Assembly (NCBI GenBank): GCA_048939015.1
Contig: JBHLPW010000054.1
Location: forward strand, 1-32,239
From: Promethearchaeota archaeon
GTDB lineage: Archaea; Asgardarchaeota; Lokiarchaeia; Sigyniarchaeales; SOKP01
Direction of reading: 5' to 3'
DNA: 32,239 bases
A program made the position numbers and the translations under genes. Positions 1 to 32,239 of the stretch are shown piece after piece. Positions within the stretch are counted from its first letter, which is position 1; the number at the start of each line of letters is the position of its first letter. Under the pieces are notes generated by a model. The model worked only from the letters and a program-made list of their open reading frames with translations, ran no database searches and was not told the origin of the DNA.

Positions 1-1248
1 CTCTTGTTTCTGTTTATCAAGCTTACATTCTGTTATTTTCCAAAATCTATACTCATGGTTTAGATAAGCAGAACAACTTTCTTTTATATCATCGGGGCAA
101 TTTGTTATTTGCCAGCATTGAAATTGAACCTTTTCATAGAATTTATGAAATTTTTTGGGCAACTTTTTGTATTGAAAATTAGTTTCTTTAAGATATTTAT
201 CCAAATCGTTAGAATTATAAGTATTCCAGAATAGAACTGTGTTGTTTTTATTCTCTTCTTGATTTAAGTAATCTAACATTGCAGCCATAGTCTTTCCTGT
301 ATAAGTAGTTTCAAGTTTAAAATCTTTTTTATGTCCTTCTAATTCAATAACTTTATCAACCGCATTTTGTCCTCTTTTAGTTTTTATACCATAACCAGAT
401 CCTAAATAGTCTTTAATAAAAACAAAATCATCTTCACAAATTTTTACATTTGAAATTGTTTTATCATTTTTCCTCAAGTATTTGATTGCTTTATTAGCAG
501 TCCTTTTAACTGCTGATGGATTAGCGGTTAAACTTGTACTAACCGCAACAACATGAACTTTTGATTTTAATCCTAAAAGTTTACTTCCTGCTACTAGTCC
601 TGCTGATGTCCCTACTGTTCCTCCCGCTACAAAAATTGTATCCGGTTCACCAATTATATTTTTATCAATTTGATCTTTTAATTCAAATGCAGCATTTATG
701 AATCCAATTGTCCCTAGAGACGTTCCTATTCCAAACAACGGAGAACCTCCCGGAAGCATCAAGTAATATTTAGGATGTAACAGTTTGAAAAATAAGAATT
801 TAACAAAAGTACCTATCATTCCCTTCCCTAAATGAAGTTTAGCATTAAAATAGTTAAATAATAATAACACACGTTGTACATGCCAAGTTAACGGCTGATG
901 ATAAAGATGAAGATGGCATTTTAAAGGCGGATTTAATTCATGACAAGCAATAGCACACGCTAAACCATGATTTGTTCCGTTTCCACCATTTGTAACAACT
1001 CCTTTTTTTTTCTTTTTCAATACTTTTCCAAATATAAACTCAAATTTTCTGAATTTATTCCCTCCATAAATAGGATGGTTTTTATCATCTCTTTTAATAT
1101 ATATTTTTCCAGTATCTAATCTACACTCTTTTTCCAATTCTGTTAATCTTTCGATAGGAGTTGGCAGATCTGTAAGAAATGGTATCCAAGGAACTTTCTC
1201 CTTTAAGTTGGGATACTTTCGAAAGAGGATAGGCTCTTTTTGTTCCAT
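1..1248 (-). CDS. PLP-dependent D-cysteine desulfhydrase / ACC deaminase family protein with a Cys/Trp-rich C-terminal extension (3' end runs off the window)
   Basis: Not in the ORF track. Manual translation from ATG at 1248 gives MEQKEPILFRKYPNL...LPTPIERL...IYIKRDD...YGGNKFRKFEF...GTNHGLA...PGGS...GTIGFINAAFEL...PDTIFVAGGTVGTSAGL...LETTYTGKTMAAM. KRDD, GGNKxRK (PLP lysine) and YTGK are family hallmarks. I found no stop down to position 1. Confidence 0.9.
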   Translation of the reverse strand, partial: MEQKEPILFRKYPNLKEKVPWIPFLTDLPTPIERLTELEKECRLDTGKIYIKRDDKNHPIYGGNKFRKFEFIFGKVLKKKKKGVVTNGGNGTNHGLACAIACHELNPPLKCHLHLYHQPLTWHVQRVLLLFNYFNAKLHLGKGMIGTFVKFLFFKLLHPKYYLMLPGGSPLFGIGTSLGTIGFINAAFELKDQIDKNIIGEPDTIFVAGGTVGTSAGLVAGSKLLGLKSKVHVVAVSTSLTANPSAVKRTANKAIKYLRKNDKTISNVKICEDDFVFIKDYLGSGYGIKTKRGQNAVDKVIELEGHKKDFKLETTYTGKTMAAMLDYLNQEENKNNTVLFWNTYNSNDLDKYLKETNFQYKKLPKKFHKFYEKVQFQCWQITNCPDDIKESCSAYLNHEYRFWKITECKLDKQKQE

Positions 1249-1363
1249 GAATATTAAAATATAGAATTTCTAAAAAGATTTTATAAAAGCTTATTCTTGA
1301 TTATTATGATGAATTTTGAAAATTATTGAAGAGATCTATAATTTTCAGTATAGTTTGATATTA

Positions 1364-2266
1364 TTATTTCAAGACATATCCATTATTTTTAGATCCAATA
1401 ATTCCTTTCTCAAGGAATTTATCGAAATGCTTTTGGATCATTATCATCTCTGCGATGATTTCGTATTCCTTGAATTGGCTATAATATTTATATATTAAAT
1501 TTTGATTTTTTAAATCTAATACTGTTTTCGGATTAGTCTCAGACAAATAGGACAAAATCCGATCGTCTCGCTTAGAGATTATTGATTTGTAATTCTCAAT
1601 TTCTTTTTTTATCTTTTTTTCACCTTCAACGATCCCTCTATGACCAGTAACAGCCGTTTTAATATCAAACAAACCTAGCCGGTCTAACGAATTTTCAAAA
1701 TCCATTAAATTTGAATCAATACCAGCATAGAAAACAAAATTAGTTAGATCAATATCAGCAAGAAATGCTATTTTTGAATTCAATTCTAAAAATGCACAAT
1801 GACCCGCAGTATGCCCAGGAGTATGAATTATCTTAATATCATAGCCATTTCCTAATTTAATAATTTGATTATCCTCTAACACTTCATCAATCTTCGTGTT
1901 TTTTAGCCTGAAACCCTCCATAAGCCAATCAAATTCCTCTTCCCCAGCAGTGTTTGATATCCCATAGAATTCATTAAATTTATTAACATTTTGTATAATA
2001 TATTGATCTTTTGAATGAATATGGAATTTAGCATTAGGCAATAGTCTATTTCCTGAAGTATGGTCTTCATGCCAATGAGATAATAACACAGTATTTATTG
2101 GACAGAGTCTTTTGAGTTTTCTTAAAAGTCTACTTGATATCCCGGTGTCAATTAATAAGTCTTTTATAAGTAAAGAATGTGAATAAGGATATTTACCATC
2201 CCTCGCTCCTTCTATAAAATAAATATCTTCAAAATCAGAAGAAATAGGGTGAATAAAACCATTCAT
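1364..2266 (-). CDS. Metallo-beta-lactamase fold hydrolase (glyoxalase II-like)
   Basis: LIDTG, SHWHEDH (HxHxDH), HTPGHTAGH, ADID and GHRG motifs. ATG at 2266 is preferred over TTG at 2275. Confidence 0.9.
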   Translation of the reverse strand: MNGFIHPISSDFEDIYFIEGARDGKYPYSHSLLIKDLLIDTGISSRLLRKLKRLCPINTVLLSHWHEDHTSGNRLLPNAKFHIHSKDQYIIQNVNKFNEFYGISNTAGEEEFDWLMEGFRLKNTKIDEVLEDNQIIKLGNGYDIKIIHTPGHTAGHCAFLELNSKIAFLADIDLTNFVFYAGIDSNLMDFENSLDRLGLFDIKTAVTGHRGIVEGEKKIKKEIENYKSIISKRDDRILSYLSETNPKTVLDLKNQNLIYKYYSQFKEYEIIAEMIMIQKHFDKFLEKGIIGSKNNGYVLK

Positions 2267-2355
2267 TGCTATCAAAACTAAATTATTGTACTTTTTATTG
2301 ATTTTTAAAAATTAAAAATTAAGATAATAATAAACCTTTGCGAAGTGGTAAAAAA

Positions 2356-2520
2356 ATGTATTATTATTGTCCTAATTGTACTTCAATGAAAATACCTAAA
2401 GTTATGAGTTATTTTCCACCAAAAACTGTAAAATGCTTAAAATGTGGATATACAAATTTGGAATCTAAATTTATAAAAGAAATTCAAGAAAAAGCGGAAG
2501 TTCTTCAACCTTCTCATTGA
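2356..2520 (+). CDS. Small zinc-ribbon protein (54 aa)
   Basis: MYYYCPNC...VKCLKCGY. GTGGT SD-like motif shortly upstream of ATG 2356 and a T-rich tract after the stop. Confidence 0.7.
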   Translation: MYYYCPNCTSMKIPKVMSYFPPKTVKCLKCGYTNLESKFIKEIQEKAEVLQPSH

Positions 2521-2721
2521 GGTTATATTTATTTTTTTATTTTTTATATAATATTCTCTATCCGTTCGATTTGAACATAACCCATCGATTATTTAGAGCT
2601 TCTTCTTGAAAAAAATTATTATCTAATATCACACCATTTTCCCTAATTAGTAATAATAATTAAATATTTGCGTATGTACTGTTCTAATATATTTATAATC
2701 TTCCAAGGCGAACTTGTTTAA

Positions 2722-4083
2722 TTGAGAAAAATTAGGATTAAATTAATTATAACTTATTTTACTATAAATATCGCATTTTTATCTAATGGTTTTCTTTACG
2801 TACATGATTTCCAATTTTATGAAAAAAGTAATTCTGAATATTCTAATTCATTTAATATCTCATCTAACTCTTCTTCTTGGAGTCAGATTTTGGGAATAGA
2901 TACATTTGCAGAAAAAATAGTCACAGATTCATCAAATAATGTATATATTGCAGGTGGCTTTTGTACTAATCGTGAGGGACCTATTTTTAATGTAAAATTT
3001 GACGAATATGGTCAAAAACTATGGAATAGCACATGGAAGTTAAATAATGATACTAAATTTATTGCAGATCTAGCAGTAGATTCCAAACAAAAAATCTATA
3101 ATCTTATTAATTTCTATTTTCTAGAAGACACAAGTATTTTAATGAAGATTAACAACTCAGGAAATTCAATTTGGAATCAAACGTTAGAGGGTACTGCTAG
3201 AAGTATTTATCTAGATGATTATGATAATATATACATTTTAGGTAATGTTTGGGATTCTAGGAGAGATGGGCAGCATATTTATCTTAAAAAATTTAATACA
3301 GATGGAATATCTCAATGGAATCATTCTTTTCTTCTGGATGATTACTATTTATTATATGGTTTTCCTTGCACAATTATGGTAGATCATTTGAATCAAACCT
3401 ATATAGCGGGAATAATAAGTACAGGAAGTTGGTCTTTTTCGTTTGACAATTATTGGGGCGCTCCCATAATTTTCACCTGTGTTTATAGTTCTTCAGGATC
3501 TTTGGTATCATTTAACAGTTGGCATAGGGAAGATTATTATATATCAAGTACTATGATTTTTGATATATTAGGTAATCTCTATCTAATGGGAACAGATAAA
3601 GAGATTACTCAAAATATAATCTTAAAATATGATTCCTCTTGGCATTTAAATAAAACGATAGATGTTTGGCAAAATGATGCAATAAGAGGAACATCTGATG
3701 TTTGGGCGTCTATCTCAATAGATAATTCTAAAAACATTTATTGTGCTGGTATAAATTCTTTTTTTTCAGGAAATGAACTATATCTTGTCAAGTTTAATTC
3801 TTCGGGACATTTAGAATTCGATGGTGCTTGGAATAATTTAAGTAGTACTTGGTGTTTTGATATCCATGTAGATTCAGATTTGAATATTTATGTCACTGGT
3901 CTTACAGGTATCGGACTTTATAATAAAAGGGCTTTGATAATTAAGAATCCCGTATTAGGTGAATTTTCAGATCCTCCAACACCTATTGATATTCCTTATA
4001 TTATCTCAATATCCTCTATTGTTTTTGTTTGTGGTGTGGCAGGGATTTATTTTATTATTCAGTTTAGAAGAAGATTTCTTTGA
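2722..4083 (+). CDS. Membrane-anchored beta-propeller (SBBP-repeat-like) surface protein
   Basis: Hydrophobic N-terminus. Repeats VTDSSNNVYIAG, AVDSKQKIY, LDDYDNIYILG, SIDNSKNIYCAG and VDSDLNIYVTG alternate with KFNxxG..W motifs. Pro-rich linker, C-terminal TM helix and RRR tail. Confidence 0.8.
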   Translation: MRKIRIKLIITYFTINIAFLSNGFLYVHDFQFYEKSNSEYSNSFNISSNSSSWSQILGIDTFAEKIVTDSSNNVYIAGGFCTNREGPIFNVKFDEYGQKLWNSTWKLNNDTKFIADLAVDSKQKIYNLINFYFLEDTSILMKINNSGNSIWNQTLEGTARSIYLDDYDNIYILGNVWDSRRDGQHIYLKKFNTDGISQWNHSFLLDDYYLLYGFPCTIMVDHLNQTYIAGIISTGSWSFSFDNYWGAPIIFTCVYSSSGSLVSFNSWHREDYYISSTMIFDILGNLYLMGTDKEITQNIILKYDSSWHLNKTIDVWQNDAIRGTSDVWASISIDNSKNIYCAGINSFFSGNELYLVKFNSSGHLEFDGAWNNLSSTWCFDIHVDSDLNIYVTGLTGIGLYNKRALIIKNPVLGEFSDPPTPIDIPYIISISSIVFVCGVAGIYFIIQFRRRFL

Positions 4084-4131
4084 TAAAACAATAATTTAAA
4101 AGCGATATATAAAAAATTTAGTTATTTATGA

Positions 4132-4308
4132 TTATTTCAGCGCATAATAGCATCGCTTAGGTGAGTAAACCTTTCCTTCTTCCCGTAGTTCTTTTATAAC
4201 TTTAGATACTTCCTTAGATTCAATCCCTATTTGGTCAGCAATCTCACCAGGTCGCAAAGGTTTAGCGCTACTTTTAAAAACATTTAAAACTTTTTCTTTA
4301 GTTGCCAT
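4132..4308 (-). CDS. Small winged helix-turn-helix protein (58 aa)
   Basis: Not in the ORF track. Translation: MATKEKVLNVFKSSAKPLRPGEIADQIGIESKEVSKVIKELREEGKVYSPKRCLYALK*, with the HTH pattern LRPGEIA..G....EVSK.IK.L..EGKV. Confidence 0.8.
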   Translation of the reverse strand: MATKEKVLNVFKSSAKPLRPGEIADQIGIESKEVSKVIKELREEGKVYSPKRCYYALK

Positions 4309-4484
4309 AATAATACATAATATTCGATTAAATATAATATTAGTTCTAATGATGTAAAACTCTGAAATTAAATTGAATTAAAGATCAAAAAATCCATTTT
4401 CCCAAATATTTTAATTTATTCTAAAATTTCACCTTAAAATATAGATAGCCAAAATAAATTAAATTATCCTTATTTGATAATATT

Positions 4485-5912
4485 ATGAGTTCTATAGAAG
4501 ACAAGTTTAAAATCAATCGTTCCACTAAAATTAATTTTGCAATTGGCGGTATTGGTTTCAATTTAAGTGCAGGTATGTTTGCTGCCTGGTTAATGAATTT
4601 TTATATCAAAGTCATAGAAATAGATTTATTCTTTTGGGGTCTTGCATGGATCTTATATATCGTTTGGAATGCTATAAATGATCCATTAATTGGATATTTT
4701 GGAGATCGTACAAGAACGAAATTAGGCAGGAGGAAGCCTTGGTTGATTATCGCTACTCCCGCTATTTCCATATCGTTTTTTCTTTTATTTTTTCCACCAA
4801 TTCTGGATCCATCATTAATGAGTTCTCAATGGATATACTTCTTTTGGTTACTACTTACTCTACTATTATATGACACCTTTTATACTACCATTGGAATTAT
4901 GCAAATGGCTTTAGTGACAGAATTATCTATTTTACCAGAAGAAAGAGCAAGTACAGGATTATATTGGGCAATTGGTACTCTTTTTGGACAAGTTATCACA
5001 TTTATCCTTCCCTTTCTTCTAATCGTGAATGAAGATCCATATTCTCAAAATCTTCCAGTATTCCAATCATTAACAATAGCATTTACAATTATAGGTTTAG
5101 TCAGTTTAGCAATAATGACTTTTTACATCAAGGAAAGGAAAGAATTTATGCATGCTGAAACAGAAAGAATGAAATTTTTTGAATCAATTAAATATACTCT
5201 CAAAAATAAAGGTTTTATTATTTATACAATCTTTGGTTTTATGCTCGGTTATATTGGTTCTGCTATATATTCTCAAGTAAGTTTTTATGTACAGGATGTT
5301 TTACAGGTCACAGATAATATTCTCTCACAACTCCCTATTTTTGTATTTATTATCGCAAATTTAATTGGATATCCAATAAGTCTCTTTTTTAATAAAAAAT
5401 ATGGGGGTAAAAAGGCAATAATCTATCTTTCATTTATTGCAATTGGGGGATTGATTATATTGACATTCATCTCAGATTTTACTGGTTCAAATGTACTTTT
5501 GTTTATAATCGGTATTGGATATTCCGGTGTTTTTCTCCTTGCCCCGATCCTAATGGCAGATGTTATAGATGAGGATGAGCTTAAGACAGGGCTCAGGAGA
5601 GAAGGAGCATATTTTGGATCTACAGCCCTATTCACTAAACCCGCCCAGTCATTAGCTGCTGCTTTTACTGGATATGTATTATTTTTAACTGGATATAATC
5701 AAAGTGGGGGAGTTCAAACAGCCCTAGCTCAATTTGGCATTAAATTGAATATAGGGTTAATTCCTGCTCTTTTTCTAATCGTTGGTATGTTAATATTACT
5801 AAAATTTCCTATTGATGGCTCCACAGGAGAATATAAAGAAATGAAAAAAAGACTTGAAAAACTTCATGATGAAAAACTTGAATCATTCTTAAGTTTGAAT
5901 AGAGAAGAATGA
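4485..5912 (+). CDS. MFS transporter, GPH (Na+/melibiose symporter-like) family
   Basis: About 12 TM segments. WNAINDPLIGYFGDRTRTKLGRRKPW and ADVIDEDELKTGLRREGAYFG signatures. Confidence 0.9.
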   Translation: MSSIEDKFKINRSTKINFAIGGIGFNLSAGMFAAWLMNFYIKVIEIDLFFWGLAWILYIVWNAINDPLIGYFGDRTRTKLGRRKPWLIIATPAISISFFLLFFPPILDPSLMSSQWIYFFWLLLTLLLYDTFYTTIGIMQMALVTELSILPEERASTGLYWAIGTLFGQVITFILPFLLIVNEDPYSQNLPVFQSLTIAFTIIGLVSLAIMTFYIKERKEFMHAETERMKFFESIKYTLKNKGFIIYTIFGFMLGYIGSAIYSQVSFYVQDVLQVTDNILSQLPIFVFIIANLIGYPISLFFNKKYGGKKAIIYLSFIAIGGLIILTFISDFTGSNVLLFIIGIGYSGVFLLAPILMADVIDEDELKTGLRREGAYFGSTALFTKPAQSLAAAFTGYVLFLTGYNQSGGVQTALAQFGIKLNIGLIPALFLIVGMLILLKFPIDGSTGEYKEMKKRLEKLHDEKLESFLSLNREE

Positions 5913-6060
5913 CTTTATTTCAAGATAATTTTATTATTTCTATTTATAGTTTATAAGTATATAAAAAGTGCAACTAACTGGTTTTTCCATGAATTATAGT
6001 TTGAATACTACTTTTACATAAAAGTAGAAATTTATAAATGATAAAACAAAACAACTATAC

Positions 6061-7323
6061 ATGATATCAATCCCTAATGATGAAATTATTAGCCCACGCT
6101 TATTAGAGTTAAAAGAAAATTTAGAAAAAACAACAAATAAAAAAAAAATTATTGATGAATTTTGGAACGAAATTGAAGAACAAGGTACTCCAATATTTGA
6201 AAATATCGAAAAAGAACCTAAATATAAACTTGTTACTTTTTTATATAAAGAAGATGCCGAAACAGATGAAATTCTTTTGATAAGCGGAAGTTTAGGTGTC
6301 ATACCACATAGAGGAATATTCAAACGTATTCAAGGAACAAATATCTACTATAAATCGATTTTCTTTCTAAATGAGACCAGAACTACCTATGCAATTTCAA
6401 GACAGAAAGCAAATATTCCTCTTTATCCCCAAAATGATATCATAACACCAGTTCTTAAGGGTGACCCACTTAATAAAAAGAATGTTACTGCATTTAAACA
6501 AACCCTAGCTGTACTGGAACTCCCAGATGCCCCTTCACAACCATGGATAGAGGAAAAAGATAATGTCCCAAAAGGAAAATTAGAACAATTTCAACTCAAA
6601 AGTACTAAATTTGAGAGAGAATTTAGTATAACAATATATCTCCCACCAAATTACAAACCTTCAGCTAATCCATACGATAGTTTATTTTTAACTGATGGAG
6701 TTATTTATAATGATCCAAACGTAATCCCTACACATGTTATCCTTAACAATTTGATTTTTTCCAAGAAGATACCACCCATTATCGCTGTTTTCATTTATCC
6801 ACATGTTGAATCTCATCATTTTGAATTAAATACTAATCCTGATTTTGCTTTCTTTGTAGGAGAGGAATTATATCCTTATCTTCAAACGAAATACAACATA
6901 TCTAATAAACCAGAAAAAACAATTGTTGGAGGTGCCAGTATAGGTGCTTTAGCAGCTTCTTATATGGGGTTAACGTATTCTGATAAATTTGGTAAGATTC
7001 TCTCTCAATCTGGTTCATATTGGTACCCTGAAAAAATGGATCCAAAATTAAATCCTTATTTTTGGAACTGGCATTATCTTATTGGGGAATATGTGAAAAA
7101 TGAGAAACTTCCTTTAGATTTTTATTTAGAGGTCGGTATTTATGAAAGTAGAGAAAAATTGCATGGACAACCCACTCATTTTTACTCAAATCGTTACTTT
7201 CGAGATGTTTTACTGAGTAAAGACTACTCGGTAAAATATGTAGAATATGCTGGTGGTCATGATTTCATTTGTTTGCGAGGATCATTAGCAGAGGCCTTGA
7301 TCTATCTTATTGGTAAACCATAA
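6061..7323 (+). CDS. Enterochelin esterase (Fes)-like alpha/beta hydrolase
   Basis: N-terminal FW....GTP.FE....VTFLY and DPLN pattern as in Fes, IYLPPNY, nucleophile elbow GASIGA, SQSGSYW, GGHD. Confidence 0.85.
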   Translation: MISIPNDEIISPRLLELKENLEKTTNKKKIIDEFWNEIEEQGTPIFENIEKEPKYKLVTFLYKEDAETDEILLISGSLGVIPHRGIFKRIQGTNIYYKSIFFLNETRTTYAISRQKANIPLYPQNDIITPVLKGDPLNKKNVTAFKQTLAVLELPDAPSQPWIEEKDNVPKGKLEQFQLKSTKFEREFSITIYLPPNYKPSANPYDSLFLTDGVIYNDPNVIPTHVILNNLIFSKKIPPIIAVFIYPHVESHHFELNTNPDFAFFVGEELYPYLQTKYNISNKPEKTIVGGASIGALAASYMGLTYSDKFGKILSQSGSYWYPEKMDPKLNPYFWNWHYLIGEYVKNEKLPLDFYLEVGIYESREKLHGQPTHFYSNRYFRDVLLSKDYSVKYVEYAGGHDFICLRGSLAEALIYLIGKP

Positions 7324-7408
7324 TAACCACTAATAGATTGATATTTAATAAAATAACCAAGAATCATGAAAAAAGTCCAAAAAGAAAACGAAAAATCTTA
7401 AATATTCT

Positions 7409-8884
7409 TTAATAACTTTTAGCGATATACACAGTACATCCTGCAGGTTTTCCACATATTAAGCATGTTGCAAAATCATGTTTCTCCTCATCGAATCTTC
7501 TTCCTCGCACAAAACCCCCAATTTCTTTCTCAACCACTTCCGCACAAGGATACGCATCCATATCTATTGAACAGAAACCACAGCATACTATTTTTCCATT
7601 ATTAATTGCTTCAATTGCCGCATCTTTTTCATAGGTAACCTCAATTTGAGACTCGAAATCTACCATAGATTTCTCTTTGATCTCGTTAGTATAATTTTGA
7701 GTAAGCTCATCTATTTTTGTTTCCATATGCTCTTTTTTTATGGTCAGTTTTGTCCCATCATGTCTTTTTACCACTAAAATCTGCTTCTTTTCGATATCTT
7801 TTGGTCCAATCTCGATTCTTAATGGGACCCCTTTTAATTCCCAATAATAAAATTTACTCCCAACTGAGAGATCGGAATCATCAAGTTTAACTAGATATTT
7901 ATCTTTTAACTTCTCGTATACCTCTTTAGCTTCTTTTAAAATCTCTTCTTCTTTCCCCTTAAATAATATTGGAACAATCACTATTTGAATTGGTGCAAGA
8001 TCAAATGGTAAAACTAATCCTTTATCATCACCGAGAAACGCAATCATAGCACCGTATATTCTACTTATCGCAGGACCATAACATGTTTGATATCCATATT
8101 TTTCCTCCCCATCTGTATCTACAAACTTTATATTGAATGGTTTTGAAAAATTCTGGCCAAGTAGATGGGTTGATGGCTGTTGCATCACTTTTCCTGAACC
8201 CATTAAAACATCTGCTGCAAACGTGGAAACGGCGCCAGGGAATTTATCCCATTGAGGCCTTTCAAAAAAGATAATAGGGATTGCAAATTCTTCTTGAAGC
8301 ATCTCATATGCCATCTCCATATCTTCTTTTACTTGGTTCATAGCATCTTCCATTGTTGCATACACATTATGGGCTTCTATCCAGTGGAATTCTCTTCCTC
8401 TGAAAAAAGGTCTTGTCATCTTTGTCTCATAGCGCCAAACTTGACATGATAAATATCTTTTGAAAGGTAGATCTTTATAGCTATGAATCCATAAAGGATA
8501 CATTTTATATAATGCCGTCTCACTTGTAGGACGTAGCGCGAGTCTCTCAGTTAGTTTACCGGAACTGCCGGCTTCGGTTACCCAAAATACTTCTGGAGTA
8601 AAACCCTCAACATGTTGTGCCTCTAAATGAAAATTTGATTCAGGTATTAGGGAAGGCATTGTCAATGGTAAATGTCCATTCTTTTCTAACAACGTTTCAT
8701 ACTTTGCATACATTTTTTTGATAGTAATTGTAGCCCATTCTCGATAAACTACAAACCCTTTAACATTATATCTAATATCCGCTAATTCTGCTTTATTTAA
8801 TATTTCTGTATACCACTCAGAAAAATCCTCTTCCTTTGAAACTGTCATTCCAGTTATAGGGGCTTCTGTTTTCTTTTTAGCCAT
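7409..8884 (-). CDS. proS: Proline--tRNA ligase, archaeal/eukaryotic type
   Basis: FSEWY, LALRPTSET, RYETKMTRPFFRGREFHWIEAH, HLLGQNFSKPF, YWELKGVPLRIEIGPKD, C-terminal Zn-binding CLIC and a terminal AKSY. Confidence 0.97.
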   Translation of the reverse strand: MAKKKTEAPITGMTVSKEEDFSEWYTEILNKAELADIRYNVKGFVVYREWATITIKKMYAKYETLLEKNGHLPLTMPSLIPESNFHLEAQHVEGFTPEVFWVTEAGSSGKLTERLALRPTSETALYKMYPLWIHSYKDLPFKRYLSCQVWRYETKMTRPFFRGREFHWIEAHNVYATMEDAMNQVKEDMEMAYEMLQEEFAIPIIFFERPQWDKFPGAVSTFAADVLMGSGKVMQQPSTHLLGQNFSKPFNIKFVDTDGEEKYGYQTCYGPAISRIYGAMIAFLGDDKGLVLPFDLAPIQIVIVPILFKGKEEEILKEAKEVYEKLKDKYLVKLDDSDLSVGSKFYYWELKGVPLRIEIGPKDIEKKQILVVKRHDGTKLTIKKEHMETKIDELTQNYTNEIKEKSMVDFESQIEVTYEKDAAIEAINNGKIVCCGFCSIDMDAYPCAEVVEKEIGGFVRGRRFDEEKHDFATCLICGKPAGCTVYIAKSY

Positions 8885-8979
8885 AGAAAATCATCAGATA
8901 TAATATTATAAAAATTATATAGTTTATTATAAAAAGTAATATTATTTTCTACACTATTACAGTTAGTAAGGGAGATATT

Positions 8980-10158
8980 ATGAATTCAAGAGAACGTGTT
9001 CGAGCCGCACTTCATTTTAATAATCCTGATAAAGTACCTGTTTTTAATTTGATAAAAGGAGATATTGGACCTTTGATTATAACTCATTCTAAAAATTGGA
9101 ACCCTGGTTGGAATGAGGGGGAAAAAGGATTATTTCCTCATGTTAGAGGGTCTTACAAATGGAATAGACCTGAATGGGTAAAAAATAAACCAGAATATGA
9201 AGGAAATAAATGGAGAACCATCCCACATGAAGAAATTGATGAGTGGGGTTGTATTTGGAACATGAAAGGGAATGACAAGAATCAAGGACACCCTGGAAGA
9301 CCTTCTTTACTAAATTGGGATGATTTTGATACTTATTTTGAGAGATATGCTCCTGATGCGGATGATAAAACGAGATATGAATTTGCTTTGAATACAAAGC
9401 GGAATTTGAGTAATGATACATATTTTTTATTGATATTTCCTTCTTATGGACCTTCCCAAGTTGTATCTGCAATGAGAGGTTTTAATAATTATTTACTTGA
9501 TCACAAAAAAAATCCTAAAGAATTGCAAAAAGCCCTCGAAGCAGTTGCTGAATTCCAAGTAAAATGCATGAAAAATGCTATTAAATTAGGAATAAATCCT
9601 GATGGAATTTGGATAGTTGATGATTTAGGTGAACAAAAAGGTCCCTTCTTTAGTCCGAAAACATTTAGAAAAATGTATGAATCTTCCTATAAATATGTAA
9701 TCGATGAGGCTCATGCGCTAGGGATAGAGGTTCATCATCACTGTTGTGGAAAAGTAGATCCTCTATTACCTGTTTTGATTGATTGGGGTTTAGACGCAAT
9801 TGAGTTTGATAGTCCTAGAATGAGTGGATATCCTAATTTGAGTCCTTATCGAGGGAAAATTATGTTCTGGGCGTGTGCTAATATTCAATCACTTTACCCT
9901 TTAGGTACGCCTGACCAAATAGAACGAGAAGTGTGGCATATGATGAGGAATCTTGGAACAAAAAATGGAGGATATGGCGTATTTTTTTATGATGATTATA
10001 AAGACATAAATGTACCTAGAAAAAATATTAAAGCTTTAGAACATGGAGTTGAGAAATATGGAGATTATTCCACCATCCCTGCTCATTGGTGGGATTATCC
10101 TACACCAAATGAATGGAACGATTTTGAAGTGCCTCCTCTTCCACCTTTAGACACATAA
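8980..10158 (+). CDS. Uroporphyrinogen decarboxylase / MtaA-CmuA superfamily protein
   Basis: MNSRERV..AL....PDKVP N-terminus, DEWGCIW, DDLGEQ.GPFFSP, HCCG (HxCG), GTPDQIEREV, GGY. Confidence 0.85.
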   Translation: MNSRERVRAALHFNNPDKVPVFNLIKGDIGPLIITHSKNWNPGWNEGEKGLFPHVRGSYKWNRPEWVKNKPEYEGNKWRTIPHEEIDEWGCIWNMKGNDKNQGHPGRPSLLNWDDFDTYFERYAPDADDKTRYEFALNTKRNLSNDTYFLLIFPSYGPSQVVSAMRGFNNYLLDHKKNPKELQKALEAVAEFQVKCMKNAIKLGINPDGIWIVDDLGEQKGPFFSPKTFRKMYESSYKYVIDEAHALGIEVHHHCCGKVDPLLPVLIDWGLDAIEFDSPRMSGYPNLSPYRGKIMFWACANIQSLYPLGTPDQIEREVWHMMRNLGTKNGGYGVFFYDDYKDINVPRKNIKALEHGVEKYGDYSTIPAHWWDYPTPNEWNDFEVPPLPPLDT

Positions 10159-10159
10159 T

Positions 10160-10906
10160 TTAATTTAAATCACTAAAGAGTAAAGCGTCAGTAATCAGAA
10201 ATCCAATTTTTAATATAACACTATAATTTTTAGCTTCTAGAAAATCTTTTAGTTCTTCACCTATTTTTTCTAATGTCTTGGTGTCATTTTCATTAGAAAC
10301 AGAATATTTTATGATTGACCTAGCGGATTCGAATTCCTCTTTCATTGAATCTTCAACTGGATTTATCGAAACTTGATCTGCACCAGCAATTTTAGCAATT
10401 TTCTTAATCTCCTCCTCTAAAGAACCAAAAGTAAAATACTCCTTACTCCTAGACAAGAATTTTTCTGAAATTATTTTCTCTAGATTCGCCCTAGCTGTTG
10501 GATCATAAAAAGCTGTCAGTTCATTAGAACAGATTAGCTTATATTTTCCATTAATTAGACTTTCTTTATCCACTATGAACTCGATCAATTTTTCATAATA
10601 TTCTGGATCAATCTTTTGAAAGTTTTCGATATTTCGAACTAAATCCGTCAACTTATCAATTAAATCATAATAAAATTTTAATGACGATTTAATTTCAAGT
10701 TTGTCCTTCATTTCTTTTATTTCAGGATAATACTTTCTTAGAATTAGATTGATTTGTTTGTTAAACTTTGCACAAACTTGAGCTACTTCGTCTACAACTT
10801 TAACAGAATTTCTTTCCAAAAGCTCAACTAAGTGACTTTCTAAACTTGGTAATTCTTCGAATATTTCGTTGATCTTTTGCTTATACTTCTTTTCTATGTA
10901 GCTCAT
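10160..10906 (-). CDS. Hypothetical protein (helical N-terminal part, alpha/beta-like C-terminal part)
   Basis: 248-aa ORF with ATG start and normal composition. No motif recognised. Confidence 0.7.
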   Translation of the reverse strand: MSYIEKKYKQKINEIFEELPSLESHLVELLERNSVKVVDEVAQVCAKFNKQINLILRKYYPEIKEMKDKLEIKSSLKFYYDLIDKLTDLVRNIENFQKIDPEYYEKLIEFIVDKESLINGKYKLICSNELTAFYDPTARANLEKIISEKFLSRSKEYFTFGSLEEEIKKIAKIAGADQVSINPVEDSMKEEFESARSIIKYSVSNENDTKTLEKIGEELKDFLEAKNYSVILKIGFLITDALLFSDLN

Positions 10907-10981
10907 TAATCTATAGAAAAGATAAAAATTTTCCTATATAATGTTATTTTTATCAAATGCAAATATAGAAATAAAAAGAGT

Positions 10982-11004
10982 AAATAAAAAAAGAAAAAAA
11001 AAAA
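10982..11004 (-). terminator. Oligo-T tract downstream of tfb (archaeal-type terminator candidate)
   Basis: A-run aaataaaaaaagaaaaaaaaaaa on + is a poly-T on the minus strand, starting about 35 nt after the tfb stop. Confidence 0.45.
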
Positions 11005-11037
11005 TCACAGATGTTAAAAATTATTGATTTAGTATTT

Positions 11038-11967
11038 TTATGACAATTTGCTTTTTATTTGCTTTGAACGACTTCGGAGAGTTACTTCGGTTACTTTCGC
11101 GACCTCTGAAACTTCTGCTTGAGTCTTTCGGCAATTTCCTGCTTTTGCTGCCATATAAATTACACTTGCGGCTAACCCCTTTGGATCCTTTCCCGTCCGT
11201 AATAATCCATTTTTAGAAGCTTCTACAAGCATATTGATTGCGACTTTCTGGGTCTCCATAGGTAATCCCAAGTCGTTGCCAAATCTAAAAACCAATTGTT
11301 CTGCTGTAATTGGTTTATATTTCAAACTTAACTCAGGAAGTACCTCCTTAACAATCATTCCTAAAGAACGGTGTACAGTTCTTCTGGGAGTCATAGATGC
11401 TTCACATACTTCTTCAAGTAATCTGGGGAATTCATGAACTCTAATCGCGGCATATAAAGCTGCAGCAATGAATCCATCAATCGATCGTCCCATTGTTAAT
11501 TTCTTTTTAGCTACAACACTGTAAATTTTCCAAGCAGTTTCCTTGATATACTCAGGGATATTCATCTTGGAGGTAAGCATTTTTAATTTTGGTTTAGCTT
11601 CCCAGAAATTTCTTTCTATACTTGAGATTAATGAATTTTGTATTTTGGATAATCTTGAGAACAGTGTTTTTCCTTTTGCTCCAATAAGCCTTCCTTTAGA
11701 GTCAATTTTAGTGTTTGGGAGCATAGTTCTTGGTCCAAATTCCCGCCATCTTGGTTCGGTTCGTCTCCTTTTATTTACTTCTTCTACTGTGTAAGCACGG
11801 CGCTCATTTCCAACCAAATTCCTGCTAACAATCATTCCACAATTTAAGCAGACGTTATCTCCATCTCTCGACTCAATACAAGGATTATTGCAACAACTAG
11901 AATCTGAACTACAGGTAAGGGTTTCAGAATCCACCTTTGTTGAACGAAGTCTATCTTTATAGCTCAT
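11038..11967 (-). CDS. tfb: Transcription initiation factor IIB (TFB), divergent N-terminus
   Basis: VCLNCG Zn knuckle, ERNF..A, first cyclin repeat with GRSIDGFIAAALYAAIR, second with GKDPKGLAASVIYMAA and TQAEVSEVAKVTEVTLRSR. Confidence 0.95.
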   Translation of the reverse strand: MSYKDRLRSTKVDSETLTCSSDSSCCNNPCIESRDGDNVCLNCGMIVSRNLVGNERRAYTVEEVNKRRRTEPRWREFGPRTMLPNTKIDSKGRLIGAKGKTLFSRLSKIQNSLISSIERNFWEAKPKLKMLTSKMNIPEYIKETAWKIYSVVAKKKLTMGRSIDGFIAAALYAAIRVHEFPRLLEEVCEASMTPRRTVHRSLGMIVKEVLPELSLKYKPITAEQLVFRFGNDLGLPMETQKVAINMLVEASKNGLLRTGKDPKGLAASVIYMAAKAGNCRKTQAEVSEVAKVTEVTLRSRSKQIKSKLS

Positions 11968-12286
11968 GGGTATTCACTTTTTCCTGTCTTATTTTTTGCG
12001 AATTTGTGAGAGTTAATCAATATTGATACTGATCAATAGAATGTTTCATTCTTTGATTCAAATGATCAGTTTTGTATATAATTGTATCTACAATAAATTA
12101 TAATTTTTATAATTATGTAAATTACTTTGTTATTGACTATGTCTATTTAAGTTACTTCATTATATAAATATTTAACTATACAAAATTGTTATATGTCGCC
12201 GTACAAACGAAACTACGGGGATTTTGGTGGGATTTATAGATTATAAGTGTTCCCGGTGTTTTCATATTTAGTGTTTTAGAAGCGAA

Positions 12287-13588
12287 TTAATTACTTTTTG
12301 ATTCAGTTCTCTTTTTCAGTAATGGGAGTACTTGTGGACCATTGGGTAAAATTAGTATAGAGGCATTCTTTCCGTATTTTTCAAAACAACTCTTGATTGC
12401 ACTCTCAACACTCTCAGCATATTTTAAACCAATATTTCCTATTTCATTTTCCTTTAATTTTGAAACAACAATTATATCTGCTTTCATTAGAACACGGGCT
12501 AGTATCTGGATTTCCCATTGATCGGGAACAACAATTTCTTTCTTAAGGATTTTTTCATAAATAACTCTTGGAGACATTTCAGAAAATAACAAATCCTTAA
12601 ATTTATCTTGTCCAATTCCAATACCATCAACACATTCATTAACTGATATAATTGAACCCCCTTCTTTCACCGCCATTTCTCCTATAGCCATGCTTTTCAC
12701 CGCTTGGTATAAATTAAGATCGAGGGGAAATCCACCATTTCCACATACTACTATATCGTATGGTTCATTTATTTCTCTGAAAATATGTTTTAATTGATAA
12801 TTGACTAGAGTTTCATGAGCATTTTCAAAACTTCCAGAAGCAACCTGAATTATTTCATGATTTTCATTAATGCAAACATTTACAATAAAATCTACTCCTA
12901 CTTTTCTTGAAATTTCAATAGAATGTTGATGTAAGGGATTTTCTTTGAAAATTCCAAATCTAGCAAAAGGAGATGCGATATTTACAGCAGAATGATTATG
13001 TTGGAGTGTTTCAGCACCCGCGATTCCCGGAATTATAGATTTTCTTCCTCCTGCAAATCCAAAAAAGAAATGAGGTTCAACATATCCAGTTAAAATCTTT
13101 AGATCTGCTTCATAATAATGTTTGTTCATGAATATTGGATGATTATCCGAGGTTGTTCCTAAACTAACCATTGAATCTTTATCTGTTGCGATATGATCGA
13201 CTGTCCTAATCTTATTGATAAGATTATTGCCAAGGATTCGTTCCAATTCTTCTTCACGGGAGGTACGATGGAATCCTGTAGCTATAAGAATCATGATTTG
13301 ATCATTATTAATTCCGCAATCGTTTAATTCTGATATCAGGGCTTCAAGAATCAAATGTGAAGGAACTGGTCGAGTAGCATCGCTAGCAATGATACATACT
13401 TTTTCTATAATTTTTTTATTTTCAACAATTTCTTTAAGTTTTAAACTGTTTATTGGGTTATTAATTGATTCTCTAATTTTTTCTACAGGATTATCATAAG
13501 GTTCTCGTTCGGATGGATGGAAAATAGTTACATTCCAATCTGGATCAAGTTTTAATTCAAGACCTTCTTTTCCATAATCTAATTTCAT
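12287..13588 (-). CDS. larA: Nickel-pincer-dependent lactate racemase family protein
   Basis: SDATRPVP, ATGFHR, EPHFFFGFAGGRKSIIPGIAG, GGFPLDLNLYQAVK, EC.DG.G, DQW..Q, ILPNGP. Confidence 0.92.
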   Translation of the reverse strand: MKLDYGKEGLELKLDPDWNVTIFHPSEREPYDNPVEKIRESINNPINSLKLKEIVENKKIIEKVCIIASDATRPVPSHLILEALISELNDCGINNDQIMILIATGFHRTSREEELERILGNNLINKIRTVDHIATDKDSMVSLGTTSDNHPIFMNKHYYEADLKILTGYVEPHFFFGFAGGRKSIIPGIAGAETLQHNHSAVNIASPFARFGIFKENPLHQHSIEISRKVGVDFIVNVCINENHEIIQVASGSFENAHETLVNYQLKHIFREINEPYDIVVCGNGGFPLDLNLYQAVKSMAIGEMAVKEGGSIISVNECVDGIGIGQDKFKDLLFSEMSPRVIYEKILKKEIVVPDQWEIQILARVLMKADIIVVSKLKENEIGNIGLKYAESVESAIKSCFEKYGKNASILILPNGPQVLPLLKKRTESKSN

Positions 13589-13629
13589 ATTGTATTACTA
13601 GATAAATTTTAGGTGATTTTTTAATCCAT

Positions 13630-15525
13630 TTAATGAATTAAATTCTTTGTCAATGAATCATTTTTCTTAATGAAAATTTCATCTATCAATAGATCAAGAG
13701 AAGGAATGTCTGTTAATTGAATTTCCTTGTTTGAACTGTAGAATTTTTCAAAAGAAATCCAAATATCTTCATTACTCTGTATCTCATCGATAAAAGACTG
13801 AAATCTCTGCTGAGCTAGATATGACTGTCCCTTGAATACATAACATATAAAAAATGGTGAAGTAAAGTTCATCAGGAGTGTATGTTCCCCAAAAATAGCT
13901 CGATCGAGCCCTTCAGAGAATTTTTCATTGATAAATGAATTAATAGTAGTAAAGAATCCTCCAAAAAGATGGTCTTCAAATGATAGATCTTCGGTAAATA
14001 ATTTTGAGAATATAGGTATGCCTCCCTCAGTTACAACCAAAAGGAGCACAGGTGCTTCATCAGAAAGTTCAGGGGGTTTTAATGCTCGCATCCTAATCAT
14101 ATCCTCCATCTGTTCATTTACTCGAGCAAATTCCATACGCTCTTTTAATGATGAGCTCGAATCTTTTAGCTTTTCCCACACATTTATCTGTCTAAGAAGT
14201 TTATCATGTTCATTTGAAATTTTAACAGCAAGCAATTTTAAACCATATCTTTCTGCCATTTGTTGAGCTTGAGTTAAGAATTGCTGAGCTTTTTTTATAT
14301 CTAATATTGATAATGATATCTTGGCCTTCAATAGATAAGTTTCACATTGAATCATATATGAGTGTGATTTTTCAGCAACATCTAATAATCGACCAATTAA
14401 TGGGTAGATCTCCTCTAACACTTCTAAATCATTCGTCATGCGTAACTCAATTAAGAGTAATTCACATAAGTTAGTTAGTGCTTTTATAACAAGTTCAAAA
14501 TCAGAATCTTCATCTTCGAGGATTTGTTTTAAAATTTCCTCAGCTTTACTCCGATTGCGGGCTCGGGGACTAATTTTCAATAGTAACGCTTTATTCAAGA
14601 GATAATATAAGTTTACAAGTTTATACTTTTGTTGATTCTTCAATTGCTCAAATTGGTGTTGCATTTGTTGTGCTCGTTCAATTTCGCTCTTATCAATTAA
14701 AGTTTGAATTAAATAAGCCATTGTAAAACATGCAGGAGATTTAAATTCAATTTCATTATAATTATTCAAGCTTTGTTCGTAATATTTAATACTATTGTCT
14801 AATTCTCGTTTAAATCCATAAATAACTCCCATACCCATACTACTCCATCCTATTAACCATTTGTTACCACTTTCCTCGGCATTGGTTAAAGCTTGCTTGC
14901 AATATTTTAAAGCCTGGTCATAATCACCCTTTAAATAGATATATGTCCTGGTAATTGTATCAAGGGAATAAACTGAAAGTATCAAGGCTGAAAGAAAAAA
15001 AAAGGTTTCTTCCTTATCATCAAGTTCTTTTAGCAATGCTAAACTGTGCTCAGAATGCTTTATTGCCTGATCTGCATTCATTATTTGCATATAATACCGT
15101 CCTTTAATATAAGCTAAATTAGCCACTCTAGGCTTGTAATCTGCTGGTGATTCTTGTGATAAGGATTTTAGCAGTTTTTCTGCCTGCCAAATTATATTAA
15201 TAGTTTCATCTAGTCTTTGTGAAAAGAGTAGAGCATGAGTCATTATTAATAAAATATCAAATGATAGGAGGTTATTTCCTAATTTTATACTCTCGTTATA
15301 CGTTTGTTCGGTATATTTTATAACATCTTCATAATATCCTTGTTGGAATGCTCGGTAATATAATAGCTCACACTTGAGGAGATGAATGCAAAGATTACGT
15401 CCGCCTTTTTCCTCAAAATCCTTTATTAATTGATCAGCTTCATCAAGCTTACATTCATTGATAAGTTTTTTTACAAGAATTAATTCCTCAGATTTATCTT
15501 TTTTAGTTATAGATTTTTCATTCAT
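13630..15525 (-). CDS. TPR-repeat protein with a C-terminal longin-like domain
   Basis: TPR motifs such as KGDYDQALKYCKQAL and ELDNSIKYYEQSL. C-terminal ~140-aa domain PVLLLVVTEGGIPIFS...LFGGFFTTINSF...FFICYVFKG. Confidence 0.8.
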   Translation of the reverse strand: MNEKSITKKDKSEELILVKKLINECKLDEADQLIKDFEEKGGRNLCIHLLKCELLYYRAFQQGYYEDVIKYTEQTYNESIKLGNNLLSFDILLIMTHALLFSQRLDETINIIWQAEKLLKSLSQESPADYKPRVANLAYIKGRYYMQIMNADQAIKHSEHSLALLKELDDKEETFFFLSALILSVYSLDTITRTYIYLKGDYDQALKYCKQALTNAEESGNKWLIGWSSMGMGVIYGFKRELDNSIKYYEQSLNNYNEIEFKSPACFTMAYLIQTLIDKSEIERAQQMQHQFEQLKNQQKYKLVNLYYLLNKALLLKISPRARNRSKAEEILKQILEDEDSDFELVIKALTNLCELLLIELRMTNDLEVLEEIYPLIGRLLDVAEKSHSYMIQCETYLLKAKISLSILDIKKAQQFLTQAQQMAERYGLKLLAVKISNEHDKLLRQINVWEKLKDSSSSLKERMEFARVNEQMEDMIRMRALKPPELSDEAPVLLLVVTEGGIPIFSKLFTEDLSFEDHLFGGFFTTINSFINEKFSEGLDRAIFGEHTLLMNFTSPFFICYVFKGQSYLAQQRFQSFIDEIQSNEDIWISFEKFYSSNKEIQLTDIPSLDLLIDEIFIKKNDSLTKNLIH

Positions 15526-15616
15526 AAAAAATCCTCTATTGGAATTCTATTCTTTGAATATAATATACGATAAGAATATCAATTTTATTAATATATTTTA
15601 TATTGCAATAATGTGA

Positions 15617-17350
15617 CTAATTCTTATGAATAATCTCCCTTGCTTTTTCAAAAATATCCGTTGTATTAACGCCAGCAGGACATTTAGTTTGACAAAGTCC
15701 ACATAAAGTACACGTGTGTAAGACTTCTATTATTAAATCGCTTAACTCTAAATCACCATGAACTAAACCGTTTAAAAGACTTAATCGCCCTCTGGGACTA
15801 TAGGTTTCTAAATTAAAATGTATTCTAGATGGACATGAGATACAAAAACCACATCTCATGCATTTTAACTCTAAAGTCTTTTCACTTTGATTTTCAAGGG
15901 TACGTAATTGATTATTAATGTTTAACGAACGAGTATCTCCTTTCCCAATTCCGGGATTTAAGATCATATTCGGATCAAAGAGTTTTTTAATTTGCGCCAT
16001 CAAATCAATTACATCAGATCCATGTTCCAATTCAAGATATGGAGATTTAATTTTTCCAATTCCATGTTCACCAGTTAAAGTTCCACCTGTGGGTATTATT
16101 ATTTCTCTATATAAATAATCAATTGCCTTTTCAAAATCTTTTACATCATTCTCATCATTTTCATTAAATAAAAAGGTAGGATGTAAATTTCCTTCCATAT
16201 GGCAGATAATTGCTACTAATAAGTTTTTAGCACCAATACTTTTAGGAATCTCTTCAATTTTCTTTATAACCTCGGGAAATTCTGAAATCTGAATCGTACA
16301 ATCCTCTACACAAGTATTTGGTCTAATCCTTGAGAGAGCTGGAAGATTCGCTTTTCTAGCCAGAATTAATCGGTCCCTTTCTTCATTATTCATAGCAATT
16401 TTATGGAATATCGGATTTTTTTGAATAATAATATCAAACATTATTGCGAATTCTTCATTAACTTCGATTTCAGAATTTCCATCCACTTCTGCTAATAGAA
16501 CATATCCTGGTGGAAAATCAAAGAATTCACCACCTAAATATTCTGTAACCGCTTTTAATACAATTTTATCCATAAATTCTAATAGATTAGGAACAATCCC
16601 ACTTCTTCGAAGTTCAAGTACTGCATTCGTTAAATTCTCAATCTCTTCAAATATGAATAAACCTAGCTTCCTAGTTTTGGGTAATGGTCTAATTCTTAAG
16701 CCAATTTTCGTAATGACTCCTAAAGTACCTTCGGAACCGATAAATAAATCTTTTATATTATATGAAGAAACTGATTTTAGGACTTTTGAACCAAAATTTA
16801 AAATCTCTCCATTTGGTAGCACTACTTCTAAATACATAATATAATTTTTAGTAACTCCATATTTGAATGCTTGAATTCCACCAGCATTGTTAGCCACCAT
16901 TCCCCCAATAGTTGCAACAGAACTTGAACCAGGATCGGGAGGAAAAAAGTAGCCATAGGGCTTCAAAGTTTCATTTAATTCATCACAAATTACCCCAGGC
17001 TCCACTTCTACAATATTATTTTCAATATTTATTGTAATAATCTTATTCATCATACTTACATCTAAAATTATTCCCCCATAGGGACTTAACGAGCCTGATG
17101 ATAAACTTGTTCCACTACCGCGAGGGGTTACTGGAATTTTATTTTCATTAGCTAATCTTAATATCTCAGAAATTTGGTTAGTATTTCGAGGTATTAATAT
17201 TAAATCTGGAATCCAATTCTTATTGAAAATTGAGCAACCATAAGCATAACTGTATCTTATTTCATAACTATCAAAAAAATAATTTTCTCCAACAACCTTC
17301 TTAAATTTATTTGCTAAATGCTCAGAGATTGTATTATAATGAGATTCCAT
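15617..17350 (-). CDS. FAD-linked 2-hydroxyacid (probably D-lactate/glycolate) dehydrogenase, GlcD-like, fused to a two-[4Fe-4S] domain
   Basis: PRGSGTSLSSG, FFPPDPGS, TIGGMVANNAGG, GSEGTLGVIT, HMEGNLHP, GEHGIG, DPNMILNPG. C-terminal CMRCGFCISCP and CTLCGLCQTKCP. Confidence 0.9.
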   Translation of the reverse strand: MESHYNTISEHLANKFKKVVGENYFFDSYEIRYSYAYGCSIFNKNWIPDLILIPRNTNQISEILRLANENKIPVTPRGSGTSLSSGSLSPYGGIILDVSMMNKIITINIENNIVEVEPGVICDELNETLKPYGYFFPPDPGSSSVATIGGMVANNAGGIQAFKYGVTKNYIMYLEVVLPNGEILNFGSKVLKSVSSYNIKDLFIGSEGTLGVITKIGLRIRPLPKTRKLGLFIFEEIENLTNAVLELRRSGIVPNLLEFMDKIVLKAVTEYLGGEFFDFPPGYVLLAEVDGNSEIEVNEEFAIMFDIIIQKNPIFHKIAMNNEERDRLILARKANLPALSRIRPNTCVEDCTIQISEFPEVIKKIEEIPKSIGAKNLLVAIICHMEGNLHPTFLFNENDENDVKDFEKAIDYLYREIIIPTGGTLTGEHGIGKIKSPYLELEHGSDVIDLMAQIKKLFDPNMILNPGIGKGDTRSLNINNQLRTLENQSEKTLELKCMRCGFCISCPSRIHFNLETYSPRGRLSLLNGLVHGDLELSDLIIEVLHTCTLCGLCQTKCPAGVNTTDIFEKAREIIHKN

Positions 17351-17513
17351 ATTATAAATGTTAAGGGTATCCTTTTATAATAATTAGTTAAACGAGTTTA
17401 GATATATTTTATTCTTTTAAAAATAAGGTTATTTTGGATTTTTTAAAGTTTAAATATGATTAATATATAATGGTTATAGATAGGATTAATTAACGTTTTT
17501 GTGAGAAATTTTA

Positions 17514-17900
17514 ATGAAAATATTAAGAGATTTATGGATTTTAACTGAAGATGGCTTAACATTATTCAGTAGAGTACTTAATCCAAATATGGGACCCCAA
17601 GTATTTGGAGGTTTAATGAGTGCATTGGTTACATTTGCAGAAAATCTTTCTGAGGGGGGAATGAATAAATTTGAACTAAGCAGCATACGTTTCAATATTG
17701 AGAAGAAAAATAAATTCCTTTTTGTCGCAAATACTTCTAATGGTGTTAAACCAAAAAAAGTTATGAAAGAATTAAAAAAAGTTTCAGATCTGTTTTTTAA
17801 AGTATATCCCGAGGATCTTATAAGGAATTGGAGTAGAAATATTAAGAAATTTTCTAATTTTAATGAATATATAAGTGATTCGTTAGAAGAGATAATTTAA
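17514..17900 (+). CDS. Stand-alone longin-like domain protein
   Basis: 128 aa with pattern LWILTEDGLTLFSR (beta-beta), FGGLMSALVTFA (helix), three beta strands ending FLFVANT, then a helix ELKKVSDLFFKVY. This order fits the longin/sedlin-type fold seen in Asgard archaea. Confidence 0.7.
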   Translation: MKILRDLWILTEDGLTLFSRVLNPNMGPQVFGGLMSALVTFAENLSEGGMNKFELSSIRFNIEKKNKFLFVANTSNGVKPKKVMKELKKVSDLFFKVYPEDLIRNWSRNIKKFSNFNEYISDSLEEII

Positions 17901-18006
17901 AAATTTCACAGGTCTGTAGGATAATTTAACTAGTTTAATTCCTTTATATCTCGTCAATTTATTTCTATAATAGTAAAAAATTTAAGACTGATTTGATTTT
18001 TAGATC

Positions 18007-18369
18007 ATGAAAATCAAAATAAGTAACTTACAAAAGGAAAAAAGAATGAACCCCTCAGATAAGAATCAATCAACTGGAAAGGATAAAATTGAAGAACTCC
18101 CACTATCTAATAAAGATCCATTACAAAGTACAAACACTTTGGATTATATGATCAAGAGTTTATCGACACCACGATTCATGGGATCAATTCATATGAGAAA
18201 AGACACTAGTCCTAATCCTAATATAGTCACTAACCTTATCGAAAATGAACTGAAATTGAAGATTTCAAAATCATTAAAAAATACATTATTTAACCCTATT
18301 ACTAAGATTTTAATATTATTAGCAATCATTTTCAATCTTACTTGGTTATTCTTTGTGTATATTTTATAG
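18007..18369 (+). CDS. Hypothetical tail-anchored membrane protein
   Basis: Hydrophilic body with a single C-terminal hydrophobic segment ILILLAIIFNLTWLFFVYIL. The start may be the later ATG (MNPSD). Confidence 0.6.
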   Translation: MKIKISNLQKEKRMNPSDKNQSTGKDKIEELPLSNKDPLQSTNTLDYMIKSLSTPRFMGSIHMRKDTSPNPNIVTNLIENELKLKISKSLKNTLFNPITKILILLAIIFNLTWLFFVYIL

Positions 18370-18548
18370 AAATTAGCTTTAACGTTTATAGAAAATCCAA
18401 CAAAGAAAATTACTTCATTTTAGTTTAATTATCTAAATTTGAATTCTCCTTAATAAATTTAAAAGGTATTTATATTTGTTAAGATTAGATTTTAATATTC
18501 AACACTATTATGTGTAATAATAATTTCACTTGAAAGGTTTTTAGACAG

Positions 18549-20021
18549 TTGATATATGACGTTATAATAATTGGAGGTGGAGTTACAGGCTGTTGTATAG
18601 CCCGTACACTTTCAAAATATGATTTAAATGTTTGCTTACTTGAGAAAGAAGCGGAGATTGCTTCTGGAACTACTAAAGCTAACTCAGGGGTAATTCACGC
18701 TGGTTATGCCGCAGAAAGGGAATATGTCAAGCGGTATTTATGTATTAAAGGAAATAAATTATATACTCAGGCAGCAGAAGAGTTAAATTTCCCTTTTAAA
18801 CGAATAGGTTCTTTTGTGGTTGCATTAGAGGATAATCAGATTGAAAAATTAGAAGAATATAGAAAAAAGGGTACTGAAGATGGCGTACCTGGACTAGAAG
18901 TAATATTAGATAAAAAGAAAATAAAAGAGATGGAACCACAACTAACAGATGAAGTTGTAGGAGTATTACATGCTCCTACCGCGGGGCTTGCTAGTCCCTA
19001 TGAATTAACTTTCGCCTTAGCTGAAAATGCTGCAATGAATGGCGTGAAATTTTTTAGAAATCATGAAGTTGTTAAAATCAAACATCAAGATTATATTTTT
19101 ACCATAAGAACGTATACAGGTGAATTTCAAACACGAAATTTGATTAATGCAGCGGGGTTATATGCCGCGAGAATTTCTAGTATGATTGGATTGGATTATT
19201 TTAGTATAATGCCAAGAAAAGGAGAATACATTCTTTTTGATCGTAATGCTATTCAATTAAACAAAATACTATTTCCAATTCCCACAAAAGTATCAAAAGG
19301 AATATTAGTATGTCCTACTTTGCATGGTAACACTTTTATAGGGCCTAATGCTCAAAATATTACTGATCCTGATGATATAGCTACAACAACTGCAGGTTTA
19401 AAAGAGATTTTAGACGGAGGGGTGCAACTAGTTCCCAATCTTCCTTTAAGAAGCTCAATTAGAAATTTCGCCGGTTTAAGAGCCGTTCCTGATACTTATG
19501 ATTTTATTATTGATAACACGGACGTTTATGGCTATATTAACGTTGCTGGTATTCTATCTCCTGGTTTAACAGCTACGTTCGCAATTGCAGAAAAAGTGGT
19601 TGAATTTCTCGAATTATTAGGTGTGGAATTAAAAGAAAAAGAGGATTATAATCCAATCAGACAAAAACCCGAACGATTTAAAGACTTTACTAAAGAGGAA
19701 CTTGATAAAAAAATTCAAGAAGATCCAGCATGGGGCAGAATTATTTGTCGATGTGAAACTATCCCAGAAAAAGAAATAATTAATGCTATTCATGCTCCAG
19801 TAGGTGCAAATACCGTAGATGGAGTAAAATTTAGGTGTAGACCAGGTATGGGACGTTGTCAAGGTGGATTCTGTAGACCACGAGTTATAGAAATTTTATC
19901 AAGAGAATTAAATAAAAAGTATGAACAAATTACTAAACGGGGAGAAGACACCAATATCTTAATTGGAAAAACAAAAGATTTTCTTTTGGGAAATAACAGA
20001 GGAGGTCCTAGAGAAGAATGA
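18549..20021 (+). CDS. FAD-dependent oxidoreductase, GlpA-like glycerol-3-phosphate dehydrogenase / L-2-hydroxyglutarate oxidase family, with a C-terminal BFD-like [2Fe-2S] domain
   Basis: IIGGGVTG, GTTKANSGVIHAG, INAAGLYA, FAGLRA, SPGLTA, IICRCETI...GMGRCQGGFC. TTG start. Confidence 0.9.
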   Translation: MIYDVIIIGGGVTGCCIARTLSKYDLNVCLLEKEAEIASGTTKANSGVIHAGYAAEREYVKRYLCIKGNKLYTQAAEELNFPFKRIGSFVVALEDNQIEKLEEYRKKGTEDGVPGLEVILDKKKIKEMEPQLTDEVVGVLHAPTAGLASPYELTFALAENAAMNGVKFFRNHEVVKIKHQDYIFTIRTYTGEFQTRNLINAAGLYAARISSMIGLDYFSIMPRKGEYILFDRNAIQLNKILFPIPTKVSKGILVCPTLHGNTFIGPNAQNITDPDDIATTTAGLKEILDGGVQLVPNLPLRSSIRNFAGLRAVPDTYDFIIDNTDVYGYINVAGILSPGLTATFAIAEKVVEFLELLGVELKEKEDYNPIRQKPERFKDFTKEELDKKIQEDPAWGRIICRCETIPEKEIINAIHAPVGANTVDGVKFRCRPGMGRCQGGFCRPRVIEILSRELNKKYEQITKRGEDTNILIGKTKDFLLGNNRGGPREE

Positions 20022-21316
20022 AAAAATATGAAGTAGATGTTGCAGTTATTGGGGGAGGATCCGCAGGTTTAGCATCTGCCATAATTGTTAAAAAAGCAGG
20101 ACTGGATGTTCTAATTATAGAAAGAGATAAAGAATTAGGAGGAATTACTCTCCAATGCATTCATAATGGCTTTGGTTTACATGAATTCAAAGAAGAATTA
20201 ACTGGACCCGAATATGTCCAAAGATTTATAAATCAGGCAAAAGAACTAAATATTCCTTCTAAATTAGATACAATGGTAATAGAATTTACACCAGATAAGA
20301 TAATATATGCGGTAAATAAAAAAGAAGGTCTAATTGAGATTAAAGCAAAATCAATAATCCTTGCAATGGGTTGCCGAGAAAGAACTAGAGGTGCTATTAA
20401 TATACCTGGTTTTCGACCTGCTGGAATATATACTGCCGGACAAGCTCAAAGATTCGTGAACATTGAAGGGTATCTTCCAGGTAGAACATTTGTTATTTTA
20501 GGAAGTGGAGATATTGGGATGATTATGGCTCGTCGTCTAACCTGGGAGGGTTGTCAAGTCAAAGCGGTGGTGGAAATTCAACCTTATGTAAGTGGTTTAA
20601 TCAGAAATGAAGTTCAATGTCTAGAAGATTATGGCATTCCATTGATAACCAGCTATACTGTAACAAAGATTCATGGAAAGGAGAGAGTTCAAGGCGTAAC
20701 AATATCTAAAGTAGATAGAAAATTTGATAGAGTTATAGGATCTGATAAATTTATCGAATGTGATACTCTTCTTTTATCTGTTGGATTAATTCCTGAAAAT
20801 GAATTAACCAGAGAAGCAGGAGCGGGAATTTCCCAAATGGGAGGTCCTGTCGCGGATAATAACTTAGAAACAACAATTGAAGGAATTTTTGCCTGTGGAA
20901 ATGTGTTACAAGTTCATGATTTAGTCGATTTAGTTACTGCTGAAGCAAAGCGAGCAGGATTAAACGCTGTAGAATATATTAAAGAAAGATGGGGCAAGAA
21001 ATTAGGAGCTAAAGACCAAATAAAATGTATTCCCGGAGAAAACGTTAACTATGTAAAACCTGATTTAATTAATCGTTCTGATTTATCTAAAGATAATATC
21101 TTCACATTTAGAGTAAAACGTCCAGATAGGAGACTTTTAATTCAAATTAAAGATGAAAATAACAAAATTATATATAAGAGAAAAAGGAGATACGTTATTC
21201 CTAGTGAAATGCTTGAGATAAAATTAAATTTAAGTGAACAACAAATAAATCCTGATTGTAAAAGCTTGGAGGTTGAAGTAATCCCTCGCCCAGAGGTACT
21301 TATCGAGGAGGATTGA
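20018..21316 (+). CDS. NAD(P)/FAD-dependent pyridine nucleotide-disulfide oxidoreductase (partner of the GlpA-like subunit)
   Basis: GGGSAG, LGGITLQCIHNGFG, AMGCRER, GSGDIG, GIFACGNV. ATGA overlap with the upstream gene and GGAGGT SD at 20001-20006. Confidence 0.9.
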   Translation: MKKYEVDVAVIGGGSAGLASAIIVKKAGLDVLIIERDKELGGITLQCIHNGFGLHEFKEELTGPEYVQRFINQAKELNIPSKLDTMVIEFTPDKIIYAVNKKEGLIEIKAKSIILAMGCRERTRGAINIPGFRPAGIYTAGQAQRFVNIEGYLPGRTFVILGSGDIGMIMARRLTWEGCQVKAVVEIQPYVSGLIRNEVQCLEDYGIPLITSYTVTKIHGKERVQGVTISKVDRKFDRVIGSDKFIECDTLLLSVGLIPENELTREAGAGISQMGGPVADNNLETTIEGIFACGNVLQVHDLVDLVTAEAKRAGLNAVEYIKERWGKKLGAKDQIKCIPGENVNYVKPDLINRSDLSKDNIFTFRVKRPDRRLLIQIKDENNKIIYKRKRRYVIPSEMLEIKLNLSEQQINPDCKSLEVEVIPRPEVLIEED

Positions 21317-21338
21317 ATTAAAAAGGAGGTAATAAAAA

Positions 21339-21734
21339 ATGTCAACAAAATCTAATGAAACTGAACTTCCTGAAGGTTTTAAGGATATAAGATGTATAGT
21401 ATGCCCCACAGGCTGTCTTGTACACGTTGAAAACGTCAACGGAGAGCTAATCATTGAAGGGCATTCATGTAAAAGAGGAGAAGAATATGCTAGAGAAGAG
21501 TTTATAGCTCCAAAGAGAATACTCACTACAACAATGCGAGTAGAAGATGGGTTTTTACCTTTAATTCCTGTGAGATCAGATAAACCTATTCCAAAAGATA
21601 AACTTGATGACAGTTTGAAAGTAATTGCAAAAGTAAAAATTAAAGCTCCAATTAAAATGGGAGATATTCTAATAAAAAATATTCTTGAACTTGATGTTAA
21701 TATTATTGCGAGTAGAGATTTATTAGAAATCTAA
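21339..21734 (+). CDS. DUF1667 family CxxC protein (third gene of the GlpA-like triad)
   Basis: CIVCPTGC...GHSCKRGEEYA..E...PKRILTTT...APIKMGD.LI.N. AGGAGGT SD at 21324-21330. Confidence 0.88.
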   Translation: MSTKSNETELPEGFKDIRCIVCPTGCLVHVENVNGELIIEGHSCKRGEEYAREEFIAPKRILTTTMRVEDGFLPLIPVRSDKPIPKDKLDDSLKVIAKVKIKAPIKMGDILIKNILELDVNIIASRDLLEI

Positions 21735-21777
21735 AATTTTTACCTGTAATAATTATTAATATTATATTGTATTATTA

Positions 21778-22233
21778 ATGCCAGACTTAGACCAAGTATA
21801 TAGGGTTCAGGAAAATTTGTATATTGGAGGATACTGGCCGGGATTAAACTTTAAAAAGCTTAAGAAAATTGGAATTACTGCTATTGTAAATCTAATGGAG
21901 GAAAGTCATTATAATCCGAGATATTTAGGATTTGCATATTTACATAGAGGATTTCCAGATGATACTTATATTCCTCATGCTTATTTGGAAGAAATTCTAG
22001 CTTTTATTGAGGTAAACTTAAAAAATAAAGGAAAGGTTTTAGTTCATTGTTCAATGGGGATTTCACGAAGTGGAGGAATAATTTGCGCCTGGTTATTGAA
22101 GTTTAATCCAACATGGAGTTGGAAAGATGCACTTTCTTATGTTAGTAAAGTAAAGTACATTGCACCAGCAGTGGAAATTAGAGAATCTATTCTTGATTAT
22201 TTTGAAAAATTTGAAAAAAAAAGAAGATATTAA
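21778..22233 (+). CDS. Dual-specificity protein phosphatase
   Basis: LYIGG, GITAIVNL, FPDD general-acid loop, VLVHCSMGISRS (CX5R). Confidence 0.92.
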   Translation: MPDLDQVYRVQENLYIGGYWPGLNFKKLKKIGITAIVNLMEESHYNPRYLGFAYLHRGFPDDTYIPHAYLEEILAFIEVNLKNKGKVLVHCSMGISRSGGIICAWLLKFNPTWSWKDALSYVSKVKYIAPAVEIRESILDYFEKFEKKRRY

Positions 22234-22460
22234 TGATCTTTAAGAGTTAATCGTGTTTTTGCACCAATTTCATTGAACTCTGATGGTTTCATAATAGAAA
22301 GATTTCAATTAAAAAAGATAGAAGAGGTTATTATATATCTGATATAATTGATTCTTTTGATGACTTTCAATTTACTAAAATATATAAAATCTAACTTAGA
22401 TTAGATTGTTAAAAAAAAATTGAAATAATTTTTAAAAACTAAAATTAAAGGAGACATACT

Positions 22461-22790
22461 TTGTCAGAATTTGAACTAAAAGTATTGAAACTACTTGAAG
22501 ATATTAATGGTAAGTTAGACAAATTACTAAAAGCTGAACCTATTTCTGTAAGTTCAACAATATCGGCACCTACACCATCAACAGTTAAACCTTCTGCTAT
22601 AGTTGAGAAGCAAGAAGAAGAAGCACGAATGGAAGAAAAACCTCCTGTTGAAGGTCGCCGAATCTGCCCCGAGTGTGGAGGAACTACCTTCGCTACTCAT
22701 GAGGACAGAAGCCAAGTTTTACATCAAATGGGCGGTGTAAAGATTTACGCAAAAAAATATGTCTGCAAACAATGCGGATATGAATATTAA
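22461..22790 (+). CDS. Small protein: N-terminal coiled coil, S/T/P/E linker, C-terminal zinc ribbon homologous to the gelsolin C-terminus
   Basis: AAAGGAGA SD before a TTG start. LLEDINGKLDKLL heptads, then GRRICPECGG...IYAKKYVCKQCGYEY. Confidence 0.85.
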   Translation: MSEFELKVLKLLEDINGKLDKLLKAEPISVSSTISAPTPSTVKPSAIVEKQEEEARMEEKPPVEGRRICPECGGTTFATHEDRSQVLHQMGGVKIYAKKYVCKQCGYEY

Positions 22791-22914
22791 GATCGTTAAT
22801 AATTTTCACAAAATTTTTATTCAAATTTATTTCTTTTTCTTTAATTAATATATACTCGAAAATAAAAGTATTAAATATTACTCTTGAACAATATTTTGAA
22901 CTTTTTCACCTTTC

Positions 22915-23373
22915 TTAAAAACGACAATAGTAGGTTCTAGTAAGAATTAGAAGTAACCCACTGAGTATAGGAAAAATGAAACTAAAATTAATAATATAAC
23001 CATAAGGGTATACAAAATTCAGAGCTCCCAAGATAAATGAACTCATAATCCATAAGGAATACAAAATTAAACTTAGTATACCCCACTTCTGCCATTTTTG
23101 TGAAATATCATCTAAACTATCGGGATTTCTCCTTAAGACATAGAATGATCTTAATAGAAAAATAATTAATAAAACATAAAATAAGGAAATGATTTTCTGA
23201 GGAATATCAAGAATATTTATTCCATCTATAAAGGGAATATAACGATATCCCCAAATCCAAAAATGGTCAGTAAACTGAGAAGGGATAGAAGCAAAACTTA
23301 AAATTGGGAAAATGAACGATAATACTGTTGAAAATATCGCACTACAAAGAAAAATATACAGTACCTTCTTCAT
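22915..23373 (-). CDS. Hypothetical membrane protein (about 4 TM)
   Basis: Four hydrophobic segments and an FWIWG motif after TM1. Confidence 0.65.
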   Translation of the reverse strand: MKKVLYIFLCSAIFSTVLSFIFPILSFASIPSQFTDHFWIWGYRYIPFIDGINILDIPQKIISLFYVLLIIFLLRSFYVLRRNPDSLDDISQKWQKWGILSLILYSLWIMSSFILGALNFVYPYGYIINFSFIFPILSGLLLILTRTYYCRF

Positions 23374-23538
23374 TGCAATTAAACAACTAAATAAAGTATA
23401 AAAATATTAGGACATTTGCGGAAAAAATTAAAATTCACTTTTTAGTTATGATGCTATAATATTTTTTAGTTAGATTTTTAATTTCAATATACTTTAAATT
23501 CTTAAATATTATAATACCTATACGCGGTGTAGTATCGA

Positions 23539-24621
23539 ATTCCTCGACGGAGAATTAAGACTTATATTCAATACATTAGAAACTTCTTATTAAACAATTT
23601 TACTAACCGAAAGATTCCATATTCCGCTCAGATCGAATTAACACTACGCTGCAATAGTAAATGCCCCTTTTGTTCCATCCATTCTTTACCTGAATCAATC
23701 TTAAGAACTGATATGACCACAGAACAAATAAAGTATCTAATTGATGAATTAGCTAATTTAGGAATCCTCGCACTTTCATTTACAGGTGGAGAACCAACAT
23801 TAAGAAAAGATTTACCAGAACTAATATATCATACTGGTGTAGTTCATAACTTTATGAATGGGATAGCCACCAACGGGTATTTACTCCCGAAATTATTTAA
23901 AGAGAATAAGATGGAAGGATTAGATTATGTTTTGATCTCATTAGATTACCCAACTCCGGAGCAACATAATAAAATGAGAGGAATCAAAGTCTTTGATAAA
24001 ATAATTGAATCTATTCAATTGGCGAATAAACGAGATATCAAGACTATTATTAGTACCGTTGTTATGAAAGATAATATCCATTTAATGGAAAATATTTGCC
24101 AATTGGCTGAAAAGCTCGGTTGCTCAATAGAAATTTATCCATGTGAAGATATTATCAGAGATTATCCAAATAAAAGCTATCAAATACAAAATATTAATGA
24201 GATGATCCCTGATATATCGATTTGGGCAAATCAAATTCGATTATTGAGAAAAAAATATCGTAATATCTTAACAGATCCTTTTAGTGTAAATGTGGTTCAA
24301 AGTGGTTTCGGGGGTTATCCAACTTATAATCAAGACATTCTCCGCTGTCATGTTGCCGAAGCATACTTATTTATTAGTCACGATGGATTTATTAGTTATC
24401 CATGCAAAATTCATCCTATTGCTAAATTTAATGCTTTAAAATTTCCATTATCTACAATTTATTATTCTGATAAAGTAAAGGAAATAATGAAAATGCATGA
24501 TAATTATAAGTTCTGTAATAATTGTCGCCTGGGGTGTGCTATAGCATCATCGATACCAACACGTTGGAAAACTGTATATGCTAAATATATTAAGGGATTT
24601 ATAGATGGTGGATTAAGATAA
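23539..24621 (+). CDS. Radical SAM enzyme with a C-terminal SPASM/twitch-like Cys domain (start uncertain, possibly ATT at 23539)
   Basis: In frame upstream of the called ATG (23713) lies ELTLRCNSKCPFC (CxxxCxxC, 23650-23673). Downstream motifs are FTGGEPTLR, ATNG, ISLD, C..AEAYLFISHDG.ISYPC and CNNCRLGC. Confidence 0.85.
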   Translation: MPRRRIKTYIQYIRNFLLNNFTNRKIPYSAQIELTLRCNSKCPFCSIHSLPESILRTDMTTEQIKYLIDELANLGILALSFTGGEPTLRKDLPELIYHTGVVHNFMNGIATNGYLLPKLFKENKMEGLDYVLISLDYPTPEQHNKMRGIKVFDKIIESIQLANKRDIKTIISTVVMKDNIHLMENICQLAEKLGCSIEIYPCEDIIRDYPNKSYQIQNINEMIPDISIWANQIRLLRKKYRNILTDPFSVNVVQSGFGGYPTYNQDILRCHVAEAYLFISHDGFISYPCKIHPIAKFNALKFPLSTIYYSDKVKEIMKMHDNYKFCNNCRLGCAIASSIPTRWKTVYAKYIKGFIDGGLR

Positions 24622-24738
24622 TAGCGTGTTTTATTTTTCACATTCCTTATCTCAAGGTCTAATCAAATTATAGAAAGAAAATTAGGAATTCAAAAAATTT
24701 AATTTTAAATATATTTTTCCTAATATAGTGATTACATT

Positions 24739-25353
24739 ATGTCAAACGCAGTAATAATTATTCAAATTATGTTCATAACCATCGGTATGATAGTCTTGGG
24801 TATGATTCTTAATTATGTTTTAGGATTAAGAAAAGAAAATATGAGTGAAATGAGGAAAAAAGCATTAAACCTTCAAGAGCGTATGAGAAACGCTCAACTT
24901 TTAAACGATTATCAGATGATGGCTCAAATGCAACGTGAATCAATGCAATTTATGAAATTAATGATGAAGAAGCAATTCGTCCCAATGTGCATTAGATGTG
25001 CAATTTTTTTAGGGATATATGCAATTCTTCTATTAATTTATTCCGATTACGCGAGTGGATTATTACCATTCCCGGTGTTATTTTTCGGGAATGGATGGGT
25101 TGCATTATATTTTCTTTTTTCAATTGGATTTTCTTTACTAATATATGGAGTAAAAAAGTTATATCAAAAAGTAACTGGAAAGACAACAAAATCACAGAGT
25201 ATGTTACGAGAAATTTTGGGAATGATCTCTCCTACTCAACAAGGTGTTGGTGTTCCCTTAGAAATGACTTCTAGTACACAAACTCAATCAGATAGCTCCA
25301 TTGACATACCTCCAGAAACAAAAGAATCTTGGAAAGACCGCATTGAAGATTAA
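24739..25353 (+). CDS. DUF106 / EMC3-TMCO1-Get1 (Oxa1 superfamily) membrane insertase-like protein
   Basis: TM1, Met-rich cytosolic coiled coil (QMMAQMQRESMQFMKLMMKKQFVPM), TM2, LPFP...GWVALYFLFS TM3, followed by a hydrophilic tail. Confidence 0.8.
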   Translation: MSNAVIIIQIMFITIGMIVLGMILNYVLGLRKENMSEMRKKALNLQERMRNAQLLNDYQMMAQMQRESMQFMKLMMKKQFVPMCIRCAIFLGIYAILLLIYSDYASGLLPFPVLFFGNGWVALYFLFSIGFSLLIYGVKKLYQKVTGKTTKSQSMLREILGMISPTQQGVGVPLEMTSSTQTQSDSSIDIPPETKESWKDRIED

Positions 25354-25396
25354 ATCAACTTTTTAAACTAATTGCCGTTAAAACTACAAATCAAAA

Positions 25397-25690
25397 ATGA
25401 ATCTTAAAATTGCTTTAAATGTAGCTTTTATTGTATTGACTATATTTTTTTTAATCCTATCTTTCATGATTGATTTCTTTTTCTTTATTCCGATTATTTG
25501 TTTCTTATCATTCCCTTTTAGATCAACTAGACAAACAGGAATTAAATCTAAAACAAAGATGAAAGAATATGACTCTTATCAGGATCTTAAAAAACTAGAA
25601 GTAAGATATTGCCCTAGATGTGGTGGAGAAATATCAAAATCAATTGCGAGATTTTGCTACCACTGTGGAGAAAAATTAAATAATATTTAA
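25397..25690 (+). CDS. Membrane protein with a C-terminal zinc ribbon
   Basis: Two N-terminal TM segments, then YCPRCG.EI...ARFCYHCGEKL. Confidence 0.8.
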   Translation: MNLKIALNVAFIVLTIFFLILSFMIDFFFFIPIICFLSFPFRSTRQTGIKSKTKMKEYDSYQDLKKLEVRYCPRCGGEISKSIARFCYHCGEKLNNI

Positions 25691-25701
25691 TATGAGGTTA
25701 T

Positions 25702-26178
25702 ATGATGACAGAAAATAATGATATGAAAAGACAAATGACGCTCTATTTTTTATTTGCAGCACTTATGATCGGACTGAACTATTTAATTCAAAAGTTAAAC
25801 CAATTAGTCATAGCTCCTGCTTTCTGTCAAAATTTTGGTACAATTGAATTTTTTCATGTATTATATTGTTCAGCTATACCATATAATATGCCAGAATTAA
25901 TGGGAAGCATTATAGCAGTAGGTATTACATATATTATTAAATTTTTCTTGGATAAATTTATTGTTTTTAAAAAGACAGAAAAACAACTAAAACAGACTTC
26001 GATTGAATTTATGAAATATTTTGGATTTGCTATTTTAACCACAATAGAAAATATCGGAATTCAATTTCTATTAACAAATTTTCTAAATACACCCCTAGAA
26101 ATAAGTTTTATTGTTGCATTATCTATAGGATATTTAACAAAGTTTTTCCTTGATAGAAAATATGTTTTTAACATTTAA
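25702..26178 (+). CDS. GtrA-like membrane protein
   Basis: Four TM segments with the duplicated motif KFFLDKFIVFK / KFFLDRKYVFN typical of the GtrA family. Confidence 0.8.
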   Translation: MMTENNDMKRQMTLYFLFAALMIGLNYLIQKLNQLVIAPAFCQNFGTIEFFHVLYCSAIPYNMPELMGSIIAVGITYIIKFFLDKFIVFKKTEKQLKQTSIEFMKYFGFAILTTIENIGIQFLLTNFLNTPLEISFIVALSIGYLTKFFLDRKYVFNI

Positions 26179-26244
26179 TGATTATTAATATTTCAAGAAG
26201 GTATAATAAAAAAATTTAATAAATTGAAAGGTGTTGTTAATCAT

Positions 26245-27339
26245 ATGCCAGATGAAGATCGTGAGGAAGAAGGAGATAAATCGATCGTTGATGCCCTCTC
26301 AACACTCGGTTGGGTAGAAGAAGAGGAAGAAGAAGAAGAAACCTTAGCCACAGATGAGAATCTTAAGGAACAACTAAGTTTCTTTATAGAAGAAAATAAA
26401 AGATTAGTAGGAGAGATCACAGAAAAAAATGAAAAACTGCAGATATTAGAGGAAAAGATTCAGGAATTATCTCAAAAAACTGATGAAAAAACAGTCCAAA
26501 ATGAAGCTATAGAGAAATTATATGAAACAATAGAAAATAAAGATAGACAGATCAAAGATTTGGACTCTACTCTTGATGAACAATCTACCAAATTAAACAA
26601 GATTATTAATGATCAAATTGAAAAAATTAAGGAGTTAAATACACAAATAGAACAATCTCAATCAGATCAAACCGAAAATCAAGCATTAGAGAATAAATTG
26701 GAGGAAAAAGAGACCATAATTAAAGAATTAAAAGAACAATTGCAATTCCTTGAAACAGACTCTATTCAAAAATCTAAATTTGAAAAACTCGAATTACTCT
26801 TAGAAAAAAAAGATGAGATAATAACTGAAAAAGAAAAAGAGATTTTCACTCTTGAAAATGAAGTTAAAACAGCGAAACAAAAGATTCATGATCTCCAACA
26901 GCAAATTGAAACATTTACCTTAGTTAAAAAAGAACTTGAGATGAAAGTCGAGAGAAACAAATCATTAGCAGTAGAAATTGAAGAGAATAAACAAAGAAAT
27001 ATTACCAATCAAGAAATAATTGAACGACTTGAAGAAAAATTGGAAGAAGCTCACAATAAATCAGGAAAACTTACTGGTAAGTTTGAATTAGAACTAGCTA
27101 ATCTTCGCAGTATATTAGATGATAAAGAAAATGTAATAAAAAATTTAAGAATAGAAGCAACAAAAGCAAAAGATTTTTCTCAAGAAATTGAACAAGTAGA
27201 AGAGAAATATTTAGATGAGATTAATAAAATAAAAGATGAAAAAATGGTACTTGAATCGGAAGTTGAACAAAAAAATGATGAAATTATTGAATTGAAAAAG
27301 AAGATTAAATTAATGAGAAGAGACCTTCAAAGAATTTAA
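26245..27339 (+). CDS. Long coiled-coil protein with an acidic N-terminus
   Basis: GGTG SD at 26230-26233 favours ATG 26245. About 330 aa of E/K/Q/L/I-rich heptads with no proline after residue 2 and no ATPase motif. Confidence 0.8.
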   Translation: MPDEDREEEGDKSIVDALSTLGWVEEEEEEEETLATDENLKEQLSFFIEENKRLVGEITEKNEKLQILEEKIQELSQKTDEKTVQNEAIEKLYETIENKDRQIKDLDSTLDEQSTKLNKIINDQIEKIKELNTQIEQSQSDQTENQALENKLEEKETIIKELKEQLQFLETDSIQKSKFEKLELLLEKKDEIITEKEKEIFTLENEVKTAKQKIHDLQQQIETFTLVKKELEMKVERNKSLAVEIEENKQRNITNQEIIERLEEKLEEAHNKSGKLTGKFELELANLRSILDDKENVIKNLRIEATKAKDFSQEIEQVEEKYLDEINKIKDEKMVLESEVEQKNDEIIELKKKIKLMRRDLQRI

Positions 27340-27368
27340 AAAAAGAATAAAAAATAAATATTAAAAAC

Positions 27369-28376
27369 TTATTTTTCCCGCCATTCCACGCCGCATTCTC
27401 CGCAACGGTATTTTTTACCGTACATACGTGGATAATCAAGGATAATATTTCCTTTATCAACACTCTCATGAATCATAAGAGGGTTTTCATTTCCACACTC
27501 AGGACACTTTCGTCTCCCATCAATATGCTCTACAGTTAGGATTGAATCATCAGTTCTTCCGGGTATACCTGGAGCAGCTCCTGAAGCCCTAACTTCCGAA
27601 ATATCTGCTTTTACTTCTTCTGGAGATACATCTTTAACTTCTGATTTAAATTCAGGTTGGATGGCTGCTGCTATTCTATCATCTTCATCTTCTCCTTCTA
27701 ATACAGATTCTGCTTTTAATTGTACAGCATCAGATTCCTTATAATTTTCCCCTCGCTCTAAAGCAGAAATAAACTCTGAATCATCACCCTCTTCAAAGAT
27801 CGTTTCTTGCTGTAACCCAGCTCTATCAAAATCTATAGATCGTGCCCATTGACCAGCCTTAACTTTTTCTGTAACAGTACAGGCATTACCTTGCCATATA
27901 TAAACTTTATTACCTAAATCAGCAACAAAGCAATCTTCAGAATCTAAAGATTCTTTCTTAAAAGGAACTTGAATCATTTTCATGGCATTAATATCTTCGA
28001 ATTCCTCGGCTGAAACACGATAAAGGACATTCTTCCACTCATGAAAACCTGCCCAATCTCCAGTTGTGACATCTTTAAGAAGTGTTTTAGCATAATTTTT
28101 CTCAACAATTTTCATCGCTCCCATAGAACTAATTGCTTTAAGGAATTCTTTTGGTTCTTGACCTTGATCAACCGTAATTATTTTTGCTGCGCCTCCACGT
28201 TGTTGATCGAGGGTTCTTGCTTGAGCAGCACCAGCAGTCTTCTCATCGACAGAGCATTTATTCCCAATCCATACATAGATGGTTTTCTCATCATCTAATA
28301 AGTAGACATCTCCGCTTGAAAAGACTAATTTATTGATTTCTTTTAAATTTCCTTGCTCAATCATAAATAGTTTCAA
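27369..28376 (-). CDS. Two-domain gelsolin-family actin regulator with a C-terminal zinc ribbon
   Basis: Domain 1: FSSGDVYLLD...IYVWIG..CS.DEK.AGA..A..LD...DQGQEP.EF. Domain 2: LDSEDCFVAD.G..VYIWQG..C...EK.KA...A..I...EEGDD.EF. Acidic/Ala-Pro linker, then CPECG...CGECG. Confidence 0.92.
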   Translation of the reverse strand: MKLFMIEQGNLKEINKLVFSSGDVYLLDDEKTIYVWIGNKCSVDEKTAGAAQARTLDQQRGGAAKIITVDQGQEPKEFLKAISSMGAMKIVEKNYAKTLLKDVTTGDWAGFHEWKNVLYRVSAEEFEDINAMKMIQVPFKKESLDSEDCFVADLGNKVYIWQGNACTVTEKVKAGQWARSIDFDRAGLQQETIFEEGDDSEFISALERGENYKESDAVQLKAESVLEGEDEDDRIAAAIQPEFKSEVKDVSPEEVKADISEVRASGAAPGIPGRTDDSILTVEHIDGRRKCPECGNENPLMIHESVDKGNIILDYPRMYGKKYRCGECGVEWREK

Positions 28377-28499
28377 TTACATCTACCTTTTTTTTTAAAT
28401 TTGCGATCTTTTTTTTTAAAAAAATCTTTTTTTAACTACATTATAAAAATAAAATAATATATATGTTACACTTTTTCTTGTACTAATCCAAATTAAGTA

Positions 28500-29876
28500 T
28501 CAAAAATCATTAAGCGCCATTTTAATTCTTTTTACTAATTCTGGAATTTCACTAAGATCTATAGAGCAATAAGCAATCCTCAAACCGTTAATCTTCTCGT
28601 CTAAATTTTCAACTGGAATAATACCTACTTTATATTTTTTTAACAAGTGATCTGCAAATTCTGTTGCTTTAATCTTATCAGGATTTAAGTTTACAAAAAC
28701 AAAAAACCCACCTGAATTAGGATCAATTGATATACTAGGATTTTTTATTCTTAATAGTTCAGAATTAATTTTTTCATATCTTTCTTTAAGTAAATTGTTA
28801 ACAGGTTGTCTGGATTCAATAATTTGATCCATTGTTTTTTTTTGAAAAAGTTTATGAACAAGGACTTGGTAAAAACTATTGCAATTTGATATTGTTGCAC
28901 GAATAAATCCTTCGAGTTTATTATTGATTTCTGCTTTCAATCTTTTTAATTCTTCATCATTATTTATCCAGGAGGGTTTTAAACCAATCGTAATGAAACC
29001 AATACGCCCTCCATAAATTAAGAGCTCTTTTGTAATTCCATCTAATTTAACTGGAATTACATTTTCAGGTAACTGGTGAAGATCATAGAATATAGATCTG
29101 TTTAAAACATCATCCTTATAAATATATGGTTCATATGCATCATCTATTAATACTATAATTGGCTTATTATGAATTTGTTGAGCATTTTTTAAAATATCAA
29201 CAAGTTTATTTGCTTCCTCTTTTCTGGGAACATACCCAGTAGGATTGTTTGGAAAGTTTAAAAGTATAACGATTTTTTCTTGAACTTTTGCGACTTTATT
29301 AATCGCATTATTCAAACCCTCGAGATTCATTTCATTTTGTTTAAAAAATTCAAAGGAACATATCTTTGCTCCAATAAACTTCTTAACTATATTATCATAA
29401 TTCCCCCACCTCTTATTAGGAACGATAATATACTCATTCGGATTTAAAAAAATTACACATGCTTGAAAAATACCATTAGTGACTCCACCTGTTATTACTG
29501 GTGTAGTAATGTATTTACTTAATCTCGATAAAAAAATATCCTCTTTTTCCTGATATAATGATTTCTTTATGATCCATTCCTTCCAAATTTCTCGAGTTTG
29601 TGAATATCCACCAATGGATTTATATGGGATTATATCTTCAACAGAAAGTTGGGAATATTCTGGTATTTCCTTAAGATAACATGGTAACCAATCAGAACCA
29701 CCACTATTAATAAAATCTTTTTCAAACGCATATGCAGCTCCAAGAGTACCAATTAATTCTGCTTCTGTTTTTGCTCTTCCAGCCCAATAAAATATACCCT
29801 CTGGAAGAAAAATGTTTTTTCCGACTTCTGATAAAGCAGTGTAAAAAGGGGTTTTTTGTATAATATCAAATTTCAT
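28500..29876 (-). CDS. PLP-dependent aminotransferase class I/II
   Basis: WGNY, NFPNNPTGY, DDAY, DGITKELLIYGGRIGF, SGGFF, LRIAYCS. Confidence 0.92.
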   Translation of the reverse strand: MKFDIIQKTPFYTALSEVGKNIFLPEGIFYWAGRAKTEAELIGTLGAAYAFEKDFINSGGSDWLPCYLKEIPEYSQLSVEDIIPYKSIGGYSQTREIWKEWIIKKSLYQEKEDIFLSRLSKYITTPVITGGVTNGIFQACVIFLNPNEYIIVPNKRWGNYDNIVKKFIGAKICSFEFFKQNEMNLEGLNNAINKVAKVQEKIVILLNFPNNPTGYVPRKEEANKLVDILKNAQQIHNKPIIVLIDDAYEPYIYKDDVLNRSIFYDLHQLPENVIPVKLDGITKELLIYGGRIGFITIGLKPSWINNDEELKRLKAEINNKLEGFIRATISNCNSFYQVLVHKLFQKKTMDQIIESRQPVNNLLKERYEKINSELLRIKNPSISIDPNSGGFFVFVNLNPDKIKATEFADHLLKKYKVGIIPVENLDEKINGLRIAYCSIDLSEIPELVKRIKMALNDF

Positions 29877-30061
29877 AATTAAAAGAACACTTTTTACAAA
29901 TTATAAAGAATCTTATCTAGGAATAAATAATATAAGAAAACAATAGAAATTTATTTGGCGGATTTAAATATTAAAATAAATTAAAAAAGAAATATGAGAA
30001 AAAAAATAATTTCAAAGATTCTTAAAAAATTCTATAAATCAAACCATAGAGGTAAATTAAT

Positions 30062-30571
30062 ATGAATTGTCCAAACTGTGGTGCATTAGTAAAGGATAAT
30101 AAGCAGAATGTTTGTGAAGTTTGCGGTCAGGTTCTGGTAGATACAGAAGATAAACCCCTTTTAAAGGGCTGGCAAACCTTTATTGATGGGGTAAAAGGTG
30201 GTTTTGATAAATTTAAAACCTCATTAGAAGATCAATCCACAAAAAACAAGGAATTTTTAGAAGAAAACACAGACAAGGTTAATAAATTCTTCAAAACCAT
30301 TAAGAATGATTGGGATAAACAGATTCAGAAATGGAGTAAAGATATAGAACAACGGAACTTAGAATCAAAAGAACAATGGGAAGTTCGCAAATCTAAAATT
30401 CAAAAGGATATAAAGAATTGGCAAGAAAAGACACAGAAAGATTGGGATGATGGAGTAAAAAGTTTTAGACGGGGGTTTTTCAAAGCTTATTTTTGGATCA
30501 TATTATTGACTCTCCCCATAATTTTAATAATCGTTGTGGTTCTTTTTGTCATTAATAAGCTTTTGGGATAA
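30062..30571 (+). CDS. Zinc ribbon + amphipathic 11-mer helical region + C-terminal TM protein
   Basis: MNCPNCG...CEVCG, W/F-periodic charged helix, C-terminal hydrophobic anchor. GAGGT SD upstream. Confidence 0.8.
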   Translation: MNCPNCGALVKDNKQNVCEVCGQVLVDTEDKPLLKGWQTFIDGVKGGFDKFKTSLEDQSTKNKEFLEENTDKVNKFFKTIKNDWDKQIQKWSKDIEQRNLESKEQWEVRKSKIQKDIKNWQEKTQKDWDDGVKSFRRGFFKAYFWIILLTLPIILIIVVVLFVINKLLG

Positions 30572-30635
30572 ATATTTAACTAATTCTTTTTTAAAAATTT
30601 TGTTTTTATAGTTTCAACACTGAGTTTTTATAAAA

Positions 30636-31292
30636 ATGATTAGAATCCTAATAATATCGTTTCTAGTTGCCCTTTCTGGTGCCTTATCTCCAGGTCCTGT
30701 ACTTACATTTACAATTTATAAAACTGTTAAAAGTAATAATCCTTTTACCGGTCTTTTTATAGTACTTGGCCATGCTGTTTTGGAATTTACTTTGATTGTA
30801 CTATTATTACTAGGTGCTTCTTTCTTCTTTCAAAATCTCATATTTTTAATAATGATTGGGATAATTGGAGGCATTTGTTTAATTACATTTGGGTTTTTGA
30901 CTATAAGGGATGTATATAAAAAAACCTATGAAATAAAATTTGATATAAATGCAGAAAATATGAAGGGATTTAAGGGTAATAGTTTTCTTGGAGGTATTTT
31001 TTATTCAATCACTAATCCTTATTGGGAATTTTGGTGGGCAATAACAGGATTAACGCTTATGATTAATTTAAGTGTATCATTTCAAAATCCACTAGGATTA
31101 CTGTTATTTTTTCTTGGACATGAATTAGGAGATTTTGTATGGTATGTTCCAATTTCAATTTTCATCTATTTTGGAGGCAAATCTCTAAATGCAAACGTAT
31201 ACAAATACGTTTTGATTATATGTGGAGGTTTTATGATTGCTTTTGGACTTTATTTAATTCTTAACGTAATAATTTTCCCTCCAAATCTATGA
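30636..31292 (+). CDS. LysE family translocator
   Basis: GALSPGPV, LGHA..E, TNPYW.FWW, GHE.GD..WY. About 6 TM segments. Confidence 0.88.
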   Translation: MIRILIISFLVALSGALSPGPVLTFTIYKTVKSNNPFTGLFIVLGHAVLEFTLIVLLLLGASFFFQNLIFLIMIGIIGGICLITFGFLTIRDVYKKTYEIKFDINAENMKGFKGNSFLGGIFYSITNPYWEFWWAITGLTLMINLSVSFQNPLGLLLFFLGHELGDFVWYVPISIFIYFGGKSLNANVYKYVLIICGGFMIAFGLYLILNVIIFPPNL

Positions 31293-31347
31293 ATAGAATA
31301 ATAGTAGGGATTACTAGTTAAAAAGTGAATTAATCAAAATTAAATGT

Positions 31348-32238
31348 CTAATATTGTTCAAATTCGTGATCTTCTTCAATATCAAATAATTCAGAATGAG
31401 GTTCAAGAAAATGATTTTGACACATTGGACATGAATTATATTTTGAAAGCCAGAATGCTACACATAAATAATGATATGTACTTGCGCAGAATGGGCAAGT
31501 AATTACTTTATCTTTTGCAAAGTTGATAAATTTATGGCAAACTGTACATTGAACATCAGATTTAGAAATGCCTTTTCTCTCTTTAACTCGATTTGAAAGA
31601 ATTGTCTCCAACTTTGCAACTTCTACTTGGTAAAGACCTAATGAATTACTTAACTGATTAATTTTTGCTCTTATCTCAGAAATCCTTTCTTTTAATTCTT
31701 CTTCATTTAATTTCTCAGCTAGAAAAGAAGATAAGGCAAAATTAAGAGGTAATCCCTCAAAATTTTCTGTTTGTTCGGTAATTTCTGTAATAGTCGCAAA
31801 TAGTATTCCTTCTTTTTCTATTAAATCTTTAAAGCTTTTAAATAGTTTGTTTAGAAGAAGTGATATCAGAAATGTTAATTGTTGTTTTTTTCGATTTAGA
31901 TTATCCTCCCAAAACTTGATAACTTGATATATATCAATGTCATTTGATTTCATAGAATTCAATTTTTTGAAAACTTCATCTTTAATAGTTTGAACTTTTT
32001 GATAATATTCATTTAGAATCTCACTCACTCTTTTTAACTGGGGAAATTCCTCTTTAATGATTAACGATGTCTCGTCCTCATAAGATCTAATAAGATCATT
32101 TACTTCAGAGATTTTTTCTGATACATAATTTCGTACTTCAACTCTTAATTCTTCATCTTTTACAGTTTTAATAAATGATAGATATTCATTTTTTCTTCTG
32201 AAGATTTCAGAGGTTAAATTTGAAAAAATTTTCCGGAG
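31348..32238 (-). CDS. Helical/coiled-coil protein with a C-terminal RING finger (putative E3 ligase; 5' end outside the window)
   Basis: The frame stays open from the called GTG (32028) to the window end (LRKIFSNLTSEIF...). C-terminal CTVC-x13-CPFC-x4-H-x2-C-x3-W-x6-CPMC, then an acidic tail. Confidence 0.85.
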   Translation of the reverse strand, partial: LRKIFSNLTSEIFRRKNEYLSFIKTVKDEELRVEVRNYVSEKISEVNDLIRSYEDETSLIIKEEFPQLKRVSEILNEYYQKVQTIKDEVFKKLNSMKSNDIDIYQVIKFWEDNLNRKKQQLTFLISLLLNKLFKSFKDLIEKEGILFATITEITEQTENFEGLPLNFALSSFLAEKLNEEELKERISEIRAKINQLSNSLGLYQVEVAKLETILSNRVKERKGISKSDVQCTVCHKFINFAKDKVITCPFCASTYHYLCVAFWLSKYNSCPMCQNHFLEPHSELFDIEEDHEFEQY

Positions 32239-32239
32239 C

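Follow-up and report, generated by a model that had tools for sequence, protein, structure and literature searches.

Two genes within the analysed window, a 32,239-nucleotide stretch of DNA from a Promethearchaeota archaeon, encode proteins that end in homologous zinc ribbons, one a gelsolin and the other a small protein of 109 residues. The question raised by this locus is whether the two form a dedicated pair for actin regulation, as a sequence-only reading had proposed, or belong to something larger. Both open reading frames were found where that reading had placed them (Table 1), and the ribbon match was confirmed: BLASTP paired small-protein residues 63-109 with gelsolin residues 285-332 (19 of 50 identical, 38%; E 1e-9), and a profile built from ten ribbon copies encoded by the same genome recovered the gelsolin ribbon at 2.6e-25 and the 109-aa ribbon at 6.7e-21. 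Both proteins carry a CPECG ... CxxCG arrangement with knuckles 24-25 residues apart, the second CxxC pair ending 4-7 residues before the stop. The match extends beyond the cysteines, as had been claimed, to GRR, the remainder of CPECG, HE, Y-KKY-C and CG-E. This ribbon is already known from Lokiarchaeal gelsolins as their Zn domain, which Akil et al. 2022 (Commun Biol 5:890; PMC9433394) reported in Loki2DGel/MKD1-2DGel and in discrete Zn-domain proteins; the family profile matches residues 286-333 of PDB 7whg_G at E 8e-19.

Table 1. Positions in the window of the two ribbon proteins, their parts and the gene convergent with the gelsolin.
Feature	Position	Strand	Remarks
Two-domain gelsolin (core, linker, terminal zinc ribbon)	27369..28376	-	335 aa, TTG start; Loki2DGel orthologue
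Gelsolin core, residues ~1-226	27699..28376	-	two gelsolin repeats, LKDV WH2-like motif between them
Gelsolin linker, residues ~227-284	27525..27698	-	acidic, Ala/Pro-containing; from sequence; equals "Link" of Loki2DGel
Clade-A zinc ribbon of gelsolin, residues 285-335	27372..27524	-	AF2, profile match, fold searches
371-aa coiled-coil protein without ribbon	26224..27339	+	convergent with gelsolin gene; context
109-aa protein (conserved helix at the N-terminus, linker, zinc ribbon of clade B)	22461..22790	+	TTG start
Amphipathic helix, residues 3-24, F/V/L/I/L/L spacing	22467..22532	+	pLDDT ~90; conserved
Linker of 109-aa protein, residues 25-64	22533..22652	+	Ser/Thr/Pro-rich then acidic; conserved VKPS..V.KQ segment; pLDDT 41-66
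Zinc ribbon of 109-aa protein, residues 65-109	22653..22787	+	clade also holding stand-alone ribbons of other Asgard lineages

Judged by its sequence, the larger protein is an Asgard two-domain gelsolin of the Loki type (2DGel). Pfam assigns it two gelsolin repeats (E 1e-27), an LKDV motif can be read after the first of them, and its residues 1-335 align end to end with Loki2DGel (PDB 7whg_G; E 3.6e-182), whose Zn domain is the same. With more than 120 orthologue clusters of identical architecture, it is one more orthologue of a published protein and ordinary for this window. Calcium-dependent severing or sequestering of actin has been shown biochemically for the orthologue Loki2DGel only (PMC9433394). 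The 109-aa protein likewise adds a further carrier to a published domain and is equally ordinary here; it has orthologues of 62-83% identity at the same position in four relatives. The sequence-only reading had ascribed to both proteins an N-terminal module, a linker and a terminal ribbon, a layout that fits the core, linker and ribbon of the gelsolin and the AF2 model of the small protein. In the latter, helix 3-24 is confident, residues 25-64 are of low confidence (29-42 below pLDDT 50, with a weak helix at 45-57) and the ribbon is again confident from ~65 to 109, with strands at 77-90 and 93-102; the pTM of 0.36 indicates that these modules are independent. The helix is amphipathic and spans only about three heptads, with most hydrophobic positions invariant among 5 orthologues.

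The ribbon extends far beyond this pair. The source genome encodes at least 10 carriers, mostly coiled-coil proteins; 4-13 copies per genome occur in all 41 searched genomes of the order, and 534 protein clusters world-wide match the ribbon, which in nearly every case sits at the very C-terminal end. Of 148 representative carriers, 138 have it no more than 12 residues from that end, attached to N-terminal parts that are unrelated to one another and mostly coiled coil, in agreement with the proposal that it is a portable C-terminal module. In Lokiarchaeum ossiferum, one coiled-coil rod carrier exceeds even Lokiactin in abundance. The domain comprises ~48 residues on a flexible linker; its four cysteines are invariant across 129 family sequences, basic pairs are conserved before each knuckle (RR before the first, KK before the second), conservation of the Tyr ahead of the KK pair reaches 90% or more, and an aromatic residue lies near the hairpin tip. 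Akil et al. had noted its basic character and a conserved extended loop bearing Tyr, and proposed that it binds some cellular feature or complex (PMC9433394). Single-copy stand-alone homologues of ~50 aa are found in Heimdall-, Odin-, Jord-, Frey- and Borr-labelled Asgard genomes, where their neighbours display no cytoskeletal theme, and the ribbon is absent from many actin-bearing Asgard families (62 of 121 sampled genomes). In the ribbon tree, the two window ribbons fall on opposite sides of the deepest split (support 92/98). A distinctive system made up of these two members is thus not supported, given a domain published in 2022, the number of carriers in the source genome, ribbons of opposite clades and a gene linkage that reflects general synteny only (see below).

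The modelled fold is that of a classical zinc ribbon with putative ligation of one zinc ion by the two CxxC pairs. The AF2 model of the gelsolin ribbon (mean pLDDT 84) shows a long hairpin formed by strands 18-29 and 34-41, two CxxC knuckles and the conserved Tyr. Its best structural matches are the ribbons of TFIIS domain III, RPA12/Rpb9/TFS, NrdR, Dof and Rpp21, all with weak scores (Foldseek E of at least 0.14; Z at most 4.3) that indicate only the common ribbon fold. Pfam searches with the whole proteins returned no ribbon family above cut-off. Among the candidates tried, the TFIIS/Rpb9-type family PF01096 gave the excised ribbons 13.8 bits (gelsolin) and 11.8 bits (109-aa protein), against a cut-off of 21; the TFIIS acidic hairpin is absent, since the tip reads DYPR or MGGV rather than an acidic pair, and the fold alone is common. 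The S27a/eS31 family PF01599 reached 20.4 bits on the whole 109-aa protein, below its cut-off of 22.3; on the excised ribbon it scored 23.8, with only profile positions 17-36 of 44, i.e., the first knuckle, aligned.

Evidence for a link to actin comes from a Lokiactin coimmunoprecipitation (co-IP) in L. ossiferum (10.1101/2025.11.30.690169, Suppl. Table 2; log2 ratio/adjusted p). In the part of that table available, six of the eight L. ossiferum ribbon carriers stand within roughly the top 70 of ~1,500 rows, as estimated from row lengths: 2DGel1 (3.97/0.015), a 374-aa carrier (3.85/0.066), ribbon-only proteins of 57 aa (2.53/0.004) and 62 aa (1.74/0.029), and coiled-coil carriers of 404 aa (2.10/0.001) and 330 aa (1.91/0.012). 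A 534-aa carrier showed no significant enrichment (0.57), and the remaining one has no row in the part examined. Two carriers were matched to rows by molecular weight and genome position only, and the formaldehyde cross-linking employed means that enrichment may be indirect. Such a concentration near the top of the available rows is hard to ascribe to chance. The cytoskeletal association suspected from the sequence is thereby supported for most L. ossiferum carriers, including ribbon-only microproteins. The sequence-only reading had conceded that a generic ribbon, spread over unrelated proteins and lacking any cytoskeletal association, would speak against it; the spread is real, but the lack of association is contradicted by these available co-IP rows.

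Both window proteins belong to this known Lokiarchaeal family of C-terminal zinc ribbons. On balance, we consider it probable, if not strongly so, that the ribbon serves as a shared docking tag to a component of the Lokiactin cytoskeleton. On its flexible linker, the tag would be common to otherwise unrelated proteins and would bring the two-domain gelsolin, coiled-coil proteins, helix-plus-ribbon proteins and ribbon-only microproteins to one such component, the candidate direct ligands being the Lokiactin filament, gelsolin or another actin-binding protein, or another ribbon. The enrichment of ribbon-bearing proteins suggests that the ribbon itself mediates the association, and the 109-aa protein presumably behaves like its paralogues, though L. 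ossiferum has no orthologue of it. Against this reading, the isolated Zn domain of Loki2DGel did not cosediment with rabbit F-actin in vitro; moreover, the Loki2DGel crystal model is ordered up to residue 226, the last 109 residues being invisible in the complex with actin (7WHG) and the Zn domain disordered, and in human cells the tail fused to GFP had a diffuse distribution (PMC9433394). The absence of the ribbon from many actin-bearing families and the lack of a cytoskeletal theme around the stand-alone forms outside Loki likewise weigh against it.

Gene order bears on a narrower explanation, in which self-association through the helix at its N-terminus would make the 109-aa protein a multivalent scaffold or a competitive decoy that controls where this gelsolin acts. 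The two genes lie 4-12 kb apart in four examined relatives of the family, the helix is strongly conserved, and any abundant small carrier would compete if all ribbons had one ligand. However, the whole 14-kb neighbourhood is syntenic within the family, one relative has unrelated genes between the two, and neither of the two genomes of other families whose gelsolin neighbourhoods were examined shows the pairing; the linkage is general synteny within one family. Moreover, the two ribbons differ in clade, and 22 residues are short for a stable coiled coil. Gene links between gelsolin and ribbon recur in three forms, which speaks for the docking-tag reading: a fusion, the form seen within this window; a clade-A ribbon gene standing free, 155 bp to 4.3 kb from gelsolin, which three genomes of another family have, L. 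ossiferum among them; and a divergent pair of genes for a single-domain gelsolin and a coiled-coil ribbon protein (contig C99 and three congeners). The free ribbon that adjoins gelsolin elsewhere is of clade A, and in the source genome this type lies on a contig other than that of gelsolin. A specific decoy role for the 109-aa protein is not supported, and we regard this explanation as very unlikely. The ribbonless 371-aa protein, with only weak coiled-coil matches in Pfam, remains adjacent to gelsolin within the genus, and three genes intervene in one relative.

Two further readings place the ligand outside the actin system. The ribbon could be a generic nucleic-acid- or polymerase-type module descended from a small stand-alone nucleic-acid binder, its pull-down with actin being indirect or due to the stickiness of basic, abundant proteins. 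The identity of the best structural matches, the basic domain (PMC9433394) and the single-copy forms without cytoskeletal neighbours would fit, and one source labels a gelsolin orthologue RNA polymerase subunit M/TFIIS. This is nonetheless unlikely, in view of the low structural scores, the Pfam result and the missing acidic hairpin, of carriers that are gelsolins and coiled-coil proteins rather than nucleic-acid enzymes, and of their rank in the available co-IP rows. Alternatively, the ribbon could anchor its carriers to membranes or small GTPases, with coiled-coil carriers resembling tethers such as golgins or EEA1 and gelsolin drawn to membranes where actin is remodelled. Its basic pairs and aromatic residue, the succession of coiled-coil rod, flexible linker and small C-terminal domain, and the Arf GTPase and BAR proteins in the same co-IP are compatible with this, as are a Ras-family GTPase gene immediately upstream of a carrier gene and co-oriented with it, a longin-domain gene two genes off (both on contig C14), and a Ras-family gene near another carrier (contig C30). 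Yet four small GTPases in nine neighbourhoods is, by our estimate, about what chance would yield in a GTPase-rich genome, no lipid-binding family was matched, and the co-IP is biased towards cytoplasmic proteins according to its authors (10.1101/2025.11.30.690169); we hold an anchoring role to be quite unlikely.

A wider version of the docking-tag reading is possible but doubtful. The ribbon may be an Asgard-specific actin-cytoskeleton docking domain that began as a stand-alone, actin-associated microprotein of ~50 residues across Heimdall-, Odin-, Jord-, Frey-, Borr- and Lokiarchaeia and was duplicated and fused to gelsolin and coiled-coil rods in Lokiarchaeales, giving a modular network of linkers and regulators in which small carriers like the 109-aa protein would tune occupancy of a shared site. 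Gelsolins and profilins are the main regulators of archaeal actin characterised so far, and a 2025 preprint of a crawling-motility study lists the C-terminal extensions of Loki gelsolins as "of unknown function." If true, the ribbon address would define a new class of proteins associated with the archaeal cytoskeleton and amenable to experiment, the domain being ~50 residues long and already made as ribbon-only proteins in a cultured organism.

Among known systems, eukaryotic add-ons to actin regulators, such as the villin headpiece on a gelsolin core and small portable actin-binding motifs like WH2, are alike in concept: a gelsolin core gains a small C-terminal module on a linker, and the module recurs on other proteins. 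They have no sequence or fold relation to the ribbon. The helical headpiece binds F-actin, whereas the ribbon was negative with rabbit F-actin (PMC9433394) and its direct actin binding is putative. Transcription-machinery ribbons (TFIIS domain III, Rpb9/RPA12/RPC11, archaeal TFS and the NrdR N-terminal domain), the top fold matches (TMq 0.59-0.62; Z 3.5-4.3), share two CxxC knuckles ~25 residues apart, a three-stranded sheet and a long hairpin, but there is no significant sequence match or catalytic acidic tip, and the context differs, the ribbon here being a C-terminal tag on cytoskeletal and coiled-coil proteins. Compared with Akil et al. 2022 (PMC9433394), who did not trace the domain consistently beyond Loki and reported neither in vivo Lokiactin association, the two clades nor helix-plus-ribbon proteins like that of 109 aa, our findings add stand-alone homologues in many other Asgard families, a predicted classical zinc-ribbon fold and, from the available part of the co-IP table, a high rank of ribbon carriers among Lokiactin-associated proteins.

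The gelsolin and the small protein of the window, which belongs to a Lokiarchaeal (Promethearchaeota) genome of 4.86 Mb and ~30% G+C, end in the same kind of C4 zinc ribbon. The gelsolin joins two Pfam gelsolin repeats (E 1e-27) through an acidic/Ala-Pro linker of ~60 residues to its C-terminal ribbon, an architecture common to >120 orthologue clusters, and matches PDB 7WHG chain G, "Lokiarchaeota gelsolin (2DGel)," from end to end (E 3.6e-182). Its residues 285-332 align with the last 47 of the small protein (BLASTP E 1e-9, 19/50 identical). The AlphaFold2 model of the latter (pTM 0.36) predicts a confident helix at residues 3-24, a low-confidence stretch at 25-64 (pLDDT <50 at 29-42, with a weak helix at 45-57), and a confident ribbon at ~65-109 with strands at 77-90 and 93-102; helix and ribbon are kept in four orthologues. 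Because alignment, model, and orthologue conservation agree, the shared module described in the sequence-only reading is correct where that reading placed it. The helix also contains a LL..I...L.KLL pattern loosely resembling a WH2 amphipathic helix plus LKKV; the spacing is 2 residues short, and the glycine varies among orthologues. The small protein's orthologue in a relative of the same genus (G022) lacks the second CxxC pair, its frame departing after YAK, which points to decay of the gene or to a fault in the assembly.

Coordinates of the features discussed (window unless a contig or excerpted locus is named)
Feature	Location	Strand	Remarks
Gelsolin	27369-28376	-	335 residues, TTG start
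Small protein	22461-22790	+	109 residues, TTG start
WH2-like stretch of the small protein	22488-22529	+	residues 10-23
Radical SAM gene	23521-24621	+	between the ribbon genes
97-aa protein	25397-25690	+	
Single-domain gelsolin, same genome	G000 C99:53701-54540 (L041:5702-6541)	-	280 aa
Coiled-coil clade-A carrier, same genome	G000 C99:54713-55198 (L041:6714-7196)	+	161 aa
Split ribbon, same genome	G000 C77:56324-56544	-	
Small-protein orthologue, G022	L035:4967-5311		
Ribbon carrier and neighbouring genes, contig C14	L046:6894-7604, 7897-8442, 9741-10841		
404-aa carrier, L. ossiferum	G215:C1:5841083-5842294 (L053:284-1495)		co-IP table row GNAMCCOK_04980

A two-sequence profile recovered 10 full carriers (E <1e-6) and 1 truncated copy from this genome. 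Gelsolin-type ribbons are borne by the gelsolin itself, a 65-aa ribbon-only protein (contig C51), two proteins with no recognisable N-terminal domain (299 aa on C88, 298 aa on C77), and the 161-aa coiled-coil protein of C99; the rest are the 109-aa protein and four coiled-coil proteins (C30, C76, C102, and C14), two of which are also proline-rich. A ribbon split over two short frames of C77 (47 + 40 aa, half a domain each) looks like a broken copy. Matches number 4 to 13 per genome in all 41 genomes searched of the order, and when 1.84 billion representatives were searched exhaustively with a profile, 534 clusters matched at E <=1e-3 (298 at E <=1e-10). Among the carriers listed, 138 of 148 have the ribbon end within 12 residues of the C-terminus, and Pfam matches in the N-terminal parts are essentially coiled coil only, and generic. 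Since most carriers have no gelsolin domain, the notion that the ribbon is special to gelsolin was dismissed. No Pfam family exceeded its cut-off on the ribbon in either window protein, 8 own-genome carriers, 149 representative carriers, or 7 stand-alone copies, and the Loki2DGel entry was the only accepted match in a profile search of PDB sequences; matches to PRDM9 C2H2 fingers in that search were discarded, since they add up repeated occurrences of the short word K-x-Y-x-C-x-x-C-G. The conserved gene run between the gelsolin and 109-aa genes also encodes a 97-aa protein that has transmembrane segments at its N-terminus and a short zinc ribbon of the form CPRCG...CYHCG; it gave no profile match and lies outside the gelsolin-type family.

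In a maximum-likelihood phylogeny of 29 ribbons, a single deep division is well supported (92/98). On one side, clade A unites the ribbons of gelsolins with those closely related to them from this genome and Candidatus Lokiarchaeum ossiferum; on the other lie coiled-coil-borne ribbons, the 109-aa ribbon, and all stand-alone ribbons of other Asgard lineages. With its clade-A paralogues the gelsolin ribbon shares 59-75% identity, with the ribbon of the small protein only 38%, so the two window ribbons, previously read as a special pair, are among the family's more distant ones.

Linkage of a ribbon to gelsolin recurs in several forms. Besides the fusion found in the window, two closed genomes of another family carry a clade-A ribbon-only gene (61-66 aa) near the gelsolin gene, at distances of 155 bp and 2.4 kb, in surroundings that otherwise differ; in L. 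ossiferum, a free ribbon gene lies 4.3 kb from that of the gelsolin. On contig C99 and in three congeners, a single-domain gelsolin gene and that of the coiled-coil clade-A carrier form a divergently transcribed pair, 172 bp apart on C99. This gelsolin matches that of the window (BLASTP E 2e-15; Pfam Gelsolin 21.6 bits), and in many relatives its last ~90 residues are found as small ORFs of their own. The proximity of the 109-aa and gelsolin genes is part of a 14-kb block syntenic across one family, with unrelated genes inserted in one relative, and is missing in both other-family genomes in which gelsolin neighbourhoods were examined. The radical SAM gene within this stretch encodes 302 aa from its first ATG versus 358-365 aa in orthologues of relatives, consistent with an upstream non-ATG start.

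Ribbons reach well beyond Lokiarchaea. In a sample of 121 genomes from the phylum, 59 had matches, with exactly 1 copy per matching genome outside the order. All 12 non-order copies examined are ORFs of ~48-103 residues (10 of them 48-66), from sources that include Heimdallarchaeaceae, Odinarchaeota, Jordarchaeaceae, Freyarchaeota, and Borrarchaeum. No Pfam family lay above cut-off across the whole ribbon in these copies; one just passed the TFIIS cut-off, aligned over its last 12 residues only. The stand-alone genes of 12 non-Loki Asgard genomes are syntenic within families and have no common partner gene. This distribution suggests that the stand-alone microprotein is the older form, which the Lokiarchaeales expanded and fused.

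The Lokiactin coimmunoprecipitation table of L. ossiferum (bioRxiv 10.1101/2025.11.30.690169, Suppl. Table 2) links most of the carriers to the cytoskeleton. The eight ribbon carriers of strain B-35, whose closed 6,035,313-bp genome (G215) was recognised by exact-sequence matching, were assigned to locus tags, six by accession offset, with molecular weight checked wherever a co-IP row was found, and two (374 and 404 aa) by molecular weight and genome position. The ribbon-only proteins among them are UYP47583 and UYP47813.

Ribbon carriers of L. ossiferum in the Lokiactin co-IP
Carrier	log2 ratio (actin/IgG)	Adjusted p
2DGel1	3.97	0.015
374-aa clade-A carrier (mass and position mapping)	3.85	0.066
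57-aa ribbon-only protein	2.53	0.004
404-aa coiled-coil carrier (mass and position mapping)	2.10	0.001
330-aa coiled-coil carrier	1.91	0.012
62-aa ribbon-only protein	1.74	0.029
534-aa carrier	0.57	not significant
341-aa carrier (UYP46080)	no row among the rows listed	

A log2 ratio of at least 1.7 corresponds to about the top 70 of ~1,500 rows, as estimated from row lengths; the six of eight carriers that reach it are therefore far above chance, and accession-verified rows alone give four of six enriched. Gelsolin would be pulled down anyway through its gelsolin domains, association may be indirect because the samples were formaldehyde cross-linked, and L. ossiferum has no orthologue of the 109-aa protein. 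The 404-aa carrier, counterpart of the C76 protein of this genome, is apparently among the ~30 most abundant L. ossiferum proteins, above Lokiactin, its row being assigned by molecular weight and position only. Neither version of the motility paper's text (10.1101/2025.11.30.690169) mentions zinc or the ribbon. The proposal of an actin-regulation system is supported in part: a cytoskeletal association of most L. ossiferum carriers is backed by actin copurification, whereas the distinctive pair gives way to a published domain with many carriers.

The best-supported reading, which we hold to be somewhat more probable than not, is that the ribbon is a shared C-terminal docking tag by which the proteins bearing it are recruited to some part of the Lokiactin cytoskeleton. 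Akil et al. (2022, Commun Biol 5:890, PMC9433394) saw no association of the isolated domain with rabbit F-actin, which favours either a site particular to Lokiactin or an indirect link; the latter might run via gelsolin, a different actin-binding protein, or contacts between ribbons. A model of the gelsolin ribbon (129-sequence alignment, mean pLDDT 84) predicts a long beta-hairpin and a short third strand. Its best Foldseek PDB matches are TFIIS domain III, RPA12, RPC11, archaeal Rpb9/TFS, and Rpp21 (TMq ~0.6, E 0.14-1), and an independent aligner returned NrdR, TFIIS, Dof, TFS4, L44e, and Sec23 ribbons at Z 3-4.3. The model thereby establishes a classical zinc-ribbon fold, nothing more specific, and we regard a generic nucleic-acid-type ribbon as an unlikely account of the family. 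Sec23/24 also carry a gelsolin-like domain; their zinc finger (2nup_A/2yrd) superposes on the ribbon model me775161fa00c at Z 2.9-3.1 (39 residues, rmsd 2.0-2.3). Unrelated ribbons score at least as well, and a possible link was put aside as a curiosity.

An anchor to membranes or GTPases, which we judge rather improbable, is hinted at on contig C14, where the gene of a 237-aa coiled-coil ribbon carrier is immediately preceded, on its own strand, by that of a Ras-family small GTPase, and a protein with a MON1/FUZ-type longin domain is encoded two genes away. The grouping could be tether-GTPase-GEF-like or a chance arrangement in a GTPase-rich genome; among 87 neighbours of own-genome carriers, a Pfam tally found nothing enriched and small GTPases at about the chance rate. 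Least probable is the original model, in which the 109-aa protein is a gelsolin-specific decoy.

The results worth keeping are the stand-alone homologues across Asgard lineages, the division into two clades, the repeated linkage to gelsolin, and the copurification of ribbon-only proteins with actin; together they make ribbon function directly testable. In the published description, Loki2DGel (335 aa) consists of a pair of gelsolin domains, a "Link" of 69 aa, and a "Zn" domain that potentially binds zinc; the latter is always C-terminal, also occurs in small Zn-domain-only proteins, and could not be found consistently outside Loki (PMC9433394). That domain is the ribbon discussed here, so both the module and its spread over different proteins were known before, and the 109-aa protein adds one more member to a known family; the pan-Asgard stand-alone homologues go beyond the 2022 paper. 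"Domain X" of Thor 1DGelX (PMC7444086), unlike the Zn ribbon, is a coiled-coil element.
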